A program made the position numbers and the translations under genes. Positions 1 through 64,000 of a stretch of DNA of 64,000 nucleotides are shown piece by piece. This stretch comes from a virus. A model generated the notes under the pieces. The model was not told the DNA's origin and did no database searches. It saw nothing but the letters and a program-made list of their open reading frames with translations. The stretch spans positions 1 through 64,000 of IMG/VR virus record IMGVR_UViG_3300044539_000111; one strand, 5' to 3'. Each line of letters begins with the position of its first letter. Positions within the stretch are counted from its first letter, which is position 1.

Positions 1-917
1 TGTAATAGCTCAAGTGATTCTAATTGTTCAGCAGTCATCAAGTAACCATACTTATCTACAACATCTGCAATAGTAAGCATGTCAATCCATCCCGCCCAGT
101 TACCTTGAGAAATGTAATGTACATTTGGTGACTTATGGTAAAATGAAAGCGCAGGGTTTAATAATTCAATATTGTAATCATCTTCTAGCATTTTAAAATG
201 CCAAAACTCACTGTCTGTAATTAATGAATCTCTGAAAGCAATTTCTTCCATTTCATCCATTTTAAAACGGTTCACATCAATTGCATGTTGTTTTACCGCC
301 CATTTTTCAGCAAGTGTCTGATATTTTTTAGAATAAAAATCTTCAATCTCTGGAAGTTTTTTTAATGCTTCAGGATTTAATTGTTGTTGTGCTTCTTCTG
401 AGTTTGGATCTAATCCCATTTCAACCATTTTAGCAATAAGTTTTTGCTGAGCATACTCAACTAAAACTTTACTAATGGCTTCGGTTTTTTTATCCATGAC
501 TTCATTGTATGAATACTCATCAATAGCACGGTAATCTACTTTAGTATTTCTTTTTGCAAATTCAGATACAAGAGTGTTTACTAAATTAGGAATGATTGGA
601 TAAAACTTTAATTCCAATGCTTCATTTTGCCCTTCAGTAAGAGTTTCAAGCATCTCAGTCATTTCATTTTCTACATCCGGTAGATAATCTGTTTTATCAA
701 TTACACCTTTAGCAAGTTTGTAATTCTTCATTATGCGTCTGGCTTTAGAACCAATTTGCTTAATGCCTTGCCACTCTAACCAATCAATATTCCATTTTGA
801 CCACTCATCATCTTTTTCATCTGATGGTACAAATTGAATGGGTTGGGTAAAAACACCAAATCTATTTTTCTTGGTTTTCTTGCCCTTTTTTAAGTCTATT
901 GCATTTAATATTTCCAT
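1..917 (-). CDS. Portal protein (5' part, runs off window)
   Basis: Not in ORF track. ATG at 917 overlaps TerL stop (TAATG). Translates MEILNAIDLKKGKK...QPIQF...EKDDEWSKWNIDWLEWQG...LKFYPIIPNLVNTLVSEFAKR, typical of crAss-like portals that follow terL. Confidence 0.85.
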   Translation of the reverse strand, partial: MEILNAIDLKKGKKTKKNRFGVFTQPIQFVPSDEKDDEWSKWNIDWLEWQGIKQIGSKARRIMKNYKLAKGVIDKTDYLPDVENEMTEMLETLTEGQNEALELKFYPIIPNLVNTLVSEFAKRNTKVDYRAIDEYSYNEVMDKKTEAISKVLVEYAQQKLIAKMVEMGLDPNSEEAQQQLNPEALKKLPEIEDFYSKKYQTLAEKWAVKQHAIDVNRFKMDEMEEIAFRDSLITDSEFWHFKMLEDDYNIELLNPALSFYHKSPNVHYISQGNWAGWIDMLTIADVVDKYGYLMTAEQLESLELL

Positions 918-3142
918 TATCTAAAGTTTTTAAATGGATTACGCGGTTTCTTCATACTTAAAGATTCACTGCTTGATCCAAGATGTCTATAAGGACTCCT
1001 ATTTAATTTATACAAATTTTCTGACTTTTCCAAATGTTCTTCATTATCATATTCAACTCTTTTCTTCAAACCTCTGCTTGCTTCCTGTATTTTTACAAAT
1101 GTAATCAAAGCTCCCAAAGAAATTAATCTATCCACATTGACTCCTGGTTGGTAGTGTTCCATCTCAACCATAGCCATGTAATCAGGTATTCTGGATATAC
1201 CATAATGCTTCTTATAGATCTTCCCGTCTTCATCAGTTTCTACATCAAGCTCCTCTCGAAGGTACTCAATTAAGTAACTCAACATTACAGTTTTAAAAAT
1301 GGTAGAAACATTTCGCCATCCATATTGTTGGAATTGGGTTTTAGATTGCTGTACTTCTTTAGAAAAAACTATTTGAGAAGATGGTACTAAATACTTTTGC
1401 TTGCGCTTAAATTGCATGTATTGAATAAATAGAGGCACGTTGTTCTCTACTACAGTCCAAGCTTGATACCACTCAATGATTAACTCTAATCTTTCATGTG
1501 TTTTGTTAATGTCATCATACCTGCCGGTCCAAGCCGCTACAATTTTATCTCCTTCAATAAATGTTTCCACTTCACCATTAGCTAATACTCTTTGTACTTG
1601 TATTGGATTCTTGTAAACATGTATAGAACAAAGTGAATCAGAAGTTACTGTTTTACCTTCTGACACGGGATCGACTGATGCAAAGTAAGTGGTGCAAAAA
1701 TCCTTTTCTTCATCAGGTTCCTCCCATACTTGTATTGCACCAGATTTATCTTCTGCGCTTTTATCTGTAGGAAAAATAAGTATTGGCTTCTTGGTTGTTG
1801 GTGATGCAACAATCTCACCTTTGTTATCATAAGCTAAGTTGTAACAAGAGTAAGGATAATCACCTTCTTCAATATCGCGTTTGTGTGACTTAACCAATTC
1901 CAATGGAAATATGCTTTCACCTCTAAAGGCAAATGCTTCTTCCATATTAGTTGGTCGCTGAGAACAGCGAATCTGATATGTTTCCGGATCTAAATCTTTT
2001 TTCCACTGTTTTTTTAACTCAATCAAAGCTTCTAATGCTTCCTCTACTTTTGAATTACCAAACTCATCAATGTATGGAGGCATTGACCATTGTTCTGGAA
2101 TAAACAAACCTGTGGTAAGAACTGTACCTTTTGGATCAGCCCATTTATTTTTTACCTCATAGAATCCATTTCCTTTGGCTTTGTGCATGTATTTACGCAA
2201 AGGTTCGCACTGTTTCAAATCCCCTACGGTTCCAGATGCAATAAAATAACCAGTAGTAATTTCCCCAGCTTGTAGTGCAGGAAGCATGAACTCAAATGTT
2301 TTATCCATGGTTTTAGCAATTCCCGCTTCTTCATAGAAAAACAAAGTACAAAGTCCCCCTACACCGGCTGTATCTGATTGCTCAAATGACAATGCTTGAA
2401 GAACTCCTTTTCTACCTCTTTCGGTTTTTCTACCATTTTCAACATACTCAATTTTCTGTTGCCACTCACCAACTCCTCCTGGATTCATTGGTCTGTACCA
2501 TGCGGTATGTTGATTCAAGAAGTTTTTGTATTCATTGATCATTTTCCATGTACCATTTACACCGGTAACATACGCACTCAGCGAAGAACCAATTTTAAGT
2601 ACTGGTCCATATTCAAACCACAATACATTCACTAGTTTAGCTCCATGATAAAATGAAGATCCAAACTGCCTTTTCTTTAAGATGATTCCATGCAAATAAA
2701 ACAACTCTCCAATTGCTTCATAAAGGGACATGTGGTATTGCGCATCATGTATGTCTGGAAAATCTGTTTTTCTTTTTACCTTATCAATAATTGGTAAAAA
2801 ATTAATCCAGAAATAGTAATCACGCGGCAGGTAATACTTTTTATCACCTTTCCAAAACAAAACTCCTTTTCTGGATTTTAGTTTTTGGTCATCCCAATAA
2901 TCAATAAAGTCTTTAGTGCCATCTGCAGCATCACAAAAATAACCCGCTTTTTTAAACTTTAGTCCTTGTTTTTGAAATTCATATACTACTTCATCAAAGT
3001 CATACTGACCAGGTTCTTTAAAATAATCTGCTTCTAAAGTTGTAGCCATATCAAGCCTGGTTGGAAAACTATACGTTGTCCAAATGCCGTCATGCCACAA
3101 TGGTATGTCTTCATGAAATTGACCTAAGTCATCATTAATCAT
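917..3142 (-). CDS. terL: Terminase large subunit
   Basis: 741 aa; ILKKRQFGSS Walker-A-like, FFYEEAG Walker-B, ASVDPV nuclease motif, VVENN, NVDRL. Confidence 0.93.
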   Translation of the reverse strand: MINDDLGQFHEDIPLWHDGIWTTYSFPTRLDMATTLEADYFKEPGQYDFDEVVYEFQKQGLKFKKAGYFCDAADGTKDFIDYWDDQKLKSRKGVLFWKGDKKYYLPRDYYFWINFLPIIDKVKRKTDFPDIHDAQYHMSLYEAIGELFYLHGIILKKRQFGSSFYHGAKLVNVLWFEYGPVLKIGSSLSAYVTGVNGTWKMINEYKNFLNQHTAWYRPMNPGGVGEWQQKIEYVENGRKTERGRKGVLQALSFEQSDTAGVGGLCTLFFYEEAGIAKTMDKTFEFMLPALQAGEITTGYFIASGTVGDLKQCEPLRKYMHKAKGNGFYEVKNKWADPKGTVLTTGLFIPEQWSMPPYIDEFGNSKVEEALEALIELKKQWKKDLDPETYQIRCSQRPTNMEEAFAFRGESIFPLELVKSHKRDIEEGDYPYSCYNLAYDNKGEIVASPTTKKPILIFPTDKSAEDKSGAIQVWEEPDEEKDFCTTYFASVDPVSEGKTVTSDSLCSIHVYKNPIQVQRVLANGEVETFIEGDKIVAAWTGRYDDINKTHERLELIIEWYQAWTVVENNVPLFIQYMQFKRKQKYLVPSSQIVFSKEVQQSKTQFQQYGWRNVSTIFKTVMLSYLIEYLREELDVETDEDGKIYKKHYGISRIPDYMAMVEMEHYQPGVNVDRLISLGALITFVKIQEASRGLKKRVEYDNEEHLEKSENLYKLNRSPYRHLGSSSESLSMKKPRNPFKNFR

Positions 3143-3647
3143 CGTAACTTAGTTTTTGTCCGCCTCTGGCTCTTGATGATTGCTCTTCTTCCAAATCTTT
3201 AGCAACACCTTTAAATGATTTACGAATAGCATCAAAGTTTTTTGCTGCACTCACAATGGCTGTAATGTTTCCATCCCTGCCGTCTGTAATGGTTTGAGTG
3301 TTCATATAAAACGCCAACTTTTCTAACATGTTAGAAATACCATTGTATGCGCGTATTGTCGGAGTTTCATACATGTCTTTGCATCTATCCAGTGCCATAC
3401 GAATAAGTCTGTCTTCTGGATCAAAGTTAGGGTTTAAATCTGAAAGAATTTCATCTTGAACTTCATCTTGAGGTCTGTTAAAATAAGGATTCTCAGAACT
3501 CCTGCAACTCATGTAAAATAAGTAAGCATAAATTTCCAAATGATTATCCGGATACTCTTCCATTATCCTTCTCAAGAAAGGAATAGTTTGACAGTGTTCT
3601 GTTGGAACTACTTTGCCATTTATTGCATCAAATAGTTTAATGGCCAT
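3135..3647 (-). CDS. Conserved crAss-like protein upstream of terL (possible terminase small subunit)
   Basis: 170 aa, helical, overlaps terL start; function inferred from position only. Confidence 0.5.
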   Translation of the reverse strand: MAIKLFDAINGKVVPTEHCQTIPFLRRIMEEYPDNHLEIYAYLFYMSCRSSENPYFNRPQDEVQDEILSDLNPNFDPEDRLIRMALDRCKDMYETPTIRAYNGISNMLEKLAFYMNTQTITDGRDGNITAIVSAAKNFDAIRKSFKGVAKDLEEEQSSRARGGQKLSYDD

Positions 3648-4476
3648 GGTTTAATATTTTTTCTCTGTGTTCTTGAACATACTTGAACATGGCAATCACC
3701 TCTTTTTTCATGTAAGGTAATTCATACGGTGTTACATTTTTTACTAGCGGATCACCCATAGCATCTGTAGCAACAACAGGATAGCCATTCTTATCTAAGT
3801 GATCAATCTCAAATTCAATATGATCTAGTTGTATTTTACCAGGCTTCAAATTAAAGTTGTGCTTTAGCATGATGTACATGTATGTACTCAACTGTAAAGC
3901 GTATTCATTATAGTTGCACTCATCCAAATGAGAAAGTGGTCCAAGTAATTTTTTACTTTTACCTAGTCTGTCTGTAAATCCTTGAAGTTTAATTTCCTTG
4001 TTTGTTTTGTAGTCATAAACATCAATCAATTCATCTACAACTTCAATTCTATCTGCTTGTCCACAAACACCTGCTGATTTTAAATACACCAAATGCTCAG
4101 GATAAATACCATCGGCTAATTGTTGATCTGGTGCAAGTTTAACCAATCCATCCATCAAAGGATTTATGATTGTCAACTCTTTTCCTTTTCTTGTAATTGT
4201 GTTGCAAGCAAGAACATCTTTTTCTCTTTGATCATGATACCATGAACCTAAATTAACAGCTCTTTTGTTTTCAGATTCCCAAAGTTTAATAATTTCTTCA
4301 GGAGTCATTTTGTTATACTTGGGATTCTTTCCTTTAGAACAAGCATCAGCCATTTTGATTGTATCAAACGGCTCTTTAAAGTAATGAATCAACCTTGTCA
4401 CACTTATCCAATCAATTGGATCTCTTTCATCAATACTGATGTATTTGTGTTCATCGGCATAAAATTTTACACTCAT
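3637..4476 (-). CDS. PD-(D/E)XK (RecB/Cas4-like) nuclease
   Basis: ISVT, GSWYH, CGQADRI, DVYDYKTNK and YALQLSTY motifs. Confidence 0.85.
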   Translation of the reverse strand: MSVKFYADEHKYISIDERDPIDWISVTRLIHYFKEPFDTIKMADACSKGKNPKYNKMTPEEIIKLWESENKRAVNLGSWYHDQREKDVLACNTITRKGKELTIINPLMDGLVKLAPDQQLADGIYPEHLVYLKSAGVCGQADRIEVVDELIDVYDYKTNKEIKLQGFTDRLGKSKKLLGPLSHLDECNYNEYALQLSTYMYIMLKHNFNLKPGKIQLDHIEFEIDHLDKNGYPVVATDAMGDPLVKNVTPYELPYMKKEVIAMFKYVQEHREKILNHGH

Positions 4477-4790
4477 AGTTTTGCCTTTTGGTTTAAAAAT
4501 ATGATACCTGTGTTTCTTACTTCTTCATCTGCACTTTTAAGCAAAAGCTTCAACTTAAAGAAATCTTGAGATGAAATTATTTCACTTGCTAATAAATCTG
4601 CAGCAAGAACTATTGTTTCTAAATACTCTTTTTCTTCTGCAGAAATTGATACTGTTTTGTATGGATCATAAGGTATAGTACTAGCTTGACTTAATTGATT
4701 CCACAATCCCTCTTTAAGAGCAGTTCTAGAATCATTACCCATAATAGCATCTTGCATTTTGCTATTTAAATCTTTATTATTCTGAATCAT
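4473..4790 (-). CDS. Hypothetical protein with C-terminal LxSxDxE module
   Basis: ISSQDFFKLKLLLKSADEEVRNTGIIFL; overlapping start/stop with both neighbours. Confidence 0.7.
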   Translation of the reverse strand: MIQNNKDLNSKMQDAIMGNDSRTALKEGLWNQLSQASTIPYDPYKTVSISAEEKEYLETIVLAADLLASEIISSQDFFKLKLLLKSADEEVRNTGIIFLNQKAKL

Positions 4791-5094
4791 CTCCTAGTTT
4801 TTTTTGTAGTAAATAATTTTCTTCATGTGACAACACTGCATCCCATTTACCTTCTGGACAATCAGAACCAAGTGCTCTTAGTTTTAATCCCATACTGCAT
4901 CCGCAAGATCCACAACATGGGCCGGTTCCAGGAACTAAACATTTATCTCCTTCTTTGTCTACTATTGGACACTGTTCACAGATAGCCCATCTTTCTTTGG
5001 CAATTTCTTCAACATGTTCATTTTTGAAAATGTTATTCTTGATCCCCTCCAGGATTTGCCCTTTTGCTTTCCAAATTTTTATTACGCTTTTCAT
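4777..5094 (-). CDS. Cys-rich putative zinc-binding protein
   Basis: RWAICEQC...C...CCGSCGC...CPEGKW; likely start MKSVIK at 5094. Confidence 0.65.
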   Translation of the reverse strand: MKSVIKIWKAKGQILEGIKNNIFKNEHVEEIAKERWAICEQCPIVDKEGDKCLVPGTGPCCGSCGCSMGLKLRALGSDCPEGKWDAVLSHEENYLLQKKLGDDSE

Positions 5095-5428
5095 ACATTT
5101 CTTTGTAGTACTCATTACACATTTCTAATCCTTTGACTTTGCTATCCAGCAGTGTTTTAGAAAGATTGAATTTAATCACTTTTTTAAAGTCCTCTTGAGA
5201 ATTACTCTCCAATAATTTTTGCATCCTTTCAATATTCTTTTCAAGCTTTCTCCTGCTTAATCTAAGAGTACCTAATCCATGCAAAAAGATTGTAGCATTC
5301 TCTAAGTTTTCAATCTTTCTAGTTACTATAGAATAGTAAAACTCAACAACATCCCTTACCATTTCCTCTGGTAAGTTTAATTCTTGAGCTGTCTTTTTAA
5401 TTAGCTCTTTGCCCTTGGTCGGTTTCAA
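5033..5428 (-). CDS. HU/IHF-like DNA-binding protein
   Basis: KELIKKTAQELNL...VRDVVEFYY...IFLHGLGTL resembles the HU fold; IHF-like genes are typical of crAss-like phages. Confidence 0.7.
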   Translation of the reverse strand: MKPTKGKELIKKTAQELNLPEEMVRDVVEFYYSIVTRKIENLENATIFLHGLGTLRLSRRKLEKNIERMQKLLESNSQEDFKKVIKFNLSKTLLDSKVKGLEMCNEYYKEMYEKRNKNLESKRANPGGDQE

Positions 5429-5780
5429 GATGATAGACTTTTAAATTCAGTAATATAGTTCCTTCTGTCAATAACTCTAAACTTTTGTTTAATGAAACAA
5501 GTTTGTTTCCTAATCCACTTCTAGTTACCAAATCTTCTTTTACACACTTTGTAATAAAGTTTCGTGTAGTCTGAACATTGCCAAATATCTCTTCAGAAAT
5601 AACTTCATTGCAGAAATCTGACATATTCATTTCACCGTATAATCCCAATAAAGACAAACAATCTAATTGTGCCGGACTTAACCTGATCTTATTTATGAAG
5701 CAATGCATGTTTATCTGAAACTTAATTACTTCAATCAAAGACAGCGGCACTTGCTTGTTAACAACTAACGCCTTTGCCAT
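5397..5780 (-). CDS. Putative winged-helix DNA-binding protein
   Basis: 127 aa; LSPAQLDCL...VQTTRNFITKCVKEDLV wHTH-like pattern. Confidence 0.5.
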   Translation of the reverse strand: MAKALVVNKQVPLSLIEVIKFQINMHCFINKIRLSPAQLDCLSLLGLYGEMNMSDFCNEVISEEIFGNVQTTRNFITKCVKEDLVTRSGLGNKLVSLNKSLELLTEGTILLNLKVYHLETDQGQRAN

Positions 5781-5782
5781 GA

Positions 5783-6049
5783 TTACTCTTCTTTTGTTTC
5801 AGACTCGTTTGCTTCTTTTTCTTCCTCTTCAGCTGCATCTTGCATAGCTTGATTAATTTGCATCATCCTCATTGAATAATCAAATGCTTCAAACTGCGCT
5901 TTTTTAATGCGGGCTTTAAGTTCTTCTACAAGACATTGAGTAGCAAGAACCTTTTCTTGGCTCTTGTAATATGCAATTGTTTTTTCTTGCATAGCGCGTA
6001 TCTCTTGTGGAGTGTACTCGCGTTCTTCTTGGTTGGTTTGTTCTGACAT
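5783..6049 (-). CDS. Hypothetical coiled-coil protein
   Basis: 88-aa charged helical ORF in operon with upstream promoter motif. Confidence 0.65.
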   Translation of the reverse strand: MSEQTNQEEREYTPQEIRAMQEKTIAYYKSQEKVLATQCLVEELKARIKKAQFEAFDYSMRMMQINQAMQDAAEEEEKEANESETKEE

Positions 6050-6070
6050 AATATTTAATGTTTATTATGC

Positions 6071-6078
6071 CAAATATA
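6071..6078 (-). promoter_or_regulatory. Bacteroidota sigma-A type -7 element (TATATTTG)
   Basis: Matches TAnnTTTG about 20 nt upstream of ATG 6049. Similar elements at 11559-11566, 15029-15036, 15435-15442, 30276-30283 (minus) and 40396-40403 (plus). Confidence 0.6.
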
Positions 6079-6109
6079 ATAATAAATGTTTAACTATTTA
6101 ATGTTTAAT

Positions 6110-6138
6110 AAAAAAAGCACCTATTCCTAAGTGCTTTT
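6110..6138 (-). terminator. Intrinsic terminator
   Basis: AAAAGCAC/GTGCTTTT inverted repeat with A run, downstream of lysis operon. Confidence 0.6.
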
Positions 6139-6167
6139 AGCCAATGAAATAAAATTCAAAGGGGAGT

Positions 6168-6461
6168 TTATTTTTTTCTAGCATTGTTTCCTTTGCCATT
6201 TCTAGCGCGGTTTGTAGAAGCTTTCTCACTTACCAACTTTCCTTTTTTAGTATGTGATTTATCTTTGCCATCTCCATTGCCATAAGTTCCAGCTTTTCTA
6301 TTAGCGGCATTCAGTTCTTCTCTGTATTTGATGCGCGAAGGACTTGAATGATACTCTTTGTTGTATTCATTCTTTTTCTTACGCGCTTCAGGATTAGAAG
6401 CAAAATACTTTGCAGACTTACTGGTTCCAGTAGACTTACCTGCTAATGAGTTTCTAGCCAT
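6168..6461 (-). CDS. Small basic protein, possibly degenerate HNH-like
   Basis: K/R-rich; GDGKDKSH...NRARNG. Confidence 0.45.
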   Translation of the reverse strand: MARNSLAGKSTGTSKSAKYFASNPEARKKKNEYNKEYHSSPSRIKYREELNAANRKAGTYGNGDGKDKSHTKKGKLVSEKASTNRARNGKGNNARKK

Positions 6462-7140
6462 TCTTTAATGCTTTAAGCATTGCAATTAACTTTGGTTGTG
6501 GAGAAACATCAGATTTATCTTTACGGTATGAGTTGTGAGTGAAAACTCCATTCTCTCCTTTTAAAGCTCTAACTGATATACCCCAGATGTCTTCGTTGTA
6601 AGTCAAATCAATTCCATGGATTTTGCTCCAGTACACTAACAGCTGACGTACTGATTCAATCTGAGCATCTGTATATGCATGATAATATAGATGTCCTTTG
6701 TATGGCGCGCTTAATACACAAACTTGGTCAACAGAAACTTCTCTATCCACATAGTTGTAATACTTATCACCTACTTTATCTAATGGTCCCCAGTTACATA
6801 TCTCAATGCCTATAGCTATAGGATCAAGTGATTTGTATGCAACGCCTTTAGATCTAAAAACATCTTGTTTAAGACCTAAGTGATAACCCCATTTTTTAGA
6901 ACCAAATGCCTGACAGATTTCTCCATCAAAAGTATCTTTTGATAAACCTTTCCCAGAGATTACAATGCAAGTTGCAATTTTTCCTCTGTCATCTTTGTCC
7001 CACATCTTAATAGTTGCAGGTGCAGAAGAATTTCCAGCAGTGTGGTGCAAAACAATTTGAACCTTTTTAACTTCTTCATCAATGTATTGACCTGATGATA
7101 AAGGAACTTGCTTGATTTTTTTTAGATCTAACTCTCCCAT
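6454..7140 (-). CDS. Endolysin, N-acetylmuramoyl-L-alanine amidase
   Basis: IVLHHTAG, AIGIEICNWG, YTDAQI, FTHNS..KDKSDV zinc-amidase motifs. Confidence 0.9.
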   Translation of the reverse strand: MGELDLKKIKQVPLSSGQYIDEEVKKVQIVLHHTAGNSSAPATIKMWDKDDRGKIATCIVISGKGLSKDTFDGEICQAFGSKKWGYHLGLKQDVFRSKGVAYKSLDPIAIGIEICNWGPLDKVGDKYYNYVDREVSVDQVCVLSAPYKGHLYYHAYTDAQIESVRQLLVYWSKIHGIDLTYNEDIWGISVRALKGENGVFTHNSYRKDKSDVSPQPKLIAMLKALKNG

Positions 7141-7143
7141 TTT

Positions 7144-7437
7144 TTATTTGTTGAATTTCTTAACAAAAATCTTTGAGATAAGATTACCAATCTTTTTTAA
7201 GAATCCATTTGCAGCTTCTACTTCAACAGTAACTCCGTTCTCATCTTTTTTTACATGGACATCAAGTTTTTTTGAATCCAAATCAAAATCTGATCCGTCT
7301 GTTCCTTTTTCATACTTTACATCAACCTTTTCAGTATTGACTTCAGCTTTGAACTTACCTTCTTTTTTTTCTACATGAACATCTACCTTTTTGGTATCAA
7401 CATCCACTTTGAAATCTTCAACTTTTTTCTTTGCCAT
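7144..7437 (-). CDS. K/D/V-rich repeat protein in lysis cassette
   Basis: Three internal repeats like DVDTKKVDVHVEKK; amphipathic C-terminal helix. Confidence 0.6.
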   Translation of the reverse strand: MAKKKVEDFKVDVDTKKVDVHVEKKEGKFKAEVNTEKVDVKYEKGTDGSDFDLDSKKLDVHVKKDENGVTVEVEAANGFLKKIGNLISKIFVKKFNK

Positions 7438-7439
7438 GA

Positions 7440-7667
7440 TTACTTTGTTTCAGGGTTTTCAACTGTAAGTTGTGATAATGTTGCAGTTGCACTACCAAGT
7501 GCAATCAGATAACCCGCTCCAGTCAATATTGCCGCAGGTAGTGCTATAGGAGAAGCTAAAAGGATTCCGCCTAGTACTCCAGCTGCTATACCAATTCTTT
7601 GCATTTTCTTCCAAAATTTTGGTGTTTTTGCTTTCCATCTTTCTTTAATTGTTTTCTCTTCCATCAT
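7440..7667 (-). CDS. Small membrane protein (holin/antiholin-like)
   Basis: Basic N-terminus plus two hydrophobic segments. Confidence 0.6.
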   Translation of the reverse strand: MMEEKTIKERWKAKTPKFWKKMQRIGIAAGVLGGILLASPIALPAAILTGAGYLIALGSATATLSQLTVENPETK

Positions 7668-8190
7668 TTTTTACTTTAGGTTCATCTTTAATGTACTTTG
7701 ACAACTGTTTTAGTATTGGCACATATTCATTCCAACCAAGTCTTTTAAAGTTTTCTAAATTAGACCAAAACAAGTTTATCAGTACAAAGTTATAAAATCC
7801 ATAATGCAACCAAGAATAAATATTAAAATCCCAACTAAAAAAAGTTTTTACTGGAACATGAACAGCTAATGCATGGGAACATCCAATCATTATCATGTAA
7901 ATTAACAACTTTAACCAACCTTTTCCAAATAATTCTGAATCAAATGTTCTTTTCTCTTTTCTAGAGGCTCTGATTCCAGTAAACATTTCTAAGCCAAACA
8001 GCACAATTAAAACTATTCCTACAGGTAACTCTATTCCAAATATTGCATTAAAATAATAAGCAATAGTTGCTAGTATTGTACTAGCTCCAACGGCAAATCC
8101 TGCTAAGTTAGGATGAAAGGCACTATCTATAAAATGTGTTGTGTCTTTATATCCAGCACTCATTACTATTTTACAACAAATACCTTTCAT
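7645..8190 (-). CDS. Holin-like membrane protein
   Basis: Several TM segments; MFTGIRAS and WSNLENFKRLG resemble holin-4-type motifs; close to amidase. Confidence 0.7.
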   Translation of the reverse strand: MKGICCKIVMSAGYKDTTHFIDSAFHPNLAGFAVGASTILATIAYYFNAIFGIELPVGIVLIVLFGLEMFTGIRASRKEKRTFDSELFGKGWLKLLIYMIMIGCSHALAVHVPVKTFFSWDFNIYSWLHYGFYNFVLINLFWSNLENFKRLGWNEYVPILKQLSKYIKDEPKVKNDGRENN

Positions 8191-8348
8191 TTTATTCCAG
8201 CTTTTAGAGTTTGAAGTTCTTGGTACATTTCTAAAAGTTGTGTTTCTTTTTGAGCAATTAACTCTTCTTGAGTTGGTTGATCTACTTCAATAAACTCAAC
8301 TCTTACAAGTCCCGTTTCATCGTATATTTCATTTCTTACTTGTGCCAT
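8187..8348 (-). CDS. Small tail-fibre-associated protein
   Basis: Not in track; MAQVRNEIYDETGLVRVEFIEV...; ATGA overlap with holin start. Confidence 0.55.
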   Translation of the reverse strand: MAQVRNEIYDETGLVRVEFIEVDQPTQEELIAQKETQLLEMYQELQTLKAGIK

Positions 8349-8355
8349 GATTTTA

Positions 8356-9078
8356 TTATTTAGACATGAATATTGCAGGTGCTTGTTGAGTTTGATAAGA
8401 ATTAGGTGCTGCTACACTTGGTGCACCACTGGCGTATGTAAGACTAACTTGTAGCAAACATGTTAAAGGATTTCCAAACAAATTTCCTATTGGTAATAAT
8501 GCTGCATTACTTATTGCATTAAGTTGGATTGCAGCAACATTTACTTGTAAAGCTAACCAATATACAGTTCCTTGTGTAAAAGCAAAAGAAGAAACTACAG
8601 TTTTGCTACCAGATGTTGAACAATCTAAATCAACACTACTGTATAACAAATTGCCAGGTTGTCCATTAACTGAAGAATATACACAAATTCTAGCCAAACC
8701 TGTTGGTTGTGGAGTATTTACAGTAATAGCAAATTGTGTACAAGTAAAACTTACATTTGGTATGTAAGGGTAATATGTCATAGAATTTGTAGTAGCCCAA
8801 CTATTCATTGATGAACAATTTGTTCCAGCGTAGGTTGGCATTCCAAATAGCGATCCAAAAACAGGTGTTTGTAAACCTGTTGTAGTGCCGCCACCTCCAC
8901 CACTTGCAGAAAATATTTCTAATATTGCACCAGTTGAATCCTTAAATCTTACTAGCTTATCTGCTTTATTGTAGAAATAAGTAGAATTAGGAACTGATGC
9001 AAAATCTGCACTAGTGTCTGTTATGCTTTTATAATTTATTGCTCCTGTTGGATTTCCAATTGCTGTTACTACTGCCAT
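8356..9078 (-). CDS. Tail fibre/virion structural protein
   Basis: S/T/G-rich, poly-Gly linker, beta-sandwich-like C-terminus (GTVYWLA). Confidence 0.6.
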   Translation of the reverse strand: MAVVTAIGNPTGAINYKSITDTSADFASVPNSTYFYNKADKLVRFKDSTGAILEIFSASGGGGGTTTGLQTPVFGSLFGMPTYAGTNCSSMNSWATTNSMTYYPYIPNVSFTCTQFAITVNTPQPTGLARICVYSSVNGQPGNLLYSSVDLDCSTSGSKTVVSSFAFTQGTVYWLALQVNVAAIQLNAISNAALLPIGNLFGNPLTCLLQVSLTYASGAPSVAAPNSYQTQQAPAIFMSK

Positions 9079-9079
9079 T

Positions 9080-9376
9080 TTATTTTAATTTAATAAGTTC
9101 TACAAATGCATCAAAATCTGCTTTTTGTTCTACAGGCATGTCTACATAATCTAACTCTGTAAATGATTTAGGAACAGAATTTTCAATTCCATAAAACTTC
9201 ATGATTCTTGGGATTGGGTTATAGATATTTACAGATAACAACTCTTGCGTATCTGAAAATGCTTCCATAAAGAAATCATATTCTGAGATCAAAGGATAAA
9301 TTTCTTTCTTGTTTTCTAATTCATCATAAGCATAAACTTGTGCACCTATAATGTCAATCTTTGTAACTGATTCCAT
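9080..9376 (-). CDS. Hypothetical protein (possible spike chaperone)
   Basis: 98 aa between tail genes. Confidence 0.55.
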   Translation of the reverse strand: MESVTKIDIIGAQVYAYDELENKKEIYPLISEYDFFMEAFSDTQELLSVNIYNPIPRIMKFYGIENSVPKSFTELDYVDMPVEQKADFDAFVELIKLK

Positions 9377-9380
9377 ATTT

Positions 9381-10580
9381 TTATAAATAAATGTTTCCTT
9401 GATTGTCTTGTGTTGCAGTAATTGCTTGAGTTAAGTTAGCATTAAATGCAGCTCCCCCCTCATAAGTATTACCTCTCATATTTATCACTCTTGCAACTCC
9501 TCCATTAAACAAATATGGAGCTGTATCATTAGCTAATTGAAAAACACAGTTAATTATTGAGGTTGGTAATGTAGCACCATTTCCAATTATTCCATAACCA
9601 GCTGCGTTATTATAATGTGTAAGTATATTACAATTATATATTTTTCCACTTGATGATGTATCCCAAAATGCTGCATTAGATGTAGAAACAGCAGCACCAT
9701 TAAAACAATAAGGCATTTGAAATCTAATTCCAAAACTAGATGAACTAATTCCAGTATTACCTATAATAGATTTTGATGTACTATTATAAAGCCATATTCC
9801 TTGTCCAGAAACTGAAATTCCTATACAATCAATTAAATCAGTTGCTGAATTACTTTCAATCCCAAGGCCAGAAGTACTTCTTCCAATTGAATTGTACATA
9901 TATCCACCACCTGAGATTCCTGAACCAGATACAGAAACACCTATACATTTATTTAAAGTTGATGCATTTGAAGCAATCCCTGTTCCTGTTGTTCCTTGAC
10001 CATAACAAAAATTTGCAATACCTCGCATATCAACACCCGTAACTCCATAAAAAAAACAATTAGTTGTAGTATTACTAGAACCTATAAATGCACCTAAGCT
10101 TACACCTTTTGCACTTAATCCTATTATTTCTAGAAATGATGGATATAGAGATATTGCACTTCCAGCACTTTCATTTTCAAAATAAGAACTAGTCATTATA
10201 ATTCTACCAGCAATACCATTATCTCCATTAAATAAATTTGAAACCAAAACACCACTTGGGTTAGTTCCATTTTGCCTAACTAGTTTTAAATTAAGTATTG
10301 AAAAATTGCAAGCATTATATGTACTTGAAAAAATAGCAGTTTCATTTGCTGCTGTTTTTGTCCAAGTATGTCCATTACCATTCCAGTTTACATTCTTTGT
10401 AATTGTTAAAACTTCTGAACCACTTGTTGTATAATCTGCAAATTGTTCAATTGTTTGACCAACTGTTGCAGCAGCATAAGCTAATGCTGGAGTAGCATAG
10501 TAAGTGTAAACACCTGATGCATTGGAAATACCAAAGATTCCTGATGCTGATTTTGATGCTATTTGTATTTGAGTACTCAT
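9381..10580 (-). CDS. Tail spike-like parallel beta-helix protein
   Basis: Repeated CIGxSxSGxGI-type units; G/S/N/T-rich. Confidence 0.65.
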   Translation of the reverse strand: MSTQIQIASKSASGIFGISNASGVYTYYATPALAYAAATVGQTIEQFADYTTSGSEVLTITKNVNWNGNGHTWTKTAANETAIFSSTYNACNFSILNLKLVRQNGTNPSGVLVSNLFNGDNGIAGRIIMTSSYFENESAGSAISLYPSFLEIIGLSAKGVSLGAFIGSSNTTTNCFFYGVTGVDMRGIANFCYGQGTTGTGIASNASTLNKCIGVSVSGSGISGGGYMYNSIGRSTSGLGIESNSATDLIDCIGISVSGQGIWLYNSTSKSIIGNTGISSSSFGIRFQMPYCFNGAAVSTSNAAFWDTSSSGKIYNCNILTHYNNAAGYGIIGNGATLPTSIINCVFQLANDTAPYLFNGGVARVINMRGNTYEGGAAFNANLTQAITATQDNQGNIYL

Positions 10581-11137
10581 TAGTATACTTTAGTTAAAAT
10601 GAAATTTAATGATTGAATGCTATTACTTGCACTGCCTGTATTCCATTGAGCAGTAATTACTAGTTCATTATTCACTGTTGTATTAAATGTAGTAGTATTA
10701 ACAGTACTTAATACAAATCCTTCAAAATTACTTCCCCCATTTCTAATATAAGAAAAGAAACCGCCTGATGAAATTGATGCTGTACCAGGCCCTCCTAATG
10801 TTCTAATTGTAAAAAACAAATTAAGTAACCAAGGCTTATTAGTTGCTGCTGCCATTGGGACTACTCCAGTATCAGCAAGAATTACTCCTGCTAATGTTTT
10901 AACATGAATATGTATAGTTGCAGAGCTTAAAGAAGAAACTAATCCGTCTAAAGCACAAGTAAAAGAATCCCCCACAGAAAAAGCATTAGCAGGAACAGCT
11001 AAAGTACCTACTCCTGTGCCAATAATACTTTGTTCTATAATACCTGTTACGCTTGGACCTGTTGCAGTTTGTGCAAACAATCCATAATTAGCTCTAGGAA
11101 GATTTACAGACTTATCTATATCTATATGTGTAGACAT
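10580..11137 (-). CDS. Virion/tail structural protein
   Basis: 185 aa, T/G/S-rich, beta-rich; context. Confidence 0.55.
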   Translation of the reverse strand: MSTHIDIDKSVNLPRANYGLFAQTATGPSVTGIIEQSIIGTGVGTLAVPANAFSVGDSFTCALDGLVSSLSSATIHIHVKTLAGVILADTGVVPMAAATNKPWLLNLFFTIRTLGGPGTASISSGGFFSYIRNGGSNFEGFVLSTVNTTTFNTTVNNELVITAQWNTGSASNSIQSLNFILTKVY

Positions 11138-11140
11138 TAG

Positions 11141-11500
11141 TTATTTATTGTATATAATAACTAACTCTGTACCTGTGCCATCAAAAGTGATCATTCCTCC
11201 AGAATAAAAGTTATTTAAAGCACCAGCATCAAAATTTAATGTTTCACCTGGTTTAACTATTCCTCCTATAAATGTTCCATTTGCCGTACCAACATTAGAT
11301 ACAGATATGCTATAAACAACAGGTATGATAATCCCATAACCAGTAGAACGTAATAATATTGGGATTCTAGATAGACCTGCTGAAGCAGTTGTGACATTAA
11401 CATTAACTGTACCATTGAGTTCATCTATGATACCTTGAAGACCTCTTAAGACATTTAACTGCCAGTTAGTATTTAAACCGTCTGAATTTATAATTGACAT
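11141..11500 (-). CDS. Virion structural protein
   Basis: Likely start MSIINSDG at 11500; NWQLNVLRGLQGI. Confidence 0.55.
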   Translation of the reverse strand: MSIINSDGLNTNWQLNVLRGLQGIIDELNGTVNVNVTTASAGLSRIPILLRSTGYGIIIPVVYSISVSNVGTANGTFIGGIVKPGETLNFDAGALNNFYSGGMITFDGTGTELVIIYNK

Positions 11501-11569
11501 AATCTCTAATTTTAATAAACAATGTATATAATATACAAAATCTTTTTGTTCTATGCAACAAATATAAGC

Positions 11570-11600
11570 AAAAAAAAAGCCTTGAATTATCAAGACTTTT
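11570..11600 (-). terminator. Intrinsic terminator
   Basis: AAAAG.CTTGA/TCAAG.CTTTT hairpin with A run after groES. Confidence 0.5.
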
Positions 11601-11620
11601 AATTTACTCTTTAGTACTGC

Positions 11621-11902
11621 TTAATACAACCCGATACAATCTGCTTCTTTAGCAACAAACTTTGTTTTTCCTTCAATGTCTACTACATCACAGTAAGATA
11701 ATTGGCGCGGTGTAACTAACACTTCATCTCCTGCTTTACAGAAAGTTACATCTTCACCAACTGCGTGTACAGTTAATCGCGTGTAGTGCTTAACAAGATC
11801 GGCTTCCATAGATGCTTGCGCTTCTGGACTAAGTTCTAATCCTTTAATTTTTGGCTCATAAGCCGGCTTGTCTAAAATGACAATTTTTCCTTGATACTTC
11901 AT
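11621..11902 (-). CDS. groES: GroES-like co-chaperonin
   Basis: VHAVGEDV...KAGDEVLV...DIEGKTKFVAKEADCIGL. Confidence 0.75.
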   Translation of the reverse strand: MKYQGKIVILDKPAYEPKIKGLELSPEAQASMEADLVKHYTRLTVHAVGEDVTFCKAGDEVLVTPRQLSYCDVVDIEGKTKFVAKEADCIGLY

Positions 11903-11919
11903 AACTTTTTTTTGTTTAA

Positions 11920-12243
11920 TTATTTGAATAATCTGTATTGAATGTAGCGGTCCACTACTTCCCCTGTTCTTTCATCTACCTTTTCAATGATCTCTGCATT
12001 ATCAACTGTTGTCAAAGCTTCAGCTACAGCATACGATCCATCAGGATTTCTTTGTTGAGTTGTAACTTGTACAACAACTGACAATCCCGCCTGCATTGCT
12101 TTAGTTGATTTCATCCAACCCTCATTAACGCTTGAAGCTTTAGCAATAAGTTTAAATGTATCGCCATTTCCCCAGAATTGAATATCTCTAACATTCTCTC
12201 TAGCTCTACTTGCTGTGGTATTACCCAATGTTTTTTCTTCCAT
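11920..12243 (-). CDS. Conserved phage hypothetical protein
   Basis: 107 aa; KASSVNEGWMKSTKAM...VQVTTQQRNPDGSY. Confidence 0.7.
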   Translation of the reverse strand: MEEKTLGNTTASRARENVRDIQFWGNGDTFKLIAKASSVNEGWMKSTKAMQAGLSVVVQVTTQQRNPDGSYAVAEALTTVDNAEIIEKVDERTGEVVDRYIQYRLFK

Positions 12244-12244
12244 G

Positions 12245-12853
12245 TTACTTGATTTTACAAACTTCTTCTAAACGATTCAACACATCTTGCGCACTGTGGC
12301 CATCATAATGATGTTTTACAAATGGTTCTTCCGGGCACTGGAATAAATCCCAATCCTCCAACTGATAGTGGTTACTTACTTGTCCTCCTGGCAATACAGC
12401 CATGACAATAAACCATCCGCCACCAAAACATGGTAATCCATCACTATGACATTTGGATTTATGTACATCGTACAATCCTTCTTTAGTCCAAGCATTAAAT
12501 GCCGCAGCATTGTACATCTTACGGAAAGCATACAACTCATTAAAAGTATGGTAGCCGTCAGAGATTTCTCCTTTGTCAACTTTTCCTTCTTCATTGTAAG
12601 ACTTATGGAAAATGTCAGGCTTGCAAGGATAGAACTCACCATGAATACCTTTGATAATCATATCACCAATTGAAGCAAAAATTGGTCCTTCCAAAGTTTC
12701 AATTTTTACTTTAGGATCCATGCTTTTACCATCAAAGTCAATTTCTATTTTCTCACCCATGAAATCAGAAAGATTATCCATTGTTGCCAATGTAGCATCT
12801 ACAAATTCAACAGCTTCAATTGTGATTGGTTTCTTTGTGAATCTACTTATCAT
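12245..12853 (-). CDS. Two-domain phage protein
   Basis: N-terminal KKPITIEAV...TLEG...GEFYPCKPDIF domain fused to ISDGYHTFNELY...YDGH domain. Confidence 0.7.
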   Translation of the reverse strand: MISRFTKKPITIEAVEFVDATLATMDNLSDFMGEKIEIDFDGKSMDPKVKIETLEGPIFASIGDMIIKGIHGEFYPCKPDIFHKSYNEEGKVDKGEISDGYHTFNELYAFRKMYNAAAFNAWTKEGLYDVHKSKCHSDGLPCFGGGWFIVMAVLPGGQVSNHYQLEDWDLFQCPEEPFVKHHYDGHSAQDVLNRLEEVCKIK

Positions 12854-12960
12854 CCTTTTTGTTTTTAAAATATTCTACACCAGCTTCGATAGCCATAATT
12901 GCACCTACTGCTGCACTCACTCCAATGAATGAACCTACTGCGATTTGAAAAATTAACATG

Positions 12961-13533
12961 TTATTTGTTTTTGAGATTAATATACGCTTTCATAATTGCC
13001 AAATAGTTGATGGCATCCTCAATAGTATCAGTGATTGATTCATCTTTTACCATTGCTTCTTTGTCCAATAGTGTGGATATACGGGACATTTTATCCATCA
13101 ACCTTACCAAGATACCTTTTTCAACAGACACTCCTGCAATGGTGCTGTTTCTGAAGTTAGCAAATGGATCATTGTTAGATCCACCGTAGTCATTGTTCTT
13201 TGCTATAGCTGTAAGAAAGCATCTTTCAAATGTTTCTCCCATACTCTTCAACAAAGGGTTGCGCAGAATAGTATCTTCTTCTGGTGAAATTGGTCTGCTC
13301 ATTTTTTGTTCCTCTTTTATTCGATACTTGTCACCGGAAACCCATGATTCATTACTTGAGTGCCTTACATCAACATAATGTTTGTCAATCCAAAATCCAC
13401 TATCCTGCATCTTTAACTTGAACTCCGTTTCTGATTCTCCAAGAACTCCATGAAATTCAATTCCAATATGCGGGTTGTGCCAACTTCCTTCAGGTCCCAT
13501 TCTGGAAATTCTAATAATTGTTTCTCTCTCCAT
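12961..13533 (-). CDS. DUF1599-like nucleotide-modification-associated domain protein
   Basis: KNNDYG...DPFANF...GILVRLMDKMSRI...DESITDTIEDAINY. Confidence 0.7.
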   Translation of the reverse strand: MERETIIRISRMGPEGSWHNPHIGIEFHGVLGESETEFKLKMQDSGFWIDKHYVDVRHSSNESWVSGDKYRIKEEQKMSRPISPEEDTILRNPLLKSMGETFERCFLTAIAKNNDYGGSNNDPFANFRNSTIAGVSVEKGILVRLMDKMSRISTLLDKEAMVKDESITDTIEDAINYLAIMKAYINLKNK

Positions 13534-13950
13534 TTACTTTAGTTTATAAAATTTACCCAATATATTACCATTTAAAAACTCATCACTCTCAAGTACCCCC
13601 AATGCAAATTGGAACTTGCACTCATAGTATGACAATTCTTGTTTTCCAAAACAGATGTGTAAAATCTCTCTGCGGATAGTTACTCCATCTTTGTGCGCTT
13701 GCTTTAAGACCTCATTGCTACTGAAATAGTTTTTGTAGGTTGTTTTTCTCACACGCTTGTAAGTCTTCAACCTTTTATCTGTAGGAATATCTTTCTTAGC
13801 TAGTTTGGTTTTGACATCAGCATAGAAGTTCTTCTTGCCAATGTACCTAACTGGTTTCCCATCAATAATTGCCATCATCTCATAGATAAAACCAACTGCT
13901 CCTTCTGGAATCATTTCTTCAGTAAATTCTTTTCCGCCTTCTATCCACAT
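13534..13950 (-). CDS. GIY-YIG family nuclease
   Basis: GFIYEM...RYIGKK, YFSSN, REILHIC, LSYYE. Confidence 0.75.
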   Translation of the reverse strand: MWIEGGKEFTEEMIPEGAVGFIYEMMAIIDGKPVRYIGKKNFYADVKTKLAKKDIPTDKRLKTYKRVRKTTYKNYFSSNEVLKQAHKDGVTIRREILHICFGKQELSYYECKFQFALGVLESDEFLNGNILGKFYKLK

Positions 13951-14191
13951 ACTTTTTAGTTTTTATGCCTTGCCCTTTTGCCATAATTAGTTTTGGCCAA
14001 ACTTTTGCCCTGCGGCTTAATGTTTTCCTCTTTTGAGTGAAGTATATTCGTTTTATTTTTAACAGGTCCCAGTGATTGTCCAGTAACATATCTATGATAA
14101 ACTGGAGTAAACTGGTCCATTCCAATGCCAATGCAGAAATAACTGCAACAAAATTTAACTTTAAATCCATTTATAACTTTGTGAAATACTT

Positions 14192-14530
14192 TCATCTTAA
14201 TTCATTTATTCGTCTATTCAAAAGCAAGTTAACCAAGTGGCGCGACTCAGGATCTCTTGAATCTAACATTTTTGAAAATCTCTCATACTCCGTTTTAGTT
14301 ATCCATTCATCATCATGTGCTTGATGCAATTTTATAGCTACTTCATCTCCCGTTGATCTTGCCATTTTAAGAAACAACTCATTTGGCAAAGGCTTTCTTA
14401 TTTCAAAATCAGATGCGGTGCTTGTCATTTTTTCTAACTCTCCGTTTCTATAAAGCCATTGTTCATTCATGTCGCTCAGACTAAATAAAATATCTCCTCC
14501 CTCAAATGATGTTATTGGTAATCCTTTCAT
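14192..14530 (-). CDS. Hypothetical protein with C-terminal LxSxDxE module
   Basis: WITKTEYERFSKMLDSRDPESRHLVNLLL. Confidence 0.7.
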   Translation of the reverse strand: MKGLPITSFEGGDILFSLSDMNEQWLYRNGELEKMTSTASDFEIRKPLPNELFLKMARSTGDEVAIKLHQAHDDEWITKTEYERFSKMLDSRDPESRHLVNLLLNRRINELR

Positions 14531-15024
14531 TATAATCCGCTTTTAGTTCCTAGTTCATCAAAATATGTTAGGCAATTCTTGTCAATTGTCTTTCTTTTCC
14601 TAGCCAAGTTGGGATTGAGCATGATGTACTTCATTTCTTTCCCATCTTTAACAGTATGAATGTAGCTGATCACACTCTTACGGTACAACCTCTTCATAAA
14701 ATCAGCGTACTTATTGCGTGTGTACTGCAATTGCTCCATAAGTGTAGCATCAGTATGTGGAATTTGGCGGTTGTGGTACAAGATATTGTACACACCATTG
14801 GTCATGTCCGCCATTTTCAAGATCCTACCGTAGTCTACTGGGCTAAAGTTTTGAAGAATGTACTGAAGAGCTGAACTATCTATGATTACATACTCATCGC
14901 TGTGAACAATCACTAGATCTTTGTCAACTACATTGATGGTTGTGGAATGTGGAAGGATTTCTCCAGTAGAAACATCAGCAATGCCTTGTTCTAACTTAAC
15001 TTTCCTAATTACCGGCTTTATCAT
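14530..15024 (-). CDS. RepL-like HTH protein
   Basis: DVSTGEIL N-terminus, HTH-like central region, YIMLNPNL C-terminus. Confidence 0.6.
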   Translation of the reverse strand: MIKPVIRKVKLEQGIADVSTGEILPHSTTINVVDKDLVIVHSDEYVIIDSSALQYILQNFSPVDYGRILKMADMTNGVYNILYHNRQIPHTDATLMEQLQYTRNKYADFMKRLYRKSVISYIHTVKDGKEMKYIMLNPNLARKRKTIDKNCLTYFDELGTKSGL

Positions 15025-15054
15025 GACACAAATCTAGTAAAGATAATTGAATAA

Positions 15055-15114
15055 TGCACCCTTTTTGGTGCAATTTTTCTTTTATTTGCGTGTTTTTGCA
15101 CCTATTTGGGTGCA
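15055..15114. promoter_or_regulatory. Two TGCACC-N6-GGTGCA palindromes
   Basis: 15055-15072 and 15097-15114, 42 bp apart, just upstream of the RepL-like gene promoter. Confidence 0.65.
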
Positions 15115-15183
15115 GCCTATTCTCTATACCCCCCGTCATTGCTAGGTTTTTGATGTCCCCCCTATATTAGTATATTTAGGAAG

Positions 15184-15220
15184 AAAAAAACCCTTACGAG
15201 GGTAGAAGTTCGTAAGGGTT
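15184..15220 (-). terminator. Intrinsic terminator
   Basis: AACCCTTACGA/TCGTAAGGGTT stem with A run. Confidence 0.7.
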
Positions 15221-15272
15221 CTGTGCAACTGTGTGGTCACACCGTAGCCCGCCTGGAGAGAGAAGCGGAATA

Positions 15273-15413
15273 TTATTTGCCTTGACCTTTATAAGCCTTC
15301 TTGTAGTTTTTGCTAGTCTTAGACTTTGAGGTTTTGGTCTTTGAGTGAACACCTGGTCTAGTAACTTTAACAGAAACTCTAGTGTTCGTACCTTGTAATC
15401 CCATTTTTGCCAT
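15273..15413 (-). CDS. 46-aa highly basic protein
   Basis: Not in track; MAKMGLQGTNTRVSVKVTRPGVHSKTKTSKSKTSKNYKKAYKGQGK; TATATTTG element upstream. Confidence 0.65.
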   Translation of the reverse strand: MAKMGLQGTNTRVSVKVTRPGVHSKTKTSKSKTSKNYKKAYKGQGK

Positions 15414-15477
15414 GATCCGATTGTTTTATAAAAACAAATATAATAAACTTTCTCTTACAGATACAACCCGTAACAAT

Positions 15478-15786
15478 TCATACACACTTTTTTCTAGCTT
15501 TGGCCAAAAGCTGTTGTATCATGTCTAATCCCATTTGCATACTCTCCTGATCCGTACTGCAGACTAACCTAAACAACGTACTAGCTTTGTTGGTATCAAT
15601 TACCTTCCTAACTTTTAAAAACTTGATCTTAGTTACCATCTCAGATATGAGTGTAGATTCTCCAAAAGTTATATCTCTGTTAACTTTTACACCATACTTC
15701 TTCTCAAAATGCTTTATTATCTGCACATGTTTAGCCATTAGAGGGATCTCCATGGCATCATTCCACCACATATTTGAATAGTCCAT
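15478..15786 (-). CDS. Hypothetical protein with C-terminal LxSxDxE module
   Basis: Likely start MDYSNMWW; VIDTNKASTLFRLVCSTDQESMQMGLDMI. Confidence 0.6.
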   Translation of the reverse strand: MDYSNMWWNDAMEIPLMAKHVQIIKHFEKKYGVKVNRDITFGESTLISEMVTKIKFLKVRKVIDTNKASTLFRLVCSTDQESMQMGLDMIQQLLAKARKKCV

Positions 15787-16175
15787 AGACAAAAATACAA
15801 AATTTGGGTAATATAGAATTGGAGAGTATAATGATGGGTAAACTAGAAATATAATGTATGATGATGTGGGGAACATCCCTAGTCCTTTAGCCCCCCGTCA
15901 ATCAGCTGGAGGGTGCTACCCCCCATAAAAAAACAAGTCCAAAGAAAAATCACAACAGGATCCAAGAAAAAGTTCCAGGGGAGAGAGGTCTGTGCAGAGG
16001 AGAGCAGAGCCTGTGCTCGCAAGCTCGCACCACACCAGGACACGGAAGCACATGTCCTGACAAGCAGACACAGACACACCAGGAGTGGTTAGATGATGTA
16101 TGTACTCAACTAGAATGACCACCTCTTAATGTAAATTTAGCCCTTCGGTCATATAAACCCTTAAAAAAAATTCTT

Positions 16176-16914
16176 ATGAACACAATCTTTTCTTTATTGC
16201 TCACTGCCATGTGTGGGGTGAGCTGTTACGAGGCATGCTTTGCTTCTAACTTGGACACCTTTGTAATGGGTAGTTCAGCGATGTGCCTTAGTGCAATCAT
16301 GTTTCTTATTCACGCTCGTTACCCTTTATTTAAAAAGTAATGAAAGTGTTAAAGAAACAAAGAGAATGGATCCTGTGGTCAGGATTCATTCTTTCAATGT
16401 TGATGTTGGTTGGTACACTGTACATGTTTGACTTAATCCCTGCAAAGTAATGGAGAAGGTAACATGGTTAGTGTTCATCGGACTGATAACATTGGCGTTT
16501 GGAGTGACGGCATTCACAGCTCCACAATTAAATAATCAAATACTTGCAGGCATTATGTCTGCAGTATTTGGTTTAGTATTCATTATCACACTTAAAGATT
16601 AAAATTATGTCTAAAGATATTTACTCAGTATTTCTTGGGTTTTCAGGTATGGAAACTCAAGAAGAATTTCAGGGCACTCTTAGTGAGTGTCAAGACTATG
16701 TGTCAAACATAGAGGATGCAGACCTTACACAATCTCACATAGAATTATGTGAGCCTGAATTTGTTTGGTAATGTACCAACTACAATACTTGAATGGCTCT
16801 ACAGTTGTGGAGTCATTCACCTTCTACAATAAAGCATTGTGCTTGTGGAAGAAAAAACAATTGTTAAACCAAGGTTCTCACAGAATGGGAACTTTTAAAA
16901 TTAAAAGCTTATGA
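16176..16914 (+). CDS. Five tiny closely linked early ORFs (16176-16340, 16340-16450, 16450-16602, 16607-16771, 16771-16914)
   Basis: Below ORF-track cutoff; mostly TAATG/ATGA overlaps; first three strongly hydrophobic. Confidence 0.65.
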
Positions 16915-17147
16915 AACGTCAAGCCTCAGTAGGTATGTTCTACCTATACACATTCATTATCTGTATTGCTATTGCAGCATTAACTTCTTGCAAATCTACT
17001 TATCAACACTGTGATGCCTATGGCATTAACTCTGTTGATAACCCAGAGAATGAAGAGTATGTAAATGAAGTTGCATTCAATCTAAACATACACCCTGAAG
17101 AAGTTACACAGGTAATGTTTGATGCAAGATATGCAGAAGGATATTAA
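16911..17147 (+). CDS. Small lipoprotein
   Basis: Hydrophobic signal, lipobox ALTSC, YQHCDAYG. Confidence 0.7.
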   Translation: MKRQASVGMFYLYTFIICIAIAALTSCKSTYQHCDAYGINSVDNPENEEYVNEVAFNLNIHPEEVTQVMFDARYAEGY

Positions 17148-17177
17148 GGGTAGGGCTTCGGCCCTTACCTTTTTTTT
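17147..17177 (+). terminator. Intrinsic terminator
   Basis: AGGGC-TTCG-GCCCT hairpin followed by T run. Confidence 0.85.
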
Positions 17178-17498
17178 GGTGGGGACATTGTGTTTACTAT
17201 CACTCCCACCTCAAATGTATTCACAACAGCTCCCAATCATTCACTCAAACGGTGTGCTGCGCACGCTTTTTTTATCTTTCTCTCTTTGCTCACCGCGAGC
17301 AGCCTCATGCTTCGGCACTACGCGGTTCGCAACACACCAGTACTCAGCCTCAAATGTAAATTCACCCCTTCGGTGCTTTTTCCCCTTACGGGCTGTCTTA
17401 CTCTTCGTAGTTTGTTAAAGCATTGGTGTCTACACAGCCAACAGATAAATGTGTTATCCTTTTTTAAAACCGTGCGGGTATAAAACGCAAAATTTACC

Positions 17499-18167
17499 AT
17501 GGAAAATACTTCCACTTTTACCCAAGCAGAATTAGTTGAGAAAATCTTTTCTCAAAAACAAATCTGCAAAGACAACAAAATCTTTAAGAAAGATTTGCAA
17601 GCTATGGACGCTGATGCTCTTACAGCATTAGCCGAATTGCATTCAATCAATCTTGAAGATGCTCCTGCTGTCGCTTCTGTTGAGTTAGTTGCTAATGGTA
17701 TTACACCACGCACTGCTCTTAACGGTACTATTGTCTATACTATGGACTTAGAACTTGTTCACTCTGACGGTTATTCTTTCCACTTTGCCTTTGGCGATAA
17801 GAAAGTTGTCATTGCAGGCGACCTTGCTTTATCTGATTGCTTCGCTTCAGGTGCAATAAAGATTGGGGATATGATTCCATTCCACTACCACGGAGTTGAC
17901 TCATTCAAGCTGTTGTCTACAAACGGTTCTTATTTGGTTCCTAACAACAACCAAGAAAACCCTTCGCGTGGTACCATTGCTAAGTCATTCTGCGAACCAA
18001 TTCAGGCAATGCTTGCTTTGGAGAAACTTGACAAGGCTAAGGAAAACCTTGAAATGCTACGCATTGCAAAGGCTTCCAAGTTGAAAGTTAGGGACATTCG
18101 TAACCTTGACCGTGAAGACCGTGTTGCTGATGCTCGTGCAATGCTTGCTGAATTACGCAAGAGATAA
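17499..18167 (+). CDS. Stand-alone early hypothetical protein
   Basis: 222 aa with own structured leader and terminator. Confidence 0.8.
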   Translation: MENTSTFTQAELVEKIFSQKQICKDNKIFKKDLQAMDADALTALAELHSINLEDAPAVASVELVANGITPRTALNGTIVYTMDLELVHSDGYSFHFAFGDKKVVIAGDLALSDCFASGAIKIGDMIPFHYHGVDSFKLLSTNGSYLVPNNNQENPSRGTIAKSFCEPIQAMLALEKLDKAKENLEMLRIAKASKLKVRDIRNLDREDRVADARAMLAELRKR

Positions 18168-18171
18168 TAAG

Positions 18172-18213
18172 ATAACGCCTGTTGCTCTTCGGAGTGACAG
18201 GCATTATTTTTTT
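18172..18213 (+). terminator. Intrinsic terminator
   Basis: GCCTGTTGCTC-TTCG-GAGTGACAGGC followed by T run. Confidence 0.85.
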
Positions 18214-18216
18214 GTG

Positions 18217-18230
18217 GTTACTATCACCAC
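18217..18230 (+). promoter_or_regulatory. GTTACTATCA motif, candidate phage-specific promoter
   Basis: Exact 10-mer at 18217, 18626, 21438, 28091, 35356, 45866; one-mismatch copy at 17193; all on plus strand. Confidence 0.6.
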
Positions 18231-18316
18231 ACCCGCACGGTATCCACCGTGTGTAGGTTTGTGACTCACACCCTGAAAATCAGAGTGTTAAGATTACAGT
18301 AACCACACCCAAAAAA

Positions 18317-18598
18317 GCATTGTGTCGGCTCATTGAAACCTCTTCGGTTTCTGCCGCCTGGGCTTCTTCCCGATCAACTCTTATAAGGGCTTCGCCCTGC
18401 CGTTGGGCAACCCTTGCTCTCCGAGGGCTGAACCCAGGTTCAGACTCCTGGGGATTACTAGCCCATAGTATGCATGGTGTCGGCTAACAGGATCTTGCAG
18501 ATCCTACGCGCCTGGCTATACCTTGGCTCGCTGCCGCGGGCAACACTCCGTGGGCTGAAACTCTTCGTTTCAGACTTCCGCGAAATTAGTAGCCCACA
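18317..18598 (+). ncRNA. Tandem pair of structured non-coding elements (18317-18466 and 18472-18598)
   Basis: Shared sequence blocks separated by hairpins that differ in sequence but keep pairing; GC-rich relative to genome. Confidence 0.6.
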
Positions 18599-18680
18599 TT
18601 CACACCACTCCCAAAAAACTGGTAAGTTACTATCATCAGGAAGGGGAAGTGTCTAATTATTAATTAAATACTATCACAAA

Positions 18681-18881
18681 ATGTCACAAAACAAAACAGA
18701 TTACTCAGAAAACTTCATTGTGGAATGCACAATGACAAGCAGAGAATACTATGACTTTCGTCTGCTAGCACTAACACACCAAATTCAATTCCTAGTCAAA
18801 TGGGAAAAGACTAAGTGTATAGTAGTATGCGAAGCTCCATTTCTCGCTAAGTGCGGATACAGTGCAGGTGTAGACTTTTAA
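18681..18881 (+). CDS. Early hypothetical protein
   Basis: 66 aa, downstream of GTTACTATCA motif. Confidence 0.65.
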   Translation: MSQNKTDYSENFIVECTMTSREYYDFRLLALTHQIQFLVKWEKTKCIVVCEAPFLAKCGYSAGVDF

Positions 18882-18966
18882 GTCCCTATAAGGCCTCTTA
18901 ACGGCTTGATAAGGAGTCAGTTAACGCTATTCTCTTTTCTAGTGCAACAATACCATGCCATTATAG

Positions 18967-19007
18967 TACCCTAATGACATCACACAAACGTCATTAGGGT
19001 ATTTTTT
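18967..19007 (+). terminator. Intrinsic terminator
   Basis: TACCCTAATGAC/GTCATTAGGGTA followed by T run. Confidence 0.75.
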
Positions 19008-19111
19008 ATGTATAATGGGTTCTTTTGTGCATGAGTAAGATTACCGCCTCCTTAAATCTTTAAAAGAGCATAGTGCTCAAAATCACTAATTAGTCATAAT
19101 AATATAGTTAT

Positions 19112-19384
19112 ATGAAAACAATAACCATTCTTAGCAGAGTCACTGCTAATCTCTCCGTAGGATTAGCAATACAACAATCATTCTACGGTTATCACTACAA
19201 CGCCTGGATAGACTTCAGCACTTGGTCAGCTACTACATTAGGGTTTGAATTAGTCTTCTTACTCTCTATAGTATTCTCTTCTATAAGGAATGCAACAAAA
19301 GTATCTGTAAGACCAATGAAATCTGTGATTAACAGGTTCTCAGAAGACGTAGCAGAAAATACTTACACTCCTAAAGACAAGTAG
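19112..19384 (+). CDS. Early membrane protein
   Basis: 90 aa with hydrophobic segment. Confidence 0.6.
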   Translation: MKTITILSRVTANLSVGLAIQQSFYGYHYNAWIDFSTWSATTLGFELVFLLSIVFSSIRNATKVSVRPMKSVINRFSEDVAENTYTPKDK

Positions 19385-19385
19385 T

Positions 19386-19568
19386 ATGTGGACAGTTATC
19401 TTACACTTCGACAGAGAACATGTGCAAATACACAAAGATCTCACAGCACATCAAGCACAACAAATACTCAGCGTAACACTATTCCATAACAAAGATTGTG
19501 TTAATGCCAATGTATTTATGCAAACTCAGGAAGATCCAAGAGATCAACCCGATTATCCAACTGAGTAG
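19386..19568 (+). CDS. Early hypothetical protein
   Basis: 60 aa directly after previous ORF; hairpin plus T run at about 19593-19628. Confidence 0.6.
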   Translation: MWTVILHFDREHVQIHKDLTAHQAQQILSVTLFHNKDCVNANVFMQTQEDPRDQPDYPTE

Positions 19569-19658
19569 CCTACGCATCTAGGCTCAGTATACTGGAGGAG
19601 ATGATGCAACTTATGCTCCTCCATTTTTATTCACTTCATTTTAAAAACCTTTAGACAA

Positions 19659-19808
19659 ATGAAAACAACTATTGTACCCAGAGTAATTTTACTCACAGCT
19701 TTTGTAACCCTTATCTTATTGGCAGCTACATCATGTGCAAGTAGTCACTACCAGCACTGTGATGCTTATGGCTCCACAAATCAAACTACCGATGGAAAAA
19801 GTATTTAA
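19659..19808 (+). CDS. 49-aa lipoprotein, paralog of 16911-17147
   Basis: Not in track; ...LILLAATSCASSHYQHCDAYG. Confidence 0.7.
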   Translation: MKTTIVPRVILLTAFVTLILLAATSCASSHYQHCDAYGSTNQTTDGKSI

Positions 19809-20298
19809 TACTATCGGCCCTATAGTACTGCTCACCGTTGTGTGGGTAGTACTTATCGTGTATATTCTTAACACACGAACAAGATTAGCATGTCCTACAG
19901 TTGTAATTGACAGAGGTAGCTATCAATTAATCCTTGGTAAAGATGCTAAGCAAATATTCTACCATTACGGTGTATCATCTATGCATGGATTATCGCTTGC
20001 TGGAGCAGAAAAAAGAATTGCTGAAGGCGGATCGTATATTGATGGTCTATGCAATTATCATCCAAGAGATAAAAATCTTGACAAAAATCCTTTACCGTTT
20101 ATATTCCTAAACATAGGTTCATTGCAAAATAACTATAGTAATCATGAAGTCTACACCTGCGTGATGCACGAGTGTATGCACATGGCTGGGTTAATTTATA
20201 ATGGCTGTTGGGATTCCCACGAAGAAGAAATGATAACATGGGCGGAAAAAGAAGCCAATGAAATCATAGTTCTCTTACAGAAAAAAAAGTTTATCTAA
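19792..20298 (+). CDS. Membrane-anchored zincin-like metallopeptidase
   Basis: N-terminal TM segment; MHECMH (HExxH) plus downstream HEEE. Confidence 0.6.
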   Translation: MEKVFNTIGPIVLLTVVWVVLIVYILNTRTRLACPTVVIDRGSYQLILGKDAKQIFYHYGVSSMHGLSLAGAEKRIAEGGSYIDGLCNYHPRDKNLDKNPLPFIFLNIGSLQNNYSNHEVYTCVMHECMHMAGLIYNGCWDSHEEEMITWAEKEANEIIVLLQKKKFI

Positions 20299-20308
20299 AT
20301 TAAATCAA

Positions 20309-20587
20309 ATGAAATTACTTATTTTAATAATGGCTGCGTTTGGAATGCAGTCAGGCGTGCCTAAGCACATTGCAACAACAGATAGCTTTAGCTATTCTGA
20401 AATGCGCTTCATCAAGAATGTCTTGCGAATTAATGGTGATGAAAAGCCAGAGGTATTTAAATTACCTAATGGCAAGATTGCCGTGAACTATGACAACCAG
20501 CGTATGGTTCTTGGTCAAGATGGATTTATCCATGACCTTGAGATCTATGAAGGTGGTGAATGGATCGACTTAGGTCCTGAATATTAA
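20309..20587 (+). CDS. Putative secreted protein
   Basis: Signal-peptide-like N-terminus. Confidence 0.55.
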   Translation: MKLLILIMAAFGMQSGVPKHIATTDSFSYSEMRFIKNVLRINGDEKPEVFKLPNGKIAVNYDNQRMVLGQDGFIHDLEIYEGGEWIDLGPEY

Positions 20588-20610
20588 TACTGTCTGCAAC
20601 CCAGATGGTA

Positions 20611-20682
20611 GGTATAGTAAGCTCAACTGGTAGAGCTGTAGCAACACTGCTATGTGTGTGGGTTCGATTCCCTCCTATACCG
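20611..20682 (+). tRNA. tRNA-like element/pseudo-tRNA, anticodon unassignable
   Basis: GGTATAG/CTATACC acceptor, GCTC-AACTGGTA-GAGC D arm, TTCGATT T loop; anticodon loop only 6 nt (AACACT); no CCA. Confidence 0.65.
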
Positions 20683-20775
20683 CTAACCCCTAAAATTAAT
20701 TCCCATGAAGGAAATAGTAATCACCGTATTGTTAATGGCATTGTGCTATTCACAGTACATTTTAAATCAAAAGAG

Positions 20776-21591
20776 ATGAAAGCATTTGAACCCGTAAAGA
20801 CCTTGAGTAAAAACAAGGCAACCATTGGTGATATATTCATCATTGAAGGTACAGAACGCACAGTTACTAATGTAACTACTCAGTATGTGTATTTGGATAA
20901 CAAGAAATACTACATAAAAAAAATGTTCAACAGTTGGATGCGTATTGCTAAAACTGTAGCAACAAGAGATATGCAGTCTGAAATGAAGAACCTTGCATCC
21001 AAGCACAGAGAAACGGAAACAATGATCATGCGCAAGGAAGCTAAGGCTATCTATGATGAGAAGTATCGGCAACCTGCAATCAATCGCATGGGTGTAGATA
21101 CAAGCTTAAAAATGTATATTGTTCTTACAGGTGTAGCAGATACCATCAAGTTCTATTTCTCACCTACATTTAAGTCAGACGCAGAAGACTTAGAACTTTC
21201 TTATAAATCTTTGCATGGTACTAAGTATTCAGCATTCGCATGGGGATACTACATACAATATGGTTCAGACATTGCATTGATTGGAATGAACTCTTACAAA
21301 GAAAGAAATGTTTCAGACAAGCGTAAAGATTTTGCAATGAACTGCTTGAACAAAGAAGTCATTAACAACACTAAAGTCAATGCACGCTTGTATAACAGCA
21401 TGTTTAACATGTTCAATGTCCAAGACAAGGAACGCAAGTTACTATCATCACCACAAGAATCCCCAAAAGAATCCAAACCAGTAGAACAAAAACATTGGTC
21501 AGGACTCAACGGAGAAATGGCTCAAGAAAGCGTAGACCAAGGTCTTAGTCAAATGCTAGATGACAATGACGATGACGGATTTCCATTTTAA
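20776..21591 (+). CDS. Early protein with SSB-like acidic tail
   Basis: Likely start MKAFEP; ends DDNDDDGFPF. Confidence 0.75.
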   Translation: MKAFEPVKTLSKNKATIGDIFIIEGTERTVTNVTTQYVYLDNKKYYIKKMFNSWMRIAKTVATRDMQSEMKNLASKHRETETMIMRKEAKAIYDEKYRQPAINRMGVDTSLKMYIVLTGVADTIKFYFSPTFKSDAEDLELSYKSLHGTKYSAFAWGYYIQYGSDIALIGMNSYKERNVSDKRKDFAMNCLNKEVINNTKVNARLYNSMFNMFNVQDKERKLLSSPQESPKESKPVEQKHWSGLNGEMAQESVDQGLSQMLDDNDDDGFPF

Positions 21592-24500
21592 GAAACAAGG
21601 GTTAGTGCCGGAGATTACATCAAAGGTGCTATCCTATAATTTAAACCCTATGACAAAGAAAATCAGGTATTGCGGTAGACGGAAAGATGGCCACATGGCA
21701 TTCCTTAGTCTACCAGCTCACGAAGCTTTAAGCAGAGGAAAATCATTTGAACAAAATGGTTATGACATGACACTCACTGAATTAGACGAATTATGTTATC
21801 ACATGCATAAGCATTGCCCTCATCTAAATGTAAGAATGAGCGGACATCATGAATTTACAATCAAAGAATTGTACAACATGTGCCCGGAAATTCTATTAGA
21901 CCTCCTGGATCTTAATGGAGGAATTGAATACATAGCCCAAATCTTAATTGGGTATGAAGAATTGTATAACCAAGAACAATCTGTAATAGCATGGCGAGAA
22001 AATCAAGAGTAGTTGAACCATTTCCACTAATGTGTTGTCTTCCGGGACATGAAAATGTATGGCCTGAACAAGGTATATTAAAAAAGTTAACCCGTAAGTT
22101 CTACCATAAAAGTGGTACGGAGTTAAGATTAGAACAAGAACAACAAATCAAATTATTACCCACCCTCAAAAACTTTTAAAATGACAGATCAACAAATTGA
22201 TCGCATGACAAGCGGTGCTTGTATCATGTGGGATGGTAACATCTGCAAGTCAGGTGAATTTACCAGCCGAATGAAATACAAAGATTCTAAACACAAACCC
22301 ACTGAATCTGAATTAAAAAAAATCACAGATCTTTTTCCTACAGATATAACTCGTATTGATGAGATTGAAAATCCTGATGTGCATGAATGGTATCAAATTG
22401 GAGATGACAAGTATGGTCGTACTATGTATTGCCACAAAACTGGTATTAGAAGACAACAAACTATGGGTGAGTTCTATCAAAATTCAACTGTTGACTAATG
22501 GGAACAAGTAACTTTCACAATGTCAATGCGCGTAATGTGTATGCAGTGTTGATGAACTACGAGCAGCCAGTATTGGATGAAGACGGAGAAGAAACAGATG
22601 TAATGGAAGATTGCGCTCCTGAATCATGGGAATGTGATGACTTCTTCAACAACTTAAAAGAAAATGCTATGGAATTGGCTCCCACAAAGGGATTCAGCTA
22701 CCACCATACATGTGATACAGATCCGCATGAACTTAGAAGTTATGCATCTATACCACAGTTTCAGTTCTATAAGAACAAGAAGTTTGGTGACATTGATATT
22801 ACAGTAAACATTAATTGTGTAGTGAGAGGTGCATACTATGAAGGAGCAAGTCTTGATTGGTATATTACCTATGATGCATGTGATGTTAACATGGATCAAA
22901 TTGATTTCTTAGCAGATGCACAATGGTATTCAGATATGCCAGCAGGTATGATTAAGATTCAATGTAAGAACGCTGAACGCTTTGCTTCCAATATAGCAGA
23001 TGAATTGATTGAAGTTGTAGAAGATTTCTTTAAGGAAAACTCTATGCCATTAGCAGTTACTGCTAGATTCAGCAATGGAGAAACACATTACGCAAAAATT
23101 TAAGACATGGGACAGTACTATAAAGCAATATTGCTTGACAAAGAAAAAAAGAATGTAGTTGGTTGGGTATCTCCATATCAATATGATTCAGGATCCAAAT
23201 TAATGGAGCATTCATGGATGAAAAATGATTTTGTAAAGTCATTTGAAAACATGATATACAAAAATCCAATGCCAGTTACATGGTGCGGTGATTACGCTGA
23301 TGCACTAGACGGTTCTGAAGAAGGAGATAATTTTTATAGTCTTTGTGAAGACAAAACTAATATAACTCCAACAACTGAATTAGGTCAACACAAAAGTCGT
23401 TATGTAATTAACCATGATACGCAAGAATATGTTGACAAAACAACTGTTCCTACAGACAAAGACGGTTGGCAAATACATCCGCTTCCATTGTTAACCTGTG
23501 AAGGTAACGGTAGAGGAGGCGGTGATTTCCGTGGTGAATCAGAACTTGTAGGCTTATGGTCACGCAATTTAATTTCAGTGTCTGAAGAATTACCTGAAGG
23601 ATACACAGAATTAGAATTTAATATTGTAGAGTAGGATATGTAGGGTGAATAATTGGACCACCGTTGCAGTCTAACTCGCGGTGGTTCTTTATTCTAATGA
23701 CGCTAAGACAGCAGGGATAGACTTGCACTGGTTGTACATGAGGGTAGGTTTGTGACATTACCTACCCTTTAACTTTTAAAAATTAAACTATGAAAAAATT
23801 CCACATTTGCTTTGTCCTTGCTACAGAACTTTGTTCAGGCATTAACATTGATGCAAAAGATTACATTGAAGCAGTTAAAACTTTTAATATACTTCATGGT
23901 GATAAAGAAATTATTTATGTGTCAGCAATGGCTGCATAGTAATAGCATAACTCATGACAAAAGAAAATCTAGCTGACTTGTTAGAAACAAAGTTTTACAG
24001 TGCTGCTAAAGTAACACAACAAAGATTACTTAAATTTTTATTAGACAATGTGTCTGATAAAGACATGCTTGTAGATTTCCTTAATGAAAAGAAACTCAGA
24101 AACAATGAGAAACATTTTCAAGAGGGTGACTACATATATGTACCGCTTACCGTAAGTTCATACCCTGGACCATACAAAAAATACTATGAAGACAACGCTC
24201 TTCTAGTAAATGATTTGTATATTCGTGTCCTAGTTGAACATATAAATCCAATCACGGGTTATACCGGTTTAGCTTTAGTTACTGATAATTCTGAAAAAGA
24301 AACAGTAGTTGATGTCTACACCAGCTATATCCCAAACCAAAAAGAAATAACAATTATGTAATCATTCATGATATATCAACTTCCAAATGGTAAGATTATT
24401 AATATTAGCATTGAGGCTTATCTCAGAATGTCTGACGAAGACTTGCGCTATCTTGATGAATCAAACTTTGGAAGTAGCATAGGTGACACCAGTCCCTTTG

Positions 24501-25199
24501 ATGTAACAGAAGATACTACAGAAAACATACAGTTTGTAGAAGATTACATAGAAGATCTACCAGAGGACATAGAGTTCCCCGATGACATAGATCTTGACGA
24601 ATAAATTCACCCCACAAAAAACATTTAAGATGAAAACAGTTAACAGCTTTGACGGCTTACAGGAATTAATGTATTCCGGCCAGATGGAATCTAAGCAATT
24701 CCCAACAACTTCTGTTGTGGATTACACAACACTTACTCAAGGTCAATACAAAATGTTTAAACATTTGATGGTCGGTCTTGATATGTACACTCCTCAAGAA
24801 CTTTATGCTATGAACAGTAGCAAGAAAGCTAAAATCTTTAAGAGAAATAAATTGACACAAACAATTTTAAATCTTTGGAAACAGGAGATCATGTTGAATA
24901 AAACTAATAGCCTTGCTGCATTTGCAGACACTGAGTTAGTTTCTTTTACAAAAGAACATAAGAATGGTACTTGTGCTGCACCAAATAGTTTTACTAAAGA
25001 AGTAAGCATTAAAAAGAATGAACCATTGTCTAGCATTTTTACAACAGCCGCGTTAAAAAAGTTATTGTCTGTTGAAGTTAAACCAGATCCTAAATTCATC
25101 TGTACTTTATCATTCAAAGACTTGGGTATTACTAAGACTGACATCATTAACAAATTGATTCAGGAAAATCTTTTACCTGTAAACTTTGCAGCTGCATGA
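21560..25199 (+). CDS. Cluster of early hypothetical genes (21560-22012, 21991-22179, 22181-22498, 22498-23103, 23107-23634, 23790-23939, 23954-24361, 24368-24604, 24594-25199)
   Basis: Tightly packed co-directional ORFs; MGTSNF and MGQYY N-termini look like common phage early proteins. Confidence 0.7.
23641..23775 (+). ncRNA. Intergenic structured RNA candidate (two hairpins with complementary loops plus a terminator-like hairpin)
   Basis: Loop TGCAGTCTA (23665-23673) complements loop TAGACTTGCA (23718-23727) with a 1-nt bulge; GU-rich stems. Confidence 0.5.
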
Positions 25200-25597
25200 T
25201 TACCAAGATGAAAGAATGTAACGGGTGTCATCAACAGAAATACATTTACAAGAATGTAACTATTGATGGCACTCGCTATAAACTTTGTAAAGATTGTGCA
25301 TTCAAACAAGATGTAAAAGTTCAGCCAACGCGAACACAAATCAAAAAGGTTAGTGACAAAAAGAAAAAGCTCGATGGACTATATACTAAACTTAGAAAAG
25401 TTCAGTTAGAAAAACATTCGGTTTGTCAAATTAATACAGCTGATTGTACTAAACAATCAACTGAGATTCACCATGCTGCATATAGAACAGGCGATAACTT
25501 TTTAGGAGTTGACACTTGGTTTGCAACATGTCGTGCATGTCACCAGTGGGTGCATGCCAACCCAAAAGAAGCAAGAGAGTTAGGATTTTTAAAATAG
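25196..25597 (+). CDS. Zinc finger/HNH (NinG-like) nuclease
   Basis: CNGC..CKDC; CQ..C..STEIHH...CRACHQWVH. Confidence 0.7.
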   Translation: MITKMKECNGCHQQKYIYKNVTIDGTRYKLCKDCAFKQDVKVQPTRTQIKKVSDKKKKLDGLYTKLRKVQLEKHSVCQINTADCTKQSTEIHHAAYRTGDNFLGVDTWFATCRACHQWVHANPKEARELGFLK

Positions 25598-25953
25598 AAT
25601 AGTATGTCGGAAGATAAAGTATTTATTGAAGGAAGAGAAGTAAAGTTTGAAGACTTAGGTGCACCTGTATTATACATGCCACCTCATGCAATAGACGAAG
25701 ACCACCCTGATTGCGAAGTAGGATTCATTTCTACTGTGCGTGATGGCGGTATATGGGCACGTTTCCATGAAGGAGATTGCGGTGCTAAATGTCCACCAGA
25801 AAATTTAAGATGGCTATGAATAATTTTGTATGTAGTGAATGCGGTACTAAGTATAGCTCACCAGAAACAACACCACCTCCAGGTATTAAATGGAATGACG
25901 GTCATGAATGTACACCTCAGCCTGTAAAAAAATAACCTTTAAATCAGAATAAG

Positions 25954-26178
25954 ATGAAAAAAGTAATTATGATTATGACTGTAGCTTTATTAGCAATGTC
26001 ATGTGAAAAGAAAAATTGTAACTGTGGAGTTATACAAAGTGATAACGTGCAAGATTATTCTGTAGTAATTAAGAACAGTTGTTCACAGAATAATAAAACC
26101 TTTTACTTAACTGAAGGTGATTGGATGAATGCACATCCTGGACAAAATTATTGTATTACAAATGTAACCTCTTGGTAA
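25954..26178 (+). CDS. Small Cys-rich lipoprotein
   Basis: MKKV...LLAMSCEKKNCNCG lipobox. Confidence 0.7.
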   Translation: MKKVIMIMTVALLAMSCEKKNCNCGVIQSDNVQDYSVVIKNSCSQNNKTFYLTEGDWMNAHPGQNYCITNVTSW

Positions 26179-26179
26179 C

Positions 26180-27271
26180 ATGAATAAGAAATCAGAAATT
26201 CAAGCTGCTTGTCTTACAGCTATAGGAACAAGGAAATATTCTGGTGTCATCTTAGGCACAGGTGCAGGCAAAACATTGTTAGGCCTCAAACACATGGCAA
26301 AAAGATATACAGATACATCATTGTTCTTAGTAGTCGCACCTAAAATATCTATTCATCAGGAATGGATTAACCAGGCGCAAGAACACGGGCTTGAGTATCT
26401 GATACCACACATGCAATTCATAACGTACATTAGCTTACATAAAGCTAATTACAATTATGATTTTGTTTATCTTGATGAATGTCACAACGCTAAGAAAAAG
26501 CACGGTGATTGGTTGAGATTATATGACGGCCCAATACTTGGGTTGACCGGAAGTTATCCTAAGTACAAAACATCTGAATCATTTATAGTTTGTAATGAGT
26601 TCTGTCCAGTAATCTACAAGTATGAGATCAGTGATGGTATTGCTGACCGCATGCTTAATGATTATCGGATCTATGTTCATTTGCTTGAGCTAAACAGTAA
26701 GCCTTCAGTGCGTACTAAAAGCGGAGGACTCATGTCTGAAGTAGCCAACTATAACATGTGGACTAAGTTCATTGATCAAGCTAAAGATGAAAAGAAAAAG
26801 ATGATGCAACGGATCATGCGTTTGAAAGCAATGCAGTCATACAAAACAAAGGTTGACTATGCACAAGCATTACTTGATGAACAAACAGAAAAAACATTAG
26901 TGTTCACAGATTATACTGAACAAGCTGATCTTATCTGTAAACATGTGTATCATTCTAAAGAACCAAGGTCAAAAGAATACTTAGATTTGTTTAAGTCAGG
27001 AAAAATTAGTAAATTAAGTTCAGTGCTTCAGATAGCTGAAGGTGCAAACATTCCAAACTTAAAGGTTGGGATCATCATGCATGCGTATGCCAATGAAAAG
27101 AAACTTAAACAAAAGATCGGTAGGTTTCTAAGACTTAATCCAAATGAAAAAAGTATTGTACATTTACTGTGCTATAAGGATACTGTAGATTATCATTGGT
27201 GCAAGAGTGCATTAAAAGATTTTGATAAAACTAAAATATTTAAATACAATGGCAAAGCTAGTATTACATAA
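26180..27271 (+). CDS. SF2 (DExH) helicase
   Basis: GTGAGKT, LDECH, LGLTGS, EGANIP, QKIGRFLR. Confidence 0.9.
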   Translation: MNKKSEIQAACLTAIGTRKYSGVILGTGAGKTLLGLKHMAKRYTDTSLFLVVAPKISIHQEWINQAQEHGLEYLIPHMQFITYISLHKANYNYDFVYLDECHNAKKKHGDWLRLYDGPILGLTGSYPKYKTSESFIVCNEFCPVIYKYEISDGIADRMLNDYRIYVHLLELNSKPSVRTKSGGLMSEVANYNMWTKFIDQAKDEKKKMMQRIMRLKAMQSYKTKVDYAQALLDEQTEKTLVFTDYTEQADLICKHVYHSKEPRSKEYLDLFKSGKISKLSSVLQIAEGANIPNLKVGIIMHAYANEKKLKQKIGRFLRLNPNEKSIVHLLCYKDTVDYHWCKSALKDFDKTKIFKYNGKASIT

Positions 27272-27470
27272 TGATGACAAGAATAGTTTCATGTTTGTTA
27301 AAGCATGTTTGATTAGGTACTGTGAACACATGCCTATCCAAGCTGATCAATGTGTATTGATTGCTCACAACAACAAGAAGGTAACTATTAAGAGTGGAGA
27401 TTTTATGGAATTACTGGATATAAAAAATAAATTAGAAACACTTAACATAACTGTTGAGTTAACACAGTAA
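27249..27470 (+). CDS. clpS: ClpS-like protease adaptor
   Basis: LVLHNDDKNSFMFVKACL...QADQCVLIAHNNKK. Confidence 0.8.
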   Translation: MAKLVLHNDDKNSFMFVKACLIRYCEHMPIQADQCVLIAHNNKKVTIKSGDFMELLDIKNKLETLNITVELTQ

Positions 27471-27472
27471 AT

Positions 27473-29030
27473 ATGGAACATGAACCGTTAATGAATCTAA
27501 GGCCTAAGACACCAGAAGAAAAACTCTTATGGATGGAACTAGAGAATAAAAAACTAATTGCTGAAACAAAACAACTCAAGGTTGAAATTGGTATTCTTAA
27601 ATCAGAAGCTCAAGAGATAAAACATCTCATGAAGCAAGAAGAAAAAGGAGCACTCATTCTTAAAAATAAAAAACTACAAATTCAAATTCAAGATAAAGAT
27701 AACCGCATCAAAGATTTGAAGAGAGAGAATGAATTGTTCTTACAGAAAATAATCAAATTGCAAACACCATGACAATTAAAGTAGAAGTACCAGACAACAT
27801 TGTTGCATTACTACGAGATGACTATGGATATAGTAAACCTCAATGTGAGAACATACTCAAAACATTCTTAATAGAAGTGCTGTCAGGTTGGTATGGTAAT
27901 TTTGAAGCAGATTTTAATTTATGGTTAGGAGAAAAAAGTGAAGAAGAGTTAAACCAAATTAAACAAGGAAGACAACTATGAGCTTACCAATGAAAATCAT
28001 GTGCATCAATGACAAGAATAAACCTAAAGAAATCCCGCAAGAAAAATGGGTACAAGCAGGTGAAATCTATACATTGATTGAGGCACAGCCGTTACTATCA
28101 TCAAACTCACTTGGGTTCGTACTTGCAGAAATCACGCTTGGAGAAGATTGTTTTCCTTATCACTACTTCAATCCAGACCGTTTTGCTCCAATAGATGAAC
28201 AAGAATTTGATGCACTTGAAGCAGAATTAGATGAAATCTTAAATCCAACGCTGGCGTAATGCCTGAACTCACCGCTCGCTCAAAAAAAAGAATTGGCTTA
28301 ATGTATGAAAATGGAATTTCTGTAAAAGATATAGCCAGAGATAAAGACATGAGCATTTTAGATGTAGAGCAAATCATTATTGATGAAGGTTACATAAAAA
28401 GAATAACACCGCGTAGTACCGGAATACTTGGCAGCAAAACAGAACCATACTTTGAGTCTGAAGAACAAATGCTAAATCCTCCAGTATATGAATACAATGA
28501 ACTAACAAAAGAAGAAAAGAAGTTTTATGAATCACGGAATGATAAATAAGTTTTTTTACAGCGGCTTGGTTAGTAATGATCAAGATTTGTATGAACTCTA
28601 CCCAGATTTAAAACAATTGCAAAGATACTTTGCTAAAGTAAATAGGAGAGATAGATACTATGTTGCCATGAAATATCATGCTGTCAAATTAGCCAAAATC
28701 ATCTATCCTGAAATAGTATTAGAACAAATTGCAGAAATTATTAATGTTACAAATCATGCAACAGTTTTTTACTATATAAACACTTACATTCCAGTTGAAG
28801 GACATGGTGAGTTTATCTCAAAACATTTCAACAACTTTGTTAAAAATCAAATTTATCCATTAACCGCTTATGGAAAAGACAGAAAAGAGCATGGACTATT
28901 TAAGCAAGTTGCACTTGACGAATACACAGAACAAAATGAAGAGTCCTCTTCAAAGAAAAAGAAAGAAAGAAAGAGGAATGGTAATAGCTACGTCTTTGCA
29001 GTTAAGAGAGATAAGAAGGAACGCTATTAG
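27473..29030 (+). CDS. Cluster of hypothetical genes (27473-27772 coiled coil, 27769-27981, 27978-28259, 28259-28549 HTH-like, 28527-29030 with DnaA-C-like NHATV)
   Basis: Overlapping start/stop codons. Confidence 0.65.
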
Positions 29031-29069
29031 ATATATAAACCCAGATGTTGAACCTTAAAAATAAACAAT

Positions 29070-29588
29070 ATGCCAAATTGGTGTTGGAATACTGTAGAGT
29101 TTACCGGAGAAGAAAAAAATCTAAATAATCTTAGCAAATTACTTGATAAAACAATTAAGATGCAAGAGATAACAGGAAACGGAGAGTTACTATTTGGACT
29201 AGAAGGTTCAATTGATGGTTACATGTTTAATATAAATAATGTGGATTCAGATGAAGGCTGGCTTAACTTTTCATTTGAATCTAAATGGAGTCCAATTCCA
29301 AATGACATAGTAAGAATTGCAGAGTTATTTAATTTGCAGTTTATTTATGACTATGAAGAAAGCGGAAATGGAATTCATGGCAAATACACATTTGAAATCA
29401 TTGGTGATGAAGGTAACTTGTATGAACAATCACCTACTGAAGAACAAATCAATGAGTGCAGATTTCAAGAAGAAGATGATGATGAAGATTGTCCAAGTGG
29501 ATTTGACTATGAAAAGTTAGAAGGCTTTATTGAAAGCGCGTCAATGGAAAGTTGTCAAGTCACCAGAGTTAATGAAAAAGCCGCATGA
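29070..29588 (+). CDS. YubB-like ferredoxin-fold protein
   Basis: MPNWCWN N-terminus, FESKWSP, YEESG. Confidence 0.65.
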   Translation: MPNWCWNTVEFTGEEKNLNNLSKLLDKTIKMQEITGNGELLFGLEGSIDGYMFNINNVDSDEGWLNFSFESKWSPIPNDIVRIAELFNLQFIYDYEESGNGIHGKYTFEIIGDEGNLYEQSPTEEQINECRFQEEDDDEDCPSGFDYEKLEGFIESASMESCQVTRVNEKAA

Positions 29589-29980
29589 AAAAGACCTGTG
29601 TCATCAAATTCAAAATGGTAAATGGAAAGCTTATTCCTAAAGATGGTCTGATGAAAACTAGATTCAATCAATTCATACGCGAGTTGACTGAAGATGATGA
29701 GATAGAATGCATCATGGAAGCAGTTGAACCTAACAATACCAAGGCTCAGCTTGCCAAGATTCATGTGATGATTAAAGAAATCTCAGATGAAACGGGTGAA
29801 GACATCAAGAAAACCAAGAAAGACATCAAAGATCAATGTGGTTTGACTTATTATGTAGATCAGCAGAAATACTATAAGTCATTTGCAGATCTATCAAGAC
29901 AAGACTTGTCTGATGTCATTGAGAAAATGTATTTGATTGGGGACTTCCTCAACATTAACTTTCGGAAGGATCTTCTTTAA
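29585..29980 (+). CDS. NinB-like hypothetical protein
   Basis: TKAQLAKIHVMIKEISDETG...KSFADLSRQDLSDVIE. Confidence 0.5.
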   Translation: MKKTCVIKFKMVNGKLIPKDGLMKTRFNQFIRELTEDDEIECIMEAVEPNNTKAQLAKIHVMIKEISDETGEDIKKTKKDIKDQCGLTYYVDQQKYYKSFADLSRQDLSDVIEKMYLIGDFLNINFRKDLL

Positions 29981-30257
29981 TATCTAACTCAACATCTGTT
30001 GTGTGTTTTTTCAAATCTTTATTTGCTTCGTCTTCAACAGACTTTACAAGCATCATAAAAGTTTGAATAACCGCTTCAGATATAGTAAGTGGAGTTTTAT
30101 TGGTAGGAGTATCAATGTTCATCAAAGCTTGCTTCGGATCAGGTTGTTGTTCTAACAACCTGGCCATCAAATCATAGACGCGTTGATAATAAGCACCGGA
30201 TACTTCTATGCTTACAACAGTGTCTTCTTTAATAACAGTAACAATTTTTTTAGCCAT
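29955..30257 (-). CDS. Lone antisense-oriented hypothetical protein
   Basis: Likely start MAKKIVTV at 30257; TATCTTTG element at 30276-30283. Confidence 0.6.
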   Translation of the reverse strand: MAKKIVTVIKEDTVVSIEVSGAYYQRVYDLMARLLEQQPDPKQALMNIDTPTNKTPLTISEAVIQTFMMLVKSVEDEANKDLKKHTTDVELDIKEDPSES

Positions 30258-30852
30258 GAGTTCAAATATTAACTCCAAAGATATAATAAATAAACAGAAA
30301 GAAAAATACGCGGAGTTCCCGTGGAGTAAATTCCTATTACAGGAGTTTGATAAGCCTACATTTGAAAAGATGTTGGACAAATTGATTGCAGGTGTATCTA
30401 ATGGTAAGCCATTTACACCTCCAATGAAATCTTGGTTCAGTGACTTTACTACTATGAGCCCAGCCGATCTGAAAGTATTAGTAGTTTCTAAAGGGCCTGT
30501 AGAATTTTCCTCAGAGTTCATATCTCCGGAACTTTTAACCAATCAAGGTGTAATGTTCTACAATCTATCAAGAACAGCTGTAGGAACAGATCAAATGATG
30601 GAAGACTGGCGCATGTTCAACATCTATTTCATTGACTACTTGATTTCAAACATACCGGACATTGTATATGTGTTTGTTGGATTTGAAGCAAGTGATTTTT
30701 CAGAGATGGTAAATGAAGAGGGACATGGAAACAAAGTGTTCTTGCCAGAACAGTCGCATGCTATTTGGAAATCAAATGCATTGTACAAATTGTTTGATGA
30801 AAATGTAAATTTAATCTTAGAAAGTAAAGGAATTTCTGCCATCAGTTGGTAA
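30256..30852 (+). CDS. Uracil-DNA glycosylase (family 1)-like, catalytic motifs degenerate
   Basis: FTPP, LKVLVV, NQGVMFYN, VYVFVG and C-terminal N.IL...G..AISW align with Ung, but GQDPY and HPSP are absent. Confidence 0.6.
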   Translation: MSSNINSKDIINKQKEKYAEFPWSKFLLQEFDKPTFEKMLDKLIAGVSNGKPFTPPMKSWFSDFTTMSPADLKVLVVSKGPVEFSSEFISPELLTNQGVMFYNLSRTAVGTDQMMEDWRMFNIYFIDYLISNIPDIVYVFVGFEASDFSEMVNEEGHGNKVFLPEQSHAIWKSNALYKLFDENVNLILESKGISAISW

Positions 30853-30879
30853 AAGTTTTGTATCTTAGTAGTCCTTTCT

Positions 30880-31419
30880 ATGAAAAATAATCTCAAACAA
30901 AGCAGTCTATTTGAAAGACTAAAGTATCACAAAGTTACTGTAAAACAGTACATTCAAATGTATTTAGAGTACACTGCAGGTGATCTTCCAGAAGACAGCC
31001 TTGAGTTTAAAATTCTAAAAAGCATTGATGAACTATTTGCAACAAAAAAAAAGTTAAAATTAGATGACTTGATGGGTAAGGATTATCAAAATGCAATTGA
31101 TGATTACATAGAGATATTTCCTACAACTAAATTGCCTAATGGTAAATATGCCAGAGGCAACAAGAAGAACATTGAAACTAATTTCAGATGGTTTTTTGAG
31201 AACTACAATTACTCATGGCAAGTTATTCAAGATGCAACAGAAATGTATGTATCTGAATACCGCGCTAAAAACTACCTGTATATGCGAACAGCCTTGTACT
31301 TTATTCGTAAAGATGATGGAACAAGAATGGTGCATTCTGATTTAGCTGATTACTGTGATAAGATAGTCAACAATGAAAGTTACACCAAAGAAAAATACTT
31401 TAAAACTAAAATCTTATGA
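30880..31419 (+). CDS. Putative replication initiator/helicase loader
   Basis: YIEIFP...YARGN...YMRTALYFIRK; directly upstream of DnaB. Confidence 0.5.
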   Translation: MKNNLKQSSLFERLKYHKVTVKQYIQMYLEYTAGDLPEDSLEFKILKSIDELFATKKKLKLDDLMGKDYQNAIDDYIEIFPTTKLPNGKYARGNKKNIETNFRWFFENYNYSWQVIQDATEMYVSEYRAKNYLYMRTALYFIRKDDGTRMVHSDLADYCDKIVNNESYTKEKYFKTKIL

Positions 31420-32411
31420 AGTGGAAAAGCCATAAAGAACATTACAAAGATGCATTGAAATACATGAAAGGTAAGCAACAAGGATTGATTCCTAGTTACA
31501 AAACACCTTGGCCTAAATTCAACAATGCAACACTTAACGGTCTTGAGTTTAATACCATTACTGTTATAGGTGCTAGACCTGCGTCAGGTAAAACATTAAT
31601 GGTAGACCAAATTGTAAGAGAAGGTTTTAAATTAAACCCTGGGCTCAACATAAGAGTGCTGCAGTTTCAATTGGAAATGTTCGGACGAACAACAAAACTC
31701 AGAGAGTTTTCATCAGTAACCAAAGAAACTTACAGATACCTGTGTAGTGCAGAAGAAGAAGATATTGTTGTATCAGATGATATAATTGATCTATGTCACA
31801 AGTATGCTAAAGAAGCATCTAAGTATCCAATTGACATCATTGATGAATCAGTAACGGTAAAACAATTCAGAACTGAGATTATTGAATACATGAAAGAGTT
31901 TTCAATAACTAATGACGCTGGGAAGATTTCATATCATAACACCGTCATAACCCTTGACCACTCCGTATTAATCAAGAAAGATGCAGATGAAGCCTCTAAG
32001 CAGGAAACATTAGCAAACCTTGGTGAAGTATGTACAGAACTAAAAAAGAAATTTCCTATTGCATTCATTCTACTTACCCAGTTAAACAGGGACACGGACA
32101 GACCGGAAAGAAATGAGAATGGTAAATACGGCAACTACATTTTAGAGTCTGATATATACGGGGGTGATGGACTAGTCCAACATGCAGATTTAGTTGTAGG
32201 AATCAACAGACCAGCAAAAAGATTCATTAGTTACTATGGACCTGATAGATTTATAATTGAAGATGAGAACACTCTTGTTCTCCATTGGATTAAATCTAGA
32301 AATGGTGAAGTAGGTATGAGTTTCTTTAAAGCAGAGTTTCATAACATGTCAATTAGTGAAATGGAAACGCCTGGTCAAGATCAACAACCAATTCAAACTA
32401 AAAAGAAATGA
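31416..32411 (+). CDS. dnaB: DnaB-like replicative helicase
   Basis: GARPASGKT, FQLEM, TLDH, LTQLNR, KSRNGE. Confidence 0.9.
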   Translation: MKWKSHKEHYKDALKYMKGKQQGLIPSYKTPWPKFNNATLNGLEFNTITVIGARPASGKTLMVDQIVREGFKLNPGLNIRVLQFQLEMFGRTTKLREFSSVTKETYRYLCSAEEEDIVVSDDIIDLCHKYAKEASKYPIDIIDESVTVKQFRTEIIEYMKEFSITNDAGKISYHNTVITLDHSVLIKKDADEASKQETLANLGEVCTELKKKFPIAFILLTQLNRDTDRPERNENGKYGNYILESDIYGGDGLVQHADLVVGINRPAKRFISYYGPDRFIIEDENTLVLHWIKSRNGEVGMSFFKAEFHNMSISEMETPGQDQQPIQTKKK

Positions 32412-32926
32412 GTATAAACACAAAGAAAAATACAGTAGAAACCTTGGACAAAAAGGCAAAAATTGAGATTTTAAAATCTTATCACAAAACTACATTCGCT
32501 AAACTAGGCGCAAAAGATCCAGTCTTTTCACCTAAGATGGCTTATTATGATTCAGGCGAGAGAGTTATATCTTTTTTCCCAAGTGAAATTGAGAAAGGAG
32601 AAGACATCTTTACTGAATTTGTGAGCAGAGATTATGATTCTGAAGATGAATCGCGCACATTGTATAAATGGAAATACAATCCGCATTACATGCAAGAATA
32701 TAGAGTTACTGAACCGCATTCAGCAAATCACACAATCAGGTACATCATTCCTGTAGAGGAACTAATTGTATGTACAAGTGAAGCATCTGAAATAGATGAG
32801 TTTGATATGCCGGATCCAGATCAGGACTTGCCAATTGACCAGTTAACGATTAGGGATTTAGCCGCAATACTTACAGGTAAGCCAGTGAGTATGAAGAAAT
32901 GGCTAAACGAAATAGTAAAAAAGTAA
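32408..32926 (+). CDS. Conserved replication-module hypothetical protein
   Basis: 172 aa; LTIRDLAAILTGKPVS. Confidence 0.7.
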   Translation: MSINTKKNTVETLDKKAKIEILKSYHKTTFAKLGAKDPVFSPKMAYYDSGERVISFFPSEIEKGEDIFTEFVSRDYDSEDESRTLYKWKYNPHYMQEYRVTEPHSANHTIRYIIPVEELIVCTSEASEIDEFDMPDPDQDLPIDQLTIRDLAAILTGKPVSMKKWLNEIVKK

Positions 32927-32938
32927 ACAGTAATTAAG

Positions 32939-33736
32939 ATGAGTGATGAAAATAAAGTAGAAGACTTTATTCTACCGACTAAGCCTACTAAAAGTAAGCT
33001 TATTAACCCTAGTCCATTACTAGTTTTTGGTAAACCAAAGATTGGTAAAACAACAGCAATTGCTGGATTGGAAAACTGCTTAGTAATTAATCTTGAAGAT
33101 AAGATTCAAACCGCTGATGGTATGGTGATGTATGTCCCAACATTAAATGATTTGAAGATGGTCTTACAGAAAATCAAAGCTGCAGGTAAACCATATAAGT
33201 ACATTGCAGTTGATACCTTGACTAAGTTGGAAGACTTATGTATTCTGGAAGCAGAAAGAATATACATGAAGACTCCAATGGGAAAAGAATCCTGGATTAA
33301 AAAAGATGAAGCAACCGGCAAGTTATCACCGACATGTGGTAAATCTAAATACACCAGTATTTTATTCTTGCCTAACGGTTCAGGTTATCAGTATCTACGC
33401 CAAGCATTCAAGCAAATCACTAAGCTGATTGAAGAATGTGCTGACAATATTATTTACATTGCGCATGTCAAAGAAACCAACATCCTAAAAGAAGGTGCGG
33501 AATTGACATCACATGATGTAAATTTGATTGGTAAAAACAAACAATCTATTTCAGCGGAGGCACAAGCCATTGCTTATATGACGCGCATTGGTAAAGCAAA
33601 CTACTTATGTTTCTTGCCAAGTGATGATGTCTTAGCTGGTTGTAAAATCAAAAGATTAGAAGGAAAAGAAATTCTTATCAGTGAATATGATGAGAAAGAT
33701 AATTTGATTACTCATTGGGATCAAATCTATATTTAA
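32939..33736 (+). CDS. Sak4/AAA_24-like ATPase
   Basis: GKPKIGKTT, IAVDTLT, YIAH. Confidence 0.8.
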   Translation: MSDENKVEDFILPTKPTKSKLINPSPLLVFGKPKIGKTTAIAGLENCLVINLEDKIQTADGMVMYVPTLNDLKMVLQKIKAAGKPYKYIAVDTLTKLEDLCILEAERIYMKTPMGKESWIKKDEATGKLSPTCGKSKYTSILFLPNGSGYQYLRQAFKQITKLIEECADNIIYIAHVKETNILKEGAELTSHDVNLIGKNKQSISAEAQAIAYMTRIGKANYLCFLPSDDVLAGCKIKRLEGKEILISEYDEKDNLITHWDQIYI

Positions 33737-33773
33737 GTAAACAGTAATTATAAATCTAGTAAAAAGAAAAGTT

Positions 33774-34556
33774 ATGTCTATTTCAACAAAAGGAGTTAAG
33801 AAAAATCACATCTCCAAAGAACTAAAGCCAGGTAATGTTGTGGCAAAAATCAACAACTTGTCTATTGAGCAAGTAAAAACACCAAAGGATCCTAAGAATC
33901 CTGAATACAAAATCTTTATTGAATTAGAAAGCCGCCCAATCGGTGGTGACTTTGTAGGATTTGATAAAGTGTTTGGTGATGCAAGTAAAGGTCAGCACTT
34001 AGGTCAAACAAAAAAGATTCAGTTTTCTAACTGGCCAATCAGAACAAGTGAAGGTATTTCTAAGAAAACAGGAAAGGCTTACAAGATTTTGGCATCAGCT
34101 AAAATTCTTGAGTTTGTTCAAAAACTGTTGACTATAGTTGGAGGTGACGCATGGTTGGAAGCCAACGATGGCAAGTTTGATACATGGGAGCAATTGCTTG
34201 CCGGTGTAGTTCGTAGCGGATTACTTAAAGACAAGTATTTCTCTTGGTGTATTGGTGCTACAGAAGGACAAAATGCCGCAGGATACACTGTATATTACAT
34301 GTGGCTTCCTGAAAAGAAAGACGCTGCTGAACCGTTTGCACTTGAAGGAGGTCTTGTTACCAAGTTTGATGCAAACATTCACATCACAAAGTCTAAGTCT
34401 GTAACAGAAAATGCAGCTCTTAATGACGGAGTTGATGATGATGATTCAGTTGCAAGAGAGCAAGAAGATGACGATTTTGCAAATGCACCTACAGACAGTC
34501 CGTTTGACAACGATGAGTTAGATGACAGCGAGTTGTTTGACATGGATGAAGATTAA
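33774..34556 (+). CDS. Putative single-stranded DNA-binding protein
   Basis: Follows Sak4-like gene; long acidic C-terminal tail. Confidence 0.6.
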   Translation: MSISTKGVKKNHISKELKPGNVVAKINNLSIEQVKTPKDPKNPEYKIFIELESRPIGGDFVGFDKVFGDASKGQHLGQTKKIQFSNWPIRTSEGISKKTGKAYKILASAKILEFVQKLLTIVGGDAWLEANDGKFDTWEQLLAGVVRSGLLKDKYFSWCIGATEGQNAAGYTVYYMWLPEKKDAAEPFALEGGLVTKFDANIHITKSKSVTENAALNDGVDDDDSVAREQEDDDFANAPTDSPFDNDELDDSELFDMDED

Positions 34557-34572
34557 TCTTTTCCAATAACAC

Positions 34573-34605
34573 AAGGCGGGTTATTAATTTAGCCCGCCTT
34601 TTTTT
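34573..34605 (+). terminator. Intrinsic terminator
   Basis: AAGGCGGG/CCCGCCTT followed by T run. Confidence 0.85.
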
Positions 34606-34614
34606 ATTCTAGTT

Positions 34615-35613
34615 ATGATACACACAGTTTATTACACTAACAAAAACTTTCCTATACCTAGTAATAGGATCATGGAAAGAATTTTAAATCTTGAAGAAGC
34701 ATTAGAAGGACAGTCAGTTAAAATCAAATCTATTTTTAACAAGGCAGACAATGATCCTTCAATGATTTTGTTTTTCTCAGATGATGAACAAATATATCGC
34801 TTTAAAGATTTTTCTTCAGGGAACTATGGTGATGCTGTTGATATAGTATTAGAACTCTACAACTTATCAGATAGGCAGAATGGCTATAGACAAATCCTAG
34901 AGCTTTTTAAGAATGACACAGAAATCCCTAAATACATTAACACTGCCTCCAAAGAAATCAGAGAAGTCAACAAGTACACAATCCGTAAATGGACTAATGC
35001 TGATGCTGCATTCTGGAAACAATTTGGAATAGGTGGTTCTTTCTTAAAGAACTATAACATAAAGCCACTAGGGGAATATACCATTACCATTACTAAAGAA
35101 GACGGAGTAGAAGAAATGAACTTTGCTCAGAACATGTGCTATGGTTATTTCAATAATGCAGGAGAGCTATGCAAAATCTATCAGCCAACACGGAAGATAG
35201 CAAAGTTCCTAAAGCTTAGAGAATATACACAAGGTGAAGAACAACTCACATACAAGGCACGTTGTCTAATCATTGCATCATCTCTCAAAGACATCGGTGC
35301 ATTCAAAGCACTCAAGTTCAATCAGATTGAAATGGTAGCTCCCGACAGCGAGAATGTTACTATCACTCAAGCACAGATTGACAAGTACCGCCAAGAATAT
35401 GAATTTGTCTTCACACTATTTGACAATGACATAGCAGGCATGAAAGCAATGAAACACTACAAAGATTTGTATAACATCTCTTACATCTATTTCAATGTAG
35501 AAAAAGACATTGCAGAATGTGTCAAGCAACATGGTGTTGCAAGCACAAAAGTATTTTTAATTCCAATCTTAAAAAATGCAATCGCAGGAGAAAAAAATCA
35601 AAAGACTTCTTGA
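34615..35613 (+). CDS. DNA primase (TOPRIM)
   Basis: FKDFSSG..GD, SSLKD, APDSE, LFDNDIAG, KDIAE. Confidence 0.85.
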   Translation: MIHTVYYTNKNFPIPSNRIMERILNLEEALEGQSVKIKSIFNKADNDPSMILFFSDDEQIYRFKDFSSGNYGDAVDIVLELYNLSDRQNGYRQILELFKNDTEIPKYINTASKEIREVNKYTIRKWTNADAAFWKQFGIGGSFLKNYNIKPLGEYTITITKEDGVEEMNFAQNMCYGYFNNAGELCKIYQPTRKIAKFLKLREYTQGEEQLTYKARCLIIASSLKDIGAFKALKFNQIEMVAPDSENVTITQAQIDKYRQEYEFVFTLFDNDIAGMKAMKHYKDLYNISYIYFNVEKDIAECVKQHGVASTKVFLIPILKNAIAGEKNQKTS

Positions 35614-35998
35614 GTCCAAAGATGTAGAAAACCATAAGCTTGGTCAACTAGCACTATTATCTGTGTTAGACAAAGACAATGTTTTATATTGGTATTTGAC
35701 TTTAGAGCCAATCAAAGGTTCAATTAAAGCAGATGAAGATTTGCATATAAAAATGACAGAGCTTTTAGAATGGCCATCCTATATTCCAGCAATGGAATGT
35801 TTAGCTAAAATGGTTACTTATATTCAAGCTACTTGTCCTTCACAATCAAGCATAGAAAAATTCTTTGTTTATTACAATGAATATCTTTACAGTTTAATGT
35901 CAAGTACATGGACTTCAGAAACAAGAAAATTAATTAAATCACAAATACCACAGTTAAATGTCAGCAAACCTCCAACAAAATCTCACGAAGATTTGTAA
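35576..35998 (+). CDS. Hypothetical protein with N-terminal LxSxDxE module
   Basis: KKIKRLLESKDVENHKLGQLAL. Confidence 0.65.
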   Translation: MQSQEKKIKRLLESKDVENHKLGQLALLSVLDKDNVLYWYLTLEPIKGSIKADEDLHIKMTELLEWPSYIPAMECLAKMVTYIQATCPSQSSIEKFFVYYNEYLYSLMSSTWTSETRKLIKSQIPQLNVSKPPTKSHEDL

Positions 35999-37199
35999 AG
36001 ATTTGATGTTAGAACAGCCATTTTATGGCCTGCTTCTACTAAATCTAAACAAAGAATGGACAGACAAAGTACCAACAGCCGGTGTTGGACTAGAAGGAAT
36101 CAACTACAAGTTGTATATTAATCCGGAATTTTGGCAAAGTTTATCTGAAGAACACAAGAAAGGTTTGCTTCAGCATGAATTGATGCACATTGCATTCTTT
36201 CATATTACAGAATACAAACATCTAAAAAATCATGAGCTTGCGAACATGGCTCAAGATATTGAGATCAATCAAAAGATTGATCCCGGTTATTTACCGCCAG
36301 ATGGTTGCACACTTGAGAAATTTATTGATAAAGGATATGATTTACTTCCAGAAGAAGGTACTAACATTTATTATGAAAAATTAAACCGTGAAAGTGATGG
36401 TCCAGGTCCCGGATCTGGTAAAGGTAACGGGCAAGGACAAGGGCAAAGTTTACTTGATGCCATCAAAGATGCAGTAGCAAATGGTTCAATGCAAGTTAAC
36501 GGTCAAGGTTCAAGTAATATGCGCGTCCCAGATCACCAATGGGATGACTTCGATGATCTATCAGAAACTCAACAAAAACTTGTTGACAAACAACTTGAAG
36601 TGATGTTAGACGAAGTTGTTGAACAGGTTCAAAAAATGCAGGGTACTATTCCTAGAGAAGTCTTACAAAAGCTAGAGGCTTTAAAAGTAATTGAGCCACC
36701 AAAGTTTAATTGGAAAGCTTACTTGAGAAGATACATTGGGAACAGTTCTAAGAACAGCATGCGCAAAACCAAAAGAAAACAAAGCAAGCGTTTTGAATTA
36801 GACTTTGGTATTAAAGTGCAAGAGTTTTCAACTATCTTAATTGCAATTGACAGTTCACAATCAGTATCTGATGATGAAATTAAAGAGTTCATGCATGAAA
36901 TTCACCACATGTACAAGTGTGGACATGATTTTACATTGGTTTTTGCAGATACACAAATGCAAGATCCGGTAAAATATAGACCAAATATGCCGTTAATCAT
37001 TAAGAAAAGGGGAGGTACTGATTTCAATCCTGTTGTAGATTATTACATACAACATAGAAAGAAATACACAACGCTCATTTATCTTACAGATGGAGAATGT
37101 CCTGCTCCAGATGCGCCAGTTAAAAACATGTTGTGGGTACTATCTACAAAATGTCAGGACACAGATCACTTACCAGGAAAAACAATCAAGTTAAATTAA
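35958..37199 (+). CDS. Metallopeptidase-vWA (DUF2201-like) protein
   Basis: HELMH zincin motif; IDSSQSVS MIDAS, GGTDF, YLTDG. Confidence 0.88.
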   Translation: MSANLQQNLTKICKDLMLEQPFYGLLLLNLNKEWTDKVPTAGVGLEGINYKLYINPEFWQSLSEEHKKGLLQHELMHIAFFHITEYKHLKNHELANMAQDIEINQKIDPGYLPPDGCTLEKFIDKGYDLLPEEGTNIYYEKLNRESDGPGPGSGKGNGQGQGQSLLDAIKDAVANGSMQVNGQGSSNMRVPDHQWDDFDDLSETQQKLVDKQLEVMLDEVVEQVQKMQGTIPREVLQKLEALKVIEPPKFNWKAYLRRYIGNSSKNSMRKTKRKQSKRFELDFGIKVQEFSTILIAIDSSQSVSDDEIKEFMHEIHHMYKCGHDFTLVFADTQMQDPVKYRPNMPLIIKKRGGTDFNPVVDYYIQHRKKYTTLIYLTDGECPAPDAPVKNMLWVLSTKCQDTDHLPGKTIKLN

Positions 37200-37216
37200 A
37201 AGTTAAATTAAGAGTT

Positions 37217-38413
37217 ATGAACAAAGTACAGTTAAACAGCAAAGAGTTAAAAGAAACATTGACTCACTTGATTACAAACAATAGAGCAATCCAAGAAGAT
37301 GGATTGAAACCAGTTGCTATCTCAATTTGTGGTGCAGCAGGATTAGGAAAGACATCCGTAGTGGAACAATTAGCTGAAGAGCTAAATATAAAACATGTAG
37401 AAATTATTAACTTGGCTCAGCTAGATGAGCTAGGTGACTTAGTTGGTATTCCAATTAAGGAATATCAGATGGTTGTTAAGCAAGGTGACAATCAAGTAGG
37501 TAAATGGGTTGATGAAAAAGTCATGGATTCCTTTGCTGCACAGGGATGGAAAGCCAATGGACAAAGCCGAATGAGTTATGCTAAGCCAGCTTGGATTGCA
37601 GGTAAAGGAGAAAACGGTGTACTTATCCTAGATGATTACACTAGAGCTGCGCCACGCTTCATGCAAGCAGTTATGGAAATCATTGACAAGCAACGCTACA
37701 TTTCTTGGGCGTTACCAAAAGGATGGACCATTCTTCTTACAGAAAATCCAGATGACGGTACTTACAATGTAACAGACATTGATGCTGCTGCAAAGTCAAG
37801 ATACATTACATTTGATATGAGATGGGAGCCAGAAGTTTGGGCTGAATGGGCTGAGAAATCAGGTATTGACCAACGTGCAATTAACTTTACTTTGTTACAT
37901 GGTAAAGAGATTATCAAAGATGACAACCCTGTAGTAAATCCAAGAAGCTTAGTGAAGTTCTATAATTCTTTAAGAACAATCAAAGACTTTGACAAACAGT
38001 TGATGCTTATTCAGAACATTGGTGAAGGTGCTGTAGGTCCAGAAATTACAACAATGTTTACATCATTCATCCATAATAAATTGGATAAAATGATTTCACC
38101 TGCTGAAATTTTGGATACAACTGTTAGCTTTGATACCATTCAGGGAAAAATCAAAGAGTTGGTCAAAGAAGGTAAAGATTACAGAGCTGATCTAGGTTAT
38201 GTATTGACTACCAGATTGATTAATCACATGGTTCACACTGTAAAAGACAAAGAAATTACTCCAGCTTTTATTGAGCGAGTAAAAGATTTAGTTGTTGGAA
38301 AAGTATTAGGTTCTGATTTGAAGTTTGTATTGGCTAAAAAAGTAGTCAACTCAAGCAACAAATACAATGTTCTTATGCTAGAAGATGAGTTTGTAAATGT
38401 AATCTTAGAATAA
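37217..38413 (+). CDS. MoxR-like AAA+ ATPase
   Basis: GAAGLGKT, LILDDYTRA, TENP, NPRS. Confidence 0.85.
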   Translation: MNKVQLNSKELKETLTHLITNNRAIQEDGLKPVAISICGAAGLGKTSVVEQLAEELNIKHVEIINLAQLDELGDLVGIPIKEYQMVVKQGDNQVGKWVDEKVMDSFAAQGWKANGQSRMSYAKPAWIAGKGENGVLILDDYTRAAPRFMQAVMEIIDKQRYISWALPKGWTILLTENPDDGTYNVTDIDAAAKSRYITFDMRWEPEVWAEWAEKSGIDQRAINFTLLHGKEIIKDDNPVVNPRSLVKFYNSLRTIKDFDKQLMLIQNIGEGAVGPEITTMFTSFIHNKLDKMISPAEILDTTVSFDTIQGKIKELVKEGKDYRADLGYVLTTRLINHMVHTVKDKEITPAFIERVKDLVVGKVLGSDLKFVLAKKVVNSSNKYNVLMLEDEFVNVILE

Positions 38414-39384
38414 TGATTTCATCAATAAATGTTGTCACACTACCGCGGACTTGTTTCGCGGTAGTTCCTGACGATTATGACTGTCATGAATCAGATCTTA
38501 AAATTAATAAGCTGATTCATGATTCTCAAAAGTATGCGGATTTAAATGGAAACATGATTGATGTACCTGTTGAAAGTATTGTTACAGACAAAACTAAAAC
38601 ATTGTATGTTAATCTAGCTGTAAGAAAGTATCTAATGACAGATGCTAAATTACTATCTGGACAAGTTCAAGCTTTAAGCTGCGACTATCTTATTTTTACT
38701 GCTCAAGATACTGAAGACTATTGTTTACAAAAAGTAAAAGATGTAATTGGATTAGCTTTTTGGGATGAGTATGCTGTAGCTACAAAAGAAGCATTACAAA
38801 ATGCACTAGACTTTGATTTAATTTCTGAAGATGACTATGTTCAAATGACATATAAGCATCCTAATAGAACAAGTTGGAAAGAATCAAAGACTCAATGGAA
38901 TGTAGGTTCAAATCACAATGTAAATTTTATTTTACAAGCAACCGGAATGATGATCCCTAGTAATAAAAAAGTTATAGAGCTGCAAGAAGTTCTAAACTAT
39001 TCTAAAAATCGCGGAATCACACAAGAAGAATCCAATAAAATAAAAATGCTTTTGCAAGCAAAAGACTCAGAAAAAGTTGCACTGACTTTATTAAACACAA
39101 TCAATCCAAATAATTCATTTGTTGAACTGATGTGTTTGATTAATCACATGGATGATAACATCCGTAGAAACAATCCAAATGTTCCAGTACTACCTCTGTT
39201 AAAAGGTGCATACAATGTTGATACTGGAATAAAAAGAAAATCTGATAGAATTGTAAAAGAATATGAAAAGAAGTTTGGTTATGCTTCTAATGAAGTTCTA
39301 GAAAGAATTGCAGATAACTATTATCACCCAACAGTTGAAACAAGTTCGGTGTTTGATTTCAAATTAAAAATAAAAAGAAAATGA
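38413..39384 (+). CDS. Hypothetical MoxR-associated protein with internal LxSxDxE-like module
   Basis: GITQEESNKIKMLLQAKDSEKVALTLL. Confidence 0.7.
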   Translation: MISSINVVTLPRTCFAVVPDDYDCHESDLKINKLIHDSQKYADLNGNMIDVPVESIVTDKTKTLYVNLAVRKYLMTDAKLLSGQVQALSCDYLIFTAQDTEDYCLQKVKDVIGLAFWDEYAVATKEALQNALDFDLISEDDYVQMTYKHPNRTSWKESKTQWNVGSNHNVNFILQATGMMIPSNKKVIELQEVLNYSKNRGITQEESNKIKMLLQAKDSEKVALTLLNTINPNNSFVELMCLINHMDDNIRRNNPNVPVLPLLKGAYNVDTGIKRKSDRIVKEYEKKFGYASNEVLERIADNYYHPTVETSSVFDFKLKIKRK

Positions 39385-40406
39385 AACAAGAGTTAAATGA
39401 AGTACAGCAAATGAATTACGATGCATTCTTTGCTAATGTTGAGAACTTAATGCTCAGCCCAAGTGCATTAAAGCTAATGCTTGAATCACCTAAAACATAT
39501 TTTAAACACTATGTATTAGGAGAAAAAGATGTGAAAACAGGAAAGCATTTTGATGAAGGATCATTGGTCCACTGTATGGTTCTTGAACCAGATGAACTCA
39601 AAGAAAAGTTTGTAAACATGGGAATATCTGTTCCTACAGATAGTACTCGTCTTTGCATAGAACATCTATTATCTTTAGGAAGAGATGCATCAGAATTAGA
39701 GGAGTATCATGAAGAGATCATTGCTTATTTAAAAGATGTAAATCTTCATCAGTCATTAGTAGATGACAAGAAAGCTCCATTCAAAACTGGTGATGAAAAG
39801 CGTTTAGAAAAAGTGATTACTGAAAACTCAATAGAGTACTTTAGAATCATGGTGGAAGGACGCGAGAAAACAATTGTAGATGTTGCATCATGGGATAAAT
39901 GCTATGCCAAAGCAGAAGCAATTCTTGCATGTGAAAAAGCAAACTTCTTGCTTAAACCAGTGAATGAAAATGATGAAGTCAGATATGAAATTGAGTTATC
40001 TCACAGACCTGAAGAGCTTCAGTATGGTGTAAAAGGTATCATGGATGTAATCAAAGTTGATCGCCAAAGCAAAACTGTTTATATCAGTGATGTTAAAACG
40101 CACGGTGGAAAACTAAAAGACTTTGTTACATCTGCAGAAAAGTATGAGTACTGGTTGCAACCAATCATCTACAAAATTCTTGCTGAAAGTTTACTCAGAG
40201 GCCGCGCATTTGATTACAAAATCATTTTTCATTTTATTGTGGTTGACCAAAACAATGATGTGTATTGCTTTCCAGTAGAAGATTCATCAATGGAAAAGTA
40301 TTTTACTGAATTGTTTCACATGGTAAACAAGAAAATCAATTATCACATTACAAGCAAAGACTTTACATTACCTTATGAATTTGCAAACAATTTAATATCT
40401 TTGTAA
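39381..40406 (+). CDS. PD-(D/E)XK exonuclease (RecE/ExoVIII-like)
   Basis: LSPSAL, GSLVHC, KGIMDVI, SDVKT, YWLQPIIY. Confidence 0.8.
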   Translation: MKQELNEVQQMNYDAFFANVENLMLSPSALKLMLESPKTYFKHYVLGEKDVKTGKHFDEGSLVHCMVLEPDELKEKFVNMGISVPTDSTRLCIEHLLSLGRDASELEEYHEEIIAYLKDVNLHQSLVDDKKAPFKTGDEKRLEKVITENSIEYFRIMVEGREKTIVDVASWDKCYAKAEAILACEKANFLLKPVNENDEVRYEIELSHRPEELQYGVKGIMDVIKVDRQSKTVYISDVKTHGGKLKDFVTSAEKYEYWLQPIIYKILAESLLRGRAFDYKIIFHFIVVDQNNDVYCFPVEDSSMEKYFTELFHMVNKKINYHITSKDFTLPYEFANNLISL

Positions 40407-40415
40407 GAAAATACT

Positions 40416-40820
40416 ATGTCAGAAAACACCAACCAAAAAAGCATGATGTTAGTTGTGCAAGATCACAGAGGCATGCCAACGTTTAGCATGATCCGAACAG
40501 CAGAAACTTGTCCATTTGTGGAGTGCATTTATGTACCAGATCAAAAACAGTTAGCAATTATTTCTACCATTCAGAAGGATACATTTCATTTGTTTCCTAA
40601 ACTAGATGACAATGGAGATACTGCAATTGCTAAAGGCAGAAAAGTTGTAGGTAAAAATTACAAAGAAGAAAGAAAAGCAATCAAAACTTTTTATGAGTAC
40701 ACACTTGTAAATGAAGATGACATTGTTGCTTTTGTAGAAAAGTTTGCAGTAAATGCAGATACTTTTCCTTTCCGCAATGTAATGAATCCTGAAGCGGCAA
40801 AAGCTAAGGCTAAAAAGTAA
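40416..40820 (+). CDS. Hypothetical protein
   Basis: 134 aa; TATCTTTG upstream, terminator downstream. Confidence 0.7.
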   Translation: MSENTNQKSMMLVVQDHRGMPTFSMIRTAETCPFVECIYVPDQKQLAIISTIQKDTFHLFPKLDDNGDTAIAKGRKVVGKNYKEERKAIKTFYEYTLVNEDDIVAFVEKFAVNADTFPFRNVMNPEAAKAKAKK

Positions 40821-40833
40821 GCACCAAAATCTT

Positions 40834-40876
40834 AATAAAAGTGCGAGATTCTCTAAGTTTCTCGCACTTTTTATTT
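40834..40876. terminator. Bidirectional terminator
   Basis: AAAAGTGCGAGA/TCTCGCACTTTT. Confidence 0.8.
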
Positions 40877-40886
40877 ATTCAAGTTT

Positions 40887-41093
40887 ATGAGCACAATTGA
40901 TTTAGGTAAAGTTTTTGGCTCAGGAAAACCAAGAGATCCGCACATTATTAGACTAAACTTTGCCAAAAGAAACGGCTTAGTTGATGATGAACAATATGAA
41001 AGGATTCTTCAGTACTTGAAGTCAGATGAAGAAGATGTACAGAATTTAGGTGCAACAACACTAAAAGGAATAATTCAAAAATCATCAATGTAA
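40887..41093 (+). CDS. 68-aa protein, mostly the LxSxDxE module
   Basis: LVDDEQYERILQYLKSDEEDVQNLGATTL. Confidence 0.7.
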   Translation: MSTIDLGKVFGSGKPRDPHIIRLNFAKRNGLVDDEQYERILQYLKSDEEDVQNLGATTLKGIIQKSSM

Positions 41094-41527
41094 TGGAACT
41101 AATCCAAACTACAAACTTACATTTCCATGATTATAAATCAGACAAAGTTTACTATGCTGAACTTTGTAAAATTCCAAAAAGTAATCTTTGGAATATAAAT
41201 TTTGCTTATGGAAGAAGAGGTAACACGCTAGTTCATGGAACTAAAAATGAACAACCTCTTCCTCTTAATAAAGCATCAAGCATTTACATGAAGTTAGTCA
41301 ATTCTAAATTGTCTAAAGGGTATGGATACACAGATAATAATTGGGTATCTAATAATAGAACTAGAGCTTATTCTTCATTTGCCGCAGAAATGGTTAATGA
41401 AAAATATATGACTGAAGAAGAATACACAACAGTCACACGGATGTTATATTCCACAGATCCGGAAACAGTAAAATTAGCAGAAGTATTAATTGAAACTAAA
41501 GAAAAACAAAGATGGGAGCAGATTTAA
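41093..41527 (+). CDS. WGR-domain protein with C-terminal LxSxDxE module
   Basis: SDKVYY...YGRRG...KLSKGY, then MTEEEYTTVTRMLYSTDPETVKLAEVLI. Confidence 0.75.
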   Translation: MELIQTTNLHFHDYKSDKVYYAELCKIPKSNLWNINFAYGRRGNTLVHGTKNEQPLPLNKASSIYMKLVNSKLSKGYGYTDNNWVSNNRTRAYSSFAAEMVNEKYMTEEEYTTVTRMLYSTDPETVKLAEVLIETKEKQRWEQI

Positions 41528-42063
41528 TTGAAAGAACTATAAGAGCAAGAAACATTAAAGAAGCCTGGGATATTGTATATCGGGATGCAGAACACTATTC
41601 TGGACATCAAGAAGGATACTCCGGTGACTTCAACACATGCAGTTTTGATAGAGATGTTACATCAATGACAAAGACTAAAAGTTTTCGTGATCTTGATGAA
41701 TATATTACTGATGAATGCGATAAACGCTCAGCTTGGGGATATTGCATGGAAGAACCTGTTTCTAATACAAATAAGGTTAAATCTCAAGTAGATGTTACAC
41801 CTCAAAAAGGTACTCGTAAATGGGAAACAGTTTACAAAGCTGTCACTAGTTGGGAAGGTACAGAAGTTGCAAGAGATAAAAGCCAAACAGTTTGTATCAA
41901 AAAAGCAAGAGCTTATGTTGAAGCTAATCCAGATGTCAATGTAAAAGTAATTATTGCTAAAGAACTCACTGAAGGCATTAGCCAGTGTGCAACAATCACT
42001 TACAAAAAAGCAACAAAAGAAAAATTAGGTCTATACAAATTCATTGGATGGGCCGCATCTTAA
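41512..42063 (+). CDS. Hypothetical protein
   Basis: 183 aa; GHQEGYSG. Confidence 0.7.
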   Translation: MGADLIERTIRARNIKEAWDIVYRDAEHYSGHQEGYSGDFNTCSFDRDVTSMTKTKSFRDLDEYITDECDKRSAWGYCMEEPVSNTNKVKSQVDVTPQKGTRKWETVYKAVTSWEGTEVARDKSQTVCIKKARAYVEANPDVNVKVIIAKELTEGISQCATITYKKATKEKLGLYKFIGWAAS

Positions 42064-42073
42064 ACTAATAATT

Positions 42074-44053
42074 ATGGCTAAAGCGTATGTATATGACTAT
42101 GAAACAGTAGCAAATTGCTTTTTAGCAGTGTTTATAAATGTCCAAAAACCAAGTGATATTATTTCATTTGAAGTGAGTGACACTCGGAACCAGTACACAG
42201 AATACATTGAGTTCATTCACAACTGCATTAATAACAAAACAATGCTGATTTCATACAACGGATTAAAGTTTGATACTCAGATTTCTCAATACCTATTATA
42301 CAACTGGAGTACACACAAAAATTCAACAGGTAGCCATATTGCTGCGTCAACTTATTTGATTGCACAAGATGTCATCAGAAGAAGCAATGCCAAAGAGTTT
42401 CCATTGTACAATCCAAAAGATAATCCATTCAGAGAATGTGATATTTTAGCCATAAACAATTATGATAATCCTGCTAAACGCTGTAGCCTTAAATGGCTGC
42501 AGTATAGCATGGACTGGCACAATGTAGAAGACATGAGTACTGACCACAGCAAACCTCACAATGACAAGGAAATCCTTATGTTGTTGAAGTATTGTATCAA
42601 TGACTGTCTATCTACAAGGGAACTGTTCTTTAAGAACAAAGCAGAAATATTGCTTAGAGGAGATCTGTCAAATCACTTTGAAATGAATTTGTCAAATCAC
42701 TCAGAACCTAAATTGGCTAAAAGTATTTTTCTCAAGTTGCTTTCTCAAAAGCTAGGTATTCCTGAGTATGAATTGAAAAAGAAAAAGACTTACAGGAAAG
42801 TAATTAACTTGAATGAAGCAATCCTTCCATACATTGAATTTAAAACGCCTGAGCTTAAAGCTACGCTATCTAAATTCAAAAAACTTAAACTGGATGGAGA
42901 AAACTTAAAAGGTAGCTTTCAACACAAAGTAACTTACAAAGGCTTAGAGTTTTCATTTGCTCTTGGTGGTATTCACGGTGCTAAAAAAGGTATTTACAAA
43001 TCAGATAAAGACTTTATCATCAAATCATTTGATGTAACTTCCTTTTATCCTAATTTGTCTATACGCAATAATTGGGCTCCAGGGCATATTAACAAAGAAG
43101 CATTCTGTGAAATCTATGAAAGTTTCTTTGAAGACAGAAAAAAGTATAGCAAAAAAGATCCATTGAATTATGTGTACAAAATTTTGCTAAACGCAACTTA
43201 CGGTTTGTCCAATGAAGATAACTCTTTCCTAAAGGACAGCATGTTTACAATGAAGATTACTTGCAATGGTCAGTTGCTTCTTGTCATGCTTATGGAAGAA
43301 CTATGTGAATCTATTCCAGGTGCAAGACCAGTGATGGTTAATACAGATGGTGGTGAAGTTATAATTCCGCGCGAATATGAAAAGTTGTATCATCAGATTT
43401 GTGAAAAATGGGAGGCTTTGACTAAGCTTCAATTAGAGTTTGAAGTATATGAAAAGCTTATCATTCCTGATGTAAACAATTACATTGGTATTTTTGCTGG
43501 AAAAGAAATTCCAAAAGAAGATGCCATCAATAAAATCAAGAATGACTTTCCTAAACCTCTTATTAAAAGAACAAGAGATGATAAATATTTTTTGTTTAAC
43601 ACTAAGAGTAAAGGTAGATTTGAAGTTGATAAACCGCTTCACAAGAACAAAAGTTTCAGGATTAAACGCTTGGCTTATTACAACTATTTTGTCCACAACC
43701 AAAGTGCTGAAAAAACATTGGAAGAAAACAAAAACATCTATGACTATTGTGCTGGTACTAGAGCAATTGGTGGATTTAAATTCCATCTAACTTGCTTTAC
43801 AGATAATAGATTAGATAGAACTGCCGCTCAGAAAACGCTTAGATACTACATGTCAACAAAAGGCTGTAAGATTCTTAAAGTCAAAGATGACAAGGTAATC
43901 AAAGTTGAAGCAAGTAAAAGTCTTGAACGCATCATGAACAAGTTTGAAAAGAAAGAATTTGATGACTATGAAATTGATACTCAGTTTTACCTGAGAGAAA
44001 TCAATAAAGAGATCAGAAAGATTGAACCAACAAATCAAAAACAATTATTTTAG
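42074..44053 (+). CDS. polB: Family B DNA polymerase
   Basis: Exonuclease YDYE, YNGLKFD, YCIND; polymerase DVTSFYPN, KILLNATYG, NTDG. Confidence 0.92.
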   Translation: MAKAYVYDYETVANCFLAVFINVQKPSDIISFEVSDTRNQYTEYIEFIHNCINNKTMLISYNGLKFDTQISQYLLYNWSTHKNSTGSHIAASTYLIAQDVIRRSNAKEFPLYNPKDNPFRECDILAINNYDNPAKRCSLKWLQYSMDWHNVEDMSTDHSKPHNDKEILMLLKYCINDCLSTRELFFKNKAEILLRGDLSNHFEMNLSNHSEPKLAKSIFLKLLSQKLGIPEYELKKKKTYRKVINLNEAILPYIEFKTPELKATLSKFKKLKLDGENLKGSFQHKVTYKGLEFSFALGGIHGAKKGIYKSDKDFIIKSFDVTSFYPNLSIRNNWAPGHINKEAFCEIYESFFEDRKKYSKKDPLNYVYKILLNATYGLSNEDNSFLKDSMFTMKITCNGQLLLVMLMEELCESIPGARPVMVNTDGGEVIIPREYEKLYHQICEKWEALTKLQLEFEVYEKLIIPDVNNYIGIFAGKEIPKEDAINKIKNDFPKPLIKRTRDDKYFLFNTKSKGRFEVDKPLHKNKSFRIKRLAYYNYFVHNQSAEKTLEENKNIYDYCAGTRAIGGFKFHLTCFTDNRLDRTAAQKTLRYYMSTKGCKILKVKDDKVIKVEASKSLERIMNKFEKKEFDDYEIDTQFYLREINKEIRKIEPTNQKQLF

Positions 44054-44054
44054 T

Positions 44055-45827
44055 ATGGTATCAAAAACACAAACAGAAGAGTATTTAAGAAAAACGCAAC
44101 TTCCGCTTGCAACAAAGTCTTACACAGTAATTTCTCACGGTGACATTATAGACGCTGTGAGAGATATGCTTGCTAAGCACGGATTCATTATTACAAATGA
44201 ATTATATAAAGCAGAATGCAACGGAGATGTAGCATTAGGTTTCATGCAAATTGAAACATTGAATGATCCAGATATGGCAATGACTTTTAACTGGACCAAT
44301 TCATATAACAAAATGGTCCGCTTCAGTTGCTCAATTGGTGGTTTCATTTATGACAACCAAGTGCCATTTGTTTCTACAAACAATCAAGCATCTTGGAATA
44401 GAAAACATACTGGAACAGCTTTAGAAGAAACTATGGAAGTTATTCAGGCCATGGTTGCATCAGCTGATCATCACTTTACTCAAATTGTAGACATGAAGAA
44501 CAAGTTCAAGTCAATTGATGTAAGCAGAAAAGAGTATGCAAAATTACTTGGGCTTCTTTATTTTGACAAACAAGTTATTTCTTCAACGCAAGTGGAGGTG
44601 ATTAAAAAAGAATATGATAAACCATCTTTTGATTACACTGACAAAGGAACTTTGTGGGAAGTTTACAAGATGATCATGTTTGGTATTGTTGATCAAGCAC
44701 CAAAAAATTGGTACAGACAACAAATGGACATTAATAGTTATGTTCAGGTTCTCTATAACATTGCTTCTATAGAACTAGAGAATGAAAATGAAGCAGGTGA
44801 AATGGAAGTAAGTGTAGTCAATGATGAAAGCGTAGAGATTTTAGATTTGCTAATTGCTTCAGAGGATGAAGTTATACCTGAATCTGAAACAAAGTTTGAA
44901 TGGGAAGCACCGGAAGTATCTGATAATCAAGCGGTGCAAGAAGAGGTAGAAATTATACCAGTTGTGCACCAGGAAGATATTATTGAATTTATTACTGACG
45001 AAGAAGAAGATGCGGTAATGGATTCCATGTTTACACCAATTCCTGCACATCATGAACCACTTATTCCTACTCAAGAAGAATTGGATGCTGAACATGTTGG
45101 TCCTCCTGAGATGTATTTAGGTGATGCTCCTGTAAATGAAATACAAAGCATTGATAACTTAATTGCTGCACAGAACATGGTACTTGATGCTAAATCTATA
45201 GGAACAGGTGAACCTTCTTTATTTGATGACATTGATGCTAAGAAAGAAAGATTGGAAGAAATCAGAACTGAATTAGACAATGAATCAATAAGCTATGGAG
45301 AACTTGTAGAGTTGGAAGAATTGACTGAATACATTGAAGAAGGTGATGTTCAATTATTACAAGCCGCAGGTGTTCCAGAGTTTGATGATAACATTCAAGA
45401 AATGGAATTACCAGACATGCTTGTTGAAACAAAAGAGATGACGCGTTCAGAAGTCATTGAAGAATATGGTGACATATTAACTGAAGAACAAATCAGCATA
45501 ATCAAAGAAGAACACGGTATCATTGAAACCGGTAGTCCAGATGATGGATTGATTGGTTCTACAGATGAAAGTCCTGAGAGCCTCTTTGATTTAATGGATG
45601 AGTATGATGAATCACAAGGGGAAGAAGTACCTTGGTTCACAGATGAAAATGCTACAAACAATGTAGATTTAGCTCCGAGTCTTATTCCGGACAGCATGCG
45701 TGAAGCAGTATCAGAGATACTAGCAGACAAGTACCAACGTAAACGCAGTGTAGTCAATACAATTGAAGACACAAATTACATGATATTTGAATTAGACTCC
45801 AAAGAGTTCTTTGTAGTTGACAAGTAA
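44055..45827 (+). CDS. DUF932-like domain protein with long acidic C-terminal region
   Basis: SYTVISH, NSYNK, RKHTG, TLWEVY in N-terminal ~230 aa; D/E-rich ~350-aa extension. Confidence 0.65.
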   Translation: MVSKTQTEEYLRKTQLPLATKSYTVISHGDIIDAVRDMLAKHGFIITNELYKAECNGDVALGFMQIETLNDPDMAMTFNWTNSYNKMVRFSCSIGGFIYDNQVPFVSTNNQASWNRKHTGTALEETMEVIQAMVASADHHFTQIVDMKNKFKSIDVSRKEYAKLLGLLYFDKQVISSTQVEVIKKEYDKPSFDYTDKGTLWEVYKMIMFGIVDQAPKNWYRQQMDINSYVQVLYNIASIELENENEAGEMEVSVVNDESVEILDLLIASEDEVIPESETKFEWEAPEVSDNQAVQEEVEIIPVVHQEDIIEFITDEEEDAVMDSMFTPIPAHHEPLIPTQEELDAEHVGPPEMYLGDAPVNEIQSIDNLIAAQNMVLDAKSIGTGEPSLFDDIDAKKERLEEIRTELDNESISYGELVELEELTEYIEEGDVQLLQAAGVPEFDDNIQEMELPDMLVETKEMTRSEVIEEYGDILTEEQISIIKEEHGIIETGSPDDGLIGSTDESPESLFDLMDEYDESQGEEVPWFTDENATNNVDLAPSLIPDSMREAVSEILADKYQRKRSVVNTIEDTNYMIFELDSKEFFVVDK

Positions 45828-45898
45828 TAATCCGTAGGTAGATGTGGTAGCCACGCGCAAGTGTGGTTACTATCATCACGCCTAATAAATCCCAACAA

Positions 45899-47209
45899 AT
45901 GACAATAAGTGACTTATTCAATGCCAGAAAAGTGGCAATAGATTTCACAGACGGACAGAAACAAGCACTCAACAAAGTGTTCAAGTTTCTAGAATCTGAT
46001 GACAACTTCTTTTTGCTTGCAGGTTATTCCGGTTGTGGTAAAACTACCATTGCAGAAAACATTGCAAACGCATGCAAAGCAACCCTACTTGCACCAACCA
46101 ACGCTGCAGTAAACAGATTAAAGGAAAAGATTGATAACTCCATGTTGGACTATTCAACCATTCATTCTGCTCTATTTGCCGCTGGTGACAAAAAAAATAC
46201 ATTCTTTGTAGATAAAACCCTAAGAGTGCGTGGCATTTACATTGTAGATGAATGCTCAATGATTGACAAGTATGTACTTGAAGTTCTCATCAAACAAGCC
46301 ACGGAGAAAAAATGTAAAATGATCTTCATGGGAGATAGTTTCCAACTAGAACCTGTAGGAGAAAACCCATTTATCTTCAACTGGGAAAAAAGTTATCCTG
46401 AGAGCTTCTTTAACCATAACCGGTATGAACTTACCGAAGTCAAAAGATATGACGGTTCACTGCTTAAAATCGCTACAGAAATGCGAATTAACAAGAAACC
46501 AAGGTTCCAGCAACCGGAAAATTCAGATTTAACTAGCGTTAAGAAGTTCAGCAAAGCTCTTGCTAAAGACATTAGCAGTGATGGCAACTATGTGGTATTA
46601 ACTTCTACCAATGAAAGACGCGTAGTTTACAATGAAAAAATCCGCGCTTATAAGTTCAGGGATAGAGAAATTGACAAGTATGCTCAAAACAATGACATCC
46701 TTGTGTCTGTATCTAATTCCGGTCCTTATTCTAATGGTGAGATTTATACAATCAATAACGCACAGTTAGTTTCTGAGTTTGAAGTTTGCATTGAAGGAAG
46801 AAAAGATGGAGATGTAAAGTCATTTACAGCTCTATTGTACAGACATGCATTCCACATGACGTTGTTGATTCCCAATTTAACCGAAGCCTCCCTCCATGGT
46901 CAACAGATTATTCAATCTATTAAGAATGGAACTACGATTGTACCAGATCATGTTTACAAAATTCTTGTAAACAAGTTTACTCCACGCAATGGTCCCACTA
47001 GATACTTCTTTAACAAAGATGTAATCATTGCTACTTATGGGTATGCAATCTCTTGTCACAAAGCTCAAGGACAAGAATGGGACAATGTTTACATTGACGC
47101 AGGTTGGTTAATGCCTGTATGGGATTCAGCAAAATGGTTTTACACCGCAATCACCAGAGCAAAATGCAAAGTAGAAGTAACACAAAACAAATACCTAAAA
47201 ATGGTTTAG
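45899..47209 (+). CDS. Dda/RecD-like SF1B helicase
   Basis: GYSGCGKTT, APTNAA, VDECSM, GDSFQL, YAISCHKAQGQEW, YTAITRA. Confidence 0.92.
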   Translation: MTISDLFNARKVAIDFTDGQKQALNKVFKFLESDDNFFLLAGYSGCGKTTIAENIANACKATLLAPTNAAVNRLKEKIDNSMLDYSTIHSALFAAGDKKNTFFVDKTLRVRGIYIVDECSMIDKYVLEVLIKQATEKKCKMIFMGDSFQLEPVGENPFIFNWEKSYPESFFNHNRYELTEVKRYDGSLLKIATEMRINKKPRFQQPENSDLTSVKKFSKALAKDISSDGNYVVLTSTNERRVVYNEKIRAYKFRDREIDKYAQNNDILVSVSNSGPYSNGEIYTINNAQLVSEFEVCIEGRKDGDVKSFTALLYRHAFHMTLLIPNLTEASLHGQQIIQSIKNGTTIVPDHVYKILVNKFTPRNGPTRYFFNKDVIIATYGYAISCHKAQGQEWDNVYIDAGWLMPVWDSAKWFYTAITRAKCKVEVTQNKYLKMV

Positions 47210-47210
47210 T

Positions 47211-49335
47211 ATGGCATATTTAGATTTCAAAGTAACCAGCTGGAGAAGATACTACATTCCAGATAAAAAAGTAAAAAAAGTAATTGCAATGTTAAAAGCT
47301 TCTGATTGCGATGAAGTGTATGAGATTCATGAACTAGAAGGAGTTTATGAATTACATCAAGGTCCTGATCAAGAATGTGAAGAACCTATGATTCCTGCAG
47401 AAAATGGAGGCAGTGCAACACAAGAGTTGTACAATGAAGAAGGTAACATCATTTACAACAACAGTGAAAATCCTGATGAATACTAAATGATTTCAACAAA
47501 AAGAAGAACCATTGTTGATGCAATGCAAAAAAACAAGAAAGATTATTCAGACTTTATTCCTAAAGCCCTAGAAAATCATATCAGAGTAAAATTTAAATGT
47601 TCACTATATCTTGCGCGCTTATGTGCGCAGGATTTAATCTTAAAAAATCATGAGTAGAATTATTGTAGAATATGATCCTGATTTGTCAGGTGAAGCAAAA
47701 GAGTTAATCAGAAATAACTGTACACCCTCAATGACATCAAATGATGGTGATTCAAATCAGTACAACATTGACTTTGTTCTGGCTGATTTATTTAGAGAAT
47801 TACCTGTAGAAGATAAAATTATAATACAGGCACTATCTGCAGATAATGTAGAATATATTGAGTTCTAATGAAGTTTAAGAAAGATGTTGAGTTAATTGCA
47901 GAACTAGAACCAGAATTGGAAAGATTTCAAAAGAAGTTTTTGGAATATAAACACCGTATAGCTCTAGCTATGGTTAAAGATAACCAACCAACATATAGAG
48001 TTAAAGAAAGAGCAGGCTTAAAACGAGCAGCTCAAGATCTCAAAGAAGTATTGTACAAAATAAATAGACTAGCAGAATGAGTAAAAAAATTAAAATAACA
48101 GAAAAAGCATTTTTAAACTGGTATTTTTCTGACACCGAAGATCTAATAACATTTGGACAAAACATGATTACTGAGTTACACACAGTAGGTTTTGTAAAAG
48201 AATCCGTACAAAGTCTATTAGACCGCTGCGGATATATTCCTGGACACCTATCTGAAAATCCAGATGATGATAAAGAATATGATCCAGAAGATGTAGAATT
48301 AATTTCTGAAAGAGAACCTGAACATTGTTACAAATGTGGTCATGAATATGACAACACTATGGATAATTTTTGTTCTAATTGTTTAGCTTCAAAATAAAAA
48401 ACCATGGATGATAAAAATTGGTCAGCATTTTTGCACGGTTCCTTAATAGGAATACTTGCAGGAATTGGAATCACACTACTAACTTTAATGTTTTTCTCAT
48501 GACAGAAATAGAAAAAGCAAAAGAAGTCTTGCGTGAAGCAGGATACTTTACTGATAACCTGTGGCACATTGATGATGTTAAACTACGATTTGCAGTATTT
48601 GATGCAGAAGATGCACAATCAATTTTAGAAACAGCGTTGACTAATGATTGGGTAATGGAACAAATCCATTATGGTATCAGTGAAGCTGCTTTAGATTTTA
48701 GATTTGAAAAACTAAAAATAACTAATTGATATGGACTTTGCAATAGGATTTGTTACCGGAGCCTTCATTATGTGGGCTATAGCAAAAAGACTTCAGGTTG
48801 AATGGAGAAAACAAATTGAAAAACTAAAAGACTTTGATGTCTGGAAAGAATGGAAAAATGAAAATTAAACTTCAAAAAACCAAGACAATCAGTGGTAATC
48901 TATACAGGTTATCACTGATTACTGAAGATTTTTACTTCTATAGTAACTATCAAGAAGGAGATGAAAACGGAAATACATTGATGTATGACCGGCAAACTGA
49001 TAAACTTTTGTCAGATAATTACTTTGCTTATACCGCATTTGAAGACCATCTTGAAAGAGAAGACTATCTATGGGTTAGCAGGTATCTAAAAAATTGTTAT
49101 ACTAAATACAAGAAAGAAAATGAGTAATGACAAACACATTTGGGAAGGTTGGACAGTGCAATCATTTATTGATGAGCTAGAACCAACATTTAATATGATC
49201 ATGAGTAATAACTCTTGGCAAAAACCGTTTACTTCTAAGCAGGAATTAAAGGATTGGTGCAAAGACAATCAACCTTATTACAAAAAGCACATTCCTGGAG
49301 TATATTCTTACTTTCTAAAGAAAACAAACCTGTAA
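47211..49335 (+). CDS. Cluster of small hypothetical genes
   Basis: Contiguous short co-directional ORFs with overlapping starts and stops. Confidence 0.6.
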
Positions 49336-49350
49336 ACAACAAACAAATAT

Positions 49351-49734
49351 ATGGAACAACAAATTAAAATGGTGAGTGAGTTTCACCAAACATTCAAACA
49401 GAGCCAAAGTGACACACCTGTGTTACTTAGTAGTAAAGAATCAGTGTTAAGGCATGTTCTTGGCAAAGAGGAACTGGATGAATACATTATAGCTGTAGGA
49501 GAAGAAAACATGATTGAAATCTTGGATTCTTTGGCGGATCAGTTGTATATATTATTTGGAACAATCTGTAAACACGGATTGCAAAACCACATTATTTCTG
49601 CATTTAACTTAGTGCATCAGAATAATATGTCAAAGCTGGGACCAGATGGTAATCCAATCTTGAGAGAAGATGGTAAGATTATAAAACCACAAGGGTTCAA
49701 AAAAGTAGAATTAACTGACATATTAAAACTGTAG
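49351..49734 (+). CDS. MazG-like NTP pyrophosphohydrolase
   Basis: EELDEY...DSLADQLY...VHQNNMSK...REDGKIIKP. Confidence 0.85.
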   Translation: MEQQIKMVSEFHQTFKQSQSDTPVLLSSKESVLRHVLGKEELDEYIIAVGEENMIEILDSLADQLYILFGTICKHGLQNHIISAFNLVHQNNMSKLGPDGNPILREDGKIIKPQGFKKVELTDILKL

Positions 49735-49736
49735 CT

Positions 49737-50291
49737 ATGGAAAAAATGCAATATGAATTATTAAAAGAAATGGGTATCTACATTCAAAAAAGCAAAACTT
49801 TTTTATGGCCGTTGCTGAATATAAAAGTTCAGCCAATAGAAACCTATTTAAAATTTGGTGATGTTAATCACACCAAAGAATCAAGAATACTAATTGCTTT
49901 GTTTTACAATAAAGATGCAGATTATGTTAAGATAAAACCTGAAATAGAAAACTCAAAATTTCATGATTTTACTTTTACAGATGACGAATTTGACATTGTA
50001 ACATTTAACATGTATAGTTTAAAAGATGACTATGACAAAGTAGTTAGTGGTAGTTATTCAGAAATCTCAAAAGAATACAAACTGCTAATGTCAGTTATAG
50101 AAAAAAACAAAATAGTTTTAAAATGCTTAGAACCTGCTAGCAATTACAAAGAAATTGCTGGAATTTTAGGAGTGTATGAATCAGAACTAGAAGGAAAAGA
50201 ATTACTTTCTCCGCCTAGTCCTGATCAAGAAACTATATTTGTTACACCTTCAATTAAAAAACAAATAATTGAAGATTATTGTTTTAGTTAA
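49737..50291 (+). CDS. Conserved hypothetical protein
   Basis: QKSKTFLWPLL; last gene of plus-strand block. Confidence 0.7.
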   Translation: MEKMQYELLKEMGIYIQKSKTFLWPLLNIKVQPIETYLKFGDVNHTKESRILIALFYNKDADYVKIKPEIENSKFHDFTFTDDEFDIVTFNMYSLKDDYDKVVSGSYSEISKEYKLLMSVIEKNKIVLKCLEPASNYKEIAGILGVYESELEGKELLSPPSPDQETIFVTPSIKKQIIEDYCFS

Positions 50292-53200
50292 AGAAATCTG
50301 AATTTTCTCTTTGAATAGTAGTAGGAGCATCAACTAAACTTCCAGATAAGCCCATAGATTTAAGCACAATATTTAATGCTTTATCTCTGCCTTTTTCTTG
50401 AAATTTGTATGGTCCTGCTGCTTTTTCATAGACATCCGGCTCATCAGTAAAATATGTTGCATACAGCGAGCTTGCTAAATCTTCTATTGTAGCTAAACCT
50501 CCACCAGTAAACAAAGGTGATTGTCCAGTTACAATATCTTTTGTTGTTGATAGAGCATTAGTTAAAAAGAATGTATCCTCCTCTTTCTTAAAGACCAAAA
50601 GCAAACGCAATGTCTGTAACTTTAAATAGTTTTCTGAGTGAAAGCGTTTGTTTGTACCTTTAATTGTTCTTGCATCAGAAATTAAAGGTAATTCAGGTAA
50701 GGATGTTGAATGTTTCAACTTTGAATAAATCCCGTCATCATTTGGATCCCAAGTAAAATCAATAAGTCCGTCATCATCATCATCAAAACCAATTGACATG
50801 GCTAACATATTAATGATCATTGAAATCATTTTTGCTAAAACTAACTGCATTGCTCCTTTTTTAGCTTGCCAACTATAGGCATCCAGTTGCCAAAATTTTC
50901 CTTTATTGCTTACAAGTTCATTTGCTAAAGCAACAATCCCTAAATAAGTTCCAAGCTCAGCCCTGCGCGTTGAATAATTTAATCGTCTTTGACCTCTTTT
51001 TCCTTTTTTAGTTCTTATCTGGTATCTATCTAATGCCATTCCAGGAAAAAACTTCATTAAAAAGAACGCAGCCTTTCCCAACAAACTTCTATAAACCTCT
51101 GGTTCATTAAACTCATTTGCTATACCAAGTGATTTTTGTAAAAAAGATTGATGTTCATTCATCAAATCTTGTATTTTTTTTCCAAATTTAATGTTACCGT
51201 CCGCATCATAAGTGATTGCCATATCAGCAGGAACACCTGCTACTGTTTGTATTTTTCCATCAACCAATTCTATAGCTTCATCAAGTGATGTTTTCTTACC
51301 GTTTATCATAAAAGAATTATGCTCAAGAATTGCTAGAAATTGATGAACAGGTACAGATTCACTTAAATATTTTCTATCCGCATAGAAAAAACTTCCGCCA
51401 AACAAAGATTGCGCTACAGTTTTAGAACCTCTTGCACCAATTTCCTTTTTTAAGTTGCCGGGTATAGCATTTAAAATATCTAATAATTGCAATCTTGCAC
51501 TTACATTCTTATTAGAATACTGCATAGCAATTAATTCCCCCATAACAGAAGCAGACTTTCCTCTTGTTAAAGCAACATCCTTCATATTATAAACCGATCC
51601 TTCTGTTGCTTTTTTGTACATCATGGATTTACCTCCAACATAATTTCGCACAGACTTAACCGGATCTAATGCAAATGATGTAAAAGACATCCATCTTTGT
51701 AACCCACCAATAACTCTTGCGGTAAACATTGTTCCACCAGAAGCATCAGTGCCACCACTTACAAATCCTGTAATTGTAACACCTTTAAAATTTTTGTCTA
51801 TTATTTCTCTAATGTTTTTAATTCTTCTGCTTTGAGTAGAATCTTGTTTTTCTAACAACTCTGAGTCTTTAAGCATTTTGTCCACTACTGTTTTTGCAGG
51901 ATTAGTGTACATGTTTGTCATTGCATTTTCAAAAACATTTGCAAATGAATTTACTTTACGCATGCCTTTAAAATGCTCAATAGAATAAGAATGATCCATC
52001 ATTTTATCAATGATGTTAGTGGACACATCTGAAATATCAAGTTTATAACTACCACCTATTGGTCTGGTCAATGTTTTGTAAGAAGCTGTTTGTTGGTCAT
52101 TTGTTCTAATGCCATATTCAAAATCATCTTCTGCACCACGCCACGTTTCAGCAACCCTGTTCCATTTTCTTTGAAAATAATTTTTGTCATACTCCTCAAT
52201 ATCGCCTTTTCTATAACGCGGATAACTCAAATACATTTTTTGAGAAGCATCCAATCCTTTTTGATTATCCAGATGTTTATTCTTTAAATAATCTAACAGG
52301 TTCCATAAATTCCTTTGATTAGAAAACATCTTTTTGTATGTACCATTTACATACTTTGCATTTGGATCTGTTTCATCTAAGTTTTTAGGAAGCCAGTTCC
52401 CTCTGTTATCAACTGTAGCAATAACAAGGTCCCCGTTGTTGTCAACATAATCCCTTTCAATCTTAGCTGTTTCAAATTCTTGTTTTACTTTTCTGCGGTA
52501 GTATGCTCTAGTTGGAATACGCGGAACACCATTTAATTCAATGTATCCATTTGGAGAAAATTCAGCAGGAATTTTTGTACCTAATACACTTTTAGTTTCA
52601 TAATCTGAAATTTCACTAGGCATTGTAAATTGCCAAGCTGCCGTTGGTCGGTTGCGAGTAAACTCTCCAACAAAATGACCATCAACTTTATCAAATTCAT
52701 TTACTGATTCAGTATAATGATTTCTATCAAACCATTCTTTAAACTCAGGGCTAGTAGCAGATAATGCATCTGTAAATTTAGTATCCTTAATTGCTTCAAA
52801 AATATCTTGAGATGTTGGAAATTCACCATCAACAAAATCATAAGCTTTAAATGCATCTTCAAATATATTAGCAAACGCATCATTTGTTTCTACAAATGCT
52901 TTTAAGTTTGAAATATACTGCTGTGTCAATCCGGAAAGCTTAGAACCGTTAAGTTCTTTATCAATCTCTCTTACTCTGTCCAGTGTATCTTTATCTATTC
53001 CTAGATTAGCTAAACGCTTTTGTAAATCTATCCAAAAATTATTGTAGAAATCTTGGTCATTGTCATATTCAAACTCACCATTTTCTAAATAGTATTCTTC
53101 AATTCTTCTAAAGTTACGCATCTCTTGAGGACTATAACCTTTGATATTCAACCACTGTTCTTTCAAATTAGAAATAGTTTGTTGAATGTCTTTTATTTTT

Positions 53201-56200
53201 GCTTGAGCAGTTGGTGTTAAATCATTACCATTGTACTGATTAAAATTATCTTTAGATGGCTTTAGGATTCCGTAAATCTGCTCATACATTGGAGTGACAT
53301 CAATGAATGAATTATTAATTCTAGTAATTGGTTCTACTAAAAAACTTCTTTCCTCAATTAATGCTGCTCTGTTAATGTAATAGTTTTCACTTACAGCAAT
53401 CGTAGTGTTGTGCTTAATCCATTCTTCCATTACTGCATTATATGCATCGCTTCCTGGATGTTTACCTTTAGAAACTAACTCATCATGCAAAAGTTCAAGA
53501 GCTAACTCAAAAGCATTTTCTTTTTCTTCCCACTCATAAAATTCAGAAATCTCATTCCTATAGCCGGTAAGTATTTCAGCAATTTCTCTTGATATACCTG
53601 TTTTTTCTTCACCTGTTTTAAAATCATAAATATTGTGAAGCAATTGGTATTCATTCCAGAGTTCATTTAATGCATCAACTTTCCCAAAGTTTGTAGGATT
53701 GACATCAGCATTTTCAGAAATAACTCGCATCCTATCAAATATATCATCCAGTGCAGCTTTAGCTAATTTACCTGAATCAGTTTTAAAATATCTAGCAGCA
53801 ACTTGATAGAACTCATCCGTGTAATCACGGTTCATATACTTAGTGTCAAAATCTTCTAATGCTTCTTTAGCTTTTTCAAATTCTGCCTTTAAAGGATCTC
53901 TAGATTTTGCATCTTTATTTAAATTAAATTTTTGTCTAGCAAACTTAACAGCATCAAGAAGAAGCTGTCTATCATATTCATAGTTGTGGAAGTTACTCAA
54001 AAACTGCCACTCTAAAAATTCTTCTGATTCACCTTTGTTATTTGTTTTAAATGAACGGTTTATTTGACCAACTTCTTTTCCAAGTTTACCTTCACCTAAA
54101 AAATGTGTATCATAACCCGCAGCTTTTAAAAGTGGCTGTAAGTTGTTTAATAATTCACCTCTTCTTGCATTAGCATTACCATCAATGGTATTAAAAGTCT
54201 TCATTAAAAAAGAATAGAATCCGCCAACAATTTGGTCCTGGTTATTCATAAATGACTCAAACAAACCATTCCATTTATGTGAATCACCTAATCTCCCCTC
54301 TGCTTTTGCTCTAAGCGCATCTTTAGAAATTACATGTGAATTAAATGTTGCTAATTTAAGTTCTTGCAACTTTATCATTTCATCTCTAGTAAGACTTGCT
54401 TCAGGTTTATTTTTTAACCTGTTGTACTCAACCATGTCTGTTGGAGTCAAACCGTAATATTCTGCATGTAATTTATTGTACGCAGCCATAGAACCGACTT
54501 TCTTTAATGAATCCATTTGATCAAGATAATCTTTTTTAATTGGAGTCATTAATTCATTTAAGTGATCATACAAAACATCAATCACTGAATCTATTTGTAA
54601 ACTATCAGAAATTCTTTTACCTGCATCTAATTTTTCTTGTAGTTCATCTAATGCATCATAAATAGGGTTGACTTGTTGACCAGTTAAAGGATCAGTTACT
54701 AATGAATAGGTTGTATATTCAGATTTCCAATCTGTTATTTTAGCTAACCACTCTTCATTGTATTGCATGATTGCAAACAATTGGTCAAATTCATTGTTTT
54801 CTTTTACGCCAGACGCAGCCAGTGCTTTTAATTTATTATTAAGCAAATCCACAACTTCATCTACAGTTGAAATAACTTGAACAAAAGAATTAATCTTGTT
54901 GTTAAAGCTGATAATGTCTGCATCAATAGCAGTATTACCTGTAATGTTTAAAGCATCTAATGGGATAACGATATTTCTTGAACCAAATGTAGCTAGTCCT
55001 TCAAGAATCATTTGAGCTTGATTTAAAAGACCTTCTCTATTTTCATCAGCCAATCCTACTTCAATAGTTTTAAAGATGTCATTCTCTGCTTTAAAGTTTG
55101 ACAGTTGCAGTTTAACTACATCATGAAACTTGTTCATCAACTCCTGAGTTTTCTTTGCAGAACCATCTTTGATTTGTTGTTTAAGTAATTCATAATCTGT
55201 CTTAAACATTACCATCAAATCCTTGTCTAAAAACTCTGTGTCCAAAATAAATTCCTCCCCGTAGTTGATCATTTTTACCAGATCAGCCAATGTAGTTTTA
55301 GAATTAAGTTTTGACACATCTATTTTCTTTCCAAATACTTTTCTAAGAAACTGTTTGATTTGAAAGAATAGGTTTTGAATAAAACTTTTAGGTGCTACAT
55401 CTTCATTCTCATTGATTGCTTCTAAAGATGTAACAATTGCTTCCTCCATATAAGCAGCCGTACCCGGAGTTAAATCCGGATCTAAATTAAGATCAGCTAT
55501 AATACGTTGACCAAGTTCTGTAGCAGCAAGGTCATCAAATAATTTTTGAAATAGCTCAGGATTTTGTTTACTCATAGATTTTACAATCGGGTGAGCAAAC
55601 TCATGAAACACATCTGACGCAGTTAAATTACCTGCAACAATGTAAACCTTACCTGCTTGATAAAAAGCTTTTCTGTAAGACTGATTAGGAAACTTTTCTT
55701 CTAGTTCTTTTTGTGTAATTACTTCATAAGGAACATTCAATTGTTTAGATAATTTTTCAGCAACATCTAACGCTTTTGCTTTGTTTTCTACTTCAACAAC
55801 TTGTTCAAACTGATTTATAAATTCATCAATGCTTGGCATTTGCAAATCCATAGATTCATTTACCGTGTCTTGAAAATCTTGTTCTTCTTCCTCAAGTCTT
55901 TTAAATAACTTTTCTAGAACAACATTAGCAGGCCTAACAACTTTATTTGTTTCAAAATAGTCACGCCATGCTTCTTTTTCACCAATAGCATTTGCTAACT
56001 CATTAAATTTTTGTTGATCAACGGGATCTTCAATTTTATTATAGGCTGGGTTATCTATTAGCAAGCTTAATTCTTTGTCAGAAATAAGTGCAACCTCAGA
56101 TGGATTTTTAAAACCCCAGTCTTCAGTTTGTCCAATAAGCTCTTGCTCTTTTGTTATTGGAGTGCTTTCTTTAAATTCAAGAGTATCATCATACATTTTG

Positions 56201-56310
56201 TATGTTTGCTCTTGCATGAGTTTATCATACATGATTTCAGCCAATAAAAAATTTGGCTCCTGCTCAAGAATTTTCTTAAATTCTGGTGAATTTGGATTTA
56301 CACAGCTCAT
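50284..56310 (-). CDS. Giant virion/ejection protein with zincin motif
   Basis: 2008 aa; HEFAH near N-terminus; follows vRNAP as in crAss-like giant-gene blocks. Confidence 0.7.
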   Translation of the reverse strand: MSCVNPNSPEFKKILEQEPNFLLAEIMYDKLMQEQTYKMYDDTLEFKESTPITKEQELIGQTEDWGFKNPSEVALISDKELSLLIDNPAYNKIEDPVDQQKFNELANAIGEKEAWRDYFETNKVVRPANVVLEKLFKRLEEEEQDFQDTVNESMDLQMPSIDEFINQFEQVVEVENKAKALDVAEKLSKQLNVPYEVITQKELEEKFPNQSYRKAFYQAGKVYIVAGNLTASDVFHEFAHPIVKSMSKQNPELFQKLFDDLAATELGQRIIADLNLDPDLTPGTAAYMEEAIVTSLEAINENEDVAPKSFIQNLFFQIKQFLRKVFGKKIDVSKLNSKTTLADLVKMINYGEEFILDTEFLDKDLMVMFKTDYELLKQQIKDGSAKKTQELMNKFHDVVKLQLSNFKAENDIFKTIEVGLADENREGLLNQAQMILEGLATFGSRNIVIPLDALNITGNTAIDADIISFNNKINSFVQVISTVDEVVDLLNNKLKALAASGVKENNEFDQLFAIMQYNEEWLAKITDWKSEYTTYSLVTDPLTGQQVNPIYDALDELQEKLDAGKRISDSLQIDSVIDVLYDHLNELMTPIKKDYLDQMDSLKKVGSMAAYNKLHAEYYGLTPTDMVEYNRLKNKPEASLTRDEMIKLQELKLATFNSHVISKDALRAKAEGRLGDSHKWNGLFESFMNNQDQIVGGFYSFLMKTFNTIDGNANARRGELLNNLQPLLKAAGYDTHFLGEGKLGKEVGQINRSFKTNNKGESEEFLEWQFLSNFHNYEYDRQLLLDAVKFARQKFNLNKDAKSRDPLKAEFEKAKEALEDFDTKYMNRDYTDEFYQVAARYFKTDSGKLAKAALDDIFDRMRVISENADVNPTNFGKVDALNELWNEYQLLHNIYDFKTGEEKTGISREIAEILTGYRNEISEFYEWEEKENAFELALELLHDELVSKGKHPGSDAYNAVMEEWIKHNTTIAVSENYYINRAALIEERSFLVEPITRINNSFIDVTPMYEQIYGILKPSKDNFNQYNGNDLTPTAQAKIKDIQQTISNLKEQWLNIKGYSPQEMRNFRRIEEYYLENGEFEYDNDQDFYNNFWIDLQKRLANLGIDKDTLDRVREIDKELNGSKLSGLTQQYISNLKAFVETNDAFANIFEDAFKAYDFVDGEFPTSQDIFEAIKDTKFTDALSATSPEFKEWFDRNHYTESVNEFDKVDGHFVGEFTRNRPTAAWQFTMPSEISDYETKSVLGTKIPAEFSPNGYIELNGVPRIPTRAYYRRKVKQEFETAKIERDYVDNNGDLVIATVDNRGNWLPKNLDETDPNAKYVNGTYKKMFSNQRNLWNLLDYLKNKHLDNQKGLDASQKMYLSYPRYRKGDIEEYDKNYFQRKWNRVAETWRGAEDDFEYGIRTNDQQTASYKTLTRPIGGSYKLDISDVSTNIIDKMMDHSYSIEHFKGMRKVNSFANVFENAMTNMYTNPAKTVVDKMLKDSELLEKQDSTQSRRIKNIREIIDKNFKGVTITGFVSGGTDASGGTMFTARVIGGLQRWMSFTSFALDPVKSVRNYVGGKSMMYKKATEGSVYNMKDVALTRGKSASVMGELIAMQYSNKNVSARLQLLDILNAIPGNLKKEIGARGSKTVAQSLFGGSFFYADRKYLSESVPVHQFLAILEHNSFMINGKKTSLDEAIELVDGKIQTVAGVPADMAITYDADGNIKFGKKIQDLMNEHQSFLQKSLGIANEFNEPEVYRSLLGKAAFFLMKFFPGMALDRYQIRTKKGKRGQRRLNYSTRRAELGTYLGIVALANELVSNKGKFWQLDAYSWQAKKGAMQLVLAKMISMIINMLAMSIGFDDDDDGLIDFTWDPNDDGIYSKLKHSTSLPELPLISDARTIKGTNKRFHSENYLKLQTLRLLLVFKKEEDTFFLTNALSTTKDIVTGQSPLFTGGGLATIEDLASSLYATYFTDEPDVYEKAAGPYKFQEKGRDKALNIVLKSMGLSGSLVDAPTTIQRENSDFFN

Positions 56311-59300
56311 TTATAACATGCTTTAAGTTTCTCAATAATTATTTTTTGCACAAGATCATTTCCTTTTGCAAGTGCTTCTTCAATGTATTGTTTTGCATCT
56401 GCTACAGTATGTTCTTTTTGAAGACTTACTGTTAGCTTTTTAGCAAAGTTAACTAATATAGTTTGTTTTTGTTCGGCAGTAAACGGCAGTGTATTAAAAG
56501 TCAAAGAACCCGCTTGTTTTAACTGAGTAATATTATCTTCTAATCTTTTAAGTTCTTCCTGTAAAAATTTATATGTTTCAGGAGCTCTTGTGGGTAATTC
56601 AGCTAAACCAACACCCATTTGTGGAATTATAAGTTTAGAATATTTTCCAGTGTTCCATTCTGCAATTGCTTTGTTTATGTCTTCAGTAATTATTTTTTTA
56701 TTTTCTTGTAACTCTTTATCTGATTTGTATGCTTCTTCGCCTCTTGCAGGTAATTTTTTAGTAGATATACCAATTGCATTTGGTTCATCGCGCATTTCTT
56801 TTGCTTGACCACCTAATCCTTTTCTTATATCATTATCTCCAAATAAATACAAAGTTGCAGGATTTGCTTTAAGTTCACTTCTTAAAATAATTTTATCTGT
56901 TTTTTCAACAACGCCTGTAGATAATTGAGTAGTTGGAGCAGACCAATCATGTTGATTAATTAAATAATCTAATGCTGTAGCATGTGTAGCATAACCTTTT
57001 TCTTGATAATAAAGAATTGAAGATCCTTTAATTTTTCCTGAAGCAATGTCATTAATTATTGCTTGTCTATATTCTTCAGTTGCATTTGCATTACCTAAAT
57101 TTTCTCCAGTTGTCATCCAATGAATAAATTTCATAGTAGAAATTTTACCTGCTTCATCTCTTGACGTTTGTTCATCTTGCCAATCAAATGGATTACCCAA
57201 TGTTAAACCATCTTTGTAGTTTTGCAAAAATGATTTTTTAGAATTACCTCTAAAAGCAATAATCATTGTTTTTAGTTTACCGGTTTTTCTATTCATTTTA
57301 TTATCAAACAAACTGCGCGCTTCAGGTACAATATCATTCCAAAAATTCTTACCTGTGTATGTGGTATTTACATCTAAATCAGATGGTAGAACAACATTTT
57401 CTGATTTAGTTTTATCACCAAGCTGCTCATAAATATTTTGAGCTGCTGATTTTGTTTTAACCGGAACAGGTGTTTGATTAAGTTTAGCACTAGATGTAAG
57501 TACAGCTTGTCTATATTCCATTAAAGTTTCTTCTACTAATGAATCAAACAAAGTTTTACCAACAACAATTCTACCTGATGAAAATTTAAGTTCATTGATG
57601 AATTTAACTCTGAAGCCCACATAATTATTTTTTTTGTAGCTGGTATCTAAATCAGCAATAATTGAGCGTAATTGTTCTTTAACTATCTCTTTTCCATTGT
57701 TGATTAATTCAGACTGAGTAAGCTTTGTAAACCACTCAGGAGTCTTTCTATTTATATCATCATAAAGTATATCCAATAGTTCATTAAACACATTAGAGTT
57801 TGCTGTTCTTGTATCTGTTAGTTTTGGATCATACATTGGATCAGTTACACTTTCAAATGCTTTAGCTGAAATCATTTCATTGTATGTACCTAGCTCTGAA
57901 TAACGTATTACTTTTTTAAATCCAAGACCTTCCAAATGTTTTACAGCCATGTCATCTATACCGGAAGCTGTACCTACAAAGAATGAAGACACACCTGCTT
58001 CTACAGCCTTATCTATTAATGGCTTATGATAAGCATCAAAAGTTTTTTCAACCGCTGTTACAAACTCTTCTTTCTTTTTACCTAAGTATGCATTTTGAGT
58101 AATAGTACTACCAAACACCCAAACTTTATCTGTAGGAACAAATTCAGTTTTTGCTGACTTAGGTTTGGCTAAGGTTCCAGGATGAAAAGATTCTAAAGCT
58201 GCGGCATACGCTGCAGATGATGACTCATACTTAGAATTAAGTGGAGTTGTAGCTTTACCAATTGCTTTAGTGGCAGAGTTTGCCATCGCCTCATCTTTAA
58301 TTGCAAATTTTTCTTTGAAGACATTTGACTGAGCAACTGATAAAAATCCTTTTTTAGCATTTTTAGTTTTGTATCTTAAACTTGGTAAGTCACCTGAATT
58401 ATCAATACCTAAAATAAGCAAAGCCTTATCTAATTCTTTTTGACTTTTTCCTTCCGGTGCAATAAATTTCTGATCTCTAATTACCCATTCCATATTCTGA
58501 ATTGATTCAGCAAATGCTAATGGAGTCATTGATTCATCATTGTAGAAGTACTCAAGTTTTAATTCCTTTTGTTCTGCTGTTATAGCTTTAGCTAAAGGAA
58601 TTTTTGTAATGTTACTTGCTCTTACTTTTGATTCTTTGAGCTTAATATCTTTTGAGAATTTTAGTTTGTCAACAAGATAGTTAGCACCACGAACTTTCAT
58701 ACGCATTCCAGTGCCAACAATCATTCCTTGGTACAAGTTTTTAAACTGATCAATAATTTGTGCATCAATTTCTTTTCTGTTTTCTCTTTGGTCAAAACTT
58801 TTTTGCAATTCATCCAGCACTTGATAAATATACGGAAGACCAATTTGATTTGTTATTGCTTGTTCAAAGTAACTCTGATCAATAATTGGGAGCATGGAAT
58901 ACTTTGAAGCACGGTTAACACCAGACTGCATTATTGCAAGGTGATTTAATTTGTTGATGAAATTTTTAACTTCAGGATGTGGACTGTTTTTAAGTTCTTG
59001 AATATTTTCTCTATAGATAGAAGCCATTTGTGGATCTTTCACCTGCGGAAAATAAATGTTGTTCTTTTTAGCAGATTCATTAAAGTCATATTTTACATCT
59101 CTGAATAAAGCATAGTTTTCTAATTCAGGATAAAGAGCTTTTAAGTTTTGAACAACAGATGCAGCACCAGTAGAAATATCAAACATAGCACTTACATTCC
59201 CTGTGTTATATAAAGCAGCTCTTCCCAATATAATTAGTTTTCCTTGCTCAAAACCTTGATTCATAAATGTTCTCTTTGGTTGATCAAACACTTTGAATTT

Positions 59301-62300
59301 TTCTTTAAACTCATCAACAGTTAAAGTTTCAGCAACCTTAGAAAGATTACTGTATTCAAGTCTAAACTTAACCCATTCTTTTGGTAAAGCGTTGTTAAAG
59401 AATTTTCTGAATGGCATAAACTCCAACATGTTTGCTTCTTTAAAGTAAACATCTGGGCTGTATCTTACTTCACCAGTTTCTTCATTAATGTCCATACCAA
59501 ACTCAACAGATGCATCTTCAACTAAAGTATAGGATTTTCCAACTATGTCAATTTTTTCTGTATCACCTTTGATAAACTTTGTTGGACTTGTAGTATAACT
59601 GTTATCATTATAGACTGCATTTTGATACAAGAACCAAAGAAAGTCATTTTTAAAATCAGCAAGTAATTTTCTTTGATCAACACCCTTTGGTCTTTTTAAA
59701 TCAAGCGATCTTAAAATCAAAGCTTTGTTGTTTCTAAGTTTAAAATACTTAGAAAATAAATCAACAATGAACTCATCATTGTTAAATTTACCAACAGGTG
59801 TATCTTTTAATTTGTCAAACCATGCATCTGGAATCATCTTTTCTGCAATAGGAATTAATTTAAACTCCTCTATTGATTCAATTCTAGCTTGTGCTTCACT
59901 GATGTTTGAAATTTTCTGAGTATCAAATTTTGATACCATTGTAAAATCAGTTAATGCCTGAGCCATTTGTTTTATCTGAAGAAAATGAGATAAGATTTCC
60001 ATATCTCTATAGTTGGGTTCTTGCCCTAATCTATTTGCAATATCTTCATTTGTAAAAGGTTTTGCTGTGTTTGCAATTCTATTAAATGATCCTAAAGAAC
60101 TAGCTTTAGTTACATTTGTTGGATCACTAAAAACATTAGCATATTTTTTACTCAATACTTCCGCTGCTTTTCCAAGCGTGTCAGTTTTACCTTTCTCGTA
60201 ATCTTCAGACAACGCAGCAAATACTCCTTTGTATTCTTCTAGTACTTGATTAAATTCTAAAACTAATGGATTATTCACCATGTTAATAGCTGACGTTACA
60301 TTCATACCTGCCATCACCATAAATAATAATACAGGCGCAGTTTCTTTAGTACCTTGAGCATCAAAAATCCAAGCATCTTTAGCAACATCCACAAAACCAT
60401 TAATAAGCTGAGAAAGAATATCTGAAATTTCTAAGCCGTCCACATTTTTCATTGCGCCTAAAGTGATTGCATTTTTTTCAACATTCAAATTAAATCCAGG
60501 AGTACCTGCATCAGTTACAAAATTTAATTTTTTGTTGCTAAACGTATCAACTGTTTTTAATGCTGCTGCATACTGAGGCGTGTTTGCTTTTCCAAAGTCT
60601 TGAAGAAGCTCTAATGCTTTTACAAACTTAGCTTGATCTTCATTGCTTGTTTCTTGCAAAGTTGCACCAAATGTTGTAAAAAGTGCATAGAATGTAGACG
60701 TAACCGCAGCAATCCCTAATGAATCTTTTCCTACAGAATTTTCCTGATGCTTTAATAAGTTAAACCTGTACTCAAAAATGGAAGTGTTTGAGATTTTTCC
60801 ATTTTTCTGAATCTTGTTGTAGTTTTTCTTAGTCAATTTACCTGCATCTCTGGAAGGTCCTTCGGTATCTTTAGTTGTATTCGGAGTAATCAAATGCTTT
60901 AAGTTATCATTCATCAAAACTCTTTCATTCAACAAATCAAAAAACCTATTCTCTAATCCTTTAACACCTTTGCCATCACGTTCTCTTTGGAAGTTAGCAA
61001 TGTTTACCTTAATGGCATCTACAGCTTCCTGACTCTTCTCTATTTTAGACATGAACTCAAGATAGTTTTCTTTTACAACAGCCATTCTATCAGCCTTGTT
61101 TTTAATTACTGTATCAAAGAAAGCATTTGTTTCACTTTGAGCAAAACTTAATAATGTTAATTTTTGATTTACTTTTTCATCAATTTGTTTTTGTAATTCA
61201 CCATGTAGTTTTTCTTGAAACTCATAATCATAGTCTTTGTTTTCATACACAGATTTCTTTTCTGCATACAAAGCATCAATATCTACTTGAAGATCACTTA
61301 TCTCACCATAAAATGCACCAACGTACTCATTTAAACCTTCTTTTTCAACAAGGTAATCCGTGTATTCTTTCCAGTTTTTTTGTAATGCTGTGTTTGCTTT
61401 TTCTAATTTAGGTTCTTCTTTTTCAATACTCTCTCTTATTTCTTCATAAGTTCGATTTGATGATGAATACTTTACTGCTTCTACAGATCCATTGTAGTTT
61501 CTGATATTCATAAACATCATAAATAACTTATCAATATCAAAGTCAGCTCCAGACTGAGAAACAATTTCAGTAGGTAGTATAATTGTAGGACCGGCAAACT
61601 CAGGTAAAAATTCTGCAACTGTAGCAGCAACTAATGAGTTTGGTCCCTGCGTAGGAATACGCACACCAGGAAGTTTAATTAACTCTCCATATTTATTTTG
61701 CCAGTATGTAGTTTTAATTGCATCATTAAGTCTTTGTAATGATGCGTTATAGTCTAATACTTTTTTACCATTTTCATCTTCAGTGTAAACAGCAATTTTT
61801 TCTCCTTTGACATTTTCTGTGTAAAGTAATTTTTTGAAATCACCTTGAAGTGAAATCTTAACATCCATTCCTTTTACAATAGCTTTCCCATCATTATCCA
61901 AAACCTCATTTCCAAACTCATCTTGTAAGAAATAAAACTTCAAACCATTAGAACCATTCTTCAATAAAGCAGCTTGATTAGAACTTTTAAGCATTTCTTC
62001 AGAAACAGATATTCCGCCAGTCACTTGGAACTTTTCAAACATTGTACCTGCAACTTGAACTAAGGCTTCTCCATTAACTGTAATCCTTCTTAAAGTTTTA
62101 TCTACAAGAGTCACTAACAATTCTTCTAGCTTATCGCTAATCAATGACAAAGACAAGTCATCTATTAATGTTCCATCAGGTTTAATCAAATAGCTAATCT
62201 CCTCTGGCAATACCTCTTTAGACTTTAACTTCTCTCTCAAGTAGTTCGCTAGTTTTGAAGAGTCACCGGTATAAGTTTTTTGACCATTAACTGTATCTTC

Positions 62301-64000
62301 TTTAAGAGCAATGTCTTCCAACAATCTATCTCTTAAAACATTTTGCATTTCATCTAAGGTGCTAGTATAGTCTTGATACCATTGCCATTTTTTAGATTGT
62401 TTTAACTTATCATTTTTAGACAATGCTTCCCATGCATCTTTTTTGTTTTTCTTACCTGTGTATTTAAAGTCAGTAGGAACACCGCCATCTAAAATACCAA
62501 TCAAAGCAATTTTTCTTACTTGAGTTGGTAAAGTAATATGTTCTTTATATCCTTCATCTAAAAAAATTTGACTCTTTAAATACTTGACATGAATTACATT
62601 TGGCGTAAACTGAATATCTACATTAAATTCTCTTTTGCTTGCATCATAAAAATTATCAAAATCAGCAACAATCTCTTTACCTTTTTCTGTTTCAACAACT
62701 TTTACTTTTGAAAGAGAAGATAGTTTAGATCCAGATTCCATTGTCACATAATCAATTCCTTGCTCCATCATTTTTTCATGCATGATTTGCAAAGGAGTTC
62801 CTTCTATTAATGCAGGAATTAATGGCATCAATGAGTACTTATGAAATGCAGAATGACCTAAAGTAATTCCTAAATCTTTTAGTATTTTTTCAGATTTTGG
62901 ATTTGAAACATTACCATAGTACTGAAACTTTCTAACAGGAAATGTAGCAATCATATCCTCTTGTGTCAACTTAGTTCCCGCAAGCATTTTTTGATACATT
63001 TTTTCTTGAGCATCTGACCACTCACCAATTGAATCATTTAGTATTCGGTATGCATCAAATGATAACCATCCCTGGCCATCAGCTTCTTTCATGTTATTAT
63101 AATCAGCCGTGTCTACACCTAAAAGTTTTTGATAATGATCTATGTAAATAGAATTAGATTTAGCTTCTTTTATAATAGCTGTTTGTAAAAAACCAGTGTA
63201 CTCATAACTTAAAGTAATAGATGGTTTTTCTTTGTTATGTTTTTTAGCAAACCCGTAAGCATTGTACTGTGTGGAATTTATGTACTTCATCCAAACTCCA
63301 TCATGTCTAAAGATTTTACCAGTAGAAATTAGTCCAGCAATACGTTTGTGAAAAGCTTCCCCCTCTACATCGTGTACTGTTACATCTCCTAAAAACAAAG
63401 CATTGTAGTTCAAGTTTTGAATAAAGTTGTTCATCAAAAACACCTTAATCATTTTTTCTTTTACTGCTTCTTTGTTTTCAGCTTCAGATAACTCAGGATC
63501 TGATTCTATTTCTTTAGCGTATGATTCAAATAAACTGTCACCAATAACTAACTTACCACCTAACTCATCATTTAACTTTGTAGTTTCCTTTTTAAAGTAA
63601 TCAATCAATGCATTTTCAACTCTAGTTTTTAACTCTGGAGATAAAGCATCAATTGAAAAACTTCCTTTTCCTTTAGCATTTTCTGATTCAGAAATTACAG
63701 AGTTGATGTCAAATGCCAACAAGTCTTTTTTCAAGTTTTTATCAAAGCTTTCATCAAAAATTTTATCAAATACAAACCAGTCGCCACCACGGTTTAATTG
63801 AGCTACATCTATAGCAAGATCTTCAGGTTTAATCTCACCTGACAAAATCATTGATTGCAATTTTTTTATTTGCTGTATTCTTATAAGTTCTGCAGCTAAA
63901 TGATTTTTAAATTCTGTAAAAAGAATTTCTCCTTTGTATCCTTCAGCAAAAATCTTTTCAGATTCATTTATATTGATAAGAAGATTGGTATTCTTTCTTC
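56307..64000 (-). CDS. Virion RNA polymerase (crAss-like), 5' end outside window
   Basis: Frame stays open from 63860 to 64000; EADGQGW, RIPTQG and SGADFDIDKL catalytic motif. Confidence 0.88.
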   Translation of the reverse strand, partial: RKNTNLLININESEKIFAEGYKGEILFTEFKNHLAAELIRIQQIKKLQSMILSGEIKPEDLAIDVAQLNRGGDWFVFDKIFDESFDKNLKKDLLAFDINSVISESENAKGKGSFSIDALSPELKTRVENALIDYFKKETTKLNDELGGKLVIGDSLFESYAKEIESDPELSEAENKEAVKEKMIKVFLMNNFIQNLNYNALFLGDVTVHDVEGEAFHKRIAGLISTGKIFRHDGVWMKYINSTQYNAYGFAKKHNKEKPSITLSYEYTGFLQTAIIKEAKSNSIYIDHYQKLLGVDTADYNNMKEADGQGWLSFDAYRILNDSIGEWSDAQEKMYQKMLAGTKLTQEDMIATFPVRKFQYYGNVSNPKSEKILKDLGITLGHSAFHKYSLMPLIPALIEGTPLQIMHEKMMEQGIDYVTMESGSKLSSLSKVKVVETEKGKEIVADFDNFYDASKREFNVDIQFTPNVIHVKYLKSQIFLDEGYKEHITLPTQVRKIALIGILDGGVPTDFKYTGKKNKKDAWEALSKNDKLKQSKKWQWYQDYTSTLDEMQNVLRDRLLEDIALKEDTVNGQKTYTGDSSKLANYLREKLKSKEVLPEEISYLIKPDGTLIDDLSLSLISDKLEELLVTLVDKTLRRITVNGEALVQVAGTMFEKFQVTGGISVSEEMLKSSNQAALLKNGSNGLKFYFLQDEFGNEVLDNDGKAIVKGMDVKISLQGDFKKLLYTENVKGEKIAVYTEDENGKKVLDYNASLQRLNDAIKTTYWQNKYGELIKLPGVRIPTQGPNSLVAATVAEFLPEFAGPTIILPTEIVSQSGADFDIDKLFMMFMNIRNYNGSVEAVKYSSSNRTYEEIRESIEKEEPKLEKANTALQKNWKEYTDYLVEKEGLNEYVGAFYGEISDLQVDIDALYAEKKSVYENKDYDYEFQEKLHGELQKQIDEKVNQKLTLLSFAQSETNAFFDTVIKNKADRMAVVKENYLEFMSKIEKSQEAVDAIKVNIANFQRERDGKGVKGLENRFFDLLNERVLMNDNLKHLITPNTTKDTEGPSRDAGKLTKKNYNKIQKNGKISNTSIFEYRFNLLKHQENSVGKDSLGIAAVTSTFYALFTTFGATLQETSNEDQAKFVKALELLQDFGKANTPQYAAALKTVDTFSNKKLNFVTDAGTPGFNLNVEKNAITLGAMKNVDGLEISDILSQLINGFVDVAKDAWIFDAQGTKETAPVLLFMVMAGMNVTSAINMVNNPLVLEFNQVLEEYKGVFAALSEDYEKGKTDTLGKAAEVLSKKYANVFSDPTNVTKASSLGSFNRIANTAKPFTNEDIANRLGQEPNYRDMEILSHFLQIKQMAQALTDFTMVSKFDTQKISNISEAQARIESIEEFKLIPIAEKMIPDAWFDKLKDTPVGKFNNDEFIVDLFSKYFKLRNNKALILRSLDLKRPKGVDQRKLLADFKNDFLWFLYQNAVYNDNSYTTSPTKFIKGDTEKIDIVGKSYTLVEDASVEFGMDINEETGEVRYSPDVYFKEANMLEFMPFRKFFNNALPKEWVKFRLEYSNLSKVAETLTVDEFKEKFKVFDQPKRTFMNQGFEQGKLIILGRAALYNTGNVSAMFDISTGAASVVQNLKALYPELENYALFRDVKYDFNESAKKNNIYFPQVKDPQMASIYRENIQELKNSPHPEVKNFINKLNHLAIMQSGVNRASKYSMLPIIDQSYFEQAITNQIGLPYIYQVLDELQKSFDQRENRKEIDAQIIDQFKNLYQGMIVGTGMRMKVRGANYLVDKLKFSKDIKLKESKVRASNITKIPLAKAITAEQKELKLEYFYNDESMTPLAFAESIQNMEWVIRDQKFIAPEGKSQKELDKALLILGIDNSGDLPSLRYKTKNAKKGFLSVAQSNVFKEKFAIKDEAMANSATKAIGKATTPLNSKYESSSAAYAAALESFHPGTLAKPKSAKTEFVPTDKVWVFGSTITQNAYLGKKKEEFVTAVEKTFDAYHKPLIDKAVEAGVSSFFVGTASGIDDMAVKHLEGLGFKKVIRYSELGTYNEMISAKAFESVTDPMYDPKLTDTRTANSNVFNELLDILYDDINRKTPEWFTKLTQSELINNGKEIVKEQLRSIIADLDTSYKKNNYVGFRVKFINELKFSSGRIVVGKTLFDSLVEETLMEYRQAVLTSSAKLNQTPVPVKTKSAAQNIYEQLGDKTKSENVVLPSDLDVNTTYTGKNFWNDIVPEARSLFDNKMNRKTGKLKTMIIAFRGNSKKSFLQNYKDGLTLGNPFDWQDEQTSRDEAGKISTMKFIHWMTTGENLGNANATEEYRQAIINDIASGKIKGSSILYYQEKGYATHATALDYLINQHDWSAPTTQLSTGVVEKTDKIILRSELKANPATLYLFGDNDIRKGLGGQAKEMRDEPNAIGISTKKLPARGEEAYKSDKELQENKKIITEDINKAIAEWNTGKYSKLIIPQMGVGLAELPTRAPETYKFLQEELKRLEDNITQLKQAGSLTFNTLPFTAEQKQTILVNFAKKLTVSLQKEHTVADAKQYIEEALAKGNDLVQKIIIEKLKACYK

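Follow-up and report, generated by a model that had tools for sequence, protein, structure and literature searches.

What is the short GC-rich tandem repeat that occupies part of a gap between two genes of a crAss-like phage from fresh water, and which function, if any, could explain its conservation? The DNA analysed here, called the window in the following, comprises bases 1 to 64,000 (64,000 nt) of the 114.2-kb linear virus record IMGVR_UViG_3300044539_000111. Giant polymerase ORFs of the crAss-like phage type are present in it, and the sequencing runs that contain the window originate from lake water and freshwater sediment. The repeat, an array of two units, lies inside a 513-nt intergenic region between ORF 17499-18167 and ORF 18681-18881; both neighbours are co-directional with it, i.e. 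the array sits between genes within one plus-strand gene block. Its GC content is 56% versus 34% for the window. The initial annotation had located it near the genome end, which proved wrong, since the array lies 18.3 kb into the linear record; it is close to the divergence point of two gene arms and to the minimum of the cumulative GC skew. The array and its immediate surroundings are composed of the following features.

18177 to 18213, plus strand: terminator-like hairpin with a T run, closing ORF 17499-18167, the array being just downstream
18267 to 18316, plus strand: leader, recovered by a repeat search, a partial duplicate of the 5' flank of a unit (CACACCC..GTGT) with a degenerate copy of the promoter-like motif
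18317 to 18465, plus strand: unit 1, 149 nt, matched by two covariance models (97.5 bits for R1, 63.9 bits for R2)
Unit 1, 5' half: 5' block 18317-18330, hairpin hp1 18335-18351, CGCCT 18355-18359, hairpin hp3 18386-18398
Unit 1, continued: GCCG 18399-18402, GGGCAAC 18405-18411, 3' domain 18419-18468
18466 to 18471, plus strand: AU-rich linker TAGTAT between the units
18472 to 18596, plus strand: unit 2, 125 nt, recognised by shared blocks, covariance-model match and covariation
Unit 2, 5' half: hp1 18489-18505, CGCCT 18509-18513, GCCG 18533-18536, GGGCAAC 18538-18544
18606 to 18618, plus strand: CACTCCCAAAAAA, direct repeat of the 13 nt preceding unit 1 (18304-18316), 12 of 13 positions identical

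The initial annotation had described tandem units with ordered blocks, all of which were found where it had placed them. They start in units 1 and 2, respectively, at 18317 and 18472 (GCAT(T/G)GTGTCGGCT), 18355 and 18509 (CGCCTGG), 18397 and 18531 (CTGCCG), 18405 and 18538 (GGGCAAC), 18419 and 18546 (CTCCG(A/T)GGGCTGAA), 18439 and 18569 (TTCAGACT), and 18454 and 18585 (ATTA(C/G)TAGCCCA). Seven blocks of 6-14 nt each in identical order exclude a chance origin of this likeness. The hairpins inserted into the units are perfect and mutually unrelated in sequence (GAAACC/GGTTTC at 18335-18351; AGGATCT/AGATCCT at 18489-18505). The terminator-like hairpin upstream is kept in the related record L120 with compensatory differences, and one RNA contig described below (run X21) reads through it; the leader stretch is absent from L118. 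The 13-nt direct repeat that flanks the array can be written as CAC(A/T)CCCAAAAAA (18304-18316 and 18606-18618), and a related sequence, CACACCCTGAAAA, is found at 18267.

Two ORFs can be drawn across the array. The first, 18320-18487, is frameshifted in L118; the second, 18474-18656, shows amino-acid-changing differences only and is absent from L120. The array is, judged from these comparisons, non-coding and free of coding constraint. The window contains two further GC-rich non-coding stretches (15975-16150 and 17251-17400), each of which terminates in ACACACCAG and a common AATGTAAATT..CCCTTCGG motif; both are candidates for further structured leaders or promoters in this region.

Homologues of the array were found in six lineages, named W (window and L121), B (L118 and L119), C (L120 and L122), D (L171), E (L174 and L175) and F (L178 and L179). 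Searches with the upstream 222-aa protein and strict RNA patterns led to the close relatives L118/L119 and L121 and to the more distant L120/L122, which carry a single, shorter unit, while lineages D, E and F were found via the downstream 66-aa ORF and a pattern of the 3' half. In every lineage there is one locus per record with one or two units (103-149 nt long and diverged from one another), directly 5' of the 66-aa ORF, and covariance models of the 3' half match at this single place only within the phage records. In lineages D, E and F the upstream genes are different, the downstream 66-aa ORF is the same and the element stands between them. Because the upstream gene is replaced outright between lineages, the array marks the edge of a variable gene slot. 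In the DNA run X10, which contains a related phage, many differences fall at 18134-18163 (the 3' end of ORF 17499-18167) and none is listed across 18220-18446.

Outside of these records, comparison of the DNA and of both flanking proteins with the GenBank phage collection revealed no relative, a core-pattern scan of 185,579 species genomes (one per prokaryote species) gave 28 matches, all of them chance, and a metagenome scan for the array returned near-duplicates only. An initial, looser DNA pattern was discarded, as its 117 matches were mostly chance. As far as these searches indicate, the array is limited to one small crAss-like phage clade from fresh water. The units of the window and of L119 share 97-99% identity, compared to 89-91% for the flanking coding DNA. 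The module content differs rapidly among close relatives. A junction motif, made of the 3' end of a unit, the linker and the next 5' block, occurs without unit bodies in lineages F and E: on the minus strand of L178 the sequence TTAC-AGTCCCA-NNG-GTGTT is repeated three times in tandem with ~22-nt spacing ahead of the single unit and twice after it, spanning ~100 nt before and 60 nt after, and in L175 partial copies follow E unit 1 (1768-1811).

Behind the array comes the same small gene in each lineage.

18681 to 18881, plus strand: conserved 66-aa ORF, immediately after the array in all six lineages

Its family comprises only 18 protein clusters with the invariant motifs REYYxFRL and EAPFL. 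A beta-alpha-beta-beta-alpha fold is predicted for the protein (pLDDT 72.5), and comparison of this model with the PDB gave non-significant matches only (E >= 0.1), some of them KH domains. PHROGs and Pfam assigned no family to any of ten neighbouring ORFs, the 66-aa ORF included. Further downstream, an Rfam tRNA model matches at 20611-20682 (plus strand, 43 bits), as it does in L175 (3874-3945, 41 bits); this match overlaps the start of ORF 20605-21591, and ARAGORN called no tRNA there.

Modelling was restricted to the 3' half, because MAFFT misaligned whole units. The conserved core is a 3' domain of ~50-75 nt that occurs in every unit. It reads CU, then the closing helix P-I (CCGNGGG/CCCNNGG) and, from the next base and thus stacked directly upon P-I, hairpin P-II (CUGAAC/GUUCAG), whose loop can pair with a segment 3-6 bases downstream (S2); the joining strands ACU and AUUAnU are invariant. 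In the window, these elements are located as follows.

18421 to 18427 with 18462 to 18468, plus strand: P-I of unit 1
18428 to 18433 with 18438 to 18443, plus strand: P-II of unit 1
18433 to 18438, plus strand: P-II loop of unit 1, complementary to 18447-18452 (S2), pseudoknot or alternative hairpin
Unit 2, 3' part: P-I core 18550-18554 with 18593-18597, P-II 18555-18561 with 18567-18573

In the alignment of 3' domains (11 rows) 87% of the cells of 14 pairs are paired, and this falls to 20-50% when the partners are slid by 1-3 columns. Both partners change in three pairs (GC/AU/GU, CG/UA and CG/AU), and the covariation score was reached by none of 500 shuffles, on the basis of ~7 distinct but mutually related sequences. 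The individual changes are found in different lineages. P-II exchanges C-G for U-A in three lineages and CUGAA/UUCAG for CUUAA/UUAAG in D unit 2. P-I changes from GGGC/GCCC to AGGC/GCCU in E unit 2, and the closing GGGCT/AGCCC helix of the initial annotation is likewise backed by compensatory changes in related phages. S2 changes from CCCAGG/CCUGGG to CCAAGG/CCUUAG in E unit 1, which amounts to one compensated pair (C-G to A-U) and one mismatch. Since P-II and S2 overlap, the domain forms either an H-type pseudoknot or two alternative states. In the 5' half, hp1 shows the change from AGGAUCU/AGAUCCU to AGGAACU/AGUUCCU and is entirely different between units 1 and 2 with perfect pairing in both, which bears out the earlier notion of interchangeable hairpins, and hp3 changes from AGGGC/GCCCU to AGGAC/GUCCU. 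Compensatory changes are hence on hand in support of the predicted helices P-I, P-II, hp1 and hp3.

The strand can be deduced as well. In 8 of the 11 rows the P-I pair 34-82 is G-U, and L120 has additional G-U pairs. Read from the minus strand they would turn into C-A mismatches, which assigns the fold to the plus strand, as initially read. The folding energy is unremarkable (z ~ -2 on both strands); hence, the support for structure is comparative and not thermodynamic. Minimum-free-energy folds vary with the unit and the boundaries chosen and leave the 5' half unsettled, where many alternative long-range pairings are ambiguous because GGGC and GCCY motifs recur. One of them, a helix between the 5' block and CCGNG, is a possibility: it can be drawn in unit 2 (CAUGG/CCGUG) and L120 (CUUGG/CCGAG), and the variant U18475C in the run X21 turns a G-U into a G-C pair there. 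As a general feature this helix was rejected, since neither unit 1 nor D unit 1 can form it.

The 5' half is, from the comparison of unit types, a swappable kit of optional modules (hp1, hp3 and GCCG/GGGCAAC). Five unit types contain hairpin hp1, which C and D-1 lack; hp3 occurs in unit 1, C and D-1. In place of GCCG(N)GGGCAAC, E-1 has a small hairpin; F lacks the segment, and D-2 and E-2 carry altered versions of it. The loss of whole 5' blocks speaks against an invariable core for catalysis or ligand binding in this half. The pseudoknot that had been suggested from CGGC/GCCG and GCCUG/YGGGC can be drawn in the window units. The F unit and E unit 1 lack its segments, the C and D-1 units do without CGGC, and in E unit 2 CGGC is altered with no compensation. 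As the strands never covary and the pairing is missing or broken in 5 of 8 unit types, it is not a defining feature of the element. Taken together, the array is, on the comparative evidence, a conserved and lineage-specific structured RNA with a defined core and swappable accessories.

Transcripts of the locus were searched for among assembled contigs of RNA libraries, which can include DNA and whose depth is a crude measure. Two sediment metatranscriptomes from two studies (X22 and X23) contain short contigs on the element only, with at least 99% identity, covering 18303-18443, 18303-18372 and 18472-18621; the last of these, from X23, shows no differences from the unit 2 region. Neither library yielded a contig on either flanking ORF, though uncovered parts alone prove nothing. 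In a freshwater metatranscriptome (X21) an 855-nt contig of a variant phage (depth 76) extends from the upstream ORF across the element as far as 18665, contigs of the downstream ORF have a depth of 3-8, and the ~10-fold drop lies just before that ORF. Thus, contigs confined to or enriched on the element come from three runs of three studies, with the reservation that they are assembled contigs and that DNA carry-over is possible. They are a hint at a stable, abundant RNA.

How such an RNA may be started is touched by several promoter-like motifs around the array.

18217 to 18229, plus strand: GTTACTATCACCA motif, promoter-like, upstream of the array in lineages W, B and C only
18255 to 18262: TAGGTTTG, ~55 nt upstream of the array
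18626 to 18638, plus strand: second GTTACTATCATCA motif, after the array in all six lineages

The initial annotation had named TAGGTTTG as promoter-like; its position was right, and it is not conserved, being missing from L118 and L120. On its plus strand the window has seven copies of the 9-mer TTACTATCA (extended: GTTACTATCA[C/T]C), on its minus strand none. The copies (17194, 18218, 18627, 21439, 28092, 35357 and 45867) lie within the plus-strand gene block, some of them inside ORFs, and a shorter ACTATCAC stands 4 nt ahead of the ATG at 18681. The sequence TTACTATCA/GTTACTATCA is a candidate phage promoter or start-region motif. The contigs from X22 and X23 start 0 and 4 nt past the GTTACTATCACCA motif in a B-type variant; contig ends are no proof of transcript ends, and these starts are a weak hint at the role of the motif.

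Comparison with known RNAs supports the earlier view that the element belongs to no described family. At the gathering threshold, the tRNA match mentioned above was the sole Rfam 15 hit in the window. At E <= 10 the region 18100-18750 gave noise only (at most 20 bits, far below gathering), and at E <= 1 there was no match on the elements of L171, L175, L120 and L118. A type III toxin-antitoxin locus of the ToxI kind consists of 34-45 nt tandem repeats followed by the gene of a ToxN-type endoribonuclease of ~170 aa. This candidate was rejected for units of 103-149 nt that have diverged and a next gene of 66 aa without Pfam or PHROG family.

With the repeat, its conservation, the supported helices, their strand, the freedom from coding constraint and the presence in RNA libraries established, its role has to be weighed. 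In our ranking a protein-binding stable ncRNA comes first, followed by a cis-acting stabiliser or processing module and, far behind, by a ribozyme, a selfish repeat, a riboswitch and a DNA signal. The best reading, to which we would give an even chance, is a stable modular ncRNA made from the plus strand, whose conserved unpaired strands bind protein as a decoy or scaffold. By this reading, the units have undergone duplication, truncation and recombination among phages that are close relatives. The array would be transcribed together with or just after the upstream gene, and its compact GC-rich units would persist as abundant, nuclease-resistant RNA, possibly after cutting at the AU-rich linkers. 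The conserved unpaired strands would then offer a binding surface for a host or phage protein.

The closest parallel in kind comes from the Cellulophaga crAss-like phage phi14:2. There, early lncRNAs are made from two long intergenic regions (g004-g006), exceed most mRNAs in abundance and persist through infection (Drobysheva et al., bioRxiv 10.1101/2020.03.07.982082). Both loci are non-coding, lie between small crAss-like phage genes and are co-directional with their neighbours, and the abundance of the phi14:2 lncRNAs may have a parallel here, where RNA-library contigs fall preferentially on the element. The regions in phi14:2 differ in that they amount to ~1.7 kb in total and are not GC-rich, compared to 280 nt of GC-rich tandem units. 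The covariance model R1 found only noise in bases 1-9000 of NC_021806 (phi14:2), and the neighbouring proteins are not similar. Without sequence or model similarity the relation is one of kind, not of family, and is used as an analogy only; by this analogy, the array RNA may be the counterpart of the persistent early lncRNAs of phi14:2.

A cis-acting module for RNA stability or processing is possible, at a clearly lower probability. The units would then serve as roadblocks to nucleases or as processing sites, by which the early cistrons on either side are protected or kept apart, and the stable fragments would be by-products. Tandem xrRNAs of flaviviruses, REP elements and the intergenic RNase III sites of the T7 early region are comparable cases. 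The constant synteny with the downstream ORF fits such a cis role equally well, and so do the tandem units, the intergenic position inside a co-directional gene block, the lack of a promoter-like motif between the upstream gene and the array in lineages D, E and F, and the X21 contig that joins the upstream ORF to the element before the ~10-fold depth drop. The 3' domain, with its closing stem and loop-to-downstream pairing, likewise resembles the xrRNAs of flavivirus 3' UTRs, which are also duplicated compact units with a junction and fragments that appear to outlast flanking RNA. However, the xrRNA models and the rest of Rfam give no match, the host is bacterial with different nucleases, and a ring-like fold and nuclease stalling would be putative here. 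The hairpins of T7 and REP stabilisers share with the array a conserved structured RNA between early polycistronic genes, but the T7 elements are several dispersed single irregular hairpins, whereas the array has multi-helix units with invariant unpaired strands at one locus per genome, which also sets it apart from REP elements. Moreover, a canonical terminator already closes the upstream gene, and the invariant unpaired strands are conserved beyond the need of a simple roadblock.

That the units are selfish or recombination-driven structured repeats, i.e. a small insertion element or a decaying tandem duplication without function for the phage, appears rather improbable. It would account for the 13-nt direct repeat that brackets the array, the partial duplicates in the leader, the body-less junction motifs of lineages F and E and the fast module change between close relatives. 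But a mobile or decaying sequence is hard to reconcile with exactly one locus per genome at a constant place, with no copies of the core pattern in the 185,579 species genomes, with units better conserved than the flanking genes and with helices kept by compensatory changes.

A ribozyme reading, in which every unit would cleave itself and might be related to the HDV type in rewired form, is similarly improbable. HDV-like ribozymes adopt a nested double pseudoknot, in which a P1 of 6-7 bp continues into P1.1, P3 abuts the 3' strand of P1, P2 joins J1/2 to the 3' tail and all members keep the core strands and a catalytic C in J4/2. They have reportedly been found in phages, and they share with the units, as do the phage theta ribozymes among them, the short core strings GCCG(N1-3)GGGCAAC and a helix that runs straight into a GG able to pair an upstream CC. 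In the window, CGGC/GCCG runs into GG that could pair the CC of CGCCU, as P1 passes into P1.1 in HDV, and unit 2 has CUCGCUG..GCCG.GGGCAAC; the L120 unit carries GCCGGCUGGGCAAC, in which 14 of 14 nt are identical to the HDV genomic ribozyme (sequence from PMC5718131). The window units differ in offering only a P1-like helix of 4-6 bp plus the possible CC/GG pairing. Threading by hand on the HDV fold yielded no P2, a placement of P3 that is inconsistent between the units and no catalytic C, there is no conserved C after P-I, and the HDV-family covariance model gave no match even at E = 10. The short GC-rich motifs presumably resemble parts of the ZTP riboswitch, the glycine riboswitch and xrRNA cores just as well, likenesses that were rejected as they lack Rfam backing, which makes the HDV likeness cheap. 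As the sequence cannot be threaded on the HDV fold, as no HDV model matches it, and as the family can do without the string (the F unit and E unit 1 lack it, D unit 2 and E unit 2 have altered forms), we regard the likeness as a low-odds lead.

A tandem riboswitch or ligand-sensing leader controlling the downstream operon is very unlikely. Two similar tandem units, conserved junction nucleotides and constant synteny with the downstream ORF would suit it, but after unit 2 there is no expression platform, neither a terminator nor a start-site-sequestering helix, a promoter-like motif separates the array from the ORF, the putative aptamer can do without whole blocks, and the element is confined to one phage clade without an Rfam aptamer match. 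Just as remote is a DNA-level signal, be it an origin of replication whose repeats would be iteron-like or a set of ssDNA hairpins for a phage polymerase, the latter close to the ssDNA structure initially offered as an alternative: the proximity to the gene-arm divergence and the skew minimum, the iteron-like 22-nt tandem junction repeats of lineage F and the similar folding z-scores of both strands speak for it, but the G-U pair of P-I and the further G-U pairs fit the plus strand only, RNA-library contigs are confined to the element, and this is GC-rich without an AT-rich unwinding region.

If we return to the stable modular ncRNA, a bolder version of it can be put forward, although we consider it doubtful: the 3' domain could be a new phage RNA fold, a bacterial analogue of xrRNAs or a new small ribozyme, which would yield unit-length RNA in large amounts, and this RNA would manipulate a host factor during infection. 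Among known phages, the crAss-like ones rank with the most abundant. To our knowledge, phi14:2 is the only crAss-like model that has been studied, and we know of nobody who could state the role of its ncRNAs. The locus described here may be a compact version of the phi14:2-type RNA, with units of 125-150 nt and a core of ~60 nt, in which natural deletion variants mark the dispensable modules. Compact units, deletion variants and the hints from environmental RNA make the role of a phage RNA approachable by simple in vitro assays. The core would represent a new RNA class if it turned out to resist nucleases by its fold, to be a ribozyme or to serve as a protein decoy.

Follow-up and report, generated by a model that had tools for sequence, protein, structure and literature searches.

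A vWA–MoxR gene pair and its neighbors

The stretch of DNA analyzed here (the window) comprises positions 1 to 64,000, 64,000 nucleotides in all, of the IMG/VR virus record IMGVR_UViG_3300044539_000111, part of a 114-kb genome. It encodes a zinc-metallopeptidase-vWA protein and, directly downstream, a MoxR-class ATPase, with one further gene on either side (proteins A and B): A overlaps the start of the vWA gene, and B begins right at the ATPase stop codon. A, B and five further ORFs share a sequence module of 30–35 residues. The features are as follows (scores in bits refer to the independent profile described below):

35576..35998, plus strand: protein A (ORF 35576), 140 aa, all-helical; the module is its first hairpin, 35576–35668
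35958..37199, plus strand: zinc-metallopeptidase-vWA (DUF2201_N + DUF2201; Pfam E 8e-19 and 8e-12)
37217..38413, plus strand: MoxR-class (AAA_5) ATPase; 398 aa when read from the ATG at 37217, with a GTG at 37133 as the start of the longest ORF
38413..39384, plus strand: protein B (ORF 38413), 323 aa; module at 39010–39114
Residues 1–200 of B, plus strand: N-terminal alpha/beta domain (AF2 model)
Residues 204–302 of B, about 39022–39330, plus strand: C-terminal domain, seven helices, ARM-like (AF2 model)
40887..41093, plus strand: ORF 40887, 68 aa; C-terminal module at 40974–41075 (7.2 bits)
41093..41527, plus strand: ORF 41093, WGR-domain protein, 144 aa; C-terminal module at 41402–41506 (17.3 bits)
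4473..4790, minus strand: ORF 4473, 105 aa; C-terminal module at 4479–4583 (10.1 bits)
14192..14530, minus strand: ORF 14192, 112 aa; C-terminal module at 14204–14308 (17.9 bits, the top score)
15478..15876, minus strand: ORF 15478, 132 aa; weak C-terminal module at 15502–15606 (5.5 bits); translation start probably internal

The ATPase scores 25.7 bits with AAA_5 (cut-off 22) and 20.2 bits with AAA_3, under the cut-off of 27 for that model; its Walker A (GxxGxGK) and Walker B (DD) residues are invariant, and the closest solved relative of its family profile is Midasin (E 1.7e-13). In the peptidase-vWA protein, the HExxH motif (H73, E74, H77) and the MIDAS residues D298/S300/S302/T354/D378 are invariant across 30 relatives; the vWA family profile found nothing useful among PDB sequences.

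The pair lies in the DNA-replication block of an uncultured crAss-like phage clade, among genes for a DnaB-type helicase, a primase, a nuclease, a DNA polymerase and an SF1 helicase. The ATPase and vWA genes are adjacent in all 54 loci covering both, and 54 loci keep the order primase, (A), vWA, ATPase, B, nuclease; B directly follows the ATPase wherever the locus covers that position, and orthologs of A with an N-terminal module lie upstream of the vWA gene in about half of the loci. Judged by gene order, B is the constant third partner of the pair and A a frequent fourth, and the earlier note, which had two carriers directly flanking the pair in this one sequence, described neighbors that are conserved across the whole phage clade. 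A blastn search with the locus returned no match in GenBank phage records, and a primase query for relatives without the pair matched only six close loci.

A homologous pair is found in the N4-like Erwinia phage S6, where gp035 (ATPase) and gp036 (DUF2201_N+DUF2201) match our family profiles (3.7e-12 and 2.7e-22, respectively) and have the same Pfam domains. There is no A, B or module within 3.5 kb of the S6 pair, and the module is likewise absent from a Vibrio phage MoxR locus. Given the S6 pair, the machine needs no module in general; the co-occurrence of module and pair that the earlier note proposed to test holds through B in every covering locus of this clade, and is not seen within 3.5 kb of the S6 pair.

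Seven carriers of a common module

The seven peptide segments that the earlier note had assigned to seven ORFs were all located, each exactly in its place, and they do occur on both strands, three on the minus strand (ORFs 4473, 14192 and 15478) and four on the plus strand (ORFs 35576, 38413, 40887 and 41093). With leave-one-out HMMs, six of the seven carriers rank first among the non-training genes. ORFs 14192, 35576, 38413 and 41093 score 9–18 bits, above 2760 of 2760 shuffled proteins (maximum about 6 bits); with about 5 bits, ORFs 4473 and 40887 count as marginal, and ORF 15478 fails at 1.9 bits. An independent profile, built only from relatives with at most 65% ATPase identity and with zero sequences from the window, places the seven carriers as exactly the top seven when all 138 genes of the 114-kb genome are ranked, and the motif is absent from all the other genes of that set, structural ones included. 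The scores run from 17.9 down to 5.5 bits. As regards the comparison with shuffled sequences that the earlier note proposed, six carriers exceed every shuffle on this profile, and ORF 15478 (5.5 bits) falls just short of the best shuffle (5.6 bits); by sequence, its status as a carrier is doubtful. A jackhmmer search seeded with any single carrier pulls in the others through the module alone, and HMMER links the carrier families at E<1e-3.

The module as an armadillo/HEAT-type hairpin

Against PDB sequences, the module profile finds 4rv1 (E 9e-25) and 4hxt (E 1e-15), both designed consensus ARM proteins; all their repeats align to module columns 11–33, single repeats scoring 8–10 bits each. 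By this sequence match the module is an ARM/HEAT-type helical hairpin, composed of helix H2, a tight S-x-D turn and helix H3, much as the earlier note had supposed in likening it to one HEAT helical hairpin. This match to consensus armadillo repeats makes the S, D and E of LxSxDxE ordinary ARM/HEAT turn residues, and the proposal that LxSxDxE marks a new kind of tag has to be given up: we dropped S-x-D-x-E as a special recognition signature from the default reading, because the generic ARM turn explains these residues. Within the module D19 is conserved in at least 90% and E21 in about 70% of sequences, and a further conserved stretch, h-I/V-T/D-x-x-E-Y, precedes the ARM-like part and goes beyond the ARM consensus.

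The module shares with ARM/HEAT repeats the sequence pattern (consensus LVxLLxSxDxEVQxxAxxALxNI in 4rv1 and 4hxt) and the helix-turn-helix geometry, but it differs from them in its extra N-terminal I/V-T/D-x-x-E-Y, in its usual position at the extreme C-terminus, and in being missed by the Pfam Arm and HEAT models, which gave no match for the whole proteins at E<=1, nor for 43 module segments at E<=10. ARM/HEAT repeats form long tandem arrays, whereas here we find a single hairpin, or at most some two to three repeats in A and B. Seven helices are all that A and the C-terminal domain of B possess, and in the five other carriers a single detectable hairpin is followed by 6–12 residues. For residues 202–277 of the B model, the top 50 rows from VIA-align are mostly TOG, ARM, HEAT and adaptin proteins, with Z of only 4.4–5.9; Foldseek searches of the PDB with the A and B models gave nothing significant.

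Proteins A and B share a helical domain

The AF2 model of A (pLDDT 85.8) has seven helices, and that of B has a pLDDT of 83.7 and a pTM of 0.82. Aligned by hhalign, the A and B families match with 96% probability (E 3e-9), residues 2–103 of A corresponding to residues 204–306 of B. By this alignment A duplicates, as a protein on its own, the C-terminal helical domain of B (about 100 aa), and in the models the module forms the first repeat of this small alpha-solenoid domain. The earlier note held that the rest of each carrier was unrelated to the others; this stands for five carriers, which share nothing outside the module, and must be amended for A and B. Neither protein belongs to a Pfam, PHROG or PADLOC family. 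For B, there was no usable match in the ESM Atlas, nothing useful for the family profile among PDB sequences, and no match when a B protein was compared by tblastn to 50,697 GenBank phage records.

A–B pairs from the same genome score 30.8 versus 17.8 for cross-genome pairs (p about 5e-4); this signal stems from two deep clades, and we set co-variation aside as independent evidence, since it is confounded by phylogeny.

Conservation and spread of the module

The motif is found at the same position in orthologs from 54 related loci, down to 40% ATPase identity. In metagenomes (1.84 billion representatives, E<=1e-3), at least 525 protein clusters carry it, which defines an undescribed protein family without a Pfam or PHROG model; the best 150 of the 525 include 102 B-like, 17 A-like and 8 tiny proteins.

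The five carriers other than A and B are specific to this lineage, and such non-A/B carriers turned up exclusively in genomes that encode A as well. In genomes without A, B is the sole carrier, so that nothing would be coupled there. The five non-A/B carriers have the first hairpin only, within about 45 residues of the C-terminus, and in all nine such carriers of this genome, G001 and G003 the module ends 3–12 residues before the stop codon. Two of the five lie 1.5–2 kb downstream and three more than 20 kb away, the pattern in G003 being similar; all carriers are in non-structural regions.

The module is kept in the orthologs of ORF 40887 in L002, L003 and L008, in those of ORF 41093 in L002–L010, and in the single close relative found for ORF 15478. 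In the ORF 4473 family (seven orthologs) it is the best-conserved part, with a near-invariant module half and a variable N-terminus, a pattern of strong purifying selection on the module half. The module of ORF 14192 is closest to those of WGR proteins from related genomes, including a shared preceding W, which suggests transfer between unrelated proteins. In this lineage at least four other small proteins, the WGR protein among them, have received a copy of just the first hairpin at their C-termini, and the portability claimed in the earlier note is to be seen in these copies on otherwise unrelated small proteins, some beside the pair and some in other parts of the genome.

Of the five hairpin-only carriers, the WGR protein alone has a recognizable domain; apart from the WGR domain of ORF 41093, the small carriers gave no Pfam, PHROG or PADLOC match. 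ORF 41093 scores 22.1 bits with Pfam WGR (cut-off 22) and matches PADLOC WGR_XIII at E 1.7e-24. WGR is a DNA-end/nick-binding type of domain, and the 52 longer relatives of this one are mostly WGR-DNA-ligase fusions carrying PF05406; we found no ATP-dependent ligase partner for it in this genome.

Possible roles of the hairpin

Given a shared hairpin and two carriers conserved beside the MoxR and vWA genes, the hairpin is probably a protein-docking handle. Our preferred reading, which we hold tentatively and at slightly less than an even chance, is that the hairpin is an adaptor coupling its carriers by like-with-like contacts and tied to the vWA–MoxR complex. It would act as a non-enzymatic coupling handle, the C-terminal copies packing on one another or on the corresponding solenoid of either A or B, and the carriers would thereby be tethered to a complex of B and A with the vWA–MoxR machine, following the logic proposed for the effector-associated domains (EADs) of bacterial MoxR-vWA ternary systems, with a putative hub protein. 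In its favor are the profile statistics, the conservation and fold class of the module, the homology of A to the C-terminal domain of B, the gene order, the C-terminal placement, the kinship of the ORF 14192 module with those of WGR proteins, and the restriction of non-A/B carriers to genomes with A. Several points count against such coupling. The conserved residues are those that any ARM/HEAT hairpin needs to fold, so that conservation alone is no sign of a shared partner; the carriers mostly have no recognizable domain, unlike typical EAD-effector fusions; and there are the S6 and Vibrio phage loci without the module, and the genomes in which B stands alone.

It is unlikely, to our mind, that the hairpin is instead a tag read by the machine itself, a reading close to that of the earlier note, the vWA MIDAS binding its nearly invariant acidic turn residue and the ATPase remodeling, or the zinc-peptidase cleaving, the carrier. 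The invariant MIDAS (DxSxS..T..D) and HExxH residues, the kinship of the ATPase family with Midasin, the conservation of D19 and E21, and the carriers flanking the pair all fit this proposal, and binding of ligand peptides by MIDAS sites is established (PMC7159879; see also PMC8837202). However, MIDAS usually takes an extended peptide or an exposed loop rather than a helix cap, S-x-D-x-E as a standard ARM/HEAT turn needs no ligand role to be conserved, and the homologous pair of an N4-like phage works without the module.

We also consider it improbable that all hairpins bind one host or phage protein outside the locus, such as a replication hub or a host defense component, and that proximity to MoxR-vWA reflects merely shared membership of the replication module. 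The carriers do all lie in non-structural regions, three of them more than 20 kb from the pair; the neighboring genes are those of DNA replication listed above, and the WGR carrier is similar both to WGR-ligases and to the accessory proteins of retron XIII. Yet B follows the ATPase in every covering locus and bears the module even where it is the sole carrier, so that no other gene is linked as closely to the module family as the pair is.

That there is no shared function, the hairpins being structural ends that arose by ARM/HEAT convergence or meaningless fragment duplication, seems to us quite improbable. Helical proteins often contain hairpins of this kind, the Pfam Arm and HEAT models stay below threshold, single repeats of the designed ARM proteins reach only 8–10 bits, and ORF 15478 is at noise level; but the likeness exceeds the ARM consensus (h-I/V-T/D-x-x-E-Y, and the W in ORF 14192 and the WGR proteins), and the C-terminal placement in nine of nine non-A/B carriers, the strong purifying selection seen in the module half of ORF 4473 and the HMMER recruitment across families (E<1e-3) all speak against it.

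Least probable of all is a degradation/remodeling tag in the full sense, in which the MIDAS captures the acidic turn, the ATPase pulls and the zinc-peptidase cuts, with A and B as adaptors or competitive regulators; were it true, the phage would own a tag-directed unfoldase-protease with which to time or remove small proteins of replication and host takeover, a set that changes, and the N4 gene 24/25 pair, conserved but so far unexplained, would acquire a function.

The ATPase/peptidase-vWA pair, an unexplained core of N4-like phages, is also present in a large uncultured crAss-like clade, and B, A and the portable hairpin are the first concrete handles on what this machine acts upon. Under the coupling reading, the hairpin is predicted to link further proteins, including a WGR DNA-end sensor, to B and A.

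Comparison with known systems

In N4-like phages (Schitoviridae), genes 24 and 25 (vWFA) belong to the core and are of unknown function (PMC4193335). The comparison runs through S6, whose two genes are both homologous to those described here, and the gene order is inverted, the vWA gene preceding the ATPase gene in our locus.

The accessory proteins of type XIII retrons join WGR to HEAT/ARM (Mestre et al., 2020, PMC7736814) and resemble ORF 41093 in having an N-terminal WGR-like domain followed by HEAT/ARM-type helices. They are proteins of about 370–970 aa with many repeats, whereas ORF 41093 has 144 aa and one hairpin; the phage locus has no retron, and the WGR domain of ORF 41093 is most closely related to the WGR-DNA-ligase fusions.

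Midasin (Rea1/Mdn1), the nearest solved relative of the ATPase, combines an AAA ring with an intact MIDAS. This MIDAS domain engages small domains of the substrates by gripping an acidic residue in them, and Midasin could serve as a model for how a tag might be gripped. Midasin differs in being one giant eukaryotic polypeptide without a fused peptidase, and its substrates present UBL domains, not ARM hairpins.

The principle of the EADs in bacterial MoxR-vWA ternary systems (Kaur, Burroughs, Iyer and Aravind, 2020, PMC7159879) is that of a small non-enzymatic helical module with one copy beside MoxR-vWA and further terminal copies elsewhere in the genome, and we find the same layout here, with B and A flanking the pair and five more carriers with C-terminal copies. 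EADs sit in bacterial conflict islands, whereas this module sits in a phage replication module; the third component B is not a VMAP, and the partners are mostly tiny, without a recognizable effector domain. Like-with-like binding is a proposal for EADs and for this module alike; if it is true of the latter, the wiring proposed for bacterial MoxR-vWA conflict systems, with the same small domain on core and client, would extend to viruses.

Occurrence of the motif in the genome

The earlier note had picked out a segment of about 30 residues, with the pattern LxSxDxE, in seven proteins, and all seven segments are found there in the ORFs it named (ORFs are designated by start coordinate). Since these carriers had been chosen by eye, we built a profile without them: 54 related loci were retrieved with the neighboring MoxR-class ATPase as query, and only module copies from relatives with ATPase identity ≤65% were used. 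Of the 138 genes in the whole genome, the seven carriers and no others take the first seven places, with 17.9, 17.3, 14.9, 10.1, 9.8, 7.2, and 5.5 bits, against a maximum of 5.6 for shuffled proteins. The separation from shuffled sequence proposed as a check is thus seen for six of the seven and not for ORF 15478 (5.5 bits), and on these scores ORF 15478 is a doubtful carrier and the remaining six are sound. When each carrier in turn was held out in leave-one-out HMMs, 6/7 came out ahead of every other gene in the genome. Scores were 9–18 bits for four carriers, whereas the best of 2760 shuffled proteins reached ~6 bits; the result is marginal for ORFs 4473 and 40887, and ORF 15478 fails. The profile scan of the 138 genes found the motif in none of the structural genes.

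The first ~30 residues of ORF 15478 (15478–15876, minus strand) are odd, hydrophobic and Tyr/Pro-rich, and translation probably begins at a Met within the ORF (MDYSNMWW...), as it does in relative L078. By eye, ORF 14192 (14192–14530, minus strand) shows what looks like another, degenerate copy shortly before its module (L-x-x-M-x-x-S-x-x-D-E-V, around residues 50–70), and may hold two tandem hairpins.

Genomic setting

The source is a 114.2-kb IMG/VR virus record (completeness 96% by CheckV; the window is its first 64 kb), with a G+C content of ~34% and coding on two divergent arms. The locus sits within the DNA-replication block, whose genes are, in order:

1. DnaB-type helicase
2. AAA_24 ATPase
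3. primase
4. A (ORF 35576)
5. peptidase-vWA protein (35958–37199)
6. MoxR-class ATPase
7. B (ORF 38413)
8. PD-(D/E)XK nuclease
9. 134-aa protein
10. 68-aa protein (ORF 40887)
11. WGR protein (41093–41527)
12. 183-aa protein
13. DNA polymerase
14. SF1 helicase

Two carriers, A and B, were said to flank the vWA–ATPase pair, and this holds well beyond the present genome: the order primase, A, peptidase-vWA, ATPase, B, (a ~164-aa protein), nuclease is kept in 54 loci, with A missing from about half of them and B directly after the ATPase wherever a locus covers that position. The vWA protein contains DUF2201_N and DUF2201, with HExxH and the full MIDAS site invariant in 30 relatives; the ATPase is of the AAA_5 type, its Walker motifs are invariant, and among solved structures its family profile matches Midasin best.

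The vWA gene also matches PHROG 1314 (4e-60), labeled “HNH endonuclease,” a label shared by gp036 of Erwinia phage S6; given the DUF2201_N and DUF2201 content, it looks like a propagated misannotation. In some relatives the ATPase gene is split after residue ~73 or ~140 (L044–L046, L050–L055; both sites in L051) by inserts encoding GIY-YIG/NUMOD1 homing endonucleases of 249–263 aa, and the vWA gene is likewise predicted as several fragments (L046, L047, L051, L055); mobile introns inserted into a conserved gene are the probable explanation.

By eye, a 260-aa protein (33774–34556, plus strand; no Pfam match) has a strongly acidic, D/E-rich tail ending ...FDMDED, similar to those at the C-termini of single-strand DNA-binding proteins. 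On the left arm, carrier 14192 is one gene removed from a SegE-type GIY-YIG endonuclease (E 2.5e-18); a WDGH-domain protein (E 5e-35) and an HU/IHF-like DNA-binding protein are also encoded there, and carrier 4473 adjoins a second, weak PD-(D/E)XK nuclease; the genes concerned are 13534–13950, 12245–12853, 5033–5428, and 3637–4476, all on the minus strand.

Fold of the module and relations among carriers

Among all PDB sequences, the module profile strongly matches only two, 4rv1 (E 9e-25) and 4hxt (E 1e-15), both designed consensus armadillo-repeat proteins. Because all of their repeats align to module columns 11–33, we assign the module by sequence to an ARM hairpin of helix H2, turn and helix H3, which bears out the earlier suggestion of a single HEAT helical hairpin. 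The AlphaFold2 models agree with this assignment: A is predicted as seven helices (pLDDT 85.8), and B as an alpha/beta domain (residues 1–200) followed by seven helices (residues 204–302; pLDDT 83.7, pTM 0.82). In a structural search of the whole PDB, residues 202–277 of the B model match mostly TOG, ARM, HEAT, and adaptin structures, with Z of just 4.4–5.9.

In profile–profile comparison, residues 2–103 of the A family align with residues 204–306 of the B family (96% probability, E 3e-9), so A is a free-standing copy of the B C-terminal domain, and the module is the hairpin with which that domain begins. Pairwise BLAST among the seven proteins, run with the module masked, found nothing else in common, and the five hairpin-only carriers therefore share just the module. 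The view that the rest of each protein is unrelated accordingly stands for those five and fails for A and B. In all five the hairpin ends 6–12 residues before the stop codon, and four more carriers in relatives G001 and G003 (65, 69, 98, and 304 aa) are likewise C-terminal. The ORF 14192 module is closest to WGR-protein modules, including the tryptophan preceding it, which suggests transfer of the hairpin between unrelated proteins. A test for closer resemblance of A and B modules from the same genome gave a nominal p of ~5e-4, a signal resting on two deep clades. Some lineages have two tandem B paralogs (~376 and 388 aa) and others an extra A-like protein (~165 aa) between ATPase and B (L016, L017, L020, L029, L048, L051; L036–L038; L040–L043).

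For the WGR carrier (ORF 41093), the PADLOC model WGR_XIII gives a match at 1.7e-24; WGR followed by ARM/HEAT helices is a known arrangement, described for accessory proteins of type XIII retrons (PMC7736814), of which this is a miniature form. The closest longer relatives of its WGR domain are ~350-aa fusions of WGR with an ATP-dependent DNA ligase; the present genome encodes no such ligase (PF01068).

Conservation and distribution

Down to ~40% ATPase identity, the motif keeps its position in orthologs of A (N-terminus) and B (around residues 210–250). Closer relatives (L002–L010) also retain it at the C-terminus of the WGR protein, and L002, L003, and L008 in the 68-aa protein; in seven orthologs of ORF 4473 the module half is nearly invariant and the N-terminus drifts. 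Among 1.84 billion representative proteins the module profile matches 525 clusters at E≤1e-3, the best 150 comprising 102 B-like, 17 A-like, 8 tiny proteins, and 23 outside these length and position classes, many resembling B fragments. Ten of the profile matches were scanned and contain no Pfam family, and B has no homolog among 50,697 GenBank phage records.

Carriers in related whole records (scans at E≤1 for the first five records and E≤0.1 for the others; a few of the weakest hits are doubtful)
G005 (near-identical to the present genome): 7 carriers; A present
G003: 6 carriers; A present
G002: 4 carriers; A present
G004: 3 carriers; A present
G009: 3 carriers; A present
G001: 2 carriers; A present
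G006, G007, G008, G010: 1 carrier each (B only); partial records without A

From these counts, the extra carriers represent lineage-specific expansions, and in this small sample of ten records they occur only together with A.

What the hairpin may do

Neither the fold class nor the ATPase/vWA pair is new, and a precedent for the coupling logic has been published. The literature searched contains no description of three features: the families to which A and B belong, the constancy with which these accompany the pair across a large clade of uncultured phages, and the use of one ARM-type hairpin as a portable unit at the C-terminus.

The earlier note had the module recruit clients to the MoxR-vWA machine; we consider a direct form of this, in which the MIDAS site would capture the acidic turn of the hairpin, unlikely. 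The S, D, and E of the motif correspond in sequence to what ARM/HEAT repeats usually have at turn and cap, and their conservation is thus by itself no sign of a ligand. In the N4-like Erwinia phage S6 the ATPase and DUF2201_N+DUF2201 genes adjoin and match the family profiles of the present locus (3.7e-12 and 2.7e-22), with no A, B or module within 3.5 kb of the pair, and the module is also absent from a Vibrio phage MoxR locus; the hairpin is therefore not generally required by the ATPase/vWA machine. In N4-like phages, genes 24 and 25 (vWFA) are among 14 core genes and have no known function (PMC4193335). A partner common to the carriers and located outside the locus is improbable to the same degree. 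That the carriers have no shared function is less probable still.

As the best reading, which we advance tentatively and by analogy, the hairpins would dock on one another or on the solenoid of A or B, and by this docking recruit the WGR protein and other small proteins to a B/A–vWA–ATPase assembly in the replication module. One copy lies on a component encoded with MoxR-vWA, and other proteins, whether encoded close by or in another part of the genome, have further copies at their termini; every copy is small, helical, and non-enzymatic. From such a layout Kaur et al. inferred like-with-like contacts by which effector-associated domains link effectors to the MoxR-vWA ternary systems of bacteria (PMC7159879), and it is this layout that the phage module matches.
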